From: a virus
Taxonomy: Duplodnaviria > Caudoviricetes
IMG/VR virus record: IMGVR_UViG_3300026493_000002
DNA length: 64,000 bases
Strand: one strand, 5' to 3'
Within the stretch, counting starts at the first letter, position 1. Each line of letters begins with the position of its first letter. The notes beneath the pieces were generated by a model. That model worked only from the letters and a program-made list of their open reading frames with translations. It was not told the DNA's origin and did not search any database. Positions 1 to 64,000 of the stretch are shown here, piece after piece. A program made the position numbers and the translations under genes.

Positions 1-343
1 TAATCATTTCGTAGAGACTGGTGTCCACCGACAGATGGATAGGATGTTGCGCCTCGTACCCTTCGGCAATAGGCAGCATCAGAGCCTTTACAAGGATTTG
101 CAGGTACGGCTCAGCCGTACGCTCCTGATCGACGTTCGCCCAGAACTGACGGACAGGAGTCTTCGAGCCACGTATGCGGGCCACAACCGCAACACCGTTG
201 GCATGAAGAATGTTGTGACAGCTACTGCATAGCGGAATCTGCAGGCTGTCCTTACCTCCACGTGACTGCGGAACAGTGTGGTGCCAATGCAGCACCGAAA
301 AGAACTGTTTGCAGATCGTGCAGTTGCCGCTACTGTCACCCAT
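1..343 (-). CDS. HNH endonuclease (3'-partial, runs off left edge; absent from the supplied ORF track)
   Basis: Manual translation from ATG at 343 with GGAGG SD: MGDSSGNCTICKQFFSVLHWHHTVPQSRGGKDSLQIPLCSSCHNILHANG..., open to base 1; CxxC...HHxxPxSxGG...LCxxCHxxxH is the HNH signature. Confidence 0.85.
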   Translation of the reverse strand, partial: MGDSSGNCTICKQFFSVLHWHHTVPQSRGGKDSLQIPLCSSCHNILHANGVAVVARIRGSKTPVRQFWANVDQERTAEPYLQILVKALMLPIAEGYEAQHPIHLSVDTSLYEMI

Positions 344-357
344 GGCGGCGCCCTCCG

Positions 358-1758
358 TCAGTCAATGTCGAAGGGCAGACTCCAGGACGACAACTTGTTC
401 CACCCGCGTGCGATAAGGGTGTTCAAGATGCGGCTCGGCATGACCCAGAAGAGGATCATGTTGGTGTTACGCGGGTTTGCGGTAAACTCGCGCGACACCA
501 TTACGTAGTGCTGACTGCTGCGGTCGTTGACCATGTCCAGCATCTGGCGAGCGAACTCTACCAGCACGTCGTCCTTGAGGTTACTGCCTGCCCGCTTGCC
601 CAACTGCGTCCGTGCGAACTGCTCCAACTTGGGCTTGTCCACAGCGAGGAGGGTCTGGTTCTTCAAGACCAGGTAGTCCTCGATCTGGATGTACTTGATA
701 CCGAACTGGTCCAGCAGCTTCTGCTTGCTGAAATTGTGGGTCACGGTGCCACTACCGACCGGTCGGTCACGGCGCGCAATGTCGTCGTGCGAATCGAAGA
801 TGGCAACCACGGGCGCACGGATGAAGTCGTACGGACCCTTGAGGCTCTTCGGCATGTTCGCCAGTTCGGACTTGACGTCCGCGATGCGCTCCTTGAGGAA
901 GGCATCAGGCGAGCGAGGGCCGTCCTCGTTGTCCTTCTTGACCTGCGGCTTGGCAGCAGCGGTCTTCGGGACCTTGTAGTTCAGGGGCTTGCGCGGCTTG
1001 TCGTCGTAGGACAACAGGTTGTTCATGACCTTCTTGTTGATCGCGGCAATGTCGCGCTCAAGGTCAGTCAGGTGGCCCGTGATCTTGCGAAGCATGTCCA
1101 GCGGTACGGAACTGGTACGCTTCACCTTGTCGATGATGTTTTGGGTGAGTTCGGCGAGTTTCGCCAGTGCATCAGCCGCGTTGTCGAGGTCCTTACCTTC
1201 GGGGAGAGACCCGTAGGTGGCGAGTGCCAAGTCGGCACGGTTGCCGAGAAGGACCAGCATCTGGCTGGCATCGAACTGACCGTCCTTCGCTGAGGAGAGC
1301 ATCTTCACCAGGCGCTTGAAGTCGTTGACGACCTTTTCAAGCTCTTCGAGGATTGTGCTGTCTTCCTGCAGGAGACCGTCTTCATTGAAGCGCGTGTTCG
1401 TCGCGCGTGCTTTCTTGAGGACACCGTCGAGGGCCTCGCGAAACTGGGGAATGAACTTGGATTTCAGGTTGTTGACAACCTGCTTGAAGGTGGAACGATC
1501 CATGTCGTCCGACTTGATACCTTCTTCCAGACCCGCCAACGTGTTCAGGATCGGCGTGATCTTCTTCTTCAACGGAGCCAGATAGGCTTCGCTGGTCGGC
1601 ATGCCACTGATGGCCTTGCCCGCAATGTTCTTGGCGTTGACGATGATCTTCTTCGCCGTCGAGCGGCTGGCGGTCTTTGCCAATTCGTCCACGAGAGCGG
1701 TGAGTTCATTTTCGGCCCTCGACAGGTCTTCGATGGCCTTGGAACGATAGTTGGACAT
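358..1758 (-). CDS. Hypothetical coiled-coil protein, possibly virion-associated
   Basis: Long ORF with typical codon usage; likely start ATG 1758 with GGAG SD; helical content; late-type GTAATTT motif upstream. Confidence 0.8.
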   Translation of the reverse strand: MSNYRSKAIEDLSRAENELTALVDELAKTASRSTAKKIIVNAKNIAGKAISGMPTSEAYLAPLKKKITPILNTLAGLEEGIKSDDMDRSTFKQVVNNLKSKFIPQFREALDGVLKKARATNTRFNEDGLLQEDSTILEELEKVVNDFKRLVKMLSSAKDGQFDASQMLVLLGNRADLALATYGSLPEGKDLDNAADALAKLAELTQNIIDKVKRTSSVPLDMLRKITGHLTDLERDIAAINKKVMNNLLSYDDKPRKPLNYKVPKTAAAKPQVKKDNEDGPRSPDAFLKERIADVKSELANMPKSLKGPYDFIRAPVVAIFDSHDDIARRDRPVGSGTVTHNFSKQKLLDQFGIKYIQIEDYLVLKNQTLLAVDKPKLEQFARTQLGKRAGSNLKDDVLVEFARQMLDMVNDRSSQHYVMVSREFTANPRNTNMILFWVMPSRILNTLIARGWNKLSSWSLPFDID

Positions 1759-1837
1759 TGCGATATATCTCCAAGAGGAGTTGAGCGGCATCATCCGGGG
1801 ATTCAGCCGAATATAGAGAGTGGACCTTACGGACCAA

Positions 1838-1843
1838 AATTAC
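1838..1843 (-). promoter_or_regulatory. STAATTT late-promoter-like motif
   Basis: GTAATTT on minus strand about 80 nt upstream of ATG 1758; same motif precedes plus-strand late genes. Confidence 0.5.
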
Positions 1844-1939
1844 GATGATAGATGGCGCCGTCCTGGGCCTGCAATAAATGGTGCTGATAAGAGGACGTGC
1901 AAACCCGAACGTGTGTAGCGTGTACGCGCATCTTCACAT

Positions 1940-1969
1940 AGTATACACGATGATAGTCGTGTGAAGCAA
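1940..1969 (-). promoter_or_regulatory. Sigma70-like promoter TTGCTT-N18-TATACT
   Basis: -10 TATACT at 1940-1945 and -35 TTGCTT at 1964-1969; flanked by AAACCCGA/TCGGGTTTGA boxes like the other two sigma70 promoters. Confidence 0.5.
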
Positions 1970-1986
1970 TGCTGAAACGTCAATGG

Positions 1987-1999
1987 AATCAAGCACTTA
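1987..1999 (+). promoter_or_regulatory. IHF consensus site AATCAAGCACTTA
   Basis: Exact match to WATCAANNNNTTR; shares 15/17 nt with the element at 37844-37860. Confidence 0.55.
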
Positions 2000-2147
2000 C
2001 AGATGACGTGAACGACACACGCTCGGGTTTGAAAGATCCTTAAATAGGCAAAGAAACAGCGGCCCACGCACAGGGCATGGACCGCTTGGAATCACCGCTC
2101 GGGTTTGATGCGGAGAGCGCCGAACTAGCGACGCCCTCCGGCTGGGA

Positions 2148-2588
2148 TTAACCGCCCTTGTCGAGCTTCTCCAGCTCGGCGCGAATCTCTTCGGCCGACA
2201 TATCGTCAATGTCGCGCTGCTCGCGGTTGGCCAGCGCTTCCTGCAGGCGACGCTTGGCCAGAGCCTTCTTGTTGGCCTCTTCGCGCTCGGCCTTCTCGGC
2301 CAGGCGGACGTCGATGATGTACTTGACGATGGCGAACTGGAGCTTGGTCAGTTCCAGGGCCTTGTTCGGGCCGCTCGCGTTGACGAACGAGGACGGCTCA
2401 CCGTCGTTCTTGGAGATCAGGCGGTTCAGTTCGACGGCGAGGGTGTCCAGCGTCACCTTCTGCGCGCGCGAACTGGTCAGTTCCAGATCCCACAGGTCCT
2501 CGACGGCAATGCTACCCTGGGCGGTCGGGATACGCAGCTTGATGCGCGATGCCTGGATGAACAGATCGTTGGTGTTGGTTTCGCTCAT
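2148..2588 (-). CDS. Conserved phage hypothetical protein (G-x-x-x-VEDLWDL family)
   Basis: 146 aa, GGAG SD; motif ASRIKLRIPTAQGSIAVEDLWDL followed by C-terminal coiled coil. Confidence 0.85.
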   Translation of the reverse strand: MSETNTNDLFIQASRIKLRIPTAQGSIAVEDLWDLELTSSRAQKVTLDTLAVELNRLISKNDGEPSSFVNASGPNKALELTKLQFAIVKYIIDVRLAEKAEREEANKKALAKRRLQEALANREQRDIDDMSAEEIRAELEKLDKGG

Positions 2589-2623
2589 GGTGTTGCTCCT
2601 TGTAGACTAGGTGTTGCGATGGA

Positions 2624-4684
2624 TTAGAAGGTGATCTTCAACTGGCGGTTGAACGAACCGCTGACCTTGACGATCACGGAGTCGCGCTTGGTGCTGCTGA
2701 ACCCGAAGCCCGACAGCTGTTCGCCGCCCGCCTCGGTCTTCATCTTGGAACCCAGGACCTCGAACACCTTGCGATGCTCGTTCAGGCGGCCGTCCAGGAA
2801 CTCGTTGAAGAAGCCACGAACCGGCTGCTCGTTGTTGGCACCTTCGACGATGAAGAAGTAGTGCTTGTTGCCGGTCGGCTCTTCGCCATCCCAGTGGTTC
2901 GGGCTGAGCATCAGCAGCTTGACCTTGTGGAACTCGCCGGTCGCCATGCCCCACACGTCGCGCGACAGGGACGAATGCGGCAGCGAGCTACCCCACGTGA
3001 TCTTGCCGTCCTGGACCGTGAACTTGGCGACAGGCACCATGCGATTGGTCGGGATGGCATTCGGGTAGGCGAACTTGCGCACGTCACCCAAGAAGTCGAT
3101 TTCAACCTCGAAGCCAACGTTGTCACGCTCACGCGAGGAGTACTGGTGCACCGCGAGTTCGTACTCACCGTTGACCAGCTTGCTGGCCTTCGGGAAGAAG
3201 ATGTTTTCGACGGGCTCACGCGTGGTGCCAGAGCCGGCATTCATATCGACGTCCAGCTGGCCGCCAGTGGCGTACTGGTGCTTGTTGCCGAAGTAGATGT
3301 GGCCAGCCGGCGACTTGAGGTGCAGGTCCAGATCGTCGTGGTTGTGCCATGCGAGACGGCAGCACAGATCACCGGTCACATTGCCACCAGCCTGCTTGAC
3401 GCGCTCCTTGATGCCGTCAGCCACGTCGCCGTTGTAGGCCCAGCTAAACCCGTTGCTCCAGCGGAACAGCTGGCCAGCAGTGGGATCGGCAGGCGCAACC
3501 AGCGTCATCAGGTTGCCCGTCTTCTCGCCATCGAAGAGGACTTCCATCGTTTCGATGTTCGGCAGCACGTCAGCCAGGAACTTCTCGATGGTGATTTCTT
3601 CGACCTTGTCGGTGCTGCGCTTGGCGACCTTGGTCGGCTTGAGCGCGTCGAAGGCATCCGGGTTGATCTTGCGCTTGGCGCTGCGGTCGGCGAACAGGAT
3701 GTTCGGCAGCTTGAGGTCAGTGACGACAGCCAGACGACGCTCCAGTGCGGACGTCAGGCCGAGCTCGGTCACCTTCTTCTGCGCGTTCTCGATCTGGGCC
3801 TTGGTGATCAGGGACTTCGGACGGCGGTAGTTCGCGGGGGCGACCATCGCCTCGAAGGCCTTGACCGATTCTTCCAGGTCCTTGTCTTCGCTCAGGTTTA
3901 CGATCAGCGAACCGATCGCGGAGTTGCGCAGGCCGGCGACAGCCATCGGCGTCTGCTGCAGGATCGACCACACGTAGTTCACTTCGGCTTCGGGCGGCAG
4001 CTTGTCGAACTTCTCCAGCAGCAGATCGAATGCGACCACGTTGTGCTTGTGTTCTTCGCCGCGATACAGGCTGCCCTGCTCGATCAGTTCCAGCACGGTG
4101 TCAACCGCATCGGACTTGATTTCCCGCAGCGCGCGCAGCAACACCTGATGCTTGGTACGCAGCGCGCCCAGGGTGGAGTCGCGGTCCGCGTGCGAGACTT
4201 GGTAGCGACGGTCGACGTTGACGTGGTAGTGTTCCCAACGCTCGACTGCGCCGTCGATGTAATCGCCGACGGTGACCGAGGCACCGAAACGGGCTTCGGT
4301 CGTCAGGAAAGGCTCGAAGACTGCCAGCGACTTGACGAACTTCGACAGGGCTTCACACACCTGATCGTAGGCATCGTCACCTGTGCGGATATCCCACACG
4401 GACGTCATAGAGCCGTCAGCCTCGATGGCGACAACGCCGCCGATGTTGCGGATCACGTTGCGGCAGCAGGCGCAGTCGTGCTGCGTGCGCTTGCGGAAGA
4501 TCGGATTGGTGCCGGCCGGGAACGCTTCGAGGTACGTGTTCCAGATGCGGTAACGGAAGCTGTCTTCCGTCTGCTGCGCACCCGACACGTCCACGCGGAA
4601 CAACGGCTTGGTCTGCATCGCAGCCCACTGCTTGCTCACGGCCTTCTGGATCTTGGAGAAGTCCAGGTCAACAATCTCGTTCAT
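2624..4684 (-). CDS. Conserved phage protein with N-terminal HDCxCC motif and YfaP/DUF2135-like beta domain
   Basis: 686 aa; QHDCACCRNVIRNIGG; LAWHNHDDLDLHLKSP...GGQLDVDMNAG...PVENIFF resembles the YfaP/DUF2135 repeat. Confidence 0.8.
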   Translation of the reverse strand: MNEIVDLDFSKIQKAVSKQWAAMQTKPLFRVDVSGAQQTEDSFRYRIWNTYLEAFPAGTNPIFRKRTQHDCACCRNVIRNIGGVVAIEADGSMTSVWDIRTGDDAYDQVCEALSKFVKSLAVFEPFLTTEARFGASVTVGDYIDGAVERWEHYHVNVDRRYQVSHADRDSTLGALRTKHQVLLRALREIKSDAVDTVLELIEQGSLYRGEEHKHNVVAFDLLLEKFDKLPPEAEVNYVWSILQQTPMAVAGLRNSAIGSLIVNLSEDKDLEESVKAFEAMVAPANYRRPKSLITKAQIENAQKKVTELGLTSALERRLAVVTDLKLPNILFADRSAKRKINPDAFDALKPTKVAKRSTDKVEEITIEKFLADVLPNIETMEVLFDGEKTGNLMTLVAPADPTAGQLFRWSNGFSWAYNGDVADGIKERVKQAGGNVTGDLCCRLAWHNHDDLDLHLKSPAGHIYFGNKHQYATGGQLDVDMNAGSGTTREPVENIFFPKASKLVNGEYELAVHQYSSRERDNVGFEVEIDFLGDVRKFAYPNAIPTNRMVPVAKFTVQDGKITWGSSLPHSSLSRDVWGMATGEFHKVKLLMLSPNHWDGEEPTGNKHYFFIVEGANNEQPVRGFFNEFLDGRLNEHRKVFEVLGSKMKTEAGGEQLSGFGFSSTKRDSVIVKVSGSFNRQLKITF

Positions 4685-4726
4685 CGAATATCCTCTTTGT
4701 AGACTGAGTGGTACTGCTAGGTGTCT

Positions 4727-4978
4727 TTACAGCTTCTTGCGGCGCGTGCGCTCGGGTTTCTTGGGTTCGGCCCGAGCGCCTGCGATTTCGATTTCCTCTT
4801 TCGAGGCCGGGACCTCCTTGCCGGCACAACGTCCGGCAAGTGGTACCCATCGGTAGTTCATGACTCGCCCGTACCAGGTGTCCGAGTAGATCACCTGGAC
4901 CTTCTTGCAGTGAACACATTGACGACGCCTGTTGCCGAGCAATCGCGCAGGCGGGTGATCTTCCCAGGCGTGTCTCAT
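4727..4978 (-). CDS. Small hypothetical protein with CxxC motif
   Basis: 83 aa filling the gap between flanking genes; CVHC; basic C-terminus. Confidence 0.6.
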   Translation of the reverse strand: MRHAWEDHPPARLLGNRRRQCVHCKKVQVIYSDTWYGRVMNYRWVPLAGRCAGKEVPASKEEIEIAGARAEPKKPERTRRKKL

Positions 4979-4982
4979 GTGG

Positions 4983-6524
4983 TCAGTCCTTGAAGAATGG
5001 GCGGAAGTCGTCCAGCTGTTTGATCAGGTAGCCCATCGGCTTCTTCATGCGCTTCTCCAAGCCGCTCTTGTTCTTCTCAACCTTCTTGCGATCGGCCAAG
5101 AGGTCGTTGCGGCTCATGTTGCGCAGGCTGATGATCGGGCGGCCGAGGACATACTTCGCGTCCTCAACTTCGACCTTGGCCTTCTTGGCGTAAACCCGAT
5201 AGACCTCGTCGTTGGTCTTGAGCTTCTTGTCCTTGAGGATCTTCATGATGAAGTCGATCAAGTCCACTGCCTGAATCAGCAGCGAGAGGCGGTGAATCTC
5301 CTTCTCGTCCTGCTTGATCCAGTAGGCGCAGGCCTTCTTCTCCAACGACACACGCCACTTCACCCACAGCGTGAGGACCTTGGGTAGGGTCATCGCCTTC
5401 ATCTTGGCGGCGGCCTGGCCCGTCTCGTCCTTGTAACGGCGGGTGAAGTTCAGCACGTAGCTTTCACGTGCGGTCATGATCGCCTTGCACTTCTCGATCA
5501 GGCGCTGCAGGCGGTTGTCAGCCTGCTTCTTGAACACCACGACCATCTTGCCGTAACGGTCCTTGGTGTCCGAGTCGTCCATCACGGTCTGCACGCCGTC
5601 GAAGGCCGCGATCTTCTCCAGAGCCTTGAGCATACTGGAGTAGGCGAACGTGGTGAACGTCAGCGTGCGCTTCTTCTCGTCGTAGTGCGACTCGGAGTGC
5701 AGTTCAACACGGCCACGCTTGGTCGAGAACAGAGCCTTGCGGTGTTCGTCGTTCTTGCCCGTCTCGCGTCCGCCGTAGGTACCGACAACCCGAAGCGTCT
5801 TCGCCAGCAGCTTGGGCGTGAGCTCCTCACCGTTGTATGCCGCCTCGAGGACCTTCAACACGGTTTTGCCGTCGAAGGATGGGATGTTCGCAGTCGCACC
5901 AGGCGCGATGCCGAAGCGGCCGTTGAGGAACAGCAGCGGGATCAGCGCAGGCAGCGTCAGCGGCTCGACGTCCTTGGAGTCGTAGTTCGGCACCATCTCC
6001 ATGACCGGCAGATAGAACTTGTCGAACAGCACGGCATCCGCAAACTTGGACAAGCGAGCTTCGGTGTATCGCATTGCTGCGTAGCCAGGCTCGGACAACG
6101 AACCCCAGTTGCCTTCACCGTCGACCAACGCATGGCAGGTGTTGTTGACCTTGCCTTCGTTGTTCGCCATGCCGACCATGGCGCCGTAGATCGCGCTGTC
6201 ACCGTGCGGGTGGAAGCGGCCCATGGCGTCACCGACGATACGCGCAGCCTTCATGTGAGGCTTGTTGCTGTGCGTGCCGAGTTCGTGCGCGGCCCAGAGG
6301 ATGCGACGATTCACCGGGTTCATGCCGTCACGGTAATCCGGGATGGCACGATCTTCCAGCACTGCGTTGCCGTATCGTTCGTAGGAGGAGACGCTGAAAT
6401 CCTCCAGCGACTGCTCGATGACGGCAACCGCGATCTTGGCCGGCGGGCCCGAACTGACCTCGCCCTTCTTGCCGCGCTTCACTCGGGGCTTCTTGTCTTC
6501 TTTGGTTTTCTTTGCCATCGTCAT
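4983..6524 (-). CDS. gyrA: Type IIA DNA topoisomerase subunit A (GyrA/ParC-like, no C-terminal pinwheel)
   Basis: RAIPDYRDGMNPVNRRIL, FHPHGDSAIYGAMV, catalytic AAMRYTEARL; ATGA overlap with gyrB stop. Confidence 0.95.
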   Translation of the reverse strand: MTMAKKTKEDKKPRVKRGKKGEVSSGPPAKIAVAVIEQSLEDFSVSSYERYGNAVLEDRAIPDYRDGMNPVNRRILWAAHELGTHSNKPHMKAARIVGDAMGRFHPHGDSAIYGAMVGMANNEGKVNNTCHALVDGEGNWGSLSEPGYAAMRYTEARLSKFADAVLFDKFYLPVMEMVPNYDSKDVEPLTLPALIPLLFLNGRFGIAPGATANIPSFDGKTVLKVLEAAYNGEELTPKLLAKTLRVVGTYGGRETGKNDEHRKALFSTKRGRVELHSESHYDEKKRTLTFTTFAYSSMLKALEKIAAFDGVQTVMDDSDTKDRYGKMVVVFKKQADNRLQRLIEKCKAIMTARESYVLNFTRRYKDETGQAAAKMKAMTLPKVLTLWVKWRVSLEKKACAYWIKQDEKEIHRLSLLIQAVDLIDFIMKILKDKKLKTNDEVYRVYAKKAKVEVEDAKYVLGRPIISLRNMSRNDLLADRKKVEKNKSGLEKRMKKPMGYLIKQLDDFRPFFKD

Positions 6525-8461
6525 TCAACCCCGAACAGAACTTTGCGGAAGGCGGGACTCGGTCCGAGCAACTGCTCGAATGCCTTGCGACCCTTTGCCT
6601 CCGCGTCGATGATGCGAATGAGCGTGCGCTCGTTCGGACGCATGGCGATACCGAGGTCGTCGGGATTGATTTCACCCCAACCCTTCAAGTACGTCATGTC
6701 CACCTTGGCGCCGCCCACCTTCTTGGTGACTTCTTCCTGCGTCATGCCGAAGTACACCACGCCCTTGTGCTTGGCCTTGAACAGCGGGCTGCGCACTGCG
6801 TACACACGACCATCGCGGAGCAGCTGCGGCATGAACCGGAACAGGATCGCGAGGATCAAGGTGTCGATGTGGCTGCCGTCAACGTCTGCGTCGGTCATCA
6901 GGATGATGCGACCGTACGCGGGTTCAGCGTTGGCCTTCTTGCCGCTCAGGTCCACGCCGAGTGCAGCCAGCAGGCCCACGACTTCGGCATTCGCATTGAC
7001 CTTGTCCTTCTTGGCAGCAAGCACGTTCAGCGGCTTACCGCGAAGAGGGTACACAGCCTGGAACGACTTGTCGCGCTTCTGCTTGGCGCCGCCGCCTGCC
7101 GAGTCACCCTCGACGATCAGCAACTCGCGGTCCTCGATAGGCACGCGCCCGACAATGCCAGCCAACTTGGTGATCAGGCCCTTGCCAGCAGCCTTGACGT
7201 TCTTCACCAGCTTCTTGTCCTTGAGGAAGTCGGACGTCTTGGAGCGCAGCAGGGTGGCGCGTGCGATCAGGTCGCGAGCCATACCCTTGTTCTTGGTCCA
7301 GAACTCGGTGAACTGCTCACTGAACTGCGGGTACGCAACTTCGTACACGCGGTTGTCGACCAGCTTGTCCTTCGGCTGGTTGTTGAACATGGGTGCGGCG
7401 ATCTTGTAGTTCACCAGACCCATCAGACCGTCACACAGGTCCTTCTGGGTGAATGCCGGGCCGTCAGACTTCTTGCCCTTGCGCTTCGACTTGCCCTTGC
7501 CGCGAGCCTTGGCCTTCTGGGCCTTGGCTTTCTCCTTCTCCTTGACGCCAGAGAAGTCGACCAGGGTATCGTACAGCGCCTTCTGGAGTGCGCGCGTATG
7601 CTCACCACCGTCCTTGTTGAACAGGCCGTTGGTGTACGCCTGCACGAGGTCACTGCCTTCGGCGTCAGTAAACCCGATCGCCACGTCGGCTTCCTTCGTG
7701 CTGAACACGATGGGCTTGCCGGTGATCGTTGCCTTCACCTGCTCGATTTCGTAGGCGAGGAACTCCTGCGGGCCGGCAGTCTTGAAGGTCTTGGTCTTGC
7801 CGTCGGCCTTGGTGAACTTCACCTCGAGGCCCTTGACCAAGTACGAGGTCAGTCGGCACCATTCCAGCGCGCGCCTCGTACCCATCTTGGCGCCCTTCTG
7901 GAAGAGCGTCATATCGGGTTCGAGCATCACGACCGTGCCCTTCTTGGGCTTGATGCCGTGCGGCATCTTCGGTGCTTTGGTCTTGTACGGCGCCTTTGCC
8001 AGCTTGGCGTCCTTGTACTCGATTGCCCACCACTGACCCTTGCGGAACGTCCACACGGTGAAGCGCTTGGCCATGGCGTTCGTCGCCTTGATGCCAATGC
8101 CGTGCGTGCCTCGGCTGATCTGGTCGCTATCGAAGTTGGAGCCGCCGTGGGTCAAACCCGTGACGACGTACAGCTTGGACAGCTTCTCGCTCTTGCCGTG
8201 TTCGTTCTCGAAGGTGTCGTGATCGACCGGGATACCTTCACCGGCGTCAAGCACCCAGTAGATGCCCGGCTTGGAATCTTCGATCAGGTGTACCAGCTTG
8301 TTCTCACCACGCAGTGCGCCGTCAACGCAGTTATCTGCGGGTTCGCGCCAGCAGGTCCAGAGACCATCACTGTCGGGTGCGCCGATATATGGAGTCGGCT
8401 TTTTCCTGATGCCGAGAAGTCCCGCGAATCGCTGGATCTTCGGTGCAGTCTTTTTGGCCAT
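6521..8461 (-). CDS. gyrB: Type IIA DNA topoisomerase subunit B (GyrB/ParE-like)
   Basis: GHKL motifs EPADNCVD, DAGEGIP, HGGSNF, GTHGIGIKATNA; TOPRIM IVEGDSAGG, PLRGKPLNV, MTDADVDGSHI; YLKGWGEINP. Confidence 0.95.
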   Translation of the reverse strand: MAKKTAPKIQRFAGLLGIRKKPTPYIGAPDSDGLWTCWREPADNCVDGALRGENKLVHLIEDSKPGIYWVLDAGEGIPVDHDTFENEHGKSEKLSKLYVVTGLTHGGSNFDSDQISRGTHGIGIKATNAMAKRFTVWTFRKGQWWAIEYKDAKLAKAPYKTKAPKMPHGIKPKKGTVVMLEPDMTLFQKGAKMGTRRALEWCRLTSYLVKGLEVKFTKADGKTKTFKTAGPQEFLAYEIEQVKATITGKPIVFSTKEADVAIGFTDAEGSDLVQAYTNGLFNKDGGEHTRALQKALYDTLVDFSGVKEKEKAKAQKAKARGKGKSKRKGKKSDGPAFTQKDLCDGLMGLVNYKIAAPMFNNQPKDKLVDNRVYEVAYPQFSEQFTEFWTKNKGMARDLIARATLLRSKTSDFLKDKKLVKNVKAAGKGLITKLAGIVGRVPIEDRELLIVEGDSAGGGAKQKRDKSFQAVYPLRGKPLNVLAAKKDKVNANAEVVGLLAALGVDLSGKKANAEPAYGRIILMTDADVDGSHIDTLILAILFRFMPQLLRDGRVYAVRSPLFKAKHKGVVYFGMTQEEVTKKVGGAKVDMTYLKGWGEINPDDLGIAMRPNERTLIRIIDAEAKGRKAFEQLLGPSPAFRKVLFGVE

Positions 8462-8626
8462 GATATGTCACTGTGATAGGAGAGTGCCCTGCCCACATGG
8501 GGCTGGTCAAACCCGATGTGGGCAAGACACGCGGACAGGATGTATAACGCAATGAACGCTCCGCAACACACTGGAAGCGGAGCGTTCATCATGCCGAGGC
8601 TAAGCTCGGCGGCCGGCATTCAGCGA

Positions 8627-9001
8627 TCAGTCGGCGTCGACCGGGCGCTTCTTCTTCTTGCCGTCCTTGGACTTCTTGCCCTTCTTCTTGAGCTTGTCCT
8701 TGTTCTTCGACTTCTTGGCCTTCGGCGCTTCGTCTTCGTCGCCGTCGTCTTCGTCGGCGGCCGGCTTCGACTTCTTGGCCTTGGCGGTCTTCTCGGTCTT
8801 CGACTTCTTGCCAGCCTTCTTGCTGGACTTGGCCGGCTTGGCAGCCTTCTTGGCGGTCTTCTTCGCGGCCGGGGCGGCGTCGGCGCCTTCCAGGGCAGCG
8901 GTCAGAGCTTCATTGGCGGCATCGACGGTTTCGACGGCCTTGGCCAGGGCCTTCTGGGCAGCTTCGACGGCCTTGGCGGCCTTCTTGAGTTCACGGGACA
9001 T
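8627..9001 (-). CDS. Small K/A-rich protein with coiled-coil N-terminus and basic/acidic blocks
   Basis: Likely start ATG 9001 (MSRELKKAAKAVEAAQK) with GAGG SD; low-complexity AKK repeats and a DEDDGDEDE block. Confidence 0.8.
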   Translation of the reverse strand: MSRELKKAAKAVEAAQKALAKAVETVDAANEALTAALEGADAAPAAKKTAKKAAKPAKSSKKAGKKSKTEKTAKAKKSKPAADEDDGDEDEAPKAKKSKNKDKLKKKGKKSKDGKKKKRPVDAD

Positions 9002-9070
9002 TTCTAATACCTCGATAACAGGGTTGTTGGATATGGGTGTGTGTAACATGGTGGAGCGGTGTTGCAACGA

Positions 9071-9094
9071 ACAGGGCTCGGGTTTGAGCCCTGT
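9071..9094. terminator. Perfect 9-bp hairpin with the TCGGGTTTGA box spanning its loop
   Basis: ACAGGGCTC-GGGTTT-GAGCCCTGT just downstream of the stop at 9121; U-tract weak. Confidence 0.55.
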
Positions 9095-9120
9095 CCGATC
9101 AGGCGCCGGCTGGCAGACGA

Positions 9121-10257
9121 TTACTCGTCGTCGCCGTCGTCTTCATCTTCGTCTTCGTCTTCCCAGTCGCCGTCTTCGTCCTCGTCTTCGTCGTCCGAAT
9201 CGGAGTCATCGTCGTCGCCGTCGTCCTCGTCTTCATCTTCGTCGTCCGAGTCGTCCTCGTCTTCGTCGTCGGAGTCCGAATCATCTTCGTCCTCGTCATC
9301 CGAATCGGAGTCATCATCCTCGTCCTCGTCTTCGTCGTCCGAGTCGTCGTCGGAGTCCGAATCATCTTCGTCCTCGTCCTCATCCTCGTCTTCGTCGCCG
9401 TCTTCGTCGGAATCTTCGTCCTCGTCTTCGTCGTCCGAGTCGTCTTCATCCTCGTCTTCGTCGCCGTCGTCTTCGTCCTCGTCATCCGAGTCGTCTTCGT
9501 CGGCGGCCGCAGCCTTCTTGGCCTTGCCGGCCTTGCCCTTCGGAGCCGGCTCGGCGCCGTCGTCGTCCTGGGCCACGATCTGCACTTCGACGCCGGCGGC
9601 GCGGGTGTTGATGGTGATGACTTCGCCGTCGGTGGTGGTCACGGTGATCAGGCCGTTCTCGCCCTCGACCACGGTGCCCTCGAAGGCGCTGGCGGCGATG
9701 GTGCGCTTGACGACCACGGTCGCTTCTTCGCCGGCTTCACCCTTGACGACCAGCACGCGGCTGCGAGCGAAGCGCGACACCACGAACTTGTTGCTGCGTT
9801 CCTTCTTGTGGCGCAGGCTGATGAACTCGCCATCGGCCGACGACAGCAGGGTGCCCTGGATTTCGACGACGGTATCGGCCAGCAGCGTCACGTTGAACAG
9901 CAGCTGGTCGGCGCCGACGCTGCCCTTCTTGCCCTTGCGTGCCTTCGGAGCCGGAGCAGCCTTGGCGCCACGCTTGGTCTTGGTCACCTTCTCGGCCTTG
10001 GCAGCAGCGCGCTTCTGCGCACGGGTCTGCTTCGGAGCCTTCTCGGCCTTGGCGCCGCGCTTGGCCTTCGGAGCAGCCTTCGCCTTGGTCGCCTTCGCAG
10101 CCTTCGCAGCCTTGCCGCGCGGTGCCTTGGTCTTGGCAGCAGCCTTGGCGCCGCGTGCGGTCTTCTTCTCGGTGGCCTTCTTGGTGGTGCGGGCGGTCTT
10201 CTTCTTGTCCGCAGCCTTGGTCTTCTTGGCGGTGGTCTTCTTGGTCGAACGTGCCAT
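9121..10257 (-). CDS. Bipolar protein: H1-like basic N-terminus, small beta-rich core, very long D/E C-terminal tract
   Basis: 378 aa; N-terminal KKT/AKA repeats, central LLFNVTLLADTVVEIQG...VQIVAQD domain, tail of more than 100 residues almost all D/E/S. Confidence 0.9.
   Translation of the reverse strand: MARSTKKTTAKKTKAADKKKTARTTKKATEKKTARGAKAAAKTKAPRGKAAKAAKATKAKAAPKAKRGAKAEKAPKQTRAQKRAAAKAEKVTKTKRGAKAAPAPKARKGKKGSVGADQLLFNVTLLADTVVEIQGTLLSSADGEFISLRHKKERSNKFVVSRFARSRVLVVKGEAGEEATVVVKRTIAASAFEGTVVEGENGLITVTTTDGEVITINTRAAGVEVQIVAQDDDGAEPAPKGKAGKAKKAAAADEDDSDDEDEDDGDEDEDEDDSDDEDEDEDSDEDGDEDEDEDEDEDDSDSDDDSDDEDEDEDDDSDSDDEDEDDSDSDDEDEDDSDDEDEDEDDGDDDDSDSDDEDEDEDGDWEDEDEDEDDGDDE
9125..9503 (-). 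repeat. Low-complexity GAC/GAG/GAA codon repeats encoding a poly-D/E tract
   Basis: Includes direct repeat TCGTCGTCGGAGTCCGAATCATCTTCGTCCTCGTC near 9263 and 9344. Confidence 0.85.
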
Positions 10258-10355
10258 GGTGTAGCGTCTCCGTTGTGAGATTTGTTGCGAAATTGGGTTC
10301 AGGGTATTGCAGTGTTGCTGTTACACGGAATCTTTACAGATTCCAGATTGGGCGA

Positions 10356-11420
10356 TTATTCCTCGCCCTCTTCCTCGCCCGAATCTTCTTCCGGCAGGAT
10401 GGACATGAGGAACATATCGCCGTGCTTCGGCAGCAGCAGTTCCTCGACGCCCGACTTGGACGGCGGCACCCAGTCGGCGCTGCTCTTCTGGGCAGCCTGC
10501 ACCAGGTCGTGGCGGTCGTACAGGTCGAACGACTCGCGCTCGTTCAGGTTGTTCAGCAGGTCAACGAACTTGCCGTCGGCCAGGCTGTTGCCACGCAGGG
10601 CGACACCGAAGATGACCAGCGGCGCGTAACCCGCGTCTTCCTCGAACTTGGCAGCGACCTGCTCCAGGTAGTTGATGACCTGGCCGACAGCGTTGTCCAG
10701 TTCGCCAGCGGCGTACAGGCTACCAGCGTTGACCGTCAGGTTGACGAACACGTTGCTGGTGATGCCGGCGTCGGCGTCAGCCGCCATGTTCAGCGCGGCC
10801 GAATCGGTGTTGGCCCAGGAGGTAACGCGGATCAGATCGGAGAACAGCAGCGGCTGGCTCGGGTTCGGATCTTCCGAGTCGGCCAGCAGGAACGCGTGGT
10901 CAGCCGGCAGGCCGAGCGCGGTCTGCACGCGGTTCTGGAGTTCGACAGCCAGCTTGCGCATCAGGGCGACCTGATCGCTACGCTTGCCCAGGTACACGAC
11001 GTTCTGGCCTTCCAGTTCGGCGGCGATGTTGAACACCGACGACATGGCGTTGCGCAGCAGACCGCGTGCAGCTTCCGGATCCTTGGCCTTGACCTTCTTG
11101 TTCACCGGACGGAACGGGTTGAACAGGTTGGAGTTCTCGTGGCCTTCGATTTCGACCTTCTCCAGGATCGACTTGAACGTTGCGTTGTTCTCCTCGAAAC
11201 GCTCGAAGTTGGTCAGGTCGAGGGTGATGATGACGCCGACCGACAGCTTGTTCAGGCTGACCTGGGCGTTCTCGGTCTTGGTCAGGACCTTGGCATCAGC
11301 CGGCTTGGCTTCGGTGACTTCGGCGCCCGGCTGCGTTTCGATACGCACCTTCTCGGGGGAGGCTGCGACCTGCTGCATCTTCACCTTCTCGGCGGTGGGG
11401 ATGGGATTCTCGTTCGACAT
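10356..11420 (-). CDS. Hypothetical protein
   Basis: 354 aa, GGAG SD, typical codon usage, acidic C-terminus. Confidence 0.85.
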   Translation of the reverse strand: MSNENPIPTAEKVKMQQVAASPEKVRIETQPGAEVTEAKPADAKVLTKTENAQVSLNKLSVGVIITLDLTNFERFEENNATFKSILEKVEIEGHENSNLFNPFRPVNKKVKAKDPEAARGLLRNAMSSVFNIAAELEGQNVVYLGKRSDQVALMRKLAVELQNRVQTALGLPADHAFLLADSEDPNPSQPLLFSDLIRVTSWANTDSAALNMAADADAGITSNVFVNLTVNAGSLYAAGELDNAVGQVINYLEQVAAKFEEDAGYAPLVIFGVALRGNSLADGKFVDLLNNLNERESFDLYDRHDLVQAAQKSSADWVPPSKSGVEELLLPKHGDMFLMSILPEEDSGEEEGEE

Positions 11421-11489
11421 GGTTGTAACTCCTGCGTCAGTGACTTTGTTGTCGTGTGAACTGCGTTGTTGTGTGGATGAAGCGGTGAA

Positions 11490-11867
11490 TCAGATGCCGA
11501 CGTTCAGGCCTTCGGCTTCGGCGTCGTCGAGCATCTTGGTCAGGCGGCGGACAAACTCGCGACCCGCATCGAGCGGCAGACCGCCGACAGCGACGTGCAG
11601 CAGATGCTCGGTGTCGTTGCTGCTGGCTTCGACGCTGGCCTGACCAACGTTGTTGCCTGCCCGGAGCGAACAGCGCAGGCGGTCGAAGTCGAGGGGAAAC
11701 ACGCCGTCGGGACGGATCGCTGCGGATTCGCGGGTCGAGACGTTGATGACCGGCGCACGCTTCACGACTGCACGCTTGGTGACGACCTTCGATGCTGCGG
11801 TGTTGCTCTTCGCGGGACGACCACGCTTGGCGGCGTTCGGCTTCTGCTGATTCTTCGGTGCGGGCAT
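11490..11867 (-). CDS. Hypothetical protein with basic N-terminal arm
   Basis: 125 aa, GAGG SD, CTGTAAA motif upstream. Confidence 0.75.
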   Translation of the reverse strand: MPAPKNQQKPNAAKRGRPAKSNTAASKVVTKRAVVKRAPVINVSTRESAAIRPDGVFPLDFDRLRCSLRAGNNVGQASVEASSNDTEHLLHVAVGGLPLDAGREFVRRLTKMLDDAEAEGLNVGI

Positions 11868-11932
11868 AGCGATAACCTCTTGGATAGTGGGTACTGCCTA
11901 GTGATTGATATTTACAGTTCCTTGCGGACTGC

Positions 11933-12289
11933 CTATTCTTCGGCCGTTTCGAGACCCGCTTCCGATGCAGAGGCAATTAGCATCCGCAACTTCTTGGCGA
12001 CCTTCTGGCCTTTTTCGAGTGGAATCGTGGTTCCCTTCTTGGTGGGCTTCCACTCGCCGCTCGCCTTGTCCTTGTAGTAGTGGCGGATATCCACGTAATG
12101 CTTTCCGCCATACTCCTGCACGGACAGGACGACACGGCCGCTGTCGGACTTCTTGACAAAGGTGGTCAATTCCGAAAGATCGAGTTTGGGCTTTTCGGCC
12201 TTTTTCGATTTCGTCGGCTTGTCACCCTTCGACTTCTTGTTTACAGCTTTTTCCACTTCGTCCTTACTGCGGGTTTTTCCCGATTTCAT
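11933..12289 (-). CDS. PC4/YdbC-family ssDNA-binding protein
   Basis: VVLSVQEYGGKHYVDIRHYYKDKASGEWKPTKKGTTIP matches the PC4 (p15) signature; likely start ATG 12289. Confidence 0.85.
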   Translation of the reverse strand: MKSGKTRSKDEVEKAVNKKSKGDKPTKSKKAEKPKLDLSELTTFVKKSDSGRVVLSVQEYGGKHYVDIRHYYKDKASGEWKPTKKGTTIPLEKGQKVAKKLRMLIASASEAGLETAEE

Positions 12290-12642
12290 GCCGGCACCTT
12301 TTTGTGATCGCGCAGGATGTTGATGTGCGATTTGCACCAGGCGATGACGGTCGACGGGAACAGCGTGTAGCGGTTGTCCCGCAGTACCTGCTGAACTGCA
12401 CGATCATCAACGCGCCATACAACGGACAGGTTTTCTTCCATCGCGATGGCTTCGCACTCCTCGATCAGGCACTGAGCGGTGTCAGCGTCGATCCCAGCCA
12501 CGTCGTAAACCCGAAGCTGGTTGGTGTGGACAGACAGACTCACCGCGAAGGTGACGCCGGCGTCGTTGTACTTGGCGACGATCAGCGGTGCACCAAGCTG
12601 CTCCTTGATGGCAGCCATGATCTGCTTGGAGAGTCCGCTCAT
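12286..12642 (-). CDS. Hypothetical protein, possibly a degenerate GNAT fold
   Basis: 118 aa, ATGA-type overlaps with both neighbours; pattern loosely like the GNAT C-terminal half. Confidence 0.7.
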   Translation of the reverse strand: MSGLSKQIMAAIKEQLGAPLIVAKYNDAGVTFAVSLSVHTNQLRVYDVAGIDADTAQCLIEECEAIAMEENLSVVWRVDDRAVQQVLRDNRYTLFPSTVIAWCKSHINILRDHKKVPA

Positions 12643-13133
12643 GCCAGACCAACCCGCGACAGACCCATGAAGCTGTCCAGCAGCGCGGCATGTTCCTCGC
12701 GCATCTGCTCCACCGTCTTGTAGAAGCTCGGCGGATTCGAGAACTCCAGCTTGGAGAACCCGACACGCGGCAGGAACTGCTCGATGTTGCGATCCTGAAC
12801 TTCATGCACCATCAGGGCGTGACCGTACAGCGTGGCGCAACGCTGGGCCTGCTGGATCAAGGCACGCATCAAACCACGACGGCGGTTCTTCGGGTTCACG
12901 AACAGACCAGTGATGTAGACCGTCGGGGTTTCCTTGCGATCTTCCAGCGTGCGCTTACCGACACGAATGTCGACCGTCCCTTCGGCGGTTTCAACACGGC
13001 AGTTGATCGACAGGCCGGCACGGCGCTGGCTGTTTTCGATCAGGTCCTGCAACTGGACAGTGAACTGCGGGAGAAGCAAGCACTGCGCGAGACTTTCCAT
13101 AGGCTGGACGAGGCGTACATTGGGCTGAGACAT
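12639..13133 (-). CDS. GNAT-family N-acetyltransferase
   Basis: VYITGLFVNPKNRRRGLMRALI is acetyl-CoA-binding motif A (V-x-P-x-x-R-R-R-G). Confidence 0.75.
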   Translation of the reverse strand: MSQPNVRLVQPMESLAQCLLLPQFTVQLQDLIENSQRRAGLSINCRVETAEGTVDIRVGKRTLEDRKETPTVYITGLFVNPKNRRRGLMRALIQQAQRCATLYGHALMVHEVQDRNIEQFLPRVGFSKLEFSNPPSFYKTVEQMREEHAALLDSFMGLSRVGLA

Positions 13134-13178
13134 GATATGGGAACTCCGATATAGAAGAAACGGGTTTGACAACTGGGA

Positions 13179-14153
13179 TCAGGACGCCTTGAGCTTGCGG
13201 AATTCCTTGACGTCCTTGAAATGCTCGTGGAAGAACTCGCCCTGCGATTCGGCGAGAGTGAACTGGGTGAATTCCTTGACCGACACGTCCTCGTAGAGGT
13301 ACTTGCCGCCGTTCTTGAACTCCAGCTTGAGGCGCTGGCTCTGCGGGTTGTACCATGCGGTCAGGATCGTGGACGACTCGATGTTCAGACGCCAGATCGG
13401 CTTGGTGCGGGCCGACGAGGCTGCTGCCTTCTTCTGCTTGGTCGAGGTCAGCGCGTCAGCCTTCTTCTTGGATTTGGGCGCACGCTTGATGCTCTTGGGA
13501 CGCAGGCGCAGGTTGGCTTTCTTGTCACGGCCCACACGGTTCTTTTCGGGCAGGCCTTCAACCGCATCGGCAGCATCGCGGTCCATGATCTTGCCGCTCG
13601 ACTTGTTCTTCTTGGCGTCCTTCTTTTCAAACCCGTCTTCGAGGGCGACCGGAATGGACAACGTGCGAGCAACGCTGCGCACCGCCAAGCGGTTGGACTT
13701 TTCATCACCGCTGGTCAGAATGACCCGTGCGCCGTCAGTCTTGGCATCTTCGCCGAGTTGCTTGGCCAGCTTCTTCGCGTCCTTGGCAGCGGGACACAGG
13801 ACGACAAACTTGGCTGCCTTCTTCTTCTTGGTCGCCTTGGCAGGCGCCTTCTTGCCCTTCGACTTCTTCGCAGCCTTCGGTTCGACGCCGACGGTCTTCA
13901 CGCTATCGTCGTCAGCGCGGGGACGACCGCGGCCGGCGACTACGTTGCCAGTCACGTCTTCCGCCGTGGCTGCGGTGTCCAGCACCTTGATCTTGGATGC
14001 GGGAATGGTGATCGTGCGGCCCGTGCGCGTGAAGTCCAGCGACGGCTTCTTGTTCAGGCGTTCTTCAACTGCCTTGGCATCCTGTGCCGAATCGAAGCGG
14101 AAGCGGATGGTTTCTTCTTTGGTGTTGCGGGCCTTGCGGACGTTGTTTGCCAT
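13179..14153 (-). CDS. K-rich protein with C-terminal KTSC domain
   Basis: C-terminal IESSTILTAWYNPQSQRLKLEFKNGGKYLYEDVS...LAESQGEFFHEHFK is the KTSC signature. Confidence 0.85.
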   Translation of the reverse strand: MANNVRKARNTKEETIRFRFDSAQDAKAVEERLNKKPSLDFTRTGRTITIPASKIKVLDTAATAEDVTGNVVAGRGRPRADDDSVKTVGVEPKAAKKSKGKKAPAKATKKKKAAKFVVLCPAAKDAKKLAKQLGEDAKTDGARVILTSGDEKSNRLAVRSVARTLSIPVALEDGFEKKDAKKNKSSGKIMDRDAADAVEGLPEKNRVGRDKKANLRLRPKSIKRAPKSKKKADALTSTKQKKAAASSARTKPIWRLNIESSTILTAWYNPQSQRLKLEFKNGGKYLYEDVSVKEFTQFTLAESQGEFFHEHFKDVKEFRKLKAS

Positions 14154-14265
14154 GACGGGAATTCCTCTTGGGATGTTGTCGTTTCGATGTAGGAAAATCG
14201 CGCTCAGTTGTTACGCCTAGATTTTCAAACCCGAAGCGACAAGCGCGAATGTCGCTCTCTAGGGA

Positions 14266-14295
14266 AGTATATCACGCCCGTGAAAGACGTGTCAA
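14266..14295 (-). promoter_or_regulatory. Strong sigma70 promoter TTGACA-N18-TATACT with extended -10 (TGa)
   Basis: -35 at 14290-14295, -10 at 14266-14271; drives the KTSC gene. Confidence 0.8.
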
Positions 14296-14348
14296 GGGAT
14301 CGCACCCTAAGCGGCGCAGTGGGGTTACGCCGATCGGGTTTGAAGTTC

Positions 14349-15029
14349 TCAGGAGTTCCGAAGCAGGCTATTGCCCGCGTAGGTGCCCTCCATCATGGAG
14401 AACGAAATGCGCAGATACTCAGGCATCCGCGTCATGTAGTTTTTGTCGAAGGAGAAGATCACGTCGTTCACCACGTCCCACCACAGGTCCACACCGTGCG
14501 GCAGTTCGCCGTCACCAAACGTTTTCTTGGTGAACGCAGTCGGGCGAGAGGTCTTGCGCTGGTTGTCGCGGAGTTCGATCAACCAGTTGACGTATTGGTC
14601 CAGTTCCTGGCCGCGCAGCCTCGTGTACAGGCGAAGCGCGTAGCTGCGACCGTCCTTGGTGAGGAACAGGTTCTCAGCCTTGAACGTCTCGTATGCGAAA
14701 GAGGTCAGGTGCATACGGCGCAGCGATTCCGGCAGCGCATCGAAGGAGAAGCCCGGACCGTTCATGTGGTCGAGGCTGATCGAATCGAAGAAGCGCGCGT
14801 CACGGTACTTGCCGAGCGGCCGGCGAATGCTGGCGCGCTGAATGTGGGACGGCGGCATCGGATGCGGAATGATGACCTGCGAATCTTCGGGAATGGCTAG
14901 AGGTACTTCGCGCTGCACGATGCCGTAGCCGGGCGCGTCGTTGTCCATTCCGACGAAGGTCCAACCGTTGTGGGTGTAGCTGTCATACTGCTCCAGAGGA
15001 ACAGACAGCTTATAGGTGCGAATAGCCAT
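14349..15029 (-). CDS. Hypothetical phage protein
   Basis: 226 aa; DHMNGPGFSFDALPESLRRM motif resembles a recurrent phage hypothetical family. Confidence 0.8.
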   Translation of the reverse strand: MAIRTYKLSVPLEQYDSYTHNGWTFVGMDNDAPGYGIVQREVPLAIPEDSQVIIPHPMPPSHIQRASIRRPLGKYRDARFFDSISLDHMNGPGFSFDALPESLRRMHLTSFAYETFKAENLFLTKDGRSYALRLYTRLRGQELDQYVNWLIELRDNQRKTSRPTAFTKKTFGDGELPHGVDLWWDVVNDVIFSFDKNYMTRMPEYLRISFSMMEGTYAGNSLLRNS

Positions 15030-15309
15030 GGGAGTTTACTCTCGATATGTAGGCGATTGACTGGTCGGTAGAAGCAACCAGCGTCCTTGTTGATAGTGAC
15101 TGGGCATTTGCTGTGGCACGTGTATTGAAAACAGCGACCCCAATCACGGTGATATGCTTCGCGCAACGTGCCTCCGTTTCCGGTATGCGCTAGCCAACCT
15201 CTACTCCGTGATTAGGGCAACACGATGATTCGACTGTAGCAGCACGATTAGTTTCGCGCTGTAGTGTTCAGGCATCATGCGTCTCCTAACGCTATGGTTC
15301 GATTTCGCC

Positions 15310-15681
15310 CTAGTCTGCGTAGTCATCACCGCTAGTGCGGTAATGCTCTTCCAACTCCGCTTCGAGGGCTTCGTTCTGTTTCTTGCGGCACGGCTCACAG
15401 ACCTCGTACACAGGTCCAGCCATGCCTTCTTCGGGATCACGGACCGAACGCAACTCGACGTTCTCCGTTTTGCACCAGTCGCAACGCCCAACGAGTTCCT
15501 CACGTTTCGGGATGTGGCGTGCGCAGAAGTCCAGGTACTCGGCACCGAACGAATCGGTTTCGCCTTGCACGCGCACTGTTGCGTCACTCAGACAACCGTG
15601 ATGATCGCACGCGACGGTAGCTGGCGGTACGCTCCGTGCGCCCGGCAGAGTAGAGACTGGTCCAGATGATACGTCAGCCAT
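15310..15681 (-). CDS. Cys-rich (Zn-finger-like) hypothetical protein
   Basis: CDHH, CARH, CDWC, CEPC; likely start ATG 15681 with AGGAG SD, immediately behind a sigma70 promoter. Confidence 0.8.
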   Translation of the reverse strand: MADVSSGPVSTLPGARSVPPATVACDHHGCLSDATVRVQGETDSFGAEYLDFCARHIPKREELVGRCDWCKTENVELRSVRDPEEGMAGPVYEVCEPCRKKQNEALEAELEEHYRTSGDDYAD

Positions 15682-15765
15682 TTCGCATAGCTCCTTTGCT
15701 GTGGGCAGAATCCGACAATTTTTCAAACCCGAATCAGTGTGTTCGATATAGAGTCGGGCAAGGAC

Positions 15766-15794
15766 AGTATAACACAGTCGAATGAAAATGTCAA
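15766..15794 (-). promoter_or_regulatory. Strong sigma70 promoter TTGACA-N17-TATACT
   Basis: -35 at 15789-15794, -10 at 15766-15771. Confidence 0.85.
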
Positions 15795-15851
15795 ATATAG
15801 CCCGCTGCAGGTATATGCGTACGGGTTTGAAATATCTAGGTTTTAGCGCGG

Positions 15852-15888
15852 AAAAGAAAAAGGGACCATGCCAGTAGCACAGTCCCCT
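15852..15888 (-). terminator. Rho-independent terminator
   Basis: AAGGGAC...GTCCCTT stem followed on minus strand by TTTCTTTT, just after the stop at 15896. Confidence 0.75.
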
Positions 15889-15895
15889 TGGCGCA

Positions 15896-16246
15896 CTATT
15901 TCAATGCGCCTGTAATCGTAAAGCTGTAGGTCATACGGTTCGTCTTCGGTTCCAGTTCGCATTCAATCTTGAGCTTGCACTCCACCGCCGAAGTGCGCAG
16001 CTTGATTTGCTCGGCCATGCCCCCGATGACTTTGGCCGCCGCATCGCTCAACGTCAGCGGCAAGGAAGAGTAGTCGATACCCTTCTCCTTAGCCATCGTT
16101 TCGTTCAACTGCTGGAGAAATGCGTCAAGGTGTTCAAGACGAAGGTCCGGGTTGATGTGCCCGACAACATGGGGCACGCCGTCTCGCGGAATGGTGAAGG
16201 AGCCGTCGAGGTTGATCAGGATCGGACTTCCCAGTTGGGTGCCCAT
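15896..16246 (-). CDS. Hypothetical protein
   Basis: 116 aa ORF in operon context. Confidence 0.7.
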   Translation of the reverse strand: MGTQLGSPILINLDGSFTIPRDGVPHVVGHINPDLRLEHLDAFLQQLNETMAKEKGIDYSSLPLTLSDAAAKVIGGMAEQIKLRTSAVECKLKIECELEPKTNRMTYSFTITGALK

Positions 16247-16248
16247 AG

Positions 16249-17103
16249 TTATCGGTTCCTTGGAAGTCGTTTCTGTTTCTTGTTGCGTTTAGCCTTTTTG
16301 TCGGCAGTCCCTTTTACAGGATCGCCGCCGGTGACTTCATCCACCCCGACAACTGAAAGGATATATCGCACCTCATAAGGGGAAGTCTCGTACTTGGCGC
16401 ACAGGACGTCGAACGTTGCAGAGTTGCGCTTGGACCTGAACTCCGCGAACAGAGAGGCAAAGGCCTTGCCGACCTCAGAACTGAGGATCGTCCGCATCTT
16501 GGTGTTAGCGCGATCGGTCAACTCAAGATCGTGGTCGCGGGTCAATTCCCGGATCATCTGATCGTAGGTCATGCCCGTATACAAGAACCGAGCGCACGCT
16601 TCCTTTACAGGAGTTTGGTGCGTGCTGCTCGGCAGGGTGTAGATGAAGGTCATCAGCGGATTGAGGAGCGAGCCTCGTTTCACGCTGTCAATCATCACAC
16701 CCAGAAAATCTTTCTTCTCGCGCTCAACGTCGAGCTTGGCAATACGCTGGCCGGTGCGCAGCACAATGCGAGAAAGAGGTTGTTCGTGGCAGACTACGCC
16801 GCCTTGTTCCTTTACGGGTGCGAAGTCGAAGGGCACGCAGCCCTTGACCTCGACCAGCCGCAGTGCCGATGCAAATACGACGACGATTACTTCCGCGTAT
16901 TCTGCGGAGTTCAACGTCGGCAGATTGCGGTAGAAATCCTGCATGGCTACCAGAAATAGAACACGCTTCTCGGGTTTCGCTGCGGGCAATACGTCTCCAC
17001 TGCGAACAACAAGGACGTCACTGGACGTCCCGATCGTCTTGGCCTTGACTAGGAAATCTACCACCTGCAACGGACTGTTGTATGCAACGCCAAAACAGTA
17101 CAT
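16249..17103 (-). CDS. Hypothetical protein
   Basis: Likely start ATG 17103 behind a CTGTAAAG motif; basic C-terminal tail. Confidence 0.8.
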   Translation of the reverse strand: MYCFGVAYNSPLQVVDFLVKAKTIGTSSDVLVVRSGDVLPAAKPEKRVLFLVAMQDFYRNLPTLNSAEYAEVIVVVFASALRLVEVKGCVPFDFAPVKEQGGVVCHEQPLSRIVLRTGQRIAKLDVEREKKDFLGVMIDSVKRGSLLNPLMTFIYTLPSSTHQTPVKEACARFLYTGMTYDQMIRELTRDHDLELTDRANTKMRTILSSEVGKAFASLFAEFRSKRNSATFDVLCAKYETSPYEVRYILSVVGVDEVTGGDPVKGTADKKAKRNKKQKRLPRNR

Positions 17104-17134
17104 GTGGTGGTTCTCTCTTTTATCTGTGGAGTCT

Positions 17135-17506
17135 TTACAGTTTCTCGAAGTGGTCCAATTCGCACTCAAATACGAGGCCGGGTTGGTTCAGGCGGCGACA
17201 CGTTGAGGTCCACAGCCCGAAGAGCCGGTAGCCATCAATATCCAGAGTGATCTTCGGCGTAGGCGCACCGTACGGCTGCTGAATATACAGGGGCACCTGG
17301 TCGAGACTGTCGAATTCGATCACGGCAGGATGAATCTTGACTACGCCACGCACGGTCATAACTCGGGACACGTGCGGCTTGGACTGAGCCATGAATGGAA
17401 TGCAGTCCATCAGGAAGGAGCCCAGTTTGGCTACGACTGGGCGATCGTCCACCTCTATCAGATGGGTTGACTCGTCACCTACCGGAGGCGTGAGTAGCTT
17501 CGGCAT
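17135..17506 (-). CDS. Hypothetical protein
   Basis: 123 aa, TGATG-coupled to the upstream gene. Confidence 0.7.
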   Translation of the reverse strand: MPKLLTPPVGDESTHLIEVDDRPVVAKLGSFLMDCIPFMAQSKPHVSRVMTVRGVVKIHPAVIEFDSLDQVPLYIQQPYGAPTPKITLDIDGYRLFGLWTSTCRRLNQPGLVFECELDHFEKL

Positions 17507-18114
17507 CAGTACAGGTTCTCCGAGTAAAGATCCTTCTTGGGCCAGCCGCCGACCTTGCGCAACTGGTTGTTCGCTTCCGCCAGCACGCGGGCCTGTTCAC
17601 GGTTGTACCAACGGCCGTGCTGGTCGATGAAGCCTTGCTTGGACCAAAGCTCTTCACCGAACTTGCCGCGCAGTAGACCAACGAGCGGACCCATGATGCC
17701 GTCGTAGTGACGCGGGCCTGGCACGATGATACCGAACGGCGTACCCATCGGCGAACGGAACACGTAGTAGTTGCCGGAGCAGACGATCAGCGGCGAGGAC
17801 AGGTTCGGAACATGCGGAGCCGGCGACACGTTGGCGTTCACCGAGAACATGGACAGCGAGCCCTCAGCGACCGACACTTCCGAATCGGTGTCGAGTACAT
17901 GCACGCGCAGATGATCGTAGCTGTCGCGGCCCAGGATGTAGACGACGGCGCCAGGCAGTTTCGACGACACGCACGGCACGCCCTTGAACAGGCGGGTGTT
18001 CTCGAACTGGCCGAAGTCCTTGCGCAGTTCAATCTCACGCTCGGACGGCAACGGCAGTGGGTTGTACGGAAGCTCCGGCAGGACTTCGTGCTTGGTGGGA
18101 TCGGCTACGTTCAC
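17506..18114 (-). CDS. Hypothetical phage protein
   Basis: C-terminal QGFIDQHGRWYNREQA...DLYSENLY motif, typical of a recurrent phage family. Confidence 0.8.
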   Translation of the reverse strand: MNVADPTKHEVLPELPYNPLPLPSEREIELRKDFGQFENTRLFKGVPCVSSKLPGAVVYILGRDSYDHLRVHVLDTDSEVSVAEGSLSMFSVNANVSPAPHVPNLSSPLIVCSGNYYVFRSPMGTPFGIIVPGPRHYDGIMGPLVGLLRGKFGEELWSKQGFIDQHGRWYNREQARVLAEANNQLRKVGGWPKKDLYSENLY

Positions 18115-18620
18115 TGCGAGACTCCCAGGCCCATACGCTTGACCGAAGCGTAAATGTCTTCGGACTGGAGCCGCGCTTCCTCGTCAGGAGTGCGCGACAG
18201 ATGGGCGAGGTCAGCACGGTGCTGGAAGATCGCGGCTTCGACGCTCTTGAGTTCCGACAGGTACTCGCCCAGCGTTTGATTCAGGCGGCTGCCGCGAGGA
18301 CCACGCGGGCCGATGCTCGGATCAGCAGCAGCGACCTGGCGATACAGTCGCTCCTCTTCTGCGATAGCGAGCTCCAAGTAGGAGGCAGCGTCCTCGAGAG
18401 TGAGTACACGCGGCAGCACCTTGGGCTCGGCGCCTTCAAGGTGTGCACGAACGAGGCAGTCCTTGGCTTCCAGCAGCTTGCGCAGGCCAGCAGACTTCTC
18501 GGCACCGTCCGGCAGCGTAGCGTCCATCTGGCGTGCGAGTTCGCAGATGGGCTTGCTGACTTCCTGCAGGTCGGGCCGCAGGTGTTCGTACTTGAAGTGT
18601 CTCAGGATCGGAGAAGGCAT
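18111..18620 (-). CDS. Hypothetical protein with N-terminal helical hairpin resembling the Acb2/Tad1 hairpin family
   Basis: ILRHFKYEHL...LARQMDATLPDGAEKSAGLRKLLEAKDCLVRA. Confidence 0.75.
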   Translation of the reverse strand: MPSPILRHFKYEHLRPDLQEVSKPICELARQMDATLPDGAEKSAGLRKLLEAKDCLVRAHLEGAEPKVLPRVLTLEDAASYLELAIAEEERLYRQVAAADPSIGPRGPRGSRLNQTLGEYLSELKSVEAAIFQHRADLAHLSRTPDEEARLQSEDIYASVKRMGLGVSQ

Positions 18621-19057
18621 CAGTCGGTTTCCTTTTCGATTTCGGTGAGGGCGAAGTCCCGCAGGCCGAAGTAATCAGCCTTGTACTCGCGCTCGTGGAT
18701 GGTGACGCTACGCTGCACGGCGGCCGATCGGGTGAAGCGCACGGCGCCACGATAGAAGCGAATGTTGAGGACCTGCTCGCGGTCATCGTAGACAAGCTCC
18801 TGCACGGCTTCACGGCACAGAAGCGTCACACTGTTACGCGCGAGCGCAACCAAGCTGGAGTTGATCTTCTTGTCCTTGCCCGTCTGCAGGCGAGCCAGCG
18901 GTTCGAGGCGGATCGACAGGTCGAACCATTGGCCACCGACACGGTCCTGACCATGACGGTAATAACTGTGTTTCATAGGCTCGATGTTGTCGTGCGCCGC
19001 GCGACGAATGCCGGCGGCAGCTGCCATCACAACGGCCAAATAGATATCGGAATTCAC
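18620..19057 (-). CDS. Hypothetical protein
   Basis: Likely GTG start at 19057 with AAGGA SD. Confidence 0.65.
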   Translation of the reverse strand: MNSDIYLAVVMAAAAGIRRAAHDNIEPMKHSYYRHGQDRVGGQWFDLSIRLEPLARLQTGKDKKINSSLVALARNSVTLLCREAVQELVYDDREQVLNIRFYRGAVRFTRSAAVQRSVTIHEREYKADYFGLRDFALTEIEKETD

Positions 19058-19070
19058 AGGTTGCTTCCTT

Positions 19071-19445
19071 TCAGAGTGTTTCGATTTCGGGGCACAGCTT
19101 GTGGAACAGCGCCTCGTCAACTTCGATTTGGAACACGCGGAGAGTACCCTCACCGACGCGACTGATGTGGTAGTCCGAATCGTACGCGATGATGCCGCGA
19201 GGATCCTGATGCAGGTCGGCGACCAGTTCATTCAGGTCCTGAACGTCAGCTTCGAGACTCTCGCACGTACCGAGGTCAGTAGCCTTCAATCGGAGGTTCT
19301 TGTTGGGCCCTTCCTGAGTGATGTAGACCCAAAGCGGGTGACCATCACTCACGGAGAAGCCGCGCAAGGCATGCGCCAGCGTTTCATAGTCTTCCGTGGA
19401 CTTCGGCCCCTGTACCGACAGCAGCAATGCAATGCGCGTAGCCAT
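19071..19445 (-). CDS. Hypothetical protein
   Basis: 124 aa in tight operon. Confidence 0.7.
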   Translation of the reverse strand: MATRIALLLSVQGPKSTEDYETLAHALRGFSVSDGHPLWVYITQEGPNKNLRLKATDLGTCESLEADVQDLNELVADLHQDPRGIIAYDSDYHISRVGEGTLRVFQIEVDEALFHKLCPEIETL

Positions 19446-19448
19446 GAC

Positions 19449-19634
19449 TCAGTTCCCCTGCGATAACGACGAGTTGAGGGCAAGCAACTGCACCGCGAGC
19501 TTTCTCTCGGTCGGTGTCAGACTTTCCCAGTGTTTGCGGCGAGCCTCACGCAGCGCCTCACGGTCAGCTGCATTCTTCTCAACGGCCGCGTTCTTGCGCT
19601 CCTCGAAGGAGCCGCGTTTCTTTGCCTGTCCCAC
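19449..19634 (-). CDS. Small basic protein (MGQAKKRG start)
   Basis: 61 aa, GGAG SD, GTG start. Confidence 0.7.
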   Translation of the reverse strand: MGQAKKRGSFEERKNAAVEKNAADREALREARRKHWESLTPTERKLAVQLLALNSSLSQGN

Positions 19635-19635
19635 G

Positions 19636-19848
19636 TTACTCTCCTTCGCGCACCGGCGTCAGTGCGCCAGTGTCGATCCAGTTCTCGGTGCTGCACTTCG
19701 GGCACTTGACTACGTGCGCCGCGCCGTTCCGATCATCGTCCACCAGGCGGGTTTCGGACTTGCGGAATGCGAACACCGTCTTGCACTTCTTGCATGTGCA
19801 TTTGTACTCGATGGTGTTCGGATCGGTTCCGTCTTTGATGATGCGCAT
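19636..19848 (-). CDS. Zinc-ribbon protein
   Basis: CTCKKC...CPKC; GGAG SD. Confidence 0.75.
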   Translation of the reverse strand: MRIIKDGTDPNTIEYKCTCKKCKTVFAFRKSETRLVDDDRNGAAHVVKCPKCSTENWIDTGALTPVREGE

Positions 19849-19866
19849 TGCTCTCTCCTGAATGCG

Positions 19867-20703
19867 TCAGACCTTGGGCAACGTCACGCCCGTCTGGCCC
19901 TGGTACTTGCCCTTGCGATCACCGTACGATACTGCGCACGGATGGTCACCCTTGAAGAACATGAACTGCGCGATGCCTTCGTGCGCGTAGACCTTGGCCG
20001 GCAGGTTGGTGGCGTTGCTGATTTCGATGACGACGTTGCCCTCGAAGCCGGGTTCGATCGGCGTCACGTTGACGATACCGCCCGAGCGTGCATACGTGGA
20101 CTTGCCGAGGCAGACGACCATAATGTCGCGCGGGATGTGGAAGTACTCCTCGGTGCGGCCCAACAGGTAGCTGTTCGGCGGCATGATGACGAAACTCTCT
20201 CCGGTCTCCGGGTCGATAGATGCCTTCACGTCCACGAGGCACTTCGGATCGAGACGCTTCGGGTCGATCATGGCGCTGTTGATGTTGGAGAACACCTTGA
20301 ACTCTGGCGCCAGCGATACGTCGTAGCCGTACGAGGTCAGGCCGCGGCTGATGATCGACAGGGGATCCTGGGTGCGCGACTGCACTTCGACCGGACGACC
20401 GAAGAACTCCATGGACTGAACGCGCTCGGCGAATTGGATCTGCTTGATCTGGTCGGCCGAGAACGGCTCAATCATCGGAACGAACCGCTCCTCCTCCAGC
20501 AGCGTGCGAACACGGTAGCAGTTGAGGCGCATTGCCTCGAACAGGTCACCGACGTCCGCGAGTTCATCATCACCGATGAATTCCCGGTTCGCCGTAAAGG
20601 TACTGAGGTGTCGGAACTTCTGGACCTCGAAACGAATCGGGTCGAAGATTTCGGACTTCACGTCGCAGCGTTCGATGATCGAGGTGTCGCAGAGAATGCT
20701 CAT
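19867..20703 (-). CDS. dcd: dCTP deaminase with an N-terminal insertion
   Basis: [69 protein letters not shown]. Confidence 0.95.
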
Positions 20704-20726
20704 GTTGTAGGTATCCAGAGTGCCGA

Positions 20727-21137
20727 TCAGAACTTGCCGGCTATGTAGAGATTACGGATGCGCCAGAGTTCGATGACCTGACACACATTGCTTGTTGGTT
20801 GGCCGAACATATCGCTCAGACCTGAGGCACGTTTCAGCACCTTGAGTAGGTCGCGATTCTCCCGCATGTATTCATCCCACATGCGAGAGTAGAGCTTGGC
20901 GCACGACCTCGGATTGGTCAAACGCCAGCCTCCTCGTTGTAGCTCTTTCGCTTCGCGCCACGTGAGACCCGTGCGCACGCTCTCGCCGAATAGCACAGGC
21001 ACGGACGGGCGAAGGATCTTCTTGGCGTGATAGGCGTCCTCAATGCTGACGCCTTTGACCTTCGCATAGAACGGGGAGAATCGCGTATCGCCCTTGGTGC
21101 TGCACTCCAAGAACGGCGCACGACCCGCGGTCAACAC
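20727..21137 (-). CDS. Conserved phage protein, possibly NADAR-like
   Basis: [17 protein letters not shown]...[10 protein letters not shown]...SDMFG...[11 protein letters not shown]; NADAR resemblance is inferred. Confidence 0.7.
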
Positions 21138-21376
21138 GGGCTATGCACCCGCTGGAGAGGGCCGCAGAAGAACGGCACAGTGCGGCGGAAGCGTTCGGCC
21201 GATCCGCAGAAGTACCAGCGCTCACCGTCCCACTGGAGGAACATGTCCTCGCAGACGTACTCGGGATTGCGCTTGCAGTTGCGAACGATCTTCTGGCCAT
21301 CGTGTCCGATGATGGGCACACGGCACGCATAGACGCCGACCTCGACGGGCTTACCTGTTGCGTAACTCACAGTCAT
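21131..21376 (-). CDS. Small hypothetical protein
   Basis: Likely start ATG 21376, directly after the HAD gene stop. Confidence 0.65.
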   Translation of the reverse strand: MTVSYATGKPVEVGVYACRVPIIGHDGQKIVRNCKRNPEYVCEDMFLQWDGERWYFCGSAERFRRTVPFFCGPLQRVHSPC

Positions 21377-21377
21377 T

Positions 21378-21863
21378 TTAGAACGTTCCGTAGATGGACC
21401 GGAGCTTTGCGTAGGCATCTGCGTAATCACCTTGGAAATGGATTGCGATCCCGCCCGCTGCTTCCCAAGCTCGGCACACGTCACCACGGTCATCCATGAT
21501 AACGTCACCCGGCTTGTGCATGAACAGGTGCTTGTTGATGCTGCCGTTCACGGGGAAGAACGGTATGTCGTCGTGTAGGTTGGACCGTGACCACACGCGC
21601 TTCTGGCCAGCCGCCTCATGGTAGTACGAACCGGGACAGCCCGTGAGAACTGCGGGGTTCAGCACACGAACCTTGCCGAAGAACTCCAACGCACCGTCCA
21701 TGGGCAGCAGACTGGAGAAGAAGCTGCCGTGCGACTTCACCAGTTCCCACTTACGTTCCCGTGTCACTTCCCACGGATAGACTCCGAAGAAGAGCTTGAA
21801 GCCTCCATCGAAGTCGGCGAACGTCTGATCGAGGTCCAGGTAGAGGTAGGGATCAGCCTTCAT
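21378..21863 (-). CDS. HAD-family 5'(3')-deoxyribonucleotidase-like phosphatase
   Basis: LYLDLDQTFADF (DxD motif I), VLTG (motif II), K, VIMDDR (motif IV). Confidence 0.85.
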   Translation of the reverse strand: MKADPYLYLDLDQTFADFDGGFKLFFGVYPWEVTRERKWELVKSHGSFFSSLLPMDGALEFFGKVRVLNPAVLTGCPGSYYHEAAGQKRVWSRSNLHDDIPFFPVNGSINKHLFMHKPGDVIMDDRGDVCRAWEAAGGIAIHFQGDYADAYAKLRSIYGTF

Positions 21864-22257
21864 GCTCGGTGTCCAGCAAAGGCAGGACCTTGAAACGCAG
21901 CAGGTCGGCATTGGCGAATCGCTTCGGCGCATCGGCGAGACTGTGCGTCCACGTGCGCAGGCGCTCGGGCTTGGCTGCGATGGCCTCACGCAGGTAATCG
22001 AAGTCGATCAGCCCGGAGTGTGCGGCCTCGTCCAGCAGCAACAGGACGTCTGCAACCTCGATGGCGAACTGCTTTCGTGCCGAGCGCTCGCCGTTGGTGG
22101 GAGTGAATCCCTGACCACAGCGTTGTAGCTTGGACGCCGCCTGCCCAAGCTCGCAGCACTCTTCCCGCAGGATATCCGCGACCTCGTCCTGGTAGTCGTT
22201 CAGCGGATCGACCTTGGCCACTCCGCTTCGACCGATCATGTTCTTGTCGAACGTCAA
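21853..22257 (-). CDS. MazG-like NTP pyrophosphohydrolase
   Basis: LREECCEL...FAIEVADV is the ExxE...ExxD motif. Confidence 0.75.
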   Translation of the reverse strand: MTFDKNMIGRSGVAKVDPLNDYQDEVADILREECCELGQAASKLQRCGQGFTPTNGERSARKQFAIEVADVLLLLDEAAHSGLIDFDYLREAIAAKPERLRTWTHSLADAPKRFANADLLRFKVLPLLDTEHEG

Positions 22258-22271
22258 GTTCCTTCTCCTAG

Positions 22272-22625
22272 TCAGTGATGATGATTGATGCCGAGGCCCA
22301 GCCAGTCGGCGATCTGCACGAACGGCGTGACCTTGGTCCACAGCGCGTGTTCAATCGGGAAGGACAGCGTCAGGCCGAGGAAGAACTGCCACGTGAACAG
22401 CGAACGGCACTTGTGGTAGCAGCGATGCAGGAACCCGTTGTCGTCACGATGCACATGGGAGTGCGTAGCCTCGGACGGCACGTATGCGTCACGGGCAGTC
22501 GGGGGCATGGCGGGCACAGGACCCGATTGCGTCATCACCATGATGCGGCCCATACCGAAGTCGGCGTGTTCAAGCCACGTATCACCCGGCTGAGGATTCT
22601 CCGGCTTGGTTGCAAGGATGTTCAT
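22272..22625 (-). CDS. Hypothetical membrane protein with His-rich segments
   Basis: Hydrophobic C-terminal segments; ATGA-coupled start at 22625. Confidence 0.7.
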   Translation of the reverse strand: MNILATKPENPQPGDTWLEHADFGMGRIMVMTQSGPVPAMPPTARDAYVPSEATHSHVHRDDNGFLHRCYHKCRSLFTWQFFLGLTLSFPIEHALWTKVTPFVQIADWLGLGINHHH

Positions 22626-22885
22626 TTCACCACCGTCAGGGTTGGGCCGGCTCTGTTGACCCACACCTCTTCGTAGATGATGGAGTCTTTGATCGCGGCG
22701 AATAGGTGTTTGTGCATCGGTTGGCTGTTGGTGCTAATGACCGTGCCACCTTCGATGATGTAGATGTGGAACGTGCGAGGCCCAAGCTTCTGGGCCTTTC
22801 GCTTCTTTTCCTTCAAGGCCTTGAACTGCGCGAGACTCATACCCACATAGGTGTGAACCATATGGATAGCTCCGAGGTTCGCCAT
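22622..22885 (-). CDS. Hypothetical protein
   Basis: TGATG-coupled start. Confidence 0.6.
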   Translation of the reverse strand: MANLGAIHMVHTYVGMSLAQFKALKEKKRKAQKLGPRTFHIYIIEGGTVISTNSQPMHKHLFAAIKDSIIYEEVWVNRAGPTLTVVK

Positions 22886-23526
22886 CAGCGGCAATCCTCA
22901 GGCGGCGGCAAGAGTGCGATCATTGGCGCAGCGATGGGCTTGATGCGTTCGTTCATCCAGTCGAACAGCACCAACTGGTTTTCAATCGGCATGTTGCCTT
23001 CGTGCTGAATCGTCTGGGTGACGTTGCGCCTGGTGAATGAGTCGCGCAGCGTATCTTCCATGTAGACAACCGTAGCGCGGCCGTGATCGGGCACCGTCTT
23101 GATGTGGAAGGACGACAGCGCGTTGCGGCCTTCAACGTCACTCTGGCGATAGACCGCGTAGCAATCGTAGCCCTCACACTCGCCGAGCGGGTGGGCTATC
23201 ACACGATCATCGCCGGACACCGATGCCGACACGTACATGAACCTGCGACTCTCGTCCGAAGTGATTGCGTTCTTGCGGGCCTGCAGGTTGCGGCCTACGC
23301 TAAACGTGACCTTTATCTCGGACAGGAATTCTTCGATGGTCTTGCTCTCGTAACGCAGCAGCGCCGTCGAGACTTCTTCGACACGCTCCCTGTTCAGGTG
23401 GTCAAACTTCCCGGTCTTCGCCTTACGCTCGAACAGGGTGTAGCGATGGTGATTCGGCACCTCGTTGAATTCGTAGATGCTGCCACGGCAGGGGCCAACG
23501 ACGAGGACTGCGATGCGATTGTTCAC
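22885..23526 (-). CDS. Hypothetical protein
   Basis: Likely GTG start at 23526 with AGGAG SD. Confidence 0.7.
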   Translation of the reverse strand: MNNRIAVLVVGPCRGSIYEFNEVPNHHRYTLFERKAKTGKFDHLNRERVEEVSTALLRYESKTIEEFLSEIKVTFSVGRNLQARKNAITSDESRRFMYVSASVSGDDRVIAHPLGECEGYDCYAVYRQSDVEGRNALSSFHIKTVPDHGRATVVYMEDTLRDSFTRRNVTQTIQHEGNMPIENQLVLFDWMNERIKPIAAPMIALLPPPEDCR

Positions 23527-23561
23527 GTTTCCACTCCTAAGGAGGATTGTTGCGGTTGGTA

Positions 23562-23804
23562 CTACTTGCGAAGCCACGCCAGCAAACGTTGCCAGACAGA
23601 TGGCACGTTCGACTCGGCGAGAGTTGTGACCATTTTGACCGTCTCGACCTTCGTGTCATGGCTCATGCGAGCAATCTCTTCGGGTGAGAACGGCCTGTTG
23701 AAAGGATCCGACAGGCGCTCCATGGTGGTTGCGCTGAATCCCTTTCGGATGCGGCCCACGCGCTTGCGACTCGTGGACCCGAGACCCGGACCGTTTTTAG
23801 CCAT
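23562..23804 (-). CDS. Small hypothetical protein
   Basis: CTGTAAAG motif 17 nt upstream of ATG 23804. Confidence 0.6.
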   Translation of the reverse strand: MAKNGPGLGSTSRKRVGRIRKGFSATTMERLSDPFNRPFSPEEIARMSHDTKVETVKMVTTLAESNVPSVWQRLLAWLRK

Positions 23805-24360
23805 CGTCCTGCTCACTGTTCTTTACAGCGTTGGCCGAGCGCTGCTCGATGAATGCCGACAGGCGCTCCACGAGGCTGTCACGAACCTCCAGGGTATTCT
23901 CCTGACCGTGGCGCACTACGGACTGGATGATTTCCAGGACCTCAGCACGGAGCTTCTCTCCCTTGGTGAGAGTGCGCTCGCGTGCAAGGGCTACGCCGTC
24001 TTCGGTCAGGTCACTCTGCTGCCAGCCGAAGGCATTGAACAGGCCGACGAGGTAGGGATCGAGGACGCGACGAATCTCCATGCCGTATTCGAGGATCGTG
24101 GCGCCGTCCCTTAGTGGGAACTCAAAGCGGTCCATCATGATCTTCCGATAGTCCATGAAGATGCCGAGATTCACCATGACGACGCCGCACTCGATCACGG
24201 ACGGAGGATTGATTTCCTCGTCGCAACGCGAGAAGTATTGGCGGCTCTCGGCGTGGAACAACTCCGGATGAATGGTTGCCGTCACGTAGAACGAATTGGC
24301 CCGGGTCTTGAGGACTTCAACGTCCGCTTCGGCGAGGTACTTGAATTCCTGTTGCGTCAC
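23797..24360 (-). CDS. Hypothetical protein
   Basis: 187 aa, GTGA overlap with sbcC stop. Confidence 0.75.
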   Translation of the reverse strand: MTQQEFKYLAEADVEVLKTRANSFYVTATIHPELFHAESRQYFSRCDEEINPPSVIECGVVMVNLGIFMDYRKIMMDRFEFPLRDGATILEYGMEIRRVLDPYLVGLFNAFGWQQSDLTEDGVALARERTLTKGEKLRAEVLEIIQSVVRHGQENTLEVRDSLVERLSAFIEQRSANAVKNSEQDDG

Positions 24361-26807
24361 TTCTTTCTCCTTGCCTTGGCACTCTTACGTGCCTTCTTGA
24401 CCAGCTTGGTCACGTCGATGGATACGGCGTTGTCCATTCCGTCGAACAACACGCGCGACTTGCCGCTCTCCTTGCGAACGGTCCACAGATTGCTGCCCTC
24501 ACAGTAGTCCGATTCGTGAGGCGTGATGACGTAGATGTTGGGCACAATCTCCGACAGGGCCGGCAGGAAGACCTGCAGGAACTTGGTGCGGGAGATAGAG
24601 TCCATGTGTGCGCACGGTTCATCCAGCGTGAGCATGTTGACGCGCTTGTCATCAGGCAGCAGCGGCAACAGGGAGAACACGAACAGCAGACGGAATGCGT
24701 TCGACTCGGCACCCGAAAGGTTGCGCACGTCGCTCGGTGGATGACCGTTGCTGCGATCAACCATGATCGACAAGCCCTTGTCACCAGCGATCACGCCGAA
24801 GACGAAAGGCTCGTTGAAGATCAGGTTGGAGTAGGCATTGAGGTTCTGTTCCAGCAGCGCGCAAATCTCGTTCGCCACTACCGTCTTGATGCCCTTGCTG
24901 CTGTATGCCTTCGACAACGCACTCAGCAACTTCTTGTCCTCAACCAGTGGGCGTGCCTCTTCGATCTTGGCCGAGACGCGCTTCACCTCCTTTTGGTACA
25001 CCTCAATCTCGCGGTCTGCTGAGGAGGCGTTGTCCAGCGACTGCACGATTTCCGAGAGTTCGGCCTTGGATCGTTTGATCGACTTGCCGAGGCGCAACAG
25101 ACGCTCTTCGGTTTCGGTGATCTGGCCACGAACGAGGTTGACCGTACGCAGGCCACTCAGGCGGTCGTTGTTCTCGATCAGCTTGTCGCGGGATGCCAGG
25201 TGCTTGATGATATCCTCGCACAACTCAATGGCAGTATCGAGTTCGTCCATGGTCATATCGGCCGTGGGCTTCTCTTCGGGTGCCTTGGGCTTCTTCACGT
25301 CTGCCAGCATTCGGCTGTACAGGTCGTGCTTCTCCCACACCTTCAACTGCTTCTTGATCGTTTCGATTGCCGGCCCAGCAGCGGAGATACGCTTGCGCAG
25401 CTTGTCTTCGGAGTCCTCGTCGAATTCCGAATTCTTGAAGGCCGTGTTCGCCTCTTCGTACTTGGTCCACATGGACTGCGCACGCTTGGCGTTCTCCAGC
25501 TTCGGCAGCTTCTTCTTCGCATCGTTGACCAACGTGCGAATGTTGTCCACGTCGACAGGACTGAGGCACGTAGGGCATGTGCCTTCGTCGTCGTGATCGT
25601 GGTCCAGCAGCTTCTTCAAGCCGAGCGTCGTGCGGCACTTGGCAATGTCCTCGTCGTAGTTGGCCTTGAGGTCAGGCTTGTTCTTCGGGCCGAAGCCGAG
25701 TTCCTTGAGGTCGGAAGCCAGTTCGTCGCGCTTGTCGCGCAGACGCTCATGCTCGCGCCTCTTGTTCTTGAGTTCACGCAGCTGGTCCTGCAATTCTTCC
25801 AGTGCGGTCTCTGCTGCTGCCAGTCGCTTGGTGAGCTTCTTGGCTGAGAGGTCCGGAAGCTCCAAGGCGTCGAGCTTGGCCTGAGTCTCCTTGACGGTCC
25901 GAGCATAGTCTGACAGTCGTTCCTCGTAGGCATCCCACTCGCGCGTAGCACGGCGCTGGCTCTTGAGATACCTGCGATACTCCTCAGGCTTCTTCTTCAC
26001 CTTGTAGCTTTCGCGCAGCGCGTCCAGTTCCTCTTCGACCGATATCAGGGTCGTGAGGTCGCGCAGGTAACTCTTGGTGCTGTACTCCTCTTTGACCAAC
26101 TTCTCGATTGTTTCGTCGAGTCCCTTCTTCTTGGTCTTGAGGCCATCAACGTCGATGCCTTCGGCGACACGGCTCTTCGCATTCTTGAGACGCTTACGGG
26201 CCTCAATGTAGTCACGCTCCAGCATCTGCAACTGGAGCTCGCCGTCACGCACTTCACCCAGCTTGTTCAGGAAGAACCGCTGAATGCCGTCGTAGCTGTC
26301 GAGGTCGAAGATTTTGCTCAGGTGTTCCAGACGATCAACGTCGGAACTGGACTGCATCAGGAACGGCTTCTGCGTGGAGACGTAGCTCGTCGTGTAGTAG
26401 ACCAGTTCCGACATTGGAAACAGCTTCTGGCGGATGAACTTCTCCGCCAGGGGTGTCGTGCGAATGCCCATGTCCAGACCGTCGCATTCGATGGTGTACT
26501 TCGATGCGGTCTGTTTGATCTGATAGCTCTTGCCATCACGGCCCTTGATGCGGACCGTGATGCTGCTGCCCTTGCCGAGCAGTTCCTTCTTCGCCTTCTT
26601 CTTGATTGCCAAGGGAGGGGTGAAGTAGAAGACGTTTGCCGGGCAACTGAACAGGAGGGATTTACCCGCTCCGTTGCCAGACGGATTGGCGGGGTCCGAG
26701 TCCATGTTGAGGCCACGAACGAACGTGATGCGGTTCTTGTTGAAGTCTACCGCCTGCTCCTTGAAGCATACCACGTTTTCGAGGGAAAGACCCTGTAGCT
26801 CAATCAT
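24357..26807 (-). CDS. sbcC: SbcC/Rad50 (gp46-like) SMC ATPase
   Basis: Walker A SGNGAGKS, coiled coils, Zn hook CPTC, signature LSGAE, Walker B LTLDEP, H-loop ITPH. Confidence 0.95.
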   Translation of the reverse strand: MIELQGLSLENVVCFKEQAVDFNKNRITFVRGLNMDSDPANPSGNGAGKSLLFSCPANVFYFTPPLAIKKKAKKELLGKGSSITVRIKGRDGKSYQIKQTASKYTIECDGLDMGIRTTPLAEKFIRQKLFPMSELVYYTTSYVSTQKPFLMQSSSDVDRLEHLSKIFDLDSYDGIQRFFLNKLGEVRDGELQLQMLERDYIEARKRLKNAKSRVAEGIDVDGLKTKKKGLDETIEKLVKEEYSTKSYLRDLTTLISVEEELDALRESYKVKKKPEEYRRYLKSQRRATREWDAYEERLSDYARTVKETQAKLDALELPDLSAKKLTKRLAAAETALEELQDQLRELKNKRREHERLRDKRDELASDLKELGFGPKNKPDLKANYDEDIAKCRTTLGLKKLLDHDHDDEGTCPTCLSPVDVDNIRTLVNDAKKKLPKLENAKRAQSMWTKYEEANTAFKNSEFDEDSEDKLRKRISAAGPAIETIKKQLKVWEKHDLYSRMLADVKKPKAPEEKPTADMTMDELDTAIELCEDIIKHLASRDKLIENNDRLSGLRTVNLVRGQITETEERLLRLGKSIKRSKAELSEIVQSLDNASSADREIEVYQKEVKRVSAKIEEARPLVEDKKLLSALSKAYSSKGIKTVVANEICALLEQNLNAYSNLIFNEPFVFGVIAGDKGLSIMVDRSNGHPPSDVRNLSGAESNAFRLLFVFSLLPLLPDDKRVNMLTLDEPCAHMDSISRTKFLQVFLPALSEIVPNIYVITPHESDYCEGSNLWTVRKESGKSRVLFDGMDNAVSIDVTKLVKKARKSAKARRKK

Positions 26808-26843
26808 AACAATCTCTGATAGGGGAACTGCGATATGGAACGG

Positions 26844-27101
26844 TTACTGCTTGGCGACAAGGGCCATGACGGCGTCGTGCACTTCCTGCGGAGTGGCGGG
26901 CACAAGATCCCATTCGTCCACGCCGATGGTCCATCCCGTGTCACCGAGACGACGCATCTGGCCCTTCTGATAGGGAGACGGCAGCTTGACGTTATGAACG
27001 AACACCACGTCGCCGACCTTGCCCGGATCTTTCCAGCCGTCGCCGGCCGTATGGCGAGTGGCCTTGAAGATGGCCGTCTCGGACAGACTCACTTCGGACA
27101 T
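26844..27101 (-). CDS. Small hypothetical protein
   Basis: Likely start ATG 27101 just after the dnaX stop. Confidence 0.7.
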   Translation of the reverse strand: MSEVSLSETAIFKATRHTAGDGWKDPGKVGDVVFVHNVKLPSPYQKGQMRRLGDTGWTIGVDEWDLVPATPQEVHDAVMALVAKQ

Positions 27102-27103
27102 GG

Positions 27104-28729
27104 TCAGCTTTCCTTGCTCTTGGGAAGGGAGTGCGCACGGTCCACCAGCCAGCGACCAACGCGTGCAGTGAACAGCACGTTCTCGTCGATGCTCACCGAG
27201 TTCAGCTGGACCTCGACGGTGCACAGCAGGTCCTGCACTTCGAGGATCGGCGACAGACGCGGCTTGAGGCCGGACGACTTGATCAGGCCGGCGAACTCAC
27301 GCCAGCTGTAGGTCTGGAAGAACTTCTGACCCACCGACTGTTGCACGATCATCTGTGCGAGGAAGCGGGTCTTGCTCAACAGACCACGAACGTTGCCGCC
27401 GGTCAGGATCGCACCGATGGCCTTCTTCGCATCGCCCTCCAGCAGCGCGTGCAGCAACTCGGCCGCCTTCTTGTCCAAGTCCGCTTCGGCAGAGCGAGCG
27501 AAGTTGGCGATCAGCTTCTTCGGCGAAATCTCGTCACCGGATGCGAGTGCGAACAGCACGCTCTCCAGCGACTGGATGCTGTCACGCATACGGCCGTTGG
27601 AGATATTGGCAATCGCCGACAGGACTTCCTTGCCACCGTCCATTTCCTTGAAGTCCACGCCCTCACGCTTGGCGATGATGCGCAGGCGCTTGATGATGGC
27701 TTCTTCGGGGATCGGCTTGATGTGCAGCTTGAGGCAGCGGCCGATGATGGTCGCCGGCATCTTCTCAGGGTTCGTGGTACAGATGATCCACACGGTGTGT
27801 GCCGGCGGTTCTTCCAGCGGCTTGAGGAATGCCTGGAATGCCTGCGGCGTGCAGTTCGACACCAGCACCGGCTCGTAGTAGCCGACCGGCAGTACGAAGT
27901 AGTTGTGGTTGGTCTCAACCGTGAGGTCGTACACCACCTGCTGGACTTCGCCGATAGACTCGACACGATCCACGTACAGGTGAATGCCATTCTTCGACTG
28001 GAGCTTGTCGCCCTTCTCGAAGTCGATGGCTGCAACCATCTGGCCGTGCGTCAGGCTCATGATCTTGTGATCGGCCGTACATTCGATGTACGACTCGGCG
28101 CTGTCACGGATGTAGACGCGCACCATGTTGTAAGCCTGCAGCGGCTTCGGCAGCACGTGGGTGACGGCCTGCACCTCATTCGCGGCCGGGATATGGTTGT
28201 CACCATCGACCTGCGCACGATGCGACAGAACGCGGTCGCCGACCTTGATGTTCTCGATGTACGTGTAGGTGCCGTCTTCCATCAGCACCTTGGTGCCGGC
28301 CGGGAAACAGGCGTGCATTTCGTCGAGGATGAACACACGCTTCTTGCCGAGAGTCGGCATGGAACGCGAGGCCTGAATGAGACTGCGCACGTCGTCGATA
28401 CCACGCGCTTCCGCCATGTTGATTTCATGGACGTCAGGGTGGTTCGTCTCGTAGCCGCACGACGCACACTCACCGCAGGGATTGCCCGACTTGTCAGGCT
28501 TCATGCAGTTGATGTAGCGCGCGATGATACGGCCGCTCGTGGTCTTGCCACCGCCGCTCTCACCGAACAGACCGACGGTGGTCGGGAATCGGTCGAGCTT
28601 GACCATGCCACGGACCTGCGTAGCAACGGCTTCCTGGCCAACAAGGTCGTCGATCAGGATCGGACGGTACTTGACTGCCAGCGACTGCGAACTGGTAGCC
28701 TTCTTTTTCTTCTTCGGTTTTTCGGACAT
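27104..28729 (-). CDS. dnaX: DNA polymerase III gamma/tau-like clamp loader subunit, intein-containing
   Basis: LAVKYRP, Walker A GESGGGKTT, Zn motif C..PCGECASC, DVHEINMA, ILDEMH, LKPLEEPP, TTNPEKMPATIIGRC. Confidence 0.95.
   Translation of the reverse strand: MSEKPKKKKKATSSQSLAVKYRPILIDDLVGQEAVATQVRGMVKLDRFPTTVGLFGESGGGKTTSGRIIARYINCMKPDKSGNPCGECASCGYETNHPDVHEINMAEARGIDDVRSLIQASRSMPTLGKKRVFILDEMHACFPAGTKVLMEDGTYTYIENIKVGDRVLSHRAQVDGDNHIPAANEVQAVTHVLPKPLQAYNMVRVYIRDSAESYIECTADHKIMSLTHGQMVAAIDFEKGDKLQSKNGIHLYVDRVESIGEVQQVVYDLTVETNHNYFVLPVGYYEPVLVSNCTPQAFQAFLKPLEEPPAHTVWIICTTNPEKMPATIIGRCLKLHIKPIPEEAIIKRLRIIAKREGVDFKEMDGGKEVLSAIANISNGRMRDSIQSLESVLFALASGDEISPKKLIANFARSAEADLDKKAAELLHALLEGDAKKAIGAILTGGNVRGLLSKTRFLAQMIVQQSVGQKFFQTYSWREFAGLIKSSGLKPRLSPILEVQDLLCTVEVQLNSVSIDENVLFTARVGRWLVDRAHSLPKSKES
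27854..28309 (-). mobile_element. Mini-intein (152 aa, no homing endonuclease) in DnaX
   Basis: Block A CFPAGTKVLMEDG, block B CTADHKIM, block F VYDLTVETNHNYF, ends VSN followed by extein Cys; removal restores DEMHA-CTPQAFQAFLK. Confidence 0.92.
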
Positions 28730-28786
28730 TGAAAGTCTCCTGAGAGCCGTATGCTTGATACGACTCTTTACAGCATTGGGATTGGC

Positions 28787-29218
28787 TCAGCGAACGAACG
28801 TGAGGAGAACATCCTCGAGGGCGGCCTTGATCTTCTTCTGCACCAGCATCATCGAAGGCGTGACCGCACCCTCGATATTCCCCAGCGTGAAGGTGTAGTT
28901 CTGCGGCAGCATGGTCTTCATTTCATCGGACCAGCGGTACTGCATCGCATTCAACGCGAGGCGGGTCGGAGTGGTCAGACGATCAACCACCACGTCAGTG
29001 ACGATCAGCTGGAATGCACCCAGGCCGTTCGGCAAGTTCTCGATCACGTCGAACGGCACCAGGATCTCGAACTCGTCCACACCCTCGAAGTTGGGATCGA
29101 ATGCGGTGCTGACGTGCGCGCCCAGTTCGTCGGCGATCACGTCTGCGGCGTCTTCATCAATGCCGAACGACACCATGCCGTTTTCGTCCACATCGGCTTT
29201 CAATGCTGCGTGTTCCAT
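28787..29218 (-). CDS. Hypothetical protein
   Basis: 143 aa acidic ORF, GAGG SD. Confidence 0.75.
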   Translation of the reverse strand: MEHAALKADVDENGMVSFGIDEDAADVIADELGAHVSTAFDPNFEGVDEFEILVPFDVIENLPNGLGAFQLIVTDVVVDRLTTPTRLALNAMQYRWSDEMKTMLPQNYTFTLGNIEGAVTPSMMLVQKKIKAALEDVLLTFVR

Positions 29219-29225
29219 GTTGACC

Positions 29226-30047
29226 TCAGAGATAGATCACGAAAGCGTCGCCGCCTTCGGTGAGCAGGGTGTTGGCGAGCGCGAGACGCAGGCCTTCCAG
29301 TTGGGCTTCGACGTGCATGTCAGCAGTCTTGTGGGGACGCATGAACACCACGACGTTGTTGGTGCGGCCACGAACTTCGCTCTTGGGCCACTCGCCGGTT
29401 TCGTCGTTGTAGACGATCACCTGCACATTGTCGGCCGCGTCGACAGCATCGGCGAGCAATGTCGGCACGACCAGGGTGAAGTTCTCGTTCGGCTTCGCGC
29501 TGGCGACCAGTGCGCGTGCGGCGCGTACACCGATGCGGATGCTGGTGGCACCCATCTGGCAGTGATGCACGTCTTCGCTCCGGTTCGCCTCTTCCAGGCG
29601 TCGAGCCTCCTGCTCCTCGAAGGCCAGTCGTTGCGCCTCGTCGTTGGCGGCACGCTCTTCGTCGGTGTAGCAGTCGATCTGCATGATGGCGTTCAGCTGT
29701 TGGCGGGGATCGGCCATATCGAACCGTTCGCTGATACCGGTCACATGTATGTTGAGGGTGCAGAACGCGCCGAACACCACGAGAGACAATCCGCAGGTGT
29801 AAGCATCGGGATCGTGCGCGGCTTCGGCCGGACGGTAGAAGTTGACGTGCCTCACGCGGATGTTGTGTTCACCGGCCTTAGGCTCGTCAATGCACAGCGT
29901 CTGTGCGGCGAGTTTGGCCTGATCTTCTTCGCCGAGAAGCAGTGCAATCGCAATGGTCTCGACCGACGCCTGCGTCAGACGATAGGGGATCGCGCCAGGG
30001 AAACGGGCATGGCGCAGACTGTCTACGGTCACTTTTGAAATCTTCAT
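29226..30047 (-). CDS. Hypothetical protein
   Basis: Likely start ATG 30047 with GAGGA SD. Confidence 0.75.
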   Translation of the reverse strand: MKISKVTVDSLRHARFPGAIPYRLTQASVETIAIALLLGEEDQAKLAAQTLCIDEPKAGEHNIRVRHVNFYRPAEAAHDPDAYTCGLSLVVFGAFCTLNIHVTGISERFDMADPRQQLNAIMQIDCYTDEERAANDEAQRLAFEEQEARRLEEANRSEDVHHCQMGATSIRIGVRAARALVASAKPNENFTLVVPTLLADAVDAADNVQVIVYNDETGEWPKSEVRGRTNNVVVFMRPHKTADMHVEAQLEGLRLALANTLLTEGGDAFVIYL

Positions 30048-30051
30048 GGTA

Positions 30052-31080
30052 TCAATCCTCGTCCTGTTCGCCGTCGGTTCGTTCGTCGTCTTCGCCATTG
30101 ATGCGACCCTTCGACAGCTGAGCCATCGAGCGCACCAGGAGCTCCTTGACGTCCTTGGGAATCTTCTTGCCGGTGTAGTGGAAGGAGAAGGCCTCGGCGA
30201 AGAACTCTTCGGGCGACTTCATGGCGTACTCGGACACCATGACGTTGCGCTCGGAGAACTCGACGTAGGTCGGCCAATACTTCTCCACCTCGTGTCCGTG
30301 ACGCAGCAGCTTGTCGAAGTGCTTGCGGTCGATGCCGTGCACCGAACGGATGTGCTTCAACACCGACTTGAGGATCTGCTTGGTTTCGTCCTCGGCCTCA
30401 CGCAGGTAATCGCCGAGCGAACCAGCGGACTGCACTTCGGCCAGGATCTCCTGCAGCATGTCATCGTCGGCGTCCTGCGGCGCCATGTGCTTGTCGTACA
30501 GGGCGATCCACTTGGCGATGTTGTCCGGCCGCATGAAGCGGTACCAAATGCCGTGCGCGTATTCGTGATAGATCACGTAGCGCATTTCTTCCTTGCCCAT
30601 CTGATCGTAGTTGGGCTTGATGCACAGCACGTCCTCTTCGGCCTTGGGCAGGAAGTGGTAGTAGCCGGCGTACTTGCCTTCTGCGGGACGAATTTCGATC
30701 TGAGCAGGCACTGGGCCCAGACGCTTCGCGTGCAGTTCCTTGTAGGTGTTGATCAGGATCTTCTTGGTGCGCTGCACCAGCTTCTCTTCCATGTCCACGA
30801 AGAACAGGATATCGCCGCAGGTGTTGGTCGTCACGCGCTGGTACAACGGCTCGATCTTGACGCCGTAGACCTTGCCGACACGCGGGCTCGGGCCGAGGTT
30901 GACCAGCACGTCACGCATCTTCACGGCGAGCGGAAGGCGCTTCTCGTACTTGCCTTCCTTGTTGCGCTTCATGGTCTGGTTGATGCCATCAACGGTCTTG
31001 CCGTCAATGGACTTGACCTTGATCAGGATCTTCTTGCCGGCAGCTTCGACGACTGCGAAGTCGCCTTTGGTGATGTTCAT
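30052..31080 (-). CDS. Zincin-like (HEXXH) metallopeptidase-domain protein
   Basis: VIYHEYAHG...EYAMKSPEEFFAEAFSFHY; N-terminal beta-rich KOW/SH3-like segment. Confidence 0.8.
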   Translation of the reverse strand: MNITKGDFAVVEAAGKKILIKVKSIDGKTVDGINQTMKRNKEGKYEKRLPLAVKMRDVLVNLGPSPRVGKVYGVKIEPLYQRVTTNTCGDILFFVDMEEKLVQRTKKILINTYKELHAKRLGPVPAQIEIRPAEGKYAGYYHFLPKAEEDVLCIKPNYDQMGKEEMRYVIYHEYAHGIWYRFMRPDNIAKWIALYDKHMAPQDADDDMLQEILAEVQSAGSLGDYLREAEDETKQILKSVLKHIRSVHGIDRKHFDKLLRHGHEVEKYWPTYVEFSERNVMVSEYAMKSPEEFFAEAFSFHYTGKKIPKDVKELLVRSMAQLSKGRINGEDDERTDGEQDED

Positions 31081-31526
31081 TCTGGAAAGTCCTCGAGGAG
31101 TTGGTGTTTTGCGAGACAGCGCGAGCGGAGTTCGTCGTCAAAGACTTCATACTCCTCGGCGCACATTTGATCGTTGGTCAGCACAATCTCGTAAGACAGG
31201 CTGGCGAAGAAGCGGTGAACCTTTGCTAGGGCACGACGGTAATCATCACGATCACTAGCCGTGTTTTGATCGCGCTCCACGAACGTGGCGGCGAACACCG
31301 TATGCTCTCGGATCATCGTGTCGATCACGGACATATCGCCGATGTAGTTCAGGTCGAGGTCAAAGTCCTCGAAGTGAGAACTGTCGTACTCGGGATGACC
31401 GACGTGGCCGAACACACCACGCAGTTGATAGCCCCGGCCGTTCGACTTGTCAGCGATGCCGAGACTCTTCAAGGTATCAATCGCGTCCGGCTTGAGGCGC
31501 AAATGCCAGCGGAGGTCAGTTCCCAT
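31077..31526 (-). CDS. Hypothetical protein
   Basis: Likely start ATG 31526. Confidence 0.7.
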   Translation of the reverse strand: MGTDLRWHLRLKPDAIDTLKSLGIADKSNGRGYQLRGVFGHVGHPEYDSSHFEDFDLDLNYIGDMSVIDTMIREHTVFAATFVERDQNTASDRDDYRRALAKVHRFFASLSYEIVLTNDQMCAEEYEVFDDELRSRCLAKHQLLEDFPE

Positions 31527-32388
31527 TGTCGTCTCCGAAGATGGTGTCGAACACGAACTGGTCCACGATCTTGGCGTTGGCCATCTTCTTGGGCTCGTCA
31601 TGGCCGTGCACCACAAGCTCCCCTGCAACGGCATTGACCTCGCGGCAGATGGTGTCGTACTCACGCATCGAGGAACGCACCGCCTGTTCGATGGCATGGA
31701 CGTCGTTGCTGCTACGCGCGACAACGAGGTTGTGCAACGTCAGAGACGGGATCACCGTGTGCGCCTTGCATGCCATCGACAAGTCGAAGTAGTTGACGAT
31801 GGCCGGCGCCAGCGTGTAGCGGATGTAGAGCGCGGTGTAGGCCGCATGGAGACCGGTCACAATCTCCTTGAGTACGCGATCCATGTCGCTCTGGCGCATC
31901 TGATCGCGGCGCTCGACACCGACCTGATCGAAGCCACGGAAATACTCGCGGAGGTTGTGGTTGTACTTCACGGCCAGGCCGCGGAAGCCCATGAAGCCGC
32001 GCTGAGGGTCGAACACTTCGGTAGCAATAGCGCGCAGGCGATTGTAGAACTTGGACAGCTTGGTGGGCTCCTGCGCGAACACGTACTCCAACGCGTTGGG
32101 ATCGCTGGACCAGATCAGGTACATGAAGGACGGGAGGTCCCAGCCTGACACGTCAACGATGCCGTCCTGCATGGACTTGGTGATCTTGTTGATCTTGAAC
32201 GCGGACACATAGTCCTGCGGCAAGCGGCGGTAGATCACGCGAATGTCGAAGTCGCTGTCGGCGGTTTCCATCCTGCGAGCGCGACTACCTACCAGGCCAC
32301 GATCAAGCGGATAGATCGGGCCACGTTCGGCATCAGCCTCACGCTTGACCCACTGGAGAACCGCTTGGGTCATCTGTTCGTTGTTCAT
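31516..32388 (-). CDS. Pol-beta-superfamily nucleotidyltransferase (YcgL/RlaP-like)
   Basis: GSRARRMETADSDFDIRVIY (GS...DxD), DVSGWDL, PNALEYVF. Confidence 0.85.
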   Translation of the reverse strand: MNNEQMTQAVLQWVKREADAERGPIYPLDRGLVGSRARRMETADSDFDIRVIYRRLPQDYVSAFKINKITKSMQDGIVDVSGWDLPSFMYLIWSSDPNALEYVFAQEPTKLSKFYNRLRAIATEVFDPQRGFMGFRGLAVKYNHNLREYFRGFDQVGVERRDQMRQSDMDRVLKEIVTGLHAAYTALYIRYTLAPAIVNYFDLSMACKAHTVIPSLTLHNLVVARSSNDVHAIEQAVRSSMREYDTICREVNAVAGELVVHGHDEPKKMANAKIVDQFVFDTIFGDDNGN

Positions 32389-32795
32389 GCCTCGTCCTCG
32401 TCTTCATTCTCGGTTCTGGATTGTGCCGGCTTGGCCTGCAGGTGCACGACGTGGTCTCCTATGCCTCGCCAGTACCCGCCGCTGTACGCACTCTTGTACA
32501 CGGTTCGCCCCTTGTTGCGATAGCCCAAGAAGTGGAACGACTCCTTGAGTATGTGCCACGGAAGAAGCCAGCGTCTAGTCAGCGTACTCCAGACGCCGTT
32601 GTGAATCATCGTGCGACGTTGCCACATGATGTAGGAGAAGGCGTTTGCACAGCCGACGATCCACTCGCAGAACACCAGAATGAAGGTCAACGCCAGCAGG
32701 CCGCATACGAACACGCCCACCAGTGCGAAGAAGTTGGACCATGTGATGGTTGCCCAGATGACGGACAATATCTGGCCTATGTAGGACTCGTCCAC
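32385..32795 (-). CDS. Membrane protein
   Basis: N-terminal hydrophobic helices; GTG start. Confidence 0.7.
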   Translation of the reverse strand: MDESYIGQILSVIWATITWSNFFALVGVFVCGLLALTFILVFCEWIVGCANAFSYIMWQRRTMIHNGVWSTLTRRWLLPWHILKESFHFLGYRNKGRTVYKSAYSGGYWRGIGDHVVHLQAKPAQSRTENEDEDEA

Positions 32796-32831
32796 AATAA
32801 ATCCCTAGAATTGATTGGTAAATGCGATTAA

Positions 32832-32873
32832 GCCACCGAGACTCGACACGCAACGGTGAGGAGTCTCGGTGGC
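32832..32873. terminator. 13-bp perfect inverted repeat (terminator or leader hairpin)
   Basis: GCCACCGAGACTC (32832-32844) and GAGTCTCGGTGGC (32861-32873), 16-nt loop. Confidence 0.6.
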
Positions 32874-32891
32874 GATGGTTACAACTATCCT

Positions 32892-33512
32892 TTACAGACC
32901 CTGCGTGGCGAAGTCGTAGATTTTCTCGGCCTCGATATTCAAGGGAATGCCGGCGTGAAGCGTGATGACCTCAAGATCGGGGATGCGACAATGCAGGGCT
33001 TTCAACGCCTCAACGCGGCGGTCGTTGTCACGGCCCACACTGTTTTCATCCCGATACGACCAGGTGCGGTGCGTCGTATCCAGCTTGCCGTTCTCGGCCC
33101 TGTGATCCAAGAACACGATGCGCTTGGGCATCAAGTCGAGGAACGTCAGTGCCACCATGTCAGCCCAGCGATCAAGCGAGGAGCTCTCACGGAGGGCCGA
33201 ATAGGAACTCAGCAGGTGGATGTTCAGCACCAGACTGCGAATCGAATCGGGCGCAGCCTTGTCGGCGTGTACGCCAGCGATGAACGTGGCACGACGGTTG
33301 GCGAGACTGCACATGTACTCGGCCACCGAATCGCGTTGCTCACCTTCGCCGAACAGGCTGTTCTTGAGTTCACGGTCATTGCCCAGGTTCTTCAAGTAGG
33401 GCATCAGGATTCGCTGCTGCCCATCACGCGCCTTCGGCAGTTCCTCACGCAGATTCTTGATCCGCGTGCGGCTCATGCCTTCAATCAGGGTGATGTTGGG
33501 CGACAGGTTCAC
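32892..33512 (-). CDS. Hypothetical protein
   Basis: 206 aa, GTGA-coupled to tmk. Confidence 0.75.
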   Translation of the reverse strand: MNLSPNITLIEGMSRTRIKNLREELPKARDGQQRILMPYLKNLGNDRELKNSLFGEGEQRDSVAEYMCSLANRRATFIAGVHADKAAPDSIRSLVLNIHLLSSYSALRESSSLDRWADMVALTFLDLMPKRIVFLDHRAENGKLDTTHRTWSYRDENSVGRDNDRRVEALKALHCRIPDLEVITLHAGIPLNIEAEKIYDFATQGL

Positions 33513-34300
33513 GATACCAAACCCTCCGGTGCCTTGAATGCGAACATGTCCAGCGTCTTAGTCGTGCGCTCGATCACTTCGGCATCGGTCGAGAACAGAC
33601 GCTCGATGTAGGCCTCGGCAATGTCCTTCGCACAGGTCAGCACCACTTCCGGCGCCATGTTGGCGTCGATCACGGTGTAGACCGATTCCGGCGAGGTCAT
33701 CTTGAGGACGGAGAACGCTGCCTGGAAGCCGGCACGCAGATGGCCGTAGCCACCGGCGTTGCGTTCCTCGATGCTGTCGAGCGGCTGGCCACGAAGCGCC
33801 AGTCGTTCACGCACCGATTCGTCGTCCACGTCGAGGTAGATCGTCAGGCCGGGCAGGATGCGTTCGCACGTCTGACGCATCAGGTCAGCCCACAGCATGA
33901 AGCTGGGGATCTGGTGGTTGAACCCCTGATACGCGAACGTGGTAGCGACGTAGCGGTCGATCACACCGAAGCCACCGCCGTCCAGCCACGGCTTGATCTT
34001 GTTGAGGATCAGGTCACGGCGTGCAGCGAAAATCAGCATCATTTCGATCATGGGATCGTTGATGTTGTGGCCGAGGAACATGCTGCGAATGGCCTGTGAC
34101 CGTTCGCTGCCTTCCCACGGAGTGAAGCCCTTCACGTTGAAGTTGGCCTCGTACTGGGCGGCGTACTTGTCCAGTTGCTTCTGGATGAACGGCACCAGGT
34201 TGGAGGTCAGCAACGACTTGCCGGCCGCGTCCACGCCTTCGATGGCAATGAAGCGATAGCACGGCTTGACGTGTTCGATGGTTGAGGTCAGGGGATTCAT
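33509..34300 (-). CDS. tmk: Thymidylate kinase
   Basis: FIAIEGVDAAGKS P-loop, LIFAARRD, VIDRYVATTFAYQG, TIYLDVD; TGATG-coupled start at 34300. Confidence 0.92.
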   Translation of the reverse strand: MNPLTSTIEHVKPCYRFIAIEGVDAAGKSLLTSNLVPFIQKQLDKYAAQYEANFNVKGFTPWEGSERSQAIRSMFLGHNINDPMIEMMLIFAARRDLILNKIKPWLDGGGFGVIDRYVATTFAYQGFNHQIPSFMLWADLMRQTCERILPGLTIYLDVDDESVRERLALRGQPLDSIEERNAGGYGHLRAGFQAAFSVLKMTSPESVYTVIDANMAPEVVLTCAKDIAEAYIERLFSTDAEVIERTTKTLDMFAFKAPEGLVS

Positions 34301-35751
34301 CAGTCGATGGCCTTGCCGTTCTCGGTGATCGTCTGGGCGCCACGGCGCTCGTTCGGATTGTTGTCGTTGTCGTCCACGATGTAGAGCTTGCACTCCGGCG
34401 GCAGATGCTGACGCAGCGTGTGGCCCATCATGGTGGCAGCCAGTCGCGCGGTCGGATGCACGGTAACGCCCGAACGAAGCTCGGCCACGTAGATCGCCTG
34501 CGGCAGGTCGTAGCGCATCATGGCCGTGACCATGCTACCCATCGGCACGTAGTACATGAGGGCCGCGTGTGCCTGTTCGCTGTCGTAGCCAGCCTCTTCC
34601 ATCACGATGGAGCGGACGAACGGCAGAGTGACGTTGTACAGGTGGTCGATCGCGGCGCCGATGCTGAGACCGTCCAGCATCGGATGCGTCTTGTCCATGA
34701 GGCCCAGGTGATGCAGCATACCCAGGTACCACGGGTGCATACGCGGACGATCCGGGTAATGCGGGAAGGCCACAAAGCCGTTGCGGTGACGATGCAGGTC
34801 ACGGAACGAACCATAGTCAATCGGGAACGCCATCGAGAAGCTGCCGTACTTGGCGAAGTTGCGCGGCACCTTCTCATGCTTCACGCGGTTGTTCAGGAAG
34901 TCCAGCGCGTCGGCGTCGAACTCGGTGATCGCTTCACGACGGCAGTACATGCTGTCCGGGCGCAGTCGAGCCGGGTCGTAGTGACAGTTGATCTGGCCAG
35001 CCATCGCCTCGGTGTCATCGAAGAACGAGCCACGGACCGGGATCAGGCCTTCGAGGCCGTCGGCCGCAATCGCATCCGGATAGGCCTTGACCAGCGCGTT
35101 GTGGATGCCGAACGCCAGCGCGCGTACTTCATCGCTGGGGCTGGTTGCCATCCACTCCAGATGTTCCTGCACCTGATCGAAGTTGGTGGTCCACGACAGC
35201 TTGGTCGTGAAGCCTGCCGACAGGAAGCCACGAGCAACGTCGAACGCACGGGCCTTGATGGCGGCGGTCTTCGATGCGGTCAGTTCTTCGCCGTACTCGA
35301 CCGCGCGTGCAGTCAGGCGCTCGATGCTGTGTTCCAACACGGCGGTGTACAGGCCGCGCATCTTCTCCTCAATGTCCGCGATGGAGTACGGAGCCACGAA
35401 CGGACGCTTGGAGAAGTCGTAGTAGCGGGTGGACGTTTCCTGGCCGTTGTACAGCGGGTTGTGCTGGATGCACTTCGCCGCGAACATGGAGACGTCCTCG
35501 ATGAAGAGGGTGAAGTTGCCACACTGGCCGATCGAACGGTGACCGTAACCGATGTAGAACTTCTTGAGGCTTTCGCGCAGCTGGTCGCGGTCCATGTTTT
35601 CGACGCGGTCAGCAATAGACTTGGTGCTGCGGCTGTAGAACGCCTGCACCATAGCCATGCTCTGCGGATCGAAGTTTTCGCCGTCGGCCACGAAGATCGA
35701 AGTGTCGTGAGCGACCTGCATGTCCAGGTGATTGATGCGATGCGATTGCAT
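34300..35751 (-). CDS. thyX: FAD-dependent thymidylate synthase (long, tandem-domain ThyX-like)
   Basis: FYIGYGHRSIG, GQETSTRYYDFS, ARGFLSAG, IDYGSFRDLHRHR, ELRSG..VHP. Confidence 0.85.
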   Translation of the reverse strand: MQSHRINHLDMQVAHDTSIFVADGENFDPQSMAMVQAFYSRSTKSIADRVENMDRDQLRESLKKFYIGYGHRSIGQCGNFTLFIEDVSMFAAKCIQHNPLYNGQETSTRYYDFSKRPFVAPYSIADIEEKMRGLYTAVLEHSIERLTARAVEYGEELTASKTAAIKARAFDVARGFLSAGFTTKLSWTTNFDQVQEHLEWMATSPSDEVRALAFGIHNALVKAYPDAIAADGLEGLIPVRGSFFDDTEAMAGQINCHYDPARLRPDSMYCRREAITEFDADALDFLNNRVKHEKVPRNFAKYGSFSMAFPIDYGSFRDLHRHRNGFVAFPHYPDRPRMHPWYLGMLHHLGLMDKTHPMLDGLSIGAAIDHLYNVTLPFVRSIVMEEAGYDSEQAHAALMYYVPMGSMVTAMMRYDLPQAIYVAELRSGVTVHPTARLAATMMGHTLRQHLPPECKLYIVDDNDNNPNERRGAQTITENGKAID

Positions 35752-35779
35752 TGGGAGGTCCTATCGAATGGTTGCGAGA

Positions 35780-36265
35780 TTAAGCCGTGCGGAAGGCGTG
35801 TGCGCGGCGTGGAAGATCGGAGAGACGTGCGCCGACGATCAGGATCCAAGACCCATTGACGAAGGCTTCGATGTTGCCGCTGTGTTCCTGGTAGCGAAGG
35901 CCGCCGCACAGCGACGCATCCTCCTTGACGCACTCCCAGCCATTCCAGGCGCTGTAGTTGTAGGTGCGACCACTGAACATGACGACCATCGTGTCGAGCG
36001 TGGTGAACTGCCCAACGGTCTGGAGGCCGTCATCGGTGACACGCATAATGTCACCAGTCTCGTGGCAGAACGCGCTCACCGACTGGCCGGATGCGAACGC
36101 AATGCTGCGCTCTTCCCGGGTGGTGAACTCGTCCAGCACCACGTGGACGGTACTGGTCTGTGCAGCCTGCTCGCGACGGCGTACCCACACGATGGCCGCG
36201 ATGATGAAGACGATATAGCCGATCCACAGAGAGGGCTCGGCGAAGTTCGACAATTCCATTTCCAA
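35780..36265 (-). CDS. Membrane-anchored hypothetical protein
   Basis: N-terminal TM helix LWIGYIVFIIAAIVWV followed by RRR. Confidence 0.7.
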   Translation of the reverse strand: MEMELSNFAEPSLWIGYIVFIIAAIVWVRRREQAAQTSTVHVVLDEFTTREERSIAFASGQSVSAFCHETGDIMRVTDDGLQTVGQFTTLDTMVVMFSGRTYNYSAWNGWECVKEDASLCGGLRYQEHSGNIEAFVNGSWILIVGARLSDLPRRAHAFRTA

Positions 36266-36292
36266 ATATCCCCAGTTGATAGTGCGTTGAAC

Positions 36293-36811
36293 TCAGCGCG
36301 TGCCGGTCGAGCCGAAGCCGCCGCTGCCGCGTTCGGTGTCATTCAACGTACGGCCTTCGCTGATGCGGCAGATCGGCACCAGCACGATGACGCCCTGTGC
36401 AATGCGGTCGCCATGCGTGATCGTCACAGCCGCGCTGCCGCTGTTCTGCAACACCACACCGATTTCACCGCGGTAGTCGTTGTCGATGGTGCCCGGGCTG
36501 TTCAGCACATGCACACCCTGCTTGTAGGCCATGCCCGAGCGCGAACGGATCTGGAGCTCCGGACGGAACGCCATGCCGGGAACGATGTGATGGTTCGGAT
36601 CGGCCGGGGCGCCGACGTGCTGCATGGAGTTGAAGGAGACTTCGGACGGCGGCTGCCACGCGAGGCCGGTGCCGATCAGCGCACGATGACCAGGCTCGAT
36701 GACAACCTCTTTACCCAGCACGGCACGGAGGTCGAAGCCGCTCGCGCCAGAAGAGGCGTACTCGGGCAGGGTTGCTTCGGGATTGATGCGGATGAATTCG
36801 ATGTTGAGCAT
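36293..36811 (-). CDS. dut: Trimeric dUTPase
   Basis: SGFDL, RSRSG, GTIDNDYRGEI, RIAQG, RGSGGFGSTG. Confidence 0.97.
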   Translation of the reverse strand: MLNIEFIRINPEATLPEYASSGASGFDLRAVLGKEVVIEPGHRALIGTGLAWQPPSEVSFNSMQHVGAPADPNHHIVPGMAFRPELQIRSRSGMAYKQGVHVLNSPGTIDNDYRGEIGVVLQNSGSAAVTITHGDRIAQGVIVLVPICRISEGRTLNDTERGSGGFGSTGTR

Positions 36812-36849
36812 TGCAGTTCCTTGTTGTAGTCAGCGGTGTTGTGGGTGAA

Positions 36850-37188
36850 TCAAACTTCTACGGTGTTGTCGAGGATCTTCTTCCACTCTTCCTCGACCTG
36901 CTTGGTGATCTGGATCGTGGCCTCTGCGATCACGAGGCGCGTGCGCTCTTCCAGCGTGCCCAGGTTGACGACACCGAGCTCGGTATCATTGGGCGGAGGC
37001 GGCGCGAAGTCTTCGAGGGGTGAGCCTGCTGCGAAGTAACGCACGCAACGAATGCCATCAACCACGTCGATGCGAGGCTGGCTCAGTTGGCTTTCAACGT
37101 AATCCAGCAACTTCTGATCGCTGTCCGAGTTGCATACGGCCTGCGTCTCGAATGGCGGGATCACCTGTTTCAGGCGAAGAATGAACAT
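36850..37188 (-). CDS. Hypothetical protein
   Basis: Likely start ATG 37188 with GGAG SD, behind CTGTAAAG. Confidence 0.7.
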   Translation of the reverse strand: MFILRLKQVIPPFETQAVCNSDSDQKLLDYVESQLSQPRIDVVDGIRCVRYFAAGSPLEDFAPPPPNDTELGVVNLGTLEERTRLVIAEATIQITKQVEEEWKKILDNTVEV

Positions 37189-37232
37189 TGGAATCTCCGA
37201 TTTGGACACGTTTCTTTACAGTATCACATGCG

Positions 37233-37257
37233 AAAAAGGCCCGCATGAGCGAGCCTT
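37233..37257 (-). terminator. Rho-independent terminator
   Basis: Minus strand AAGGCTCGC-TCAT-GCGGGCCTTTTTCG; no credible coding gene directly upstream. Confidence 0.75.
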
Positions 37258-37780
37258 GATGCGCGACGTGCGCGAGAAATCTGGTATTTTCGGGTCGCGT
37301 CAACTCGCGCGCGCAGAGAGTCTGCACAAGCACCGCTTCGCTTCGCTCCGCGGCTTCTTCGCGGAGGTAGATAAAATGGAGGTCCGACCGGGACCTATAT
37401 TGTCCCCCATGCCCGAGTCAGCCAGCTGATCCAGGGGCAGGATCGGATCAAACTGGCGACTTGGGCTAGATTCTAGTCGGGACTGTCTCGCTGCACTCGC
37501 CAGTCCGTCTTCTCGCGACGGTAACCGTCGCTGCCAGACGGCAGGGAATCAACTGCATTCACTCGCTGCGCTCGCTCACTGGCGCTTCGCGCCCAGCTGG
37601 CTGCATCACAGCACTGGCATTCATCGTTGGCGGATCATTCGCATTCGCACACACTTACCGTCACGCCATCAATCCGGCGCGACTCGCAGCGCCGTGAACG
37701 GCTCGCACGCACGAATGGACCACTCATACTCGGTACCTATCCAGGCACACTCATATTCGACAATCGCACATTCGTACTAC
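37233..37780 (-). ncRNA. Candidate ~550-nt highly structured non-coding RNA (or primer/origin transcript)
   Basis: Bounded by CTGTAAAC (37784-37791) and a terminator; no ORF of 60 aa or more contained in it; many hairpins and a 10-bp long-range helix. Confidence 0.5.
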
Positions 37781-37823
37781 GGAGTTTACAGTACGTGTTT
37801 TGAAAAACGCTGTTTTTGGTCAA

Positions 37824-37919
37824 TTTTTCACCAGTTTGAGGCGCTGTAAGTCATTGATTCTGTTAAAGAAAAAAGAATAAATCCCTGATTTTCCGCATTT
37901 GGCGATTTTTTCACCAGTT
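37824..37919. other. AT-rich origin/packaging-like segment with 13-bp direct repeats and an IHF site
   Basis: TTTTTCACCAGTT at 37824 and 37907; IHF consensus AATCAATGACTTA (minus, 37847-37859) with adjacent A-tract. Confidence 0.55.
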
Positions 37920-38091
37920 AGGAAAGTCGAAACACGTTTCCGATATTTACGGTGTACCGGACGGGAGCCACGCCAAGCCACTCGGAGCGCACTTCTCCTC
38001 GTAGGATTTCGCCTTGCACTTAGGACGATCGACCCTGCGCTGCTGTCGCGTGTGAGCATAGGGTGAAGTCGCCGAGTTGCGAATCGGAGAC

Positions 38092-38131
38092 AAAAAGAAG
38101 GGCTCCAAAGCAATTACGCTCGGGAGCCCTT
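38092..38131 (-). terminator. Rho-independent terminator
   Basis: AAGGGCTCC...GGAGCCCTT stem followed by CTTTTTG on minus strand. Confidence 0.75.
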
Positions 38132-38143
38132 AAGGAATCACTG

Positions 38144-38239
38144 TGGCGAGAGAGTCAGCATGTCGGCGTCTGAAAGGAGGTAACTCCCACCGACCTCTGA
38201 GCTATAACGTTCGGCACCGCTACCGTTCGTTACGCTCTC
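38144..38239 (-). ncRNA. Candidate ~96-nt structured small RNA ending in GCCA
   Basis: CTAATTT motif immediately upstream; GAGAG/CTCTC closing stem, two internal hairpins; terminator downstream. Confidence 0.35.
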
Positions 38240-38274
38240 AAATTAGATTTATTCCTCACTCGCACATGTATGCG

Positions 38275-39381
38275 TTATGCCTCTTTGGCAATGCGCTGCG
38301 CTTCAACGTGAGCCATCGCTTCACGTACCCAACCGCGGGCCTTGGCGTGCAGCTTCTTGTCCTCGATGCCTTCGCGTTTGAGGAACCTCTTCAAGCCCGT
38401 AGTCGGATTGAACTTCGGCAGATCACCGACCTGTGCGCTGGCGCCACGTGCAGCCTCGACTACCTCTTCGATGCTCATAGTGGACGTGTTGACGCCAGTG
38501 ATGTGGACGATGTTGGGGAACATCTGCGTGAGGTTCTTCGGCACCAAGATGCCGGCCGTGCGATCAACGAACAACTTGTAACGGATGTTCTGGTCCTTCT
38601 TGATCTTGTCCCAGTCACTTTGGTCCTTGATGACCAAGTTCTCCAGGATGAAGTTCGGCTTGCTGTCGATGAAGGTGTGCTTGAACTGGAGAACGTCCGA
38701 GCCCTTCTTGTACCCGGCCTTGAACTCCAAGAAGCCCTTCGGCAGACTCTCACCGAAGTTCTTTTGGTACAGCGTGCCGACGTAGGTCAGACGCTTCTTC
38801 TTCATTTCCTGGTACTGATGGATGTGGCCAGATACGATGTAGTCGTTGGCGGTACGTACCACCTTCTCCTCGTTGCCCGACTTGAGCTTGCGCCCATTGT
38901 CACCGATTGCGCCAGCCGTTTCGATGTGCGCGAAGATCAATCGGCCACGACCGTCCTTAGCCTCAGGCGCCTCGTAAGAGGGCCAGGGCAGGAACGATAC
39001 GTTCACGCCATCAATCTTCATCGTGTCGGCTTGGTTCATGATTTTGAGGCGCTTGAACACGCCGCCATCAGCCAGCACGTTCAGCACGTCGAGGGAGGTC
39101 TTGAACTTATGCTCCACGTCGTGGTTGCCACGCATGTAGTAGGTCCAGACCTCTTCGTCCCACAGCAGCAGGTGAGTAACCAGCCGAATGAAGTTGTCCT
39201 CATCCATCACCGGGCTGTCGCACAGATCACCAGGCACAAACACCTTGTCCAGACCGTTGCCGGTCGCGTGGTTGTAGACCTTGGTGATTTCGTTGAACTG
39301 GAGTTCAGGCGCACGAGGACCCAACGGCTTATACATGCCCGTCAGATGCCAGTCGCTGGTAATTACCCCTTCGAGAGCCAT
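38275..39381 (-). CDS. sbcD: SbcD/Mre11 (gp47-like) metallophosphoesterase nuclease
   Basis: TSDWH, PGDLCD, RGNHD, FAHIE, SGHIH motifs. Confidence 0.93.
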   Translation of the reverse strand: MALEGVITSDWHLTGMYKPLGPRAPELQFNEITKVYNHATGNGLDKVFVPGDLCDSPVMDEDNFIRLVTHLLLWDEEVWTYYMRGNHDVEHKFKTSLDVLNVLADGGVFKRLKIMNQADTMKIDGVNVSFLPWPSYEAPEAKDGRGRLIFAHIETAGAIGDNGRKLKSGNEEKVVRTANDYIVSGHIHQYQEMKKKRLTYVGTLYQKNFGESLPKGFLEFKAGYKKGSDVLQFKHTFIDSKPNFILENLVIKDQSDWDKIKKDQNIRYKLFVDRTAGILVPKNLTQMFPNIVHITGVNTSTMSIEEVVEAARGASAQVGDLPKFNPTTGLKRFLKREGIEDKKLHAKARGWVREAMAHVEAQRIAKEA

Positions 39382-39390
39382 CGTATTGCC

Positions 39391-40422
39391 TTACAGGAAA
39401 TGGGTGTAGAGTGCCGACCGAGGAGGGCTCGGTTGAGGCTCGTCGCTGTGTGGATCATCGCGCCTGCGCTTCCGCCAGCCAACCATTTTGATCTGGTAAC
39501 GGACGTGCGCCAGTTCGTACTCCATGGCGCGATTGTCTTTGTTCATGGCCGATGCGTACTGCATGGCCGCAATACCGGCGCCGGACTGCTGTGCGATCCT
39601 GAACAGGGTGAACGCATCACTCGCGGTCAGTTCGGAGAGTTGGGCCAGACGGCGCTTCAAAGCCTGACGCAGCTTCTCCAACTTCGCACGCTTGCGATCG
39701 GTACGGCTGTTCTTGTCGCCGCTGATTGCATCCCAGATTTCGGCCAGACCGTCGAGGTCCAGTTCGTCGTAGAGCTTGCGCGCATCGCGGAACAGCGCGT
39801 GCATCAGTTCGTCCTTGGTCCGATCCGGGTGCGTGCGACCCGCAATCTTGTTCCACAGGGCTTTGCAGAGACGCCGGCGATTACGTGTACCGCGCTGAAT
39901 CTCGGCCTTCTCTTTGGCGTCGCGGAAAGCCTTGCCCAACTTGGAGCGCGGGTCATCGAAGCCAACTACGTCTTCTTCATCGTAATCGCCTTCGTCCTCC
40001 TCGTCGTCTTCCAGATTGGACCGCTCCTCGCGTTCGTCTTCGTCACCATCTGGAACATCATCGGCCGAGAAAGCGGCATTACGCAACTCTCTTTCCAGGT
40101 CGAGCAGTTCGCCACGTGCCTCAGCTAACGCGCTGGAGAGCCTGATCTTGCGCTCGAAGTGGCCGGCAACCGTCGGATGCGAGTTCATTTCAACGCCGAA
40201 GTCTTCCAACTTCGTTTGCAGGCGTGACGCCAGATCGTCTACGTGGAGGAACTCCTTCTCCACCTTGTCGTGTTCGCTATCGAGGTCCTCTTCCTTGATG
40301 CGGCTGTCGGGATCAAAGTCGGAGTGCTGGATCGCTAGATCGAGGGCAGTCTGGCGTACTACCAAACTGCCCTCGCGAACGATCAACGCTTTCGAGGTTT
40401 CGATTTGGGTGAACTCGTCCAT
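39391..40422 (-). CDS. Coiled-coil protein with a degenerate J-domain (HPD)
   Basis: KALWNKIAGRTHPDRT...LFRDARKLYD resembles J-domain helices II-III; acidic linker. Confidence 0.7.
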   Translation of the reverse strand: MDEFTQIETSKALIVREGSLVVRQTALDLAIQHSDFDPDSRIKEEDLDSEHDKVEKEFLHVDDLASRLQTKLEDFGVEMNSHPTVAGHFERKIRLSSALAEARGELLDLERELRNAAFSADDVPDGDEDEREERSNLEDDEEDEGDYDEEDVVGFDDPRSKLGKAFRDAKEKAEIQRGTRNRRRLCKALWNKIAGRTHPDRTKDELMHALFRDARKLYDELDLDGLAEIWDAISGDKNSRTDRKRAKLEKLRQALKRRLAQLSELTASDAFTLFRIAQQSGAGIAAMQYASAMNKDNRAMEYELAHVRYQIKMVGWRKRRRDDPHSDEPQPSPPRSALYTHFL

Positions 40423-41327
40423 TGTTTGTAGTTTTGTCTAATCAACGTGTAGGTTTGAGTCAGGTCGAGCCGCTCACAGAACGCCTTGACGCGCTCACGG
40501 TCGTATGTGGGATGCGGAAATACCAGGTCTTCGTCCGTGACCTTGTGCTTCTCGTCGCAGGGCAGTCGGATGATCTTCGGTGTGACCTTGAGATCCTCGC
40601 GAGAGGCACTAAACGACTCCATCAGGGCCGGCTTCAATTCCTTGCGGTTCTTGAGAATGGTCTTGAGGTCGCCGTAGTCTTCGAGCAGTGAACGTGCAGT
40701 CGCAGGACCACACCCGACGACGCCCTTGATGTTGTCCACCTTGTCGCCCAGCAGGCACAGGTAGTCAACGATCTGGGACGGGCGTACACCAAACTTGTGG
40801 TACACTTCGGTCGGGCCCATCAGCGTGCGATCAGGAGTCATCACGCGAATGTTGCCGCCACAAAGCTGCATCATGTCCTTGTCGTTGGTGCACATGATGA
40901 CTTCCCAGCCGCGATCCGCGTATTCCTTCGCGAGCGTGCCCATCAGGTCATCGGCTTCGACGCCGGTCTTGCGGATGATGCGGAAGCCCATGCGCTTCAA
41001 CAGCTTGCGCAGGTCAGGACATTGGCCGTGCATTTCAGCCAGCTGTCGCAGACGCTCCTTGGTCTTCTTGTCCTTCTTCGCCTTCCACTCCTGGCGATTC
41101 TGCTTGTACTTCGGATAGACTTCGCAACGCCAGTTCGGCTTGCCTCCCTTATCGAACACGACGCCGACGTGAGTCGGACGCAGGCGGATAAGATCGGCCA
41201 TCAGGATGTTGAGAAATCCCTTGATTGCGTTCGTCGGGGTGCCATCCCGGCTTTTCAACTTCGGCGTGGCGTGATACGCCCGATTGAGGTAATTGTTACC
41301 GTCAATCAGGATCAATTTCTGGCCCAT
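40383..41327 (-). CDS. 5'-3' exonuclease / flap endonuclease (Pol I N-terminal / T4 RNase H-like)
   Basis: LILIDGNNYLNRAYHA, GVEADDLMGTLA, TNDKDMMQL, LLGDKVDNIKGVVGCGPATA. Confidence 0.95.
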   Translation of the reverse strand: MGQKLILIDGNNYLNRAYHATPKLKSRDGTPTNAIKGFLNILMADLIRLRPTHVGVVFDKGGKPNWRCEVYPKYKQNRQEWKAKKDKKTKERLRQLAEMHGQCPDLRKLLKRMGFRIIRKTGVEADDLMGTLAKEYADRGWEVIMCTNDKDMMQLCGGNIRVMTPDRTLMGPTEVYHKFGVRPSQIVDYLCLLGDKVDNIKGVVGCGPATARSLLEDYGDLKTILKNRKELKPALMESFSASREDLKVTPKIIRLPCDEKHKVTDEDLVFPHPTYDRERVKAFCERLDLTQTYTLIRQNYKQWTSSPKSKPRKR

Positions 41328-41365
41328 CGTGGGTACCCTTTATGCTGTGGCCTTTCAAGGCTTCT

Positions 41366-41704
41366 TTACAGAACTGCCGCCAGCTTGGGAATTGCCAGCA
41401 GGGCCTTATTTTTGTGGGATGTATCGACTTCGCGCAACCAGGTCTCGTTATACGCCTGCAGCCTGCCCAGCGCTGCCCGCAAATCGACACCATCCTGCCT
41501 GTAGCCGGACAACTCGTACCAGCCTGTACCGCTGATCTTCCGTACGCGGATACCGTGACGGTAACTGACAATGACTCCGCGATTCTTTCTCAGGACAAGA
41601 AGCTGTTCCGGAAGGCTCTCTCCGTCTGCCCGGAGAAAACGCTTTAGGACTTCAATCCCGACTTGCACGCGGGCCACAAACTCACAGTCTTTGACGACTA
41701 TCAT
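41366..41704 (-). CDS. Hypothetical protein
   Basis: 112 aa; GTAATTT motif about 65 nt upstream. Confidence 0.65.
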   Translation of the reverse strand: MIVVKDCEFVARVQVGIEVLKRFLRADGESLPEQLLVLRKNRGVIVSYRHGIRVRKISGTGWYELSGYRQDGVDLRAALGRLQAYNETWLREVDTSHKNKALLAIPKLAAVL

Positions 41705-41794
41705 AAATCACCTGATTGATATAAGGAACGAGGTCGGCGGTTGTGATATTCCGCTTCACCTCACTCCGAAATTACAACTCAGGAGGCAGAAACA

Positions 41795-41817
41795 CAAAAG
41801 GGCCCCGAAGGGCCCTT
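41795..41817 (-). terminator. Rho-independent terminator
   Basis: AAGGGCCC-TTCG-GGGCCCTTTTGT on minus strand. Confidence 0.85.
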
Positions 41818-41825
41818 AAGTGGCA

Positions 41826-42476
41826 TTACTCGGCCGCATCGTCGCCGTGGCCGTTCTCGATCACCTTGAAGAAGCGATTGAGGTCACGGATCTGGATCGT
41901 GCAGTCGTCCAGCGGCGAATGCACACGGCTGTGGTCATTCGGGCCGTACTTGGGATGACCCAGGATTTCCAGCACGGTGCGAAGCGTACGGACGTCGAAC
42001 TCCTTCTGGTAGTGGCAGAAGTCGCGCGTCACACCCAGCACGTTGCAGCTGTGATGGATCTTCATGCAGTCGAAGCTCGGGCTGTTCGCCACGATGTAGT
42101 CCGGCTTGACGCGCAGCATCCACTCACGGAAGTTGCTCATGACCACGACCGCATCCATGCCCTGCGTGTAGGCACGATCCAGTTCGATCATGTTCTTCTC
42201 GCGGGTCCACTCCAGGGTAGACTCGCTGGTGGTGAATCCGCTGTGTTGCAGCATGGCGACCGGATCGGCGTACAGCAGGAAGTCCGGGCTGTCCACGTCG
42301 AACGCGGTGTCATCGGGGCAGATTTCCGATTCACCCGGATCCTCACCGAACACGAACTCACGTGCGGCGAGGGCATACCACGCAGCAGTGGGTTCGGTGT
42401 CGAAAGTCTCAAGGTCAACCATCACACCCTTGAGGCCTGCGAGTCTTGCGTGCATCGCAGGAATGGAAAAGCTCAT
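41826..42476 (-). CDS. DEDDh 3'-5' exonuclease (DnaQ / phage exonuclease VIII-like)
   Basis: VMVDLETFDT, ANSPSFDCMKI, HSPLDDCTIQ. Confidence 0.88.
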   Translation of the reverse strand: MSFSIPAMHARLAGLKGVMVDLETFDTEPTAAWYALAAREFVFGEDPGESEICPDDTAFDVDSPDFLLYADPVAMLQHSGFTTSESTLEWTREKNMIELDRAYTQGMDAVVVMSNFREWMLRVKPDYIVANSPSFDCMKIHHSCNVLGVTRDFCHYQKEFDVRTLRTVLEILGHPKYGPNDHSRVHSPLDDCTIQIRDLNRFFKVIENGHGDDAAE

Positions 42477-42811
42477 GGCAGATTTCTCCGGTAACTAAAC
42501 GGCGAATGTACGTTGCTCATGCCCCTGTTCTGGGCATGTTTCTTGTTCGCCTCTTGGGAAGGGGCGGCACGCAGACGTTCCATCATCTGCTCATGGGTGA
42601 TACGATTCTCCGGTGCCGTAAGCTGCATGAATTCCGTACACGCTTGGCACTGGCGAGTCATCATAGAAGTCTTGACAGTGATAGAGCCCGGCGTGACGCC
42701 AAGATTGCCCAGTCCCTTGCTGTCGTCAAGGTGGGCCGCGCGTCGCTTCCTACAATCCATAACAGGCATCGTGATAGCGAACGACGGGCAGGTGAAATAT
42801 TCAGTTGTCAT
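42473..42811 (-). CDS. Hypothetical protein with Cys motifs
   Basis: 112 aa, ATGA-coupled to the downstream exonuclease; CQAC. Confidence 0.5.
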   Translation of the reverse strand: MTTEYFTCPSFAITMPVMDCRKRRAAHLDDSKGLGNLGVTPGSITVKTSMMTRQCQACTEFMQLTAPENRITHEQMMERLRAAPSQEANKKHAQNRGMSNVHSPFSYRRNLP

Positions 42812-42866
42812 ATGCGTTTAATGGGAGTTGGGAGAGGGCCGCCTCGTCCAGCCCTCTCCCGTCTAC

Positions 42867-44657
42867 TCAATCCTCGTCGTCGGAATCGTCGGTATCGGTG
42901 TCGGCGTCGTCTTCCTCGTCGCCGTCTTCCTTCTCACCGCCCGAACGGCGATGCTCGATGAACAGCGCCATGCCGTCCTTGTTCTGGATCTGGTCGATGC
43001 AGAACTCGCGAAGGTCGAACCGCTTGAGGCCGTACTTCTCGCAGACTTCCTTCTGCTGCTTCTTGGTGCCCAGGATCAGCATCTTGAAGTCCAGCCACTC
43101 CATCGGCTTTTCGTTCGAGTGCTTCTTGATCTTGAGGGTCATTTTCTTGCGACCCTTGTGGCTGATCTGGCCGGTGTTGTCGAGATACATGAAGGTATCC
43201 CAGACCGGATCAAAGCCGCGCGGCTCTTCGTTACCGTCCTTGATCCACAGGCGCAGCCAGCCTTCCATGTAGGGCATGCCCAGCTTGTTCTTGATGCCGC
43301 GCACATGGATGAATCGGTACAGGTCCTTCGCCTTGCGCACGGTGACGCTCGGCTCTTCGATCTGCTGGCCCTTGCCGGTGACGTACGGAACACTGCTCAG
43401 TGCGCGAGCGGAGAATCGCAGGCGGCAGTCGGAGAAGTATTTCAGGGCGTCGCCGCAGGGTTCGTACTCGGGGCTGCCGTACATGACACCCGGCCGCTGA
43501 CGCAGCTGGTTCACGCCGACGACTGCGATACGCTTGGAGGACATGCGGCCCTTCACACGACGCAACTGCTCGGAGAACATACGAGCCTGCGCCGCCATGC
43601 CGGCGTTCTTGTCCTCTTCGTCCAGCTTCTCGCCCAGCATTGCCGGGTAGGAGTCGACGATGGCCAGTGCCTGCAGCGTGCCATCCTTCGCAGGAACACG
43701 CAGCTTCTTGGTGGAGCGCCAGTAGTTCTTGTCGAACTGGTCACCAACCAACTTGCGGTTGTCCTTGGTGTCCTCGTAGACGTAGTACCACTTGTCGCCG
43801 ACGCAAATCTTGTCGGGCAGACGCTTTTCCAGCTTGTAGATGTAGTCGAAGAACTTCTCGGCCACCTGCGGCTTCTGATAACGCACGCGCGGCTTGGTGA
43901 TCCACTTCGAGGTACGCGGATCCTGCTCGCCGAAGACCTGATGGATGGTCATCGGGACCTTGTAGGTCTTGAGCATGTGGCCGATGTAGTCCGGCTGGCC
44001 CGAACCCTCGTAGTCCCAGTAGGACAGGATCGGCACGGCACTCATGAGGGATGCAATCAGCATCGTCATGGCACCAGTCGACTTGCACGACTGCTCCGGA
44101 CCGAACGAGGTGTACCAGCCGGCGGTCAAGCCCTTGCCAACGACCAGGTCGAGTACCAGGCTGCCCGTATGCTGACGCGCCTCTTCGAGGTTCAGCGACG
44201 AACCGCCGAGGCCCAGGTCCTTGTCGATGTTGTCCAGCACGTCGTCGATGTTGCCGTACGGATTGAAAGCGTTGTGGATCGCCTCGTCCAGCTTCTTGTG
44301 CTTGGACTTCTTGCCGGCCTTACCCTTGGCCGGCGCTTCATCCTCTTCATCGTCGTCTTCGGACTTGCCGCGCTTCTTCTTGCGCTCGGTGTCCTTGGCC
44401 TTCGACTTCTTCGACTTGCGATCTTCCTTCTCGGCTTTCGCCTTCTTGCCCTTGGGTGCCTTCTCGGCCTTCTCGGCACGCGCACCCTTCTTCGACTTCT
44501 TGGACTTCGGACTTTCGTCTTCATCCTTGGCGCGCTTGGACTTCTTCGCCTTCTCCGGCTTTTCAGCCTTGGCGACCTTGCGCTTCTTCTTGACGTCCTC
44601 GTCCTTCGACTTCTTGGACGTCTTCTTGGTCTTCTCGGCCTTTGCTGCGCGAGCCAT
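42867..44657 (-). CDS. recA: RecA/UvsX-like recombinase with long K-rich N-terminal extension and acidic tail
   Basis: HTGSLVLDLVVG, Walker A GPEQSCKST, IVDSYPAM, AAQARMFSEQLRRV, VGVNQLR, GDALKYFSDCRL. Confidence 0.88.
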   Translation of the reverse strand: MARAAKAEKTKKTSKKSKDEDVKKKRKVAKAEKPEKAKKSKRAKDEDESPKSKKSKKGARAEKAEKAPKGKKAKAEKEDRKSKKSKAKDTERKKKRGKSEDDDEEDEAPAKGKAGKKSKHKKLDEAIHNAFNPYGNIDDVLDNIDKDLGLGGSSLNLEEARQHTGSLVLDLVVGKGLTAGWYTSFGPEQSCKSTGAMTMLIASLMSAVPILSYWDYEGSGQPDYIGHMLKTYKVPMTIHQVFGEQDPRTSKWITKPRVRYQKPQVAEKFFDYIYKLEKRLPDKICVGDKWYYVYEDTKDNRKLVGDQFDKNYWRSTKKLRVPAKDGTLQALAIVDSYPAMLGEKLDEEDKNAGMAAQARMFSEQLRRVKGRMSSKRIAVVGVNQLRQRPGVMYGSPEYEPCGDALKYFSDCRLRFSARALSSVPYVTGKGQQIEEPSVTVRKAKDLYRFIHVRGIKNKLGMPYMEGWLRLWIKDGNEEPRGFDPVWDTFMYLDNTGQISHKGRKKMTLKIKKHSNEKPMEWLDFKMLILGTKKQQKEVCEKYGLKRFDLREFCIDQIQNKDGMALFIEHRRSGGEKEDGDEEDDADTDTDDSDDED

Positions 44658-44692
44658 GTGTTGAATCCCGTGATATGAATTTCAGATAAGAC

Positions 44693-44712
44693 AAAAGGGG
44701 CACGAAGCCCCT
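44693..44712 (-). terminator. Rho-independent terminator
   Basis: AGGGGC-TTCG-TGCCCCTTTTGT on minus strand after the SSB gene. Confidence 0.85.
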
Positions 44713-44743
44713 AATGTCCCCACTCAGAGAGCGACGTTACCGC

Positions 44744-46249
44744 TTAGAACGGAATGTCGTCATCATCGTCATCATCGTCGTCCGACTTCTTCGACTTCTT
44801 GCCCTTCGACTTCTTGCCGGCCTTCTTGTCAGCCTTGCCGCCCTTGGACTTCTTCGACTTCTTGGACTTCGGTTCGTCGTCCTCGTCATCGTCGTCATCT
44901 TCGGCGTCATCATCATCGTCCTCGTCGTCGTCATCCGACTTCTTGGACTTCTTGCCGGCCTTGCCCTTCACCGGCTTCTTGGATGCCTTGCCCTTGGACT
45001 TCTTCGACTTGGGCTCGTCGTCCTCCTCGTCATCATCATCGTCATCATCATCGTCCGAGTCGTCGTCATCATCCTCGTCGGAATCATCGTCGTCCTCGTC
45101 TTCATCATCCTCGTCGTCCTCATCCTCGTCATCGTCGTCATCGTCATCCGACTTCTTCGACTTCTTGGACTTGGCCGGCGCCTTCTTGGACTTCTTCGAC
45201 TTGGGCTCGTCGTCCTCGTCCTCGTCTTCATCATCCTCGGCATCGTCGTCGTCATCGTCGTCATCGTCGTCCGACTTCTTCGACTTGCCCTTGCCCTTCG
45301 CCGGCTTGCCCTTGGACTTCTTCGACTTCTTGGACTTGGGCGAATCGTCTTCGTCCTCATCCTCGTCGTCATCGTCGTCCTGGTCATCGTCGTCATCGTC
45401 ATCCGACTTCTTCGACTTCTTACCGGCCTTCTTGTCGGGCTTGCCCTTGCCCTTTTTCTTCTTCTTGCCCAGGCTCAGACCTTCATCGTCATCGTCCTGG
45501 TCATCATCGTCATCGGTGTCCTCGGCACCGACCAGTTCCATGCGGCCCAGTTCCTTCTCCGCGGTCTTCTGATCTTCGCGACCGGCTTCGGTCAGCAGGC
45601 CGTCGTGCAGTTCGTACTGCAGGTATTCCTTTTCCTCGGACGTCAGCTTGTTGCGCTCGCCCATCTGCACCTGGTACTTGTCGGTGCCGCTGGCCTTGCT
45701 GTCGTACTTGATGGAAATGTCGCAGCCGAACTTGGGATCAGCCACGCTGTACTTCGTGACCTTGCCGTCCTTCTTGACCTTGTTCAGGTCTTTCAGGCCC
45801 TGGATCTTCTGCGCCAGCGACGACGGAAGACGTGCGACACGGACCGGAGTCCAGGTCTCGCTGCCCGGCTGCTTGAAGCCCGACTTCGCTTCCTTCTTGG
45901 TCGGCGACTTCTTCTTCGCAGGCTCGTCTTCCTGCAGGTCGCGAGCGATCACGTTGACCAGGTAGAAGTTCTCGGCGCCGATGCCTGCGCCGCAGTACGG
46001 GCACGACACGTCTTCGAGTTCGCCGTCGGTCTTGGTGTCATGGGAGACACACCACTTCGGGATCTTCACTTCCTTCTTCGACTTGGCGCCGATGATGTTG
46101 ACCCAGTGGCGCTTGCACGGCAGCACTGCCGTATCGAACATGCGGATCGGGGTCCACTTGCCGTCGTTGAACTTGAGAATGTCGATCAGCTCTTCCAGCT
46201 TCACGCTGTCGCCGCGGCCGACCTTCGGTTTGGTATCGTCGAATCTCAC
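44744..46249 (-). CDS. ssb: gp32-like single-stranded DNA-binding protein with a long alternating acidic/basic tail ending DDIPF
   Basis: Likely GTG start at 46249 with AGGAG SD; H/C Zn motif (RHW..WCVSH..CPYC), FYLVNVIAR, GCDISIKYD; C-terminus DDDDIPF. Confidence 0.75.
   Translation of the reverse strand: MRFDDTKPKVGRGDSVKLEELIDILKFNDGKWTPIRMFDTAVLPCKRHWVNIIGAKSKKEVKIPKWCVSHDTKTDGELEDVSCPYCGAGIGAENFYLVNVIARDLQEDEPAKKKSPTKKEAKSGFKQPGSETWTPVRVARLPSSLAQKIQGLKDLNKVKKDGKVTKYSVADPKFGCDISIKYDSKASGTDKYQVQMGERNKLTSEEKEYLQYELHDGLLTEAGREDQKTAEKELGRMELVGAEDTDDDDDQDDDDEGLSLGKKKKKGKGKPDKKAGKKSKKSDDDDDDDQDDDDDEDEDEDDSPKSKKSKKSKGKPAKGKGKSKKSDDDDDDDDDDAEDDEDEDEDDEPKSKKSKKAPAKSKKSKKSDDDDDDDEDEDDEDDEDEDDDDSDEDDDDDSDDDDDDDDDEEDDEPKSKKSKGKASKKPVKGKAGKKSKKSDDDDEDDDDDAEDDDDDEDDEPKSKKSKKSKGGKADKKAGKKSKGKKSKKSDDDDDDDDDIPF
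44750..45530 (-). repeat. Modular low-complexity repeats (D/E run + PKSKKSKK/KKSKKS)
   Basis: At least five alternations of poly-D/E runs and K/S-rich blocks in the SSB tail. Confidence 0.85.
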
Positions 46250-46339
46250 TATCGTTGCTCCTGGTTGGTACAATGTTCGGTGTGGTGTGAACGCTACTTG
46301 GTTTACAGTCTTTGGAATCAGGCCATTCGCAGCACGCGC

Positions 46340-47488
46340 TCAATGCGTGCGTTTGGCGTCCTTCTTCGATTTTTTCTTGACCTTCTTGCGGGCCGGAACG
46401 AACTCGATGGATCCTTCGGTGTTACGTGCAGGTACTACGCCCAGCTGTTTGCGCATCAACTCCAGCATACGACGCCGTTCCTTGTTGGAGAACACCTCGT
46501 CAATGTCGAGGTACAGGCGAGCGATGCCACGAATGTCAGCGTGCTTTGCCAGCGAACGAATGTCGTCCAGTTCCTCCGTGGCCAGCAGTTCCTCTTCTAC
46601 CGATCCGCTACCGGCAATGTACTCACCGAGCTCGGACCCGTCGTCACCCTTGCCAACCATCTTCTCCAGCGAAATGCCGAAGTTGATGTTGCGTGCCTTG
46701 TTCGACTTCTCGGCCAACGCCTTCTTCTGCAACTGCGGGATGGTGTAGGCGACACCGTATTCGTGCCCGTGATTGCTGTTGCTGGTCGTCTGCGCGTTCA
46801 ACAACCACCAGTTGATGTAGGACGTAAGTGCGCCCTTGGACGAATCGTACTTGTCCACCGCTTTGGTGATTGCCGTCAGGAAGTTCTGCCGAACGTCCTC
46901 GAAATCGAAGTTCTTGCCCTTCATCTTCACGTAGGACTTGGCCTGCTTGAAGCTGTGTTTCAGGTACTGCATCACGATGATGTTGCGGAACTGGTATGCC
47001 AGCTGCAGGTAGTCATCGGCTGACCGGATGGTATGGAACAGGTCACCGCGCGAGCAGTCCACACTCTCCTCGATGGCGAGCATCTTCCGCTCGATCTGGA
47101 GAATGGACCACTGATCGCTGGCCAACAACAACTCGTGGTAGAGGTCACAGTAGCCTTCGACCTCCTTGAGGAAATTCACCACGAAGTTGTAGATGAACCC
47201 ACGCTCCAATCGCATTTCACTGACCAGTGTAACCTTCTCGTTACGGTCATCCGCGATCAGGAACTGGCACATCTTGTCGATGGCCTCGTCCCGATCCAGA
47301 CTGGACAGCTTGCGCTTCTTGTTGCGTGCGGTGGAACTCAGCACATAGCCCACCTGCATATCGAATGCGTCCGACTCACGAACAATCGGACTCACCGCCT
47401 GCTGAATGAGCGTGTCCAGAACTTCCTGGATCTGCCCACCGGTCAGGTTGTCGGTTCGTACTTCTTTGTTGTCTGCGTCAGCTTTCAT
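46340..47488 (-). CDS. Phage RNA polymerase sigma factor (sigma70 region 2-like)
   Basis: FEDVRQNFLTAITKAVDKYDSSKGALTSYINWWL matches region 2.2-2.3; ISLEKMVG...ELGEYI region 3-like. Confidence 0.85.
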   Translation of the reverse strand: MKADADNKEVRTDNLTGGQIQEVLDTLIQQAVSPIVRESDAFDMQVGYVLSSTARNKKRKLSSLDRDEAIDKMCQFLIADDRNEKVTLVSEMRLERGFIYNFVVNFLKEVEGYCDLYHELLLASDQWSILQIERKMLAIEESVDCSRGDLFHTIRSADDYLQLAYQFRNIIVMQYLKHSFKQAKSYVKMKGKNFDFEDVRQNFLTAITKAVDKYDSSKGALTSYINWWLLNAQTTSNSNHGHEYGVAYTIPQLQKKALAEKSNKARNINFGISLEKMVGKGDDGSELGEYIAGSGSVEEELLATEELDDIRSLAKHADIRGIARLYLDIDEVFSNKERRRMLELMRKQLGVVPARNTEGSIEFVPARKKVKKKSKKDAKRTH

Positions 47489-47520
47489 AAGTTGTCCTCT
47501 TGGCGGCTGACGTTACAGGG

Positions 47521-48123
47521 TCAGTCGTTGCGCTTCTTGATGGTCATCAGCACCTGCGTGAGGTGCTTGCAGAGAATCGGATGGTTGCCCGGGTTGCGAA
47601 CCTTTGCAGGCTGCCCGTTGCTGTATCGGATGCTGGCAGCACCCCACGTCCAGAGAGCGTACTCACTGACGAAGGTGAACCATTCGCAGTCACAGCTGAC
47701 CTTGATGCGCTGTTGCGTGCTGACGTCCGGCTTGTCCTTATCGAGGCCGATCACCTTGAACTGATGAATCCGCATCGGTCGGGTGTTCATATCGCGTGCC
47801 GTGCCGATCACTGCCGGCATACCACCCTTGGTCTTCGCACGCTTGTAGCTGCGAATCACAATGTCTTCGGCACTGTTGATGAGGTAGCGTGGTTGCCGCT
47901 TGAGCAACCCCATCAACGTCAAGCCCTTTTCAGCGCGCGCCTTGTCGGGCAACTGCACTGCCTGCGGCTTGAGGTCAGTCTTCTGCGGCTTCAACGTGCG
48001 AATCTGCGCCTTACCGGGCAGAGGCTTCTGCACTGTCACCACTTCATCCACAGGCTCGCGCTTGGCGTTCTGCAAACTCGGCGGAGGACCAAGCCGTCGT
48101 TTCGATCTATCAATGATTGCCAT
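47521..48123 (-). CDS. SWIM-type zinc-finger protein
   Basis: VSCDCEWF...ILCKHL (CxC...CxH). Confidence 0.75.
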   Translation of the reverse strand: MAIIDRSKRRLGPPPSLQNAKREPVDEVVTVQKPLPGKAQIRTLKPQKTDLKPQAVQLPDKARAEKGLTLMGLLKRQPRYLINSAEDIVIRSYKRAKTKGGMPAVIGTARDMNTRPMRIHQFKVIGLDKDKPDVSTQQRIKVSCDCEWFTFVSEYALWTWGAASIRYSNGQPAKVRNPGNHPILCKHLTQVLMTIKKRND

Positions 48124-48136
48124 GGAGATTCCCTAG

Positions 48137-48742
48137 TTATCGACGGGTGATCTGTTGACTGCGTGGCGTACTCATGTAGTCTAGGGCCGCTTCATCGAGG
48201 ACGAACGGCAGAATGGAGAAGCGCACCTGCACAGCCATGTCGATACCGCGGTCGCATCCGGTGAACGTGATGTTCAACGCATCCCGATCGTATTCCAATC
48301 TGGCAACCGCCATGATGGACTCCAGCACTTCGATTGCCTGGCGCGGAACGTTGAGCAGGTCATTGCGGCATCCCGAACGGCTGACGTACTCGCTCACGGT
48401 CTGGAACAGGTCGCGGCTGTCAACCCTCGTGGTATGCACCGCTCTGAACTCCGAGACGTGCAGGAACTCACGATGTTCCGTCAGGCTGTACTCTGGAACC
48501 ATCTGCGGCCGCACACACGTACTGAGCGTAAAGCCGTTGTAGTCAGGAGCCTCCTTGAGTTCGAGGTTCCCAAGCATCAACTGCGGTACGCCCCGCACAT
48601 GGCTGAGTCCGCGCAGAACACGATCAACCATTCGGCTGCCTTCGCGACTGCGCAACCTCGTTATCAGGTCGCTGCCGCGGAGTTCAATGTCGTGGTAATA
48701 GCGGTTGGCTTCCTTCAACGCCAGAATAGCGTCCGGGTGCAT
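48137..48742 (-). CDS. Hypothetical protein
   Basis: Likely start ATG 48742 with GAGG SD and CTGTAAAC upstream. Confidence 0.75.
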   Translation of the reverse strand: MHPDAILALKEANRYYHDIELRGSDLITRLRSREGSRMVDRVLRGLSHVRGVPQLMLGNLELKEAPDYNGFTLSTCVRPQMVPEYSLTEHREFLHVSEFRAVHTTRVDSRDLFQTVSEYVSRSGCRNDLLNVPRQAIEVLESIMAVARLEYDRDALNITFTGCDRGIDMAVQVRFSILPFVLDEAALDYMSTPRSQQITRR

Positions 48743-48799
48743 TTTGTGCCTCTTGTAGACTGGTGAACTAATGTCCACGATACGGATGGTTTACAGATT

Positions 48800-49816
48800 C
48801 TATCGCAGCTTGTTCAAGCCAAGCTCTTTTTCGAGCTCCAGGAAGTATGCTGGCCGGCGCCGTGTACGCCAGTCTTTCGGCTTGTGCTTCCAGTCCTCTT
48901 CGATGGTGGCTTGCAGCAGCTTCGGCTTGAAGCATATGCCACTGCCGCCCAGCGGACACGGGCTGAACCCACTATGGTAGGCGCTAGCGATGTACTGGTC
49001 GTAGGTCTTGCACGGCTTCTCCTCGATCACCATCTGAATGTCGCGGAGCTTCTGTGCGGTCATCACCACCTCGTAGTGCTTGGCCCACTTGTCGATCTTC
49101 TGAATGATGGTGCGCTTGCTCTTCGCCGAAATGAAGTCGCCGGTCGGCAGGATGACCTTCATCGGGTTGTCGCGCGCAACGTACATGAGGATCCAGCCAC
49201 TGATGACAATGTCCAGTTCCCGTTCAAGCAAGGCACAGTAGCTCACGATCTGGGCCACGTTCTTCTTGTACGGCATGTTCTTGTACTTGTCGTTGTTCCG
49301 GATCGCACCGACCGAGGACGTCTTGTAGTCGATCAGCCAGTAGAGCCCTTCCTTGTCACGCCACACGCCATCGAGGTGACCGGTCAGGTGACGACCACGA
49401 CGAACCGTAAGCTCCTCGTAATCCATCGGGCGCTTGCACTGCGGACACACGTTGCCGTGCTGAATCTTGTCCGTGCCTGTGCATCCATTGGTGAGACACA
49501 CCCACTTGCCGAGCATCTGCCCGCCGTGACCAAGCACGTACTGGATGTAGCGGTGAGTCTGCGTTCCGACCGACGTGTAATACTTCATGCCGAACGTGAC
49601 TTCTTCCTCTTCCTCAATCTCTTCGCCGTTCAGGCGCTTGTGCAGATGCTTGAGTCCGCAGTACGGAAACGAGGACACACGGAAGCGGTCTTCCCGCTGC
49701 CGGTCGGCTTCATCTGGCGATAGGTATTCCTTGCTGTTGACCATCGAGGAGTAGTGCTTGCCGAATTCGACCAGCTTCGCCTTGAGGGCCACTTCTTTCG
49801 ATTTTGAGCCTGCCAT
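48800..49816 (-). CDS. PD-(D/E)XK exonuclease, Cas4/AddB-like
   Basis: GHLDGVW...LIDYKTS, QIVSY; N-terminal YC plus C-terminal C...CP....C; internal CxxxC..CPQC. Confidence 0.85.
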   Translation of the reverse strand: MAGSKSKEVALKAKLVEFGKHYSSMVNSKEYLSPDEADRQREDRFRVSSFPYCGLKHLHKRLNGEEIEEEEEVTFGMKYYTSVGTQTHRYIQYVLGHGGQMLGKWVCLTNGCTGTDKIQHGNVCPQCKRPMDYEELTVRRGRHLTGHLDGVWRDKEGLYWLIDYKTSSVGAIRNNDKYKNMPYKKNVAQIVSYCALLERELDIVISGWILMYVARDNPMKVILPTGDFISAKSKRTIIQKIDKWAKHYEVVMTAQKLRDIQMVIEEKPCKTYDQYIASAYHSGFSPCPLGGSGICFKPKLLQATIEEDWKHKPKDWRTRRRPAYFLELEKELGLNKLR

Positions 49817-49848
49817 TTAAGCCAATTCCTTTGAAGCTCGACACTTCG

Positions 49849-49884
49849 GTTTACAGAAAACGCCGTGCGGATACAACTGTAAAG
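49849..49884. promoter_or_regulatory. Divergent pair of CTGTAAA motifs
   Basis: Minus copy at 49849-49856 faces the nuclease; plus copy at 49877-49884 faces the primase. Confidence 0.65.
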
Positions 49885-49935
49885 AAGCCGCATAGCAGAC
49901 TTGAAATTACGAGTCCGCATCATTGGGCGCGAGAT

Positions 49936-50952
49936 ATGGCCAGAGACGAAAGTAACCGAGAAATCATCGTCCGCGAACTGGAGAAGTACCCCGGTCCGCG
50001 GAAAGCTGGATCAAATGGCTGGCTCAACGTCGTGTGTCCGTTCCACGACGATAGCAGTCCGTCACTTGGTATCCGAATTGCCGAGCCGTCGCTTGGCGTA
50101 TACAACTGCTTCTCCTGCCCAGCGAAGGGCTACTGGAACACGTTCGCCGAAAAGGTCGGGCTGGAGCAGATCAAAGACTGGAACAAGTCCGAGGACGTTG
50201 ATGCCGAAGCGGTCATCAGTGCAGGCTTGGACGACACGCTGCTCGGCAGTAAGGGTCTGACGTTCAAGCAGGTCATCAAGGGATTCCGAGTTCCAGAAGC
50301 CACGCTGTGGCCAGAGGGCATCGACTGGCGCGGATTCCCCGGGTCGTTCATGCGAAAGCTGGGCGCCCACATCGTACTCGATACCTATGCGGACAGCATC
50401 GGTGCCATTCTGCCTGTTAAGGTAGCGGGCAAGGTACGAGGCGGAGTCAAGGCCGCATTCATCAAGGACGAGAACAACAAACGCGCGCTGTCCTACATCA
50501 CGTCCAGTGGTCAGTGGGTGCAGGACTACGGCCTGTTCCCGTACGTCTACGCGCGAAGTCTGATTCGGAAGAACGACCTGGGCTTCATCGTGCTGTGCGA
50601 AGGTCCTCGCGATGCAATGCGCCTGTGCCTCAACGGAATTCCCGCAGTGGCCGTCCTCGGTGCGAAGAACATCACTCGCCGCAAGATTATCCTCGCGATG
50701 GGTGCTGGCGCCGACGTGATCTACGCGATGCCCGACAACGACAGCGGCGGTAGAGCTATGGCCAAGACCGTGAAGGCGCTGTGCAAGGAGATTGGCGTTC
50801 CGTTCAAGAGCATCAAGCTGCCGAGAGACCTAGGCGATGACGGCAAGATCATCAAGATGGATCCGGGCAACGCGCCACGTAAGATCATTCGCCAGCTGTG
50901 TCGTCATCTGCACGACAAGCATGGCCTGCCAATACCAAAGACGATCAAATAG
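49936..50952 (+). CDS. dnaG: DNA primase (CHC2 Zn finger + TOPRIM)
   Basis: CPFHDDSSPS...CFSC, VLCEGPRDA, MPDNDSGG; start ATG 49936. Confidence 0.9.
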   Translation: MARDESNREIIVRELEKYPGPRKAGSNGWLNVVCPFHDDSSPSLGIRIAEPSLGVYNCFSCPAKGYWNTFAEKVGLEQIKDWNKSEDVDAEAVISAGLDDTLLGSKGLTFKQVIKGFRVPEATLWPEGIDWRGFPGSFMRKLGAHIVLDTYADSIGAILPVKVAGKVRGGVKAAFIKDENNKRALSYITSSGQWVQDYGLFPYVYARSLIRKNDLGFIVLCEGPRDAMRLCLNGIPAVAVLGAKNITRRKIILAMGAGADVIYAMPDNDSGGRAMAKTVKALCKEIGVPFKSIKLPRDLGDDGKIIKMDPGNAPRKIIRQLCRHLHDKHGLPIPKTIK

Positions 50953-50962
50953 GGGAAGAGCG

Positions 50963-51286
50963 ATGCGTGCACCAACCACGAAGTCCATGCGTATCATCAG
51001 GGGAATTCCGTTCGTCAGCGAACAGCCCGAGTTGAAGTTCACCGTCGATCTTTCTGACGTGCCACTCAACGGACTGTCGTCTTCCGACCTGTGGAACATG
51101 ATGGTCGCCATTCTCAACATGCTCTCGGTCCACGAGGCTGATGCTCTCGACAAGCACCCGGTGTATGTGCTGCAGGAGTTGCAGAACCAGCTGGCCGTGC
51201 GTCTGGCTGGATACGACGCCGACGTTATCATATCGGTGAGCGTAGAAGATCGCACTGGTCAGATGGTCAGCGTCTACAACGTGTAA
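50963..51286 (+). CDS. Hypothetical protein
   Basis: ATG 50963 with purine-rich SD, directly after the primase. Confidence 0.7.
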   Translation: MRAPTTKSMRIIRGIPFVSEQPELKFTVDLSDVPLNGLSSSDLWNMMVAILNMLSVHEADALDKHPVYVLQELQNQLAVRLAGYDADVIISVSVEDRTGQMVSVYNV

Positions 51287-51304
51287 GCCAGTACCACGAG
51301 CAAC

Positions 51305-51347
51305 AAAAAGGCCCGGCCTCCGCAAAGAGGTACCGGGCCTTTTCTTT
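51305..51347. terminator. Bidirectional rho-independent terminator
   Basis: AAAAAGGCCCGG...CCGGGCCTTTT between convergent genes. Confidence 0.85.
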
Positions 51348-51371
51348 GTCTACGGTTCAGCCGTCAGACGG

Positions 51372-51959
51372 TTACAGTGCCTGCTCGGCAGCCCACGCCT
51401 TCACCTTGTCGTGCAGGCTGTTCTGGGCGATGTACTGGTAATCCGCCTTGGTGAACTCGTCCTCACGGTTGCGCAGTTCACGCAGCACGTTCTCTTCCGG
51501 CAGGGTCTTCTCGACCATGAGGTTGAGGACGAACGGGTTGATATCGCCGGCCGCTTCGGCCTTGACGGCTTCCAGTTCCTGGTTCTCGTCGGCAGCGCCC
51601 ACCGGAGCAATGTCGCCGACCTGGTAGATACGGGCATGCTCTTCGGCGGCATCGCCGTGCTTGAGGAACTCGATGGCCTCGGCGCTGTCGATCAGCAGGA
51701 TCAGGCGCTTGGCGACCAGGGTACGGAAGTTCGGATCTTCCAGCAGTGCGTTCTTGGTCGACTGCGTGGTCAGGTCGATCGGGATCCAGCTGATCGGCAC
51801 GCGCACGTTCACCGGACGACCACGGCCGTCGGCCACCGTCAGGTTGATGTTGCCCTTCGGGTTGGTGTTGTTCAGCACCCACACGAAGCTGCTGTTGGCG
51901 GCTTCCAGTTCGTGGATGGTGAGGCGCTTGAGTTTCAGGGCTTCCTTCTTGGACGACAT
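51372..51959 (-). CDS. Hypothetical protein
   Basis: 195 aa, AGGAG SD, strongly optimised codon usage. Confidence 0.85.
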   Translation of the reverse strand: MSSKKEALKLKRLTIHELEAANSSFVWVLNNTNPKGNINLTVADGRGRPVNVRVPISWIPIDLTTQSTKNALLEDPNFRTLVAKRLILLIDSAEAIEFLKHGDAAEEHARIYQVGDIAPVGAADENQELEAVKAEAAGDINPFVLNLMVEKTLPEENVLRELRNREDEFTKADYQYIAQNSLHDKVKAWAAEQAL

Positions 51960-52037
51960 GGTGTTGCTACTCCTTTCAGATGGGATGAAGCGAATGATGT
52001 TGGACTGCGGTGACTGTAGACTCTGGATGACTGTCGA

Positions 52038-52652
52038 TTATTTTCCCGCGCCCAGAGTGGCGATTGCCACCGAGCGGTATTCTTCCAGACGTTGCGGGAG
52101 AACGTCCAGTAGTTCATGGAGAGCGATCTGCGTGACTTCGCCGCCGGTCTTCTCCGCGAATGCCTTGTACTCACGTTCGTTCAGCAGGATCGGCCACATC
52201 CAGTTCTTGAACCGGAGACGCTTCACCTTGAGCGGGTAGGCCCGGCGCGCATCGCGCAGCACGGGATCCTTGAACGAAAGATCCACCGACATGGAGTTGC
52301 GATACTTCGAGTCGATGTGTTCCAGGTAACTGCGCAGCACGAGGATGCTCTTGACCCTGTTGATGGCCTTCTTGCGCTTCTGCGAGGCAGCGCGCGTCGA
52401 GATACCGTCCTCGTGGAACTTGAACAGGTTGAGCTCCGCATCGGAGATAACCTTGTTGCCGACCGGCGCCTGACGATCAATCGCCAAGCAACCGTTCTGC
52501 GTCTTCGACGTGTAGTTCTTGCACGTCTTGATGCCGCAGCGTTTGAAGCGATACCAACCTACGTAGACGCAGGTGTTCAAGCTCTGTTCGCCGCCATTCA
52601 CCAGCGTAATCGGGATCAGCCCGTTCGCCGTGAAGTCTGCTGCCATGTTCAT
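52038..52652 (-). CDS. Hypothetical protein with Cys cluster
   Basis: CVY..RCGIKTCKNY...GCL; ATGA-coupled to ruvC. Confidence 0.75.
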   Translation of the reverse strand: MNMAADFTANGLIPITLVNGGEQSLNTCVYVGWYRFKRCGIKTCKNYTSKTQNGCLAIDRQAPVGNKVISDAELNLFKFHEDGISTRAASQKRKKAINRVKSILVLRSYLEHIDSKYRNSMSVDLSFKDPVLRDARRAYPLKVKRLRFKNWMWPILLNEREYKAFAEKTGGEVTQIALHELLDVLPQRLEEYRSVAIATLGAGK

Positions 52653-53206
52653 CTGATATGGGCCTTGTCCAATAGTTTGCGATACTTGATAAGCTCCTTG
52701 CGTTGGCCCATGAGTTCAAACGGCTTGTTCTCCGTATAGGTGAACGCACCGTACATGCCAATGCAAGCAGCGTCGATAACATGCGCGACGAGTCTGGATT
52801 CCTTGTACAGGACTTCCAGCTTTTTCTTTTCAGATCCATGCACATTGCGGTTGAACGCATTCTTCCACTGCGAGGCAGGGATGAACCACACGTCCTCAAC
52901 GGGACACATGGCTGCTACGCCCAACATCAAGCCCACAAGCTCACCGGTGTTGCCACGGATACCACGATTCATGTAGCGTTCGGCCACGATAGCGTCCACC
53001 TTGTGGCGGCGCAGGATACCGTGCAGTTCCCCCTTGAACTTCTTGAGGTCACCACGCACGTCACCCTTCATTTCCTTGACCGTCTTCTTAATCATGCCGA
53101 CTTCCTTGATTCGGTAGTCGAACTTGCCATCAGTGCGAACCTTGATGACGCCGAACCCCATGTTCTTGGAGCCCGGATCCAGTCCGAGAATCGTTAGAGC
53201 CGACAT
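52649..53206 (-). CDS. ruvC: RuvC-like Holliday junction resolvase
   Basis: ILGLDPGSKNMGFG, AIVAER, HVIDAACIG. Confidence 0.88.
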   Translation of the reverse strand: MSALTILGLDPGSKNMGFGVIKVRTDGKFDYRIKEVGMIKKTVKEMKGDVRGDLKKFKGELHGILRRHKVDAIVAERYMNRGIRGNTGELVGLMLGVAAMCPVEDVWFIPASQWKNAFNRNVHGSEKKKLEVLYKESRLVAHVIDAACIGMYGAFTYTENKPFELMGQRKELIKYRKLLDKAHIR

Positions 53207-53269
53207 GGTTCATAGTCCGTTAGTGATTTGCTTGTCGGGAAATTAGAACCTGAAGGTGAAAATAGAAGT

Positions 53270-53458
53270 TCACCGTTTTGGGCTAGTGCCCATGTTCAAA
53301 CTGGCTCTGAATAGCCACCTGCTGACCAGCAACTGGCCTACAAGCTGCGCGAAACCGAGGAGCGTATCCGCCTGAACGAAAGACAGGGAGGCGGAGAACA
53401 GTGCAGCCGATGCAACTGTGGTAATTACCTGATGTTTATTCACCGGTCGGCCATACAT
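53270..53458 (-). CDS. Possible small hydrophobic protein
   Basis: 62 aa behind a CTGTAAAA motif; no clear SD; atypical codon usage. Confidence 0.3.
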   Translation of the reverse strand: MYGRPVNKHQVITTVASAALFSASLSFVQADTLLGFAQLVGQLLVSRWLFRASLNMGTSPKR

Positions 53459-53575
53459 TTATGGATTAATGATCGGGTTTTACAGATTTCCAAATACGAG
53501 GATAGACGCACTGGCCCTGTAAGTTTGACCTGTGTATGGTAATTTTCAACCATACGACACAGAGCGAGGTGACAC

Positions 53576-54682
53576 ATGGCGATCCATAATGGACGCGGTG
53601 AAATCAAGCGTCGCCATGCCACGAACTACATCGGCAAGGAGGCGCATAAGCGTCTGCAGGAGGCCATTGTGCCTGCGCAGAAGCGAGGACTTCAAGCCCT
53701 CGAGGTGGACAGCTTTGAGGTCATGTACTACCGGCGCAGCAGCAGTTCCATTCCGTGTACGTGCCAGAAGTCTCCGGCCTACGCTGCAATGGATCACAAC
53801 GTGGTGGATCCCAATTCGTTGCAGCTTCCGGACAGTGTCCTTGCATTCGGTGAGTTCGATGAAGAAATCGTCATCGACCACAGTGACACCCTGTTCGGCA
53901 CGTCGAACACCCTGGGCGAGTACGGCGACAACCAAACGTCCGGTGGATTCGATCCGGAGGAAGTGGATGAGGGCGATGACGACGCTCGCAACACGGACAA
54001 CCTGTTCGGCCTGAGTACGGACTGTGGCATCTGCTATCGCAACGGCGTTCTGCCTGCTTACGAACTGTACGGCCATGATCGCAAGATCCTCGCCACACAG
54101 GTTGTGGATGCCGCGTACGGTTACCACATCGACCAGGGCGAGACGCCGCACCGCTTCGACAAGATCGACACCAACGAAGGCTACGTGGACTTCGTGCTGC
54201 ATGTACCCAAGTATTTCGTCAGCGCGCGCTTCTCGATCCGCAACGGCAGCGATCATCTGCCCGACGAGTTCATGTATGAGCCGGCTGGCGCCATGCGACC
54301 GATCACCATGCAGTCGTTCCGTGCCCTCGCCGGTCAGGAAGTCCGCGTGCGTATCCTCGCCGAGCAATTCACCCACGTGGTGATCGACTTCGACCTCGGT
54401 GTTGAGCCGGTGCTTGCCGCACTCGCACAGGACACCAAGGCAACCGACTGGACCATGTTCGACACGTTGGGCAACGTCTCCATGGTTCTGCCGATGACCA
54501 TTGACGCCGTGGAAACGTCGGACGTCATCTACGTGCCCAGTCGTGGCCATACGTTCAAGGTGTCGGACGTGACGTACCTGCGTACGGCATCCAATGGCAA
54601 CATCGACTGGCAGGTTCAGGCCCGTGTATTGCAACCGCAGGAGGGGTTGAAGCGCATCTATCAAGCAACCAAGTTGCGGTAA
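53576..54682 (+). CDS. Probable virion structural protein
   Basis: First gene after the strand switch; GAGG SD; GTAATTT upstream; CTC...CGIC motifs. Confidence 0.8.
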   Translation: MAIHNGRGEIKRRHATNYIGKEAHKRLQEAIVPAQKRGLQALEVDSFEVMYYRRSSSSIPCTCQKSPAYAAMDHNVVDPNSLQLPDSVLAFGEFDEEIVIDHSDTLFGTSNTLGEYGDNQTSGGFDPEEVDEGDDDARNTDNLFGLSTDCGICYRNGVLPAYELYGHDRKILATQVVDAAYGYHIDQGETPHRFDKIDTNEGYVDFVLHVPKYFVSARFSIRNGSDHLPDEFMYEPAGAMRPITMQSFRALAGQEVRVRILAEQFTHVVIDFDLGVEPVLAALAQDTKATDWTMFDTLGNVSMVLPMTIDAVETSDVIYVPSRGHTFKVSDVTYLRTASNGNIDWQVQARVLQPQEGLKRIYQATKLR

Positions 54683-54736
54683 TTCAGTAATTTGCGAACG
54701 TACATTCCGTACACCAATCCCTCATGGAGCAATGCA

Positions 54737-55237
54737 ATGGCAACTGCCAAGAAGACTGCGACCAAGCGCCGCAGCAAGACCCGTCTCGTTGGTCGTCCGG
54801 CCGAAAAGCGTGCAGTGGTCAAGAAGCTCAACGCTGAAAAGACCGCGAAGAAGGCAGGCACTGCCGCTGTCAAGGCCAAGAAGAAGGTCAGCGCCGTGAA
54901 GAAGACGGCCGCCAAGAAGGTGGCTGCTGTTCGCAAGGCCGCTGCCAAGAAGGTCTCGGCCGCCAAGACGGTCAAGGGCAAGCGTAACGCACGCAAGGCC
55001 GCGACGAAGAAGGTCGCTGCTGCCAAGAAGACGGCTGCCAAGCGCGTGTCCGCCGCCAAGAAGACCTCGAACAAGGTCTATCGCAAGGCGGTCAAGGCCG
55101 TGAAGACTGCCGGCAAGGCCAAGCAGGCCGTGAAGAAGGTGGGTGCGAAGCGCCTGACCAACAACGAACTCAAGCGCAAGTACCCGCGTACCGGCGCCAA
55201 GAAGGTCGCTGCACGCCGCGCTCGCGCCAAGAAGTAA
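54737..55237 (+). CDS. Histone H1-like K/A-rich basic protein
   Basis: AAKKV repeats throughout; start ATG 54737 with GGAG SD. Confidence 0.85.
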   Translation: MATAKKTATKRRSKTRLVGRPAEKRAVVKKLNAEKTAKKAGTAAVKAKKKVSAVKKTAAKKVAAVRKAAAKKVSAAKTVKGKRNARKAATKKVAAAKKTAAKRVSAAKKTSNKVYRKAVKAVKTAGKAKQAVKKVGAKRLTNNELKRKYPRTGAKKVAARRARAKK

Positions 55238-55451
55238 GTTGCAGTCGGCAGGTGAACATTTCGTGATGAAGAATCCCGTAGCGTAACCTTGCCGATTGTA
55301 ATTTCAAAACACAGCGGCAGATAGTGAGCGGTCCACCAATCGCTCGCGCCGCTTCTGACCTGGTACAGAAGGTGTGGTGCCCTAAGGAACAGGTCTCGCT
55401 CGGCGCACAAGCGCCATTCCATGTACCAACCACAACTGGAGTTTCAGAACA

Positions 55452-56105
55452 ATGGCTACCAAGAAGCGCAAGCTGAAGAACGTCGCCGACGTTACCATCG
55501 CCAAGAAGCGCGCGAAGAAGAAGACCGATCCGAAGTCGGTCGCCCGCCGCAAGAAGGCGAAGCTGGAGTACAAGAAGGACAAGAAGGCGATCGCCCTCAA
55601 GGCCAAGAAGAAGCGCGCCAAGCGGACGGCAGCCGAGAAGAAGTTCGACGCCGCCCACGCCAAGGCTCTGCGCAAGCGCAAGGGCAAGAAGGCCGCGCCG
55701 AAGAAGGCTGCTGCCAAGAAGGCTCCGGCCAAGAAGGCTGCCGTGAAGAAGGCCGCTTCGACCGCCAAGAAGAAGGTGACCAAGGCCAAGAAGACCGGCG
55801 AAGCCGCCGTCAAGAAGGCCAAGGTCTCGAAGACCAAGGCCGTCGCCAAGGTCAAGAAGGCCAAGACCCCGGCCGCCAAGAAGACCGCGAAGAAGGCCGC
55901 CAAGAAGGCTGCGACCCGCGTGAAGAAGGCGACCAAGGCCAAGGTCGCGAAGGTCAAGAAGGCTACCAAGGCCGCTTCGACCGTCGTGAAGAAGGCCCGC
56001 AAGGCTGCCGTCAAGAAGGCTCCGGCCAAGAAGGCAACCAAGGCGAAGTCGACCAAGCGCCCGGCCGCCAAGTCGGTGAAGCGCCGTCGTCCGAAGGCCA
56101 GCTGA
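55452..56105 (+). CDS. Histone H1-like K/A-rich basic protein
   Basis: KKAAPKKAAAKKAPAKKA and KKATKAK repeats; GGAG SD. Confidence 0.85.
   Translation: MATKKRKLKNVADVTIAKKRAKKKTDPKSVARRKKAKLEYKKDKKAIALKAKKKRAKRTAAEKKFDAAHAKALRKRKGKKAAPKKAAAKKAPAKKAAVKKAASTAKKKVTKAKKTGEAAVKKAKVSKTKAVAKVKKAKTPAAKKTAKKAAKKAATRVKKATKAKVAKVKKATKAASTVVKKARKAAVKKAPAKKATKAKSTKRPAAKSVKRRRPKAS
55679..55741 (+). repeat. 63-bp exact repeat, copy 1 (copy 2 at 63099-63161)
   Basis: CAAGGGCAAGAAGGCCGCGCCGAAGAAGGCTGCTGCCAAGAAGGCTCCGGCCAAGAAGGCTGC identical in two genes. Confidence 0.9.
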
Positions 56106-56153
56106 TCCCACGATCGGCGCCGACAACGCGAAGTAGCTACCTCAAGGTAGCCT

Positions 56154-56188
56154 AATGGGCCGGGGAGCTAGTCTTCCCGGCCCATTTT
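56154..56188 (+). terminator. Rho-independent terminator
   Basis: AATGGGCCGGG...CCCGGCCCATTTT. Confidence 0.8.
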
Positions 56189-56213
56189 CGTTTCCCACTC
56201 CGAGAGGTCCACA

Positions 56214-56642
56214 GTGAACACCAACGTTACCAACGACAGTGAGAAGAAGACGCCGATCTATGGCGACAAGCTGACCAGCGATGCCATGTTCCAGGACTCG
56301 ATGAAGCTCGGTATGTTGCAGCACGCCCATCGCATCCTTGTCTACATGCTGCGCCGGCCCGATCAGGACTTCTCCGCGAAGGAGACCGAGTACCTGCTGC
56401 GCCACGCACGTCGCATCAACCCGAAGTTCGTGCACCAGTTCTACGAACACTTCACGGCCCTCGTACAGGCTCTGCACCGCTACCTCAGCCTCGAGGAAAG
56501 CGTGACCAAGAGCGGTGCGTATCGCCGGGACCTCACCCTGGCCGCTGACCGGGTGAAGAAAATCGTGGGCAATTTCGAGTCGGAAGACAACATCGGCACG
56601 GTGAAATACCTCCGCGGGCTGCTGACGAACATGCAGGATTGA
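56214..56642 (+). CDS. Hypothetical protein
   Basis: 142 aa, GAGG SD, GTG start. Confidence 0.75.
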   Translation: MNTNVTNDSEKKTPIYGDKLTSDAMFQDSMKLGMLQHAHRILVYMLRRPDQDFSAKETEYLLRHARRINPKFVHQFYEHFTALVQALHRYLSLEESVTKSGAYRRDLTLAADRVKKIVGNFESEDNIGTVKYLRGLLTNMQD

Positions 56643-56744
56643 CCGAACACAACCTCGAACAGAAAGCTAATTTTTAGCCATGCGATTACGTGCTGGGCGC
56701 AGCTTGCGTCCGGCGATTTGATACATGTCTCGAGGAATGCCCGA

Positions 56745-57971
56745 ATGGCAAAGAAAGACCGTCTGGAGAAGATCCGCAAGGTCCGTAGCTTCAACGATAT
56801 CCTGGACCTCATCAAGGAGATTGGTGCGGACGTCATGGCCGATGGCAAGCTCGTCCGCAAGCTGGGCGTGTCTCTGTCTGCTGACGATGAGGTGATCGAA
56901 CTGCGTCATGGTGGTATCGACAAGCCGCAGCGTTCCGGTCCGCGCAAGATCAGCACGAAGCGTAGCTCCGGTACGCCCTTCAAGGTGAAGCTGGAGAAGT
57001 TCGTTGCGCCGCCGAAGTCCACCATCGAGAAGAACCTCGGTGTGGTGCATCGTCTGTACGAGAACACCAAGGAACTGGAAGCGCTGGAAGCACTCCTGAC
57101 CCAGGGCTTCGACAACACCAAGAACAAGAACACGGCCCTCGCCGGCGTGCGTGCCCTCAAGAAGGAAGTGGAGCAGTCGATCTTCGCTGCGCTTTCGGCC
57201 CTGAACGGCATCGCCAAGAAGCACTTCCCGACCGAGCTGGAGCAGATGCGCGACAGCCTGACCGAGTTCCTGCTGGACAACGTGCCGGAGAAGGACTACT
57301 CCGATATCGGTGTTCTGGAGTACGTCAGCCTGCCGGACAAGAACTCCATCATGTTCTCGGTGTACGTGGAAATCGAGAACCTCAAGAACGGCAACGGGTA
57401 CGTCTTCAAGGAGTACTTCATCATCCTGACCGGCGTGGTTGATCTGCGCACGGGCACGATGACGCACCACATCAACGCACTGCCTGATTTCCGCGTTCCG
57501 GGCAAGTACGATCTGGGCTACGCCTTCGACAGCGAGCGCGAAATGGAGCAACGCGTGGGCCTGCTGCTGACCCACAACGACGTGATTACCCACATGGACC
57601 GTCGTCCGATGCCCATTGATACCCAGGACAACAAGGCCCAGAACTTCCTCGGCATCAAGGGTGTCATCGGTGTCGAAGTCAAGGACGATGCGCTGTACCT
57701 GCAGGTGGACAAGCCCGATCCGAAGACCACGAACGGCATCGTCGCTGCGGTCATCCCGCTGCTGAACCAGGCCATCGGCCGCAAGAAGGACACCAGCATC
57801 AGCTGGAAGCCGGTGACCCGCGGCAACAAGAAGTACCTCAAGTTCATCCTGTACTTCAAGCCCGATCAGCGCGCGAAGCAGGTGAACACGGGTGTGCTGG
57901 ATGACATTCGCAACCTGTTCGACCTCGACGAGAAGCAGGTGCAGGCTCTGCGCCGTAGCCTGTTGGACTAA
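56745..57971 (+). CDS. Hypothetical protein, probable virion/late protein
   Basis: Start ATG 56745 with GAGG SD; CTAATTT upstream; internal LGVSLSA segment. Confidence 0.85.
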   Translation: MAKKDRLEKIRKVRSFNDILDLIKEIGADVMADGKLVRKLGVSLSADDEVIELRHGGIDKPQRSGPRKISTKRSSGTPFKVKLEKFVAPPKSTIEKNLGVVHRLYENTKELEALEALLTQGFDNTKNKNTALAGVRALKKEVEQSIFAALSALNGIAKKHFPTELEQMRDSLTEFLLDNVPEKDYSDIGVLEYVSLPDKNSIMFSVYVEIENLKNGNGYVFKEYFIILTGVVDLRTGTMTHHINALPDFRVPGKYDLGYAFDSEREMEQRVGLLLTHNDVITHMDRRPMPIDTQDNKAQNFLGIKGVIGVEVKDDALYLQVDKPDPKTTNGIVAAVIPLLNQAIGRKKDTSISWKPVTRGNKKYLKFILYFKPDQRAKQVNTGVLDDIRNLFDLDEKQVQALRRSLLD

Positions 57972-57984
57972 GGAGCAGCCGGTC

Positions 57985-59082
57985 ATGCGCATTTTCAAGG
58001 AAGCTCAGAACGACTTCTTCGCCTCTACGGTGACGTTCGTTCTGTCGCACCTGTCGCGCAGCCCGTTCCGAAGTTATCACGTCGGCGACATGGCTGCCTT
58101 CGTGGCCGAACGCCTGATCCAGAGCAGTGGCGCGTACCTGTCGTTGTTCAGACGTGCGCGCCTGGTCAACATCAAGGCATGGAGGACTCGCTTCTCCTAC
58201 GGCTTGATCGACCCGACTACCTCTCCGGCGAACAACCACCTGGTGTTCACATTCTCCATCGGCCGGCCCGATGCGTTCTTGGATGCGAAGGACCCGCGGC
58301 TTGTCTGCCGTATCCTGAGCAACTACGTTCGCGTCTATGGCACCCAGGAGGACCCCGTTCAGTTCTTCTCTGTGGGCCTCAACAGCGTAGAGTGCGCACG
58401 ATTCGGCATCACCAACACTCAGGCTCGCGCGCTGCGCTACCTGTACATGGCTGCCGGTGTCGTGCTGCGCTCGATCTTCCATCGACATTCGCCGATGACT
58501 TCTATCGGCTCCGATGTGTTCGCGTCTGCCCATGAGGGTATGGCGCGAATTGTCGTATCTCCACGCCCACTCAACATGGTGTTTCAGTTGCCGTACGAGG
58601 AATGGGTGTGGCAGAAGTCGGTGTGGGCGCTGTGCCCCAACCTCATTTCGTCTCGCTGCATCAACCCGTATTCTGTCGGTCGCTATCTGGAGTTCTGCGA
58701 CGAAGTGGTGATCGACTACAAGAACGCGGCGTATGACATGGTGTGGGACGACGGTGTGGATTCTCCTACCGTGTTCTCCATCGTGCGCAGCAGCCTGATG
58801 AACTTCATTCAGGCCGTCAACACCCAGAGCATGTCCGAACCGGATCAGACTGGTCTGTTGATGCCAAGCCTGCTGTACTCCACGATCTTCGAGCGTCGTC
58901 TCGGTGTGCCCAGGCCTGCCGACCAGCTCGATGCGTACAGGACCATGGTTGGCTCGTTTGACGAACGTAGCCAGCAGCTGTCCGACCTGTTCACCCCGTA
59001 CGACCTCTCTGTGCGGCGACTGATGCGTGGCGATGCAGCGAATGCGTCTAAGCTCATTAAGGCGCTGGACGTCTTTGACTAA
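57985..59082 (+). CDS. Hypothetical protein
   Basis: Start ATG 57985 with AGGAG SD. Confidence 0.8.
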   Translation: MRIFKEAQNDFFASTVTFVLSHLSRSPFRSYHVGDMAAFVAERLIQSSGAYLSLFRRARLVNIKAWRTRFSYGLIDPTTSPANNHLVFTFSIGRPDAFLDAKDPRLVCRILSNYVRVYGTQEDPVQFFSVGLNSVECARFGITNTQARALRYLYMAAGVVLRSIFHRHSPMTSIGSDVFASAHEGMARIVVSPRPLNMVFQLPYEEWVWQKSVWALCPNLISSRCINPYSVGRYLEFCDEVVIDYKNAAYDMVWDDGVDSPTVFSIVRSSLMNFIQAVNTQSMSEPDQTGLLMPSLLYSTIFERRLGVPRPADQLDAYRTMVGSFDERSQQLSDLFTPYDLSVRRLMRGDAANASKLIKALDVFD

Positions 59083-59093
59083 AGGAGTCACAC

Positions 59094-60224
59094 ATGGCAT
59101 ACCATGGCGTAGATGGAACGGTACTCGCCGTGTCGCAGCATTTCCTGGACGACCAGGATCAGCCGCTGATTCCGGCCACCGGATATCCCAAGATCCGTCT
59201 GTACGACAGCGCCGGTGACGTGCTGGTGGCTATCAACGCCGCAGCGTCGTCGGAGCCGGGTAAGTGGACGGCGAACATGCCGATCCCCAAGATGGACCTG
59301 GAGTCGCGCACCGAGTTCAAGATCAAGTGGCTGTTCAAGGGCAATGACGCACAGAAGATCCGTGTATCCGAAGTCGCCCTGATCGAGCCCGCGATCGACC
59401 AACGCAACGACGACATTGTGGTGCTGTTCGGTGAGGCCGACGCCACGATGAAGCTGCCGGTCTCGTGGCAGCAGGGTTGGGAAGGCCAGTGGCAGATTTA
59501 CTACGGCAACCAGGAGTGCGTGCAAGATGCACCTCCGCTGCAGGATCTGCCGATGCGTTCCAACTTGGACAGCACGGTGTTTACTCTGCCGCTGGATCAG
59601 GTGCCGTACGCTTCGCTGGTGTCGTATCTGCTGTCGGTCAAGATCACCCCGCCGGGCGGTCGTCGTCGCACCTACAACTACAAGCTGTGGACCGTTACGC
59701 CGCAGATCATGCTCGCCATGTCGCATATCGAAGACACGCTGAACAAGGCGCGAATCGAGAACGTGATCCCCGAACTGCGGTACAACGACGCGGATCTGCT
59801 GTCGTACCTGGAGCGTGGCCTGTACATGTTCAATCGTGTCGGCTACCCCACGGCCTTCAACGGCACCAACATGCAGGGCATCCTGTTCGATGCGTGGCTT
59901 ATCTGCTCCAGCTACTGGGCGATTTCCGCACAGCTTCTGGCAGAAGGCAGCTTGGCATTCGACTTCTCCGGCCAGGGTGTCAGCCTGAACGTGGACCGTA
60001 CGCCTCAGCTCGATGCTGCCATCGGTCGCATTGAATCGCAGATCGAACAGCACGTGGTGCCGCTCAAGAAGCTGCTGAACACCCAGGGCATCACGAACGG
60101 TGACGGCTCGGTGGGTGCCACCAACCTCAACAATCCGCGTGCTTCGGCAACGTCCGGCATCATCAACGCCGTCACGACGCGCCTCCCGATGTACGGCTCG
60201 ACCTTCATTGGTCGTCGCTTCTAA
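59094..60224 (+). CDS. Probable virion structural (neck/adaptor-like) protein
   Basis: 376 aa, AAGGAG SD; Ig-like N-terminal half and helical C-terminal half; function inferred from context only. Confidence 0.75.
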   Translation: MAYHGVDGTVLAVSQHFLDDQDQPLIPATGYPKIRLYDSAGDVLVAINAAASSEPGKWTANMPIPKMDLESRTEFKIKWLFKGNDAQKIRVSEVALIEPAIDQRNDDIVVLFGEADATMKLPVSWQQGWEGQWQIYYGNQECVQDAPPLQDLPMRSNLDSTVFTLPLDQVPYASLVSYLLSVKITPPGGRRRTYNYKLWTVTPQIMLAMSHIEDTLNKARIENVIPELRYNDADLLSYLERGLYMFNRVGYPTAFNGTNMQGILFDAWLICSSYWAISAQLLAEGSLAFDFSGQGVSLNVDRTPQLDAAIGRIESQIEQHVVPLKKLLNTQGITNGDGSVGATNLNNPRASATSGIINAVTTRLPMYGSTFIGRRF

Positions 60225-60241
60225 TGACCTAGGACTGTATC

Positions 60242-60913
60242 ATGCAGATCAAAGTTCCCGTATCGGAGAGTTCGATCATGTCTCCGGACTCCAAGCTCTA
60301 CAACATCCGCTCGCCCGAACCGCTGGAGCGCGGCACCGGCCTCGGCGCCTACGTGGGTCAGACGCCGGACGGTCTCAGCATCTTTCGCTCTGACGTCCAT
60401 GTGAGCGCTCGTGGTGAACGCCGTTCGTGCGTCACCTTCCTCGTGAACAAGGAAGGCAGCATCATCGCCGAGAACGAGCCGAAGGCCAAGGGCGATGGTC
60501 AGCGTCGCATGGAGCAGCAGAACGCTATCCAGACGGCCAAGACCAAGCAGCGCGTGTGGACCAAACCGGACGCCACCTGGTACATGCACCCGAGTCGCAC
60601 GCAGATGGACACGTCCATGTCGGAAGCAGTCGCATCCACCGTGAGTGGCAAGGACGAGGCGGCCGTAATGTCGCACGAAGCCGTGAAGCGCCTGTTCCAG
60701 GGTTACGCGATGGTGCCGCAGGTCGAAACCGATGGCACGTTCTTCTGCTCGGGCCGCCGGGCTGTCTGGGTGTGGAATGACGATGGCGGTGATCGCCGTG
60801 TAGTGCTGTACGATGGTGATCGTCAGGCCAAGGGCGAAGGCAAGACCATCGAAGCGGCTCTGACCGCCGCCAGCAAGAAGAAGTTCACCAAGATCGCTCG
60901 CGGAAAGAGTTGA
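60242..60913 (+). CDS. Hypothetical protein with MQIKVPVS leader
   Basis: 223 aa, AGGA SD. Confidence 0.8.
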   Translation: MQIKVPVSESSIMSPDSKLYNIRSPEPLERGTGLGAYVGQTPDGLSIFRSDVHVSARGERRSCVTFLVNKEGSIIAENEPKAKGDGQRRMEQQNAIQTAKTKQRVWTKPDATWYMHPSRTQMDTSMSEAVASTVSGKDEAAVMSHEAVKRLFQGYAMVPQVETDGTFFCSGRRAVWVWNDDGGDRRVVLYDGDRQAKGEGKTIEAALTAASKKKFTKIARGKS

Positions 60914-60914
60914 T

Positions 60915-61445
60915 ATGCGCGTCCACATCGCACTGGCATACGTGATGCCCGATGGTGACGCAGCGATCACCGTTGATCCCGAACGCAAGGCCCAGACTGG
61001 TCTGCCGCGCATGATCTATCACGGAACGGCTCGCCCGCTGTTCCAAGGTTTCGCCGAGAATCATCAAGGCGATCACGACTTCGGATGGATTGGAACTGGC
61101 TTCTACTTCACCACGTCGTGGGGTCATGCCAAGGCCTACGCTGACACCTTCCGTCGTCGTGAAAAGACCAAGATCGCCCGGGTGGTTGAGGTCAAACCGC
61201 GTCAAGGTGTAAAGCTGTATCCGATCAACAAGGAAGAACACGCCGCTTGCTTCCAGATTTCCGTGCGAAAGGACACCAAGGCTCTCGCACACAGCAGGGC
61301 ACTGGCGGACCAGTTGCGAAAAGCTGGCTTCGATGGGTCGTGCTACACGCACCCCAGCGGCGAACGCTTCATCGAAATCATGCTCCTCGACCGCGGCTCT
61401 TTCCGCGTGGTCAATGAGGACTTCACTCCCCAATCGGATACCTGA
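60915..61445 (+). CDS. ADP-ribosyltransferase-like protein (H-Y-E class)
   Basis: IYHGT, GTGFYFTTSWGHAKAYA, LRKAGFDG, FIEIML. Confidence 0.75.
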   Translation: MRVHIALAYVMPDGDAAITVDPERKAQTGLPRMIYHGTARPLFQGFAENHQGDHDFGWIGTGFYFTTSWGHAKAYADTFRRREKTKIARVVEVKPRQGVKLYPINKEEHAACFQISVRKDTKALAHSRALADQLRKAGFDGSCYTHPSGERFIEIMLLDRGSFRVVNEDFTPQSDT

Positions 61446-61449
61446 AACA

Positions 61450-61905
61450 ATGGAACTCAACATCAGCATCAGCAAGGCCAAACCCAAGAGTCGCGCAACG
61501 GCCTGGGTGTTCGTGTACGATCAACGCGCCAAGCAATTCCTGGTGTTGAAGCGCGCTCCGCATACCAACAACCCCAACCTGTGGAACATTCCGGGTGGCG
61601 GCACTGACGGTAAGCACCCCGAGAAGGGCGCCAAGCGTGAGTTGATGGAAGAAGCCGGCCTGCGCGTTCGTCGCAGCGAGCTTATCCACATCGGTCGCAT
61701 CGAAGGGCTGGACGCTGATTACTTCCTGGTGATCCTGCCTGGCCGGCCCCTGTTGCAGATCGACTCGGCCGAGAGCAGTGACCATCGCTGGCTCAGCCTC
61801 GAAGACATTTTGAAGCTGAAATCCACGCTCCACAAGAAGACTGCGGTGCCTCTGCGTGATACCGGCATCCTCGCTGCAATCGAGCGAGTCATCAATCCCG
61901 TCTAA
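61450..61905 (+). CDS. Nudix hydrolase
   Basis: LVLKRA...WNIPGGG...GAKRELMEEAGL Nudix box; EHRW-like DHRWLSLE; start ATG 61450. Confidence 0.9.
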   Translation: MELNISISKAKPKSRATAWVFVYDQRAKQFLVLKRAPHTNNPNLWNIPGGGTDGKHPEKGAKRELMEEAGLRVRRSELIHIGRIEGLDADYFLVILPGRPLLQIDSAESSDHRWLSLEDILKLKSTLHKKTAVPLRDTGILAAIERVINPV

Positions 61906-61995
61906 GCGTCATCCTCTGATTTGCTAATTTCCCATAGTCCAGGCACGCGCACCTGGGCTTGTCTTTAACCTCTAGAGAGTACAGGAGTTACACCC

Positions 61996-62868
61996 ATGCA
62001 ACGCACCCATTCGCACCACGTGAACGCCGCCGTGCAGGCCGTGAAGTCCGACAAGCCGGTCGTCGAAATCAAGCATTTCGCCCCGGCCGGCAGCGGCATT
62101 GCCCGCGTGGTCGCCAACGTGATCCACACCGCCGCCAGCCGCGCCAATCCGAACCTCATCGGTGAAGTGCTGCGCGAGAAGACCCAGAACCGTCTGACCG
62201 CCGTGGCCGGCTCGTTCCGCACCGTCGATCAGGGCCCGCTGTCGGAAGTCATCACCGGCGTGCTGGCGTTCAATCGCGAGTCCATCGCCATCGCCAGTTC
62301 GGAAGACATGCAGGGCTTCACCGCCGTCGCGTCCAACATGTTCATGGACGTCGAAGACCGCATGTGGAACCTGCACAAGACCGAGAGCGGTTCGTTGCTG
62401 GTCCGTTCGACCGGTATCGACGACGACCAGGAACTGGTTGGCCTGCTGGCCTCGCTGTCGAGCAGCCCGCAGACCTCCGGTGAAAGCCGTAAGCTGTCGG
62501 CCACCGCTTCCTCGGTGCGCAACCGCCTCGCCGGCGGTCAGTACGTCTCGTTCGTCAACGCGAACAACATGCTGGCCCAGGGCTTCATTGTCGTGACCGC
62601 TGCTGACAGCGACGACGTGGTGATTCTGACCGGCGAGAAGGCCGAGCCGGAAGCCATCAAGGCCAACGCCGTCACGGAGATCCATGACCTGGGTCAGGAC
62701 GCTCCGCAGGTGGAACTGACCGAACAGGAACAGGTGGACGTCGCCGTCGCCAGCGCAGCCGGCCGCATCACCCTGGACATGATGGTCGACTACTACCGTC
62801 GCATGTTCGCCGCCAGCCCGGAGTACTTCGAGATGTTCAAGTCTCGCCTCCTGAGCCACGCGTTCTAA
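61996..62868 (+). CDS. Probable virion structural protein
   Basis: 290 aa, AGGAG SD, CTAATTT upstream, own terminator, highly optimised codons. Confidence 0.8.
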   Translation: MQRTHSHHVNAAVQAVKSDKPVVEIKHFAPAGSGIARVVANVIHTAASRANPNLIGEVLREKTQNRLTAVAGSFRTVDQGPLSEVITGVLAFNRESIAIASSEDMQGFTAVASNMFMDVEDRMWNLHKTESGSLLVRSTGIDDDQELVGLLASLSSSPQTSGESRKLSATASSVRNRLAGGQYVSFVNANNMLAQGFIVVTAADSDDVVILTGEKAEPEAIKANAVTEIHDLGQDAPQVELTEQEQVDVAVASAAGRITLDMMVDYYRRMFAASPEYFEMFKSRLLSHAF

Positions 62869-62888
62869 GCCACGTCGGCTGACCCATG

Positions 62889-62919
62889 GGGCGGAGGGAG
62901 AAGTCTCTCCGCCCTTTTT
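62889..62919 (+). terminator. Rho-independent terminator
   Basis: GGGCGGAG...CTCCGCCC-TTTTT. Confidence 0.85.
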
Positions 62920-62946
62920 ACCTTCTATATCGTCCAGGGACGAACA

Positions 62947-63612
62947 ATGAAAATCAATGTCGCAATCGGCCAACTGGAATCCACTTCCGCGACGGTCGAA
63001 GCCGGGGGCCGCAGTCAGAAGTGGTTCGATGGTCTGACGAAGCCGCAGCAGAAGAAGTACCTCAAGGACAACCCCAAGTCCAAATTCAATCCTGCCAACA
63101 AGGGCAAGAAGGCCGCGCCGAAGAAGGCTGCTGCCAAGAAGGCTCCGGCCAAGAAGGCTGCTCCCGCAAAGAGCAAGAAGACCGTGCTGACCCAGAAGCA
63201 CTCCGACAAGGCTCAGGCCTCGTTGAAGATCCTGGACAAGCGTTACGATGCTCTGCACGACAAGCTGAAAAAGCTGGAAGACAAGCAGAAGTACAAGAAG
63301 ACGCCCGAGCGCAAGGAATTGATCGTCAAGGTCAAGGCCCGCCTCAAGACCCTCAACAAGAAGTATGACCAGCTGCGCAAGGTCGTATCGAAGGTCTACA
63401 ACGCCAAACGTGCGGCCGATATGAAGGACGATCCGAAGCGTCTGGCCCTGATGGACAAGCTGGAGATCGCGCAGAAGCAGGCCAAGCGCCATGTCCGTGA
63501 GTCTGAGGGCGGCAACGGCTTCCGTCGTGCCGAGTTCGCTCGCAAGCGCGCCGAGAAGATTCAGGCCCGCATCGACAAGCACGATGCCAAGAAGGCCACG
63601 AAGGCCAAGTAA
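62947..63612 (+). CDS. K-rich coiled-coil protein with MKINVAIG leader and WFxxLxxxQQxxY motif
   Basis: 221 aa; contains the KGKKAAPKKAAAKKAPAKKA module shared with 55452-56105. Confidence 0.85.
   Translation: MKINVAIGQLESTSATVEAGGRSQKWFDGLTKPQQKKYLKDNPKSKFNPANKGKKAAPKKAAAKKAPAKKAAPAKSKKTVLTQKHSDKAQASLKILDKRYDALHDKLKKLEDKQKYKKTPERKELIVKVKARLKTLNKKYDQLRKVVSKVYNAKRAADMKDDPKRLALMDKLEIAQKQAKRHVRESEGGNGFRRAEFARKRAEKIQARIDKHDAKKATKAK
63099..63161 (+). repeat. 63-bp exact repeat, copy 2
   Basis: Identical to 55679-55741. Confidence 0.9.
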
Positions 63613-63640
63613 GCAGCATTCCATAAACTACAGGTGATGT

Positions 63641-64000
63641 ATGAAGTCGGATAAGGTAAAGAAGAAGCGGCGCCCGGCCGAAGAGGAAGAGTTCGTGATC
63701 GGTCGTCTGCCCCCATCCGATTCGTCGTCCAAGAAGAAAAAGAAGCGGCCGGTCACGGACGACTCGCCGCCGAAGAAGAAAAAGAAGAAGCCGAAGGAAG
63801 ACGGCCGTAACCCCAGCCTCGCGCTCGCCAAGGTTGAGCGCAGGAAGAAGCGCCTCAAGGAATCGCTGCAAGGCCTCGACCTCGAAGTCGTTACCCAGAA
63901 CGCGAAGCCCGGTGAGCGCGAGTACGTCGATGAATTCGTGTGGATGTTCAAGCGCATTGGTCGCCTGATCCGTGCGACTGAGAAACGAGCGTTGAAGTCC
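63641..64000 (+). CDS. K-rich hypothetical protein (3'-partial)
   Basis: MKSDKVKKKRRPAEEEEF... open to the window edge; AGGTG SD. Confidence 0.75.
   Translation, partial: MKSDKVKKKRRPAEEEEFVIGRLPPSDSSSKKKKKRPVTDDSPPKKKKKKPKEDGRNPSLALAKVERRKKRLKESLQGLDLEVVTQNAKPGEREYVDEFVWMFKRIGRLIRATEKRALKS

Follow-up and report, generated by a model that had tools for sequence, protein, structure and literature searches.

A unit of about 550 nt (552 nt) on the minus strand of an uncultured soil jumbo phage, with a replication gene on either side, is very probably a real, conserved and structured non-coding element. Judging from its sequence, we give an even chance to the reading that we favor, in which the unit is a new stand-alone structured ncRNA gene whose product acts as a free RNA. 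The window, that is, the whole stretch of DNA that was analyzed, is 64,000 nt long. Within it, the unit sits in a replication, recombination and nucleotide-metabolism module with FEN, SbcD, dUTPase, ThyX, topo II, the clamp loader and a RecA/UvsX-like protein. The genes 3′ of the unit are a 112-aa gene, dUTPase, ThyX and thymidylate kinase.

Nine phage lineages taken from public assemblies, several of them near-duplicates, were compared. The same order was kept 3′ of the SbcD-like gene in these nine lineages: the IHF-type site with its repeats, TACTGTAAAC, the unit, the terminator and a second CTGTAAA. The unit spans 550-870 nt without a conserved ORF, and its synteny and architecture persist to 57% SbcD identity. 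The gene-free spacer measures 1.07-1.5 kb and is kept in genomes that are otherwise nearly gapless. Because jumbo phages pack genes tightly, a gene-free 1.1-1.5 kb kept throughout a clade is unusual for them. The carriers form a clade of jumbo phages that have T4-like replication genes and are uncultured and mostly of soil origin. In the PaBG and Lu11 records, the unit is missing and no gap follows SbcD. Further relatives were sought in IMG/VR through the flanking proteins, and through DNA patterns in viral, metagenome and genome collections followed by hallmark filtering. These searches added only L023 and L079, which derive from records already represented, and the phage collection gave no nucleotide match to the unit.

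The following signals were found at the two ends of the unit and 5′ of it.

37907-37919, minus strand: direct repeat AACTGGTGAAAAA, copy 1, an exact match to copy 2
37845-37860, minus strand: predicted IHF-type site GAATCAATGACTTACA, a perfect fit to the consensus WATCAANNNNTTR
37824-37836, minus strand: direct repeat AACTGGTGAAAAA, copy 2, an exact match to copy 1
37803-37817, minus strand: A5-N3-T5 palindrome just 5′ of the promoter motif, candidate operator
37784-37793, minus strand: TACTGTAAAC, promoter-type motif and putative unit start, heading the unit in all lineages
37233-37255, minus strand: intrinsic terminator GGCUCGC-UCAU-GCGGGCC-UUUUU, end of the unit, read directly
37214-37223, minus strand: second promoter-type motif TACTGTAAAG, serving the 112-aa gene (ATG 37188) and marking the unit boundary

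The leftward CTGTAAAC motif of the original prediction (37784-37791, minus strand) was recovered as part of TACTGTAAAC. The window contains 18 copies of CTGTAAA, about 8-fold more than the 2.3 expected, and 17 of them lie on the gene strand, upstream of genes. Judging from the motif alone, transcription would start a few bases past 37784. No plus-strand CTGTAAA was present within the unit, and no sigma-70-like site was found on either strand in 36500-38800. The IHF consensus WATCAANNNNTTR is well established; the site that fits it is about 60 nt 5′ of the promoter motif, with 7 of its 16 columns invariant and two more nearly invariant across eight aligned lineages, and the ninth lineage (L011) has four copies of it. 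There are two exact copies only of AACTGGTGAAAAA in the window, and this repeat class is partly kept in relatives. The palindrome was found in L003, L006, L272 and L013 with constant arms and a varying spacer. Directly 5′ of the unit, GC content falls to a regional minimum of 0.42, and it is 0.55-0.62 in 37300-37800. The rho-independent terminator proposed for the left end is present at 37233-37255; a simple scan did not list it, and it was read directly from the sequence. Its position is kept with different, covarying stems in six further lineages, among them L006, L272, L008, L009 and L011, and L002 has a terminator too. Along the window, the cumulative GC skew has a weak maximum near 36-38 kb, which is driven by two genes, and a 64-kb window is too short for it to be interpreted.

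The coding potential of the unit was also analyzed. As predicted, no ORF of 60 aa or more is contained between the motif and the terminator, the longest being 36 aa on the minus strand and 58 aa on the plus strand. Gene callers put spurious ORFs of 150-220 aa on the unit. The ORFs of different lineages are dissimilar and look spurious, and the indels that separate the unit from those of L001 and L003 are 1, 2 and 4 nt long, not multiples of three. In the comparative evidence by which an ncRNA gene is recognized, every lineage has its unit framed by the promoter motif and the terminator, and no reading frame is conserved. A search of 36500-38800 with Rfam 15 at E<=10 gave four chance-level matches of 15-16 bits against gathering thresholds of 31-53, and eight relatives gave no match at E<=0.1. 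The families tested without a match include GOLLD, ROOL, OLE, tmRNA, RNase P, group I/II introns and CRISPR repeats, and ARAGORN found neither tRNA nor tmRNA. None of the described RNA families searched fits the unit. The phage occurs in six soil metatranscriptomes. In metatranscriptome contigs from four runs, the entire 9 kb of 33000-42000 was evenly covered, which could reflect DNA or read-through; contigs carry neither strand nor transcript ends. In one run, the full 9 kb formed a single contig at a depth of 89. Contigs from other runs broke at 37394-37438 and about 37531, and in the run with the lowest coverage the flanking genes were partly covered and the unit was uncovered. This coverage fits the presence of a transcript as well as its absence.

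The folding of the unit was then considered helix by helix. The elements below are named in the order of transcription.

37766-37777, minus strand: 5′ hairpin E0, GUAC-GAAU-GUGC, at position 15 from the C of CTGTAAA
37643-37708, minus strand: region A, G(G/U)GCGAG, helix Pa, CGCUGC(A/G), helix Pb (loop GAUUGAUG) and a conserved tail, described by a covariance model
37581-37593, minus strand: GNA-triloop hairpin GGCGC-GAA-GCGCC, with a covarying stem
37417-37460, minus strand: local hairpin GUCGCCAGUUUGAUCC...GGAUCAGCUGGCUGAC, with a compensatory change
37286-37408, minus strand: region C, the 3′ domain, with the conserved blocks GGGNGRNAAUAUAGG, hairpin Hc1, motif copy 3 (GAGCGAAGCGAAGCGG with GAAGCGG), UUGUGCAGA, GCGCGCGCGAG and GAAAAU

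Pairing was maintained through differing sequences in E0, Pa, Pb, the GNA-triloop hairpin and Hc1. The offset of E0 is 15 in the window, L003, L006, L272, L008 and L009 and 14 in L011, and its stem covaries (GUAY/GURC, GUAU/AUAC). Covariance model R1 matched region A once per lineage at the same offset. Both sides were changed in 9 of the 12 pairs of this region, and its covariation score was 0.512, compared with 0.19 in shuffles (none of 500 reached 0.512) and at most 0.21 in slid controls. The GNA-triloop stem reads GACGC/GCGUC in L003, GUCGC/GCGAC in L272 and GGCGC/GCGUC in L011, around a loop of GAA, AAA or GCA. The compensatory changes looked for in relatives were thus seen in local helices, above both shuffled and slid controls for region A. 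Region C measures 120-129 nt in six lineages, with its sequence blocks kept and Hc1 covarying; RNAalifold on a MAFFT alignment of this region gave no useful consensus, and the z-scores were weak.

All of the short stems named in the original prediction could be found: GCGACGG-UUA-CCGUCGC (37515-37531), CUGCC/GGCAG (37531-37544), GGCGC-GAA-GCGCC (37581-37593), CUCCGCG/CGCGGAG (37346-37366) and GGUCC/GGACC (37380-37396). The perfect 10-bp long-range helix (37419-37428 with 37594-37603) fared differently. Although present in the window, it is interrupted by 3 mismatches in L003 (79% identity) and is not conserved. Its 3′ arm sits instead in the local hairpin at 37417-37460, where GCCAG/CUGGC is replaced by GCCGG/CCGGC in L003 and L004, a compensatory change from A-U to G-C. 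The MFE z-scores were -4.4 and -6.3 for the sense strand and -2.5 for the antisense strand, and ten coding controls ranged from +1.5 to -3.6 (mean about -1). G-U pairs make up about 12% of the predicted pairs, and folding favors the sense over the antisense strand by about 34 kcal/mol, both of which fit RNA. When the single-sequence MFE pairs of the window were followed into L003, about half of those that had changed were broken, and therefore no global fold is presented here. The dense secondary structure that had been claimed thus stands for the local helices, which covariation supports, and not for the long-range helix or the overall fold. Likewise, the claim of an undescribed large structured phage RNA has partial, comparative support from the promoter-terminator unit in nine lineages, the covarying helices and the lack of an Rfam match, which does not extend to a global fold. 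A kink-turn reading of the tandem G-A pairs was discarded, a consistent 3-nt bulge being missing.

The most prominent repeated element of the unit is GCGNAGC with its extended core GA-GCGNAGC-GA. In addition to copy 3 in region C, two copies were located.

37562-37577, minus strand: motif copy 1 GAGCGAGCGCAGCGAG, core GA-GCGNAGC-GA
37480-37506, minus strand: hairpin GGACUG-[GCGAGUGCAGCGAGA]-CAGUCC, whose stem presents motif copy 2

The three GCGAAGC motifs and the GAAGCGG heptamer (37333-37339) of the original prediction were verified, and ACTCGCTGCGCTCG and CTCGCTCACTG are present on the plus strand. At the copy-2 site, L001 and L003 have the canonical GAGCGCAGCGA. GCGNAGC was seen 5 times in the unit against about 0.35 expected from the window background. 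Counted on both strands, it occurs 45 times in sense and once in antisense, at 7.1 per kb compared with a background of 0.63 per kb (11-fold). Each lineage has 2-9 copies of GA-GCGNAGC-GA, often at the tip of lineage-specific stems. Motif copies are enclosed by flanking stems better than random positions (MWU p=0.0018), and at least 3 abutting pairs were found at 7 of 29 copies versus 6% in the null, so that this presentation is not universal. Hairpins of r(GCGNAGC) are far less stable than the DNA form (PMC13037366), so the dominant motif points at least equally to a role in ssDNA. Mini-hairpin DNA is documented in the origins of G4, St-1 and alpha3, in ssiA and in the N4 hairpin promoters, and GCGGAGC is the N4 P2 hairpin (PMC13037366). 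N4-type hairpin promoters are unlikely in the unit, since the window shows no giant vRNAP and antisense RNA started by the hairpins would lead away from the genes. Another candidate, CUGCCGUCUGGCAG (37531-37544), which we take to resemble a type I-F CRISPR repeat, was dropped as a mimic of such a repeat, being confined to the close group and matching no Rfam CRISPR-DR model.

The remembered likeness to ColE1 proved real, as CGAGCGTAGCGAGT, CAGTGAGCGAG and GAAGCGG occur in ColE1 1329-1362, a region that we take, from the literature of the 1980s, to be its primosome-assembly site. We know of no agreed sequence definition of PAS sites. The extended motif GAGCGNAGCGAGU, CAGUGAGCGAG and GAAGCGG are common to the unit and this stretch of ColE1 (NC_001371), and the core of motif copy 1 agrees with ColE1 1331-1344 at 13 of 14 bases, the sole difference being at the triloop apex. 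In phiX174 ori(-), at 2310-2373, the shorter motif form AGCGAAGCG and GAAGCGG lie within or beside the PriA-binding hairpin. The main alternative is that the unit is a replication origin of the ColE1 or T4 R-loop type, which we hold to be possible, if on balance unlikely. In such an origin, the block of IHF-type site, repeats and AT-rich DNA would act with the promoter to give a transcript that would stay hybridized and prime leftward DNA synthesis. The displaced non-template strand would fold through GCGNAGC mini-hairpins, which are exceptionally stable in DNA form, and hold the R-loop open, and the mini-hairpins might serve as entry sites for PriA/primase-type proteins or a phage helicase loader.

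Several observations are in line with an origin. The unit sits inside the replication module, the IHF-type site, the direct repeats and the GC minimum (0.42) are directly 5′ of it, and the 45:1 strand bias places the motif copies on the strand that an R-loop would displace. The sense-strand GC skew is positive in all lineages (+0.09 to +0.20), and, at 552 nt, the unit is close in length to the ColE1 RNA II precursor. The words common to ColE1 1329-1362 and phiX174 2310-2373 also count for an origin, with a chance of about 0.003 of meeting the motif of 11 specified bases anywhere in ColE1, but each ColE1 or phiX match alone has an E of 0.05-4. Mini-hairpin DNA at ssDNA origins and N4 promoters is a documented precedent (PMC13037366). 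On the other hand, the DNA 3′ of the promoter has a high GC content (0.56-0.62), unlike an unwinding element. At the strong conserved terminator that closes the unit, the RNA would be released and not left as a primer. The conserved stems contain many G-U (G-T) pairs, and a conserved 5′ hairpin with covarying long stems is more typical of an RNA product. Moreover, the GC skew is modest, and the cumulative skew of the window shows here a weak maximum, not a minimum. A further version is a hybrid origin, which would be the first to be defined for this clade. Its IHF-organized promoter would give rise to a folded primer RNA of about 550 nt, and the R-loop would expose the GA-GCGNAGC-GA array, which would load the host PriA primosome or a phage helicase loader. 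This version we regard as doubtful.

It is improbable that the unit is a cis-acting leader of the 3′ nucleotide-metabolism operon, in which the hairpins on transcripts from an IHF-dependent promoter would load an antiterminator or sense a signal, leading to conditional read-through of the terminator at 37233-37255. Such a leader, modeled on lambda nut/N, HK022 put and RNA-binding antiterminators, is suggested by the position of the unit directly 5′ of one and the same gene block and co-oriented with it, and by a terminator that stands 10-20 nt ahead of the next promoter motif. The repeated hairpins could be protein-loading sites, and the promoter region is unusually elaborate. However, the 3′ gene has its own CTGTAAA in almost every lineage and thus needs no read-through, and L015 and L016 still keep the unit although RtcB replaces the usual 3′ gene. 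A span of 550-870 nt with 2-9 repeats far exceeds the known nut or put elements, and no conserved alternative pairing with the terminator was found, the single 7-nt complement in the window not being conserved in L006. It is very improbable that the unit has no single-strand function and is a dsDNA protein-site array or a tolerated, decaying spacer, its structure arising as a side effect of GC-rich repeats. In favor of this, L003 retains the global MFE pairs of the window poorly, z-scores of -2.5 and -3.6 were obtained for two of the ten coding controls, and the repeated 11-mer could be the site of a dsDNA-binding protein. Against it, neither dsDNA sites nor a spacer would be expected to show the compensatory changes seen in at least six helices. 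The conserved terminator and promoter motif argue, together with the strand bias of 45:1, for a transcribed or single-stranded role, and the 1.07-1.5 kb gap is kept in genomes almost without other gaps.

If the unit is an independently transcribed structured ncRNA, as we favor, a phage factor would redirect host RNA polymerase to CTGTAAA-type promoters. The promoter of the unit would work within an elaborate conserved region made of the IHF-type site, the flanking direct repeats and the A5/T5 palindrome. The polymerase would transcribe some 550 nt to the left, as far as the terminator, and the next gene would use its own CTGTAAA. The RNA would form a string of local helices, namely the 5′ hairpin, the two-hairpin region A and the GNA-triloop hairpin. 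The segments G(G/U)GCGAG and CGCUGC(A/G) of region A would be single-stranded in the folded RNA, and the invariant CGCUGC segment could pair with the GCAGCG core of the repeats. We infer that the RNA would most likely act as a multivalent platform or decoy, whose repeated capped hairpins would bind several copies of one phage or host protein, much as RNAs of the CsrB/RsmZ/CrcZ type do. The 112-aa neighbor was tried as a partner protein and set aside; its model is confident and has no fold match in the PDB or AFDB clusters.

As an RNA, the unit would found a new family among large structured phage RNAs, of which few are known, and its repeated, easily mutated hairpin motif could be used as bait for the protein partner. 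As an origin, it would be the first replication start site for this jumbo-phage group and would connect a large dsDNA phage with the GCGNAGC mini-hairpins long noted at the priming sites of ssDNA phages and plasmids. Under both readings, the unit offers a defined target for deletion and complementation, for shuttle vectors and for the annotation of related metagenomic phage genomes.

The unit was compared with known systems. With T4 ori(uvsY), ori(34) and oriE, it has in common T4-like replication/recombination genes and a phage-specific promoter, putative in the unit, that lies in a replication module and whose transcript could prime. T4 oriE combines a primer transcript with 12-nt direct repeats. 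The T4 origins depend on A+T-rich DNA 3′ of the promoter that unwinds; in the phage unit, the DNA there is GC-rich and the AT-rich block lies on the 5′ side. T4 origin transcripts are mRNAs. ColE1/pMB1 RNA II, which has its primosome assembly site (n′-pas) 3′ of it, resembles the putative RNA of the unit in being non-coding, about 550 nt long and dependent on its fold; both adjoin replication functions and have sequence words in common. In contrast to RNA II, no antisense RNA I-type promoter was found here by the sigma-70-like scan of 36500-38800, nor a Rop-like gene. The motif is single in ColE1 and present in 2-9 copies in the phage unit, which ends in a strong terminator, and there is neither overall sequence homology nor an Rfam match. 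The phiX174 PriA/n′ site and the G4-type ssDNA origins resemble the unit in AGCGAAGCG, GAAGCGG and a GCGNAGC/GCGNNAGC mini-hairpin with a free apex base (PMC13037366). These sites act on packaged ssDNA genomes, whereas in this large dsDNA phage the strand must first be displaced, and the motif of the unit lies within longer stems that covary and include G-U pairs. The unit matches none of the Rfam models of GOLLD, ROOL and phi29 pRNA and differs from these RNAs in that the tRNA neighborhood is absent here and support extends to local helices only; like the putative RNA of the unit, they are large phage non-coding RNAs with their own transcription signals and conserved helices. CsrB/RsmY/RsmZ and CrcZ differ in having GGA or CA-rich motifs instead of GA-GCGNAGC-GA, and the unit is phage-encoded and has no homology to them. 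Their layout is similar to that of the unit: an own promoter, which is putative in the unit, an intrinsic terminator, a length of a few hundred nt, and many copies of one short motif, in the unit often hairpin-borne, whose number varies between relatives.

The sequence features named in the original prediction of a large non-coding RNA or replication-primer RNA were all found in place by direct reading of the window. They delimit a ~550-nt unit on the minus strand (37233-37793). As had been proposed, no substantial ORF was present in the unit, the longest on the minus strand being at most 36 aa. The region is laid out as follows.

40383-41327, minus: 5'-3' exonuclease, first in the listed gene order
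Between the 5'-3' exonuclease and the SbcD-like gene, minus: gene of no assigned function
38275-39381, minus: SbcD-like gene, directly before the gap
37189-38274 (1086 nt): gap between the SbcD-like and 112-aa genes, the unit being its downstream half
37793-37784, minus: promoter-type motif TACTGTAAAC, head of the unit
37643-37708, minus: region A: G(G/U)GCGAG, then helix Pa, then CGCUGC(A/G), then helix Pb, whose loop is GAUUGAUG-like, and last a conserved tail
37255-37233, minus: intrinsic terminator GGCUCGC-UCAU-GCGGGCC-UUUUU, end of the unit
37223-37214, minus: second CTGTAAA copy, behind the unit terminator, serving the 112-aa gene
36850-37188, minus: 112-aa orphan gene, directly after the gap
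After the 112-aa orphan in gene order, minus: dUTPase, then ThyX

CTGTAAA is a genuine signal of the window phage. The window holds 18 copies where 2.3 would be expected, and 17 of them are on the gene strand, mostly 25-60 nt ahead of start codons and frequently right behind a terminator. The phage itself has no close sequenced relative; a nucleotide search of the phage collection with the window gave no match, and the SbcD-like nuclease was ~40% identical to SbcD of the jumbo phages PaBG, Lu11 and Dickeya JA29. No comparable gap after SbcD was found in the PaBG and Lu11 genomes. The genes around the unit, all on the minus strand, make up a replication, recombination and nucleotide-metabolism module, with topoisomerase II, an intein-bearing clamp loader, a RecA/UvsX-like protein and a sigma factor farther from the gap. 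The clamp-loader gene (DNA pol III delta'/gamma-like, 27104-28729, minus strand) matched Hint/intein domains. The 112-aa protein fell into no Pfam or PHROG family; its confident AlphaFold model (pLDDT 91; beta-beta-alpha-beta-beta plus a long C-terminal helix) gave no Foldseek match in PDB and AFDB clusters. Along the window (1-64000), cumulative GC skew increases between ~10 kb and 36-38 kb, where it peaks weakly, and declines beyond; two genes, one at 34-36 kb and one at 44-46 kb, account for much of this pattern.

Related phage contigs (L handles) were obtained by protein look-ups in Logan, ENA and NCBI assemblies; further searching in IMG/VR, the metagenome collection and the genome collection gained none.

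Lineages compared with the window
L001: 99% identical to the window
L003, L004, L023: 79% identical to the window over the entire gap
L006/L007, L272, L008, L009, L013, L011/L012, L015/L016: SbcD identity falling from 73% to 57%

In all of these lineages, 1.07-1.5 kb devoid of any credible gene lies behind SbcD; L010 carries other genes at this position. The gaps share one anatomy. First come a STAATTT motif and a small structured unit that has a terminator of its own, next a block that holds GAATCAATGACTTACA and repeats rich in A/T, and then the promoter-type motif, as (T/G)ACTGTAAAC or as GTGTAAAC. Behind it lie 550-870 nt of non-coding DNA and a GC-rich hairpin carrying a U-run, after which most lineages continue with a further CTGTAAA copy and the following gene. 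Blast of gap against gap gave three collinear conserved islands, one at the promoter, one central and one 3', with variable sequence between them. Indels of 1, 2 and 4 nt among the window, L001 and L003 indicate that the interval does not code for protein. In public annotations the unit bears opposite-strand ORFs of 65-223 aa (e.g. L008 5548-6356, L009 5563-6234, L013 5485-5988); these belong to no family and differ between lineages, so they appear to be spurious calls on GC-rich non-coding sequence.

The small non-coding unit of the window (38086-38246, minus strand) lies directly behind the SbcD stop codon. It opens with a CTAATTT (STAATTT-class) motif; next comes a Y-shaped RNA of ~100 nt, the last part of which is CUCUCUCGCCA, and a strong terminator (38092-38131) follows. 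The MFE z-score of the small unit was -3.2, and a 23-nt stretch is identical in L003 and L272. The STAATTT motif stands at the gap start in 8 of 9 lineages (not in L013 or L015). An extra gene of 114-117 aa, absent from the window, is located between SbcD and the small unit in L003 (5119-5463), L004 (2609-2956) and L010 (5128-5481). In place of the 112-aa orphan that otherwise follows the main unit, the lineage farthest from the window has a gene for an RtcB RNA ligase (L015 6155-7369; L016 3156-4370).

The dense structure originally predicted was upheld in stability, and in conservation only for local helices. The sense strand was more stable than its own shuffles (z -4.4 and -6.3) and exceeded the antisense strand (z = -2.5) in stability by ~34 kcal/mol, with ~12% of the predicted pairs being G-U; ten coding segments of the same length gave z of +1.5 to -3.6. 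Rfam and ARAGORN searches of the unit region found nothing. Region A was the clearest conserved module. A covariance model built from four lineages gave a single match in each lineage, always equally far from the promoter motif, and reached lineages outside the training set (L006, E=6e-12; L008, 1e-3; L009, 0.02; L011, weak). Both sides had changed in 9 of the 12 pairs of the alignment, and the covariation score of 0.512 (0.19 in shuffles) was reached by 0 of 500 shuffles, while slid partners scored at most 0.21. The helices were checked across lineages by script.

Helices across lineages
Hairpin at position 15 (from the C of CTGTAAA): full pairing kept (GUAC/GUGC, GUAU/GUAC, GUAU/AUAC)
Helix Pa: full pairing kept (GCCG/CGGC, GACAC/GUGUC, GACC/GGUC, ACGC/GCGU, GCAC/GUGC, UCCCC/GGGGA)
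Helix Pb: pairing kept through eight different stems; the L009 stem is the 7-bp ACGAUUU/AAAUCGU
GNA-triloop hairpin: full pairing kept (GGCGC/GCGCC, GACGC/GCGUC, GUCGC/GCGAC)
Hairpin behind AAUAUAGG: full pairing kept with differing sequences
Unit terminator: full pairing kept with differing sequences

RNAalifold on the close group gave 140 pairs (6 double-changed, ~13 turned G-U, 1 broken), counts that are favourably biased because the structure was derived from those very sequences. When the single-sequence MFE structure of the window was moved onto L003, 23 of 48 changed pairs remained paired. The 10-bp long-range helix of the original prediction failed, with three mismatches in L003; one of these substitutions was compensated within a local hairpin (GCCAG/CUGGC to GCCGG/CCGGC). 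Region C (37286-37408) is of steady length across lineages (120-129 nt) and retains its sequence blocks, but consensus folding of it gave no convincing fold. The evidence establishes local helices, conserved and strung one after another, rather than an ornate global fold. Another hairpin, CUGCCGUCUGGCAG (37531-37544, minus strand), occurs only in the group formed by the window, L001 and L003; we take it to resemble the type I-F CRISPR repeat hairpin CUGCCGUAUAGGCAG, and it matched no Rfam CRISPR-DR model.

The motif AGCGNAGCG, most commonly GAGCGNAGCGA(G), was present in every lineage in 1-6 copies, all on the sense strand. Its core GCGNAGC, in which all four bases are represented at N, has 45 sense-strand copies and a single antisense one in 6.4 kb of units, a density of 7.1 per kb versus 0.63 per kb per strand in the remaining window. 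GCGNAGC is a GNA-triloop mini-hairpin sequence with a free apex base, extraordinarily stable as DNA and far less so as RNA (PMC13037366). The G-A...G-A flanks could form tandem sheared pairs. Copies tend to cap lineage-specific stems, such as GAAAC-motif-GUUUC (L011), GAUC-motif-GAUC (L015) and CGGU-motif-ACCG (L009); at least three directly abutting pairs were seen at 7 of 29 copies versus 6% of random positions. In constrained folding, the copies, which are not all independent, were better enclosed than random 11-mers drawn from those units (median -8.0 versus -5.6 kcal/mol, p=0.0018). Because the invariant CGCUGC of region A complements the GCAGCG motif core, a long-range or intermolecular contact is possible.

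The strand bias of the motif, the G-U pairs with the stabler sense strand, and the compensatory changes point to a single-stranded, sense-specific function. The conserved promoter-type motif at the head, the hairpin at a fixed distance from it, and the conserved terminator followed by a fresh promoter motif suggest a discrete RNA. Together, these facts favour a stand-alone structured ncRNA displaying repeated capped hairpins, most simply a multivalent protein-binding platform, to which we give an even chance.

The main alternative is an origin, where the transcript would form an R-loop and the displaced strand would fold into DNA mini-hairpins. Besides the DNA-type motif and the location in a replication module, such an origin would account for the control block upstream of the promoter. 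There, GAATCAATGACTTACA (37845-37860), a candidate IHF site, is an exact fit to the IHF consensus WATCAANNNNTTR; its core is kept in every lineage (four copies in L011), two exact AACTGGTGAAAAA repeats flank it, and an A5-N3-T5 palindrome with conserved arms and a variable spacer follows. The GC content of this block is the lowest of the region (0.42). A second IHF-consensus site, GAATCAAGCACTTACA (1986-2001, plus strand), the same variant as in L008 and L011, belongs to a different promoter region in the 350-nt intergenic stretch 1795-2147, where inverted CGCTCGGGTTTGA / CAAACCCGAACG boxes stand on either side of it, so an IHF-type site is not peculiar to this locus.

An origin would also account for the ColE1 and phiX174 words. 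ColE1 1329-1362 (ACCGAGCGTAGCGAGTCAGTGAGCGAGGAAGCGG), presumably the plasmid's n' site, holds the phage motif (N=T), GAAGCGG and the word CAGTGAGCGAG, which in the window stands before motif copy 1 (37562-37577, minus strand). The F-G spacer of phiX174 holds GAAGCGG (2314-2320) and AGCGAAGCG (2357-2365). Each match taken singly is at chance level (E 0.05-4); the 11 specified bases of the motif would occur in ColE1 with a probability of ~0.003 and fall within the presumed n' stretch, which argues that the resemblance, originally remembered, is real at the sequence level. In a phiX174 mutational scan, the hairpin at nt 2308-2345, which includes GAAGCGG, was described as the PriA site overlapping ori(-), and the adjacent short hairpin at nt 2353-2373, which includes AGCGAAGCG, was mutation-sensitive (bioRxiv 10.64898/2026.07.25.740675). 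However, the terminator, the GC-rich DNA downstream and the G-U pairs sit badly with an origin, and we consider it rather unlikely. A cis-acting leader of the downstream operon is improbable, as in most lineages a promoter motif of its own precedes the following gene, and the unit is kept ahead of RtcB in L015. A role as dsDNA only, or no function, would leave the covariation unexplained and is very improbable.

Whether a stand-alone ncRNA, as favoured here, or an origin, the unit is a new element; no family matched in an Rfam search of the window and eight relatives, and no account of such an element was found in the literature searched. Its nearest functional analogues, all of known kinds, are primer or origin RNAs, protein-titrating RNAs and large phage RNAs.
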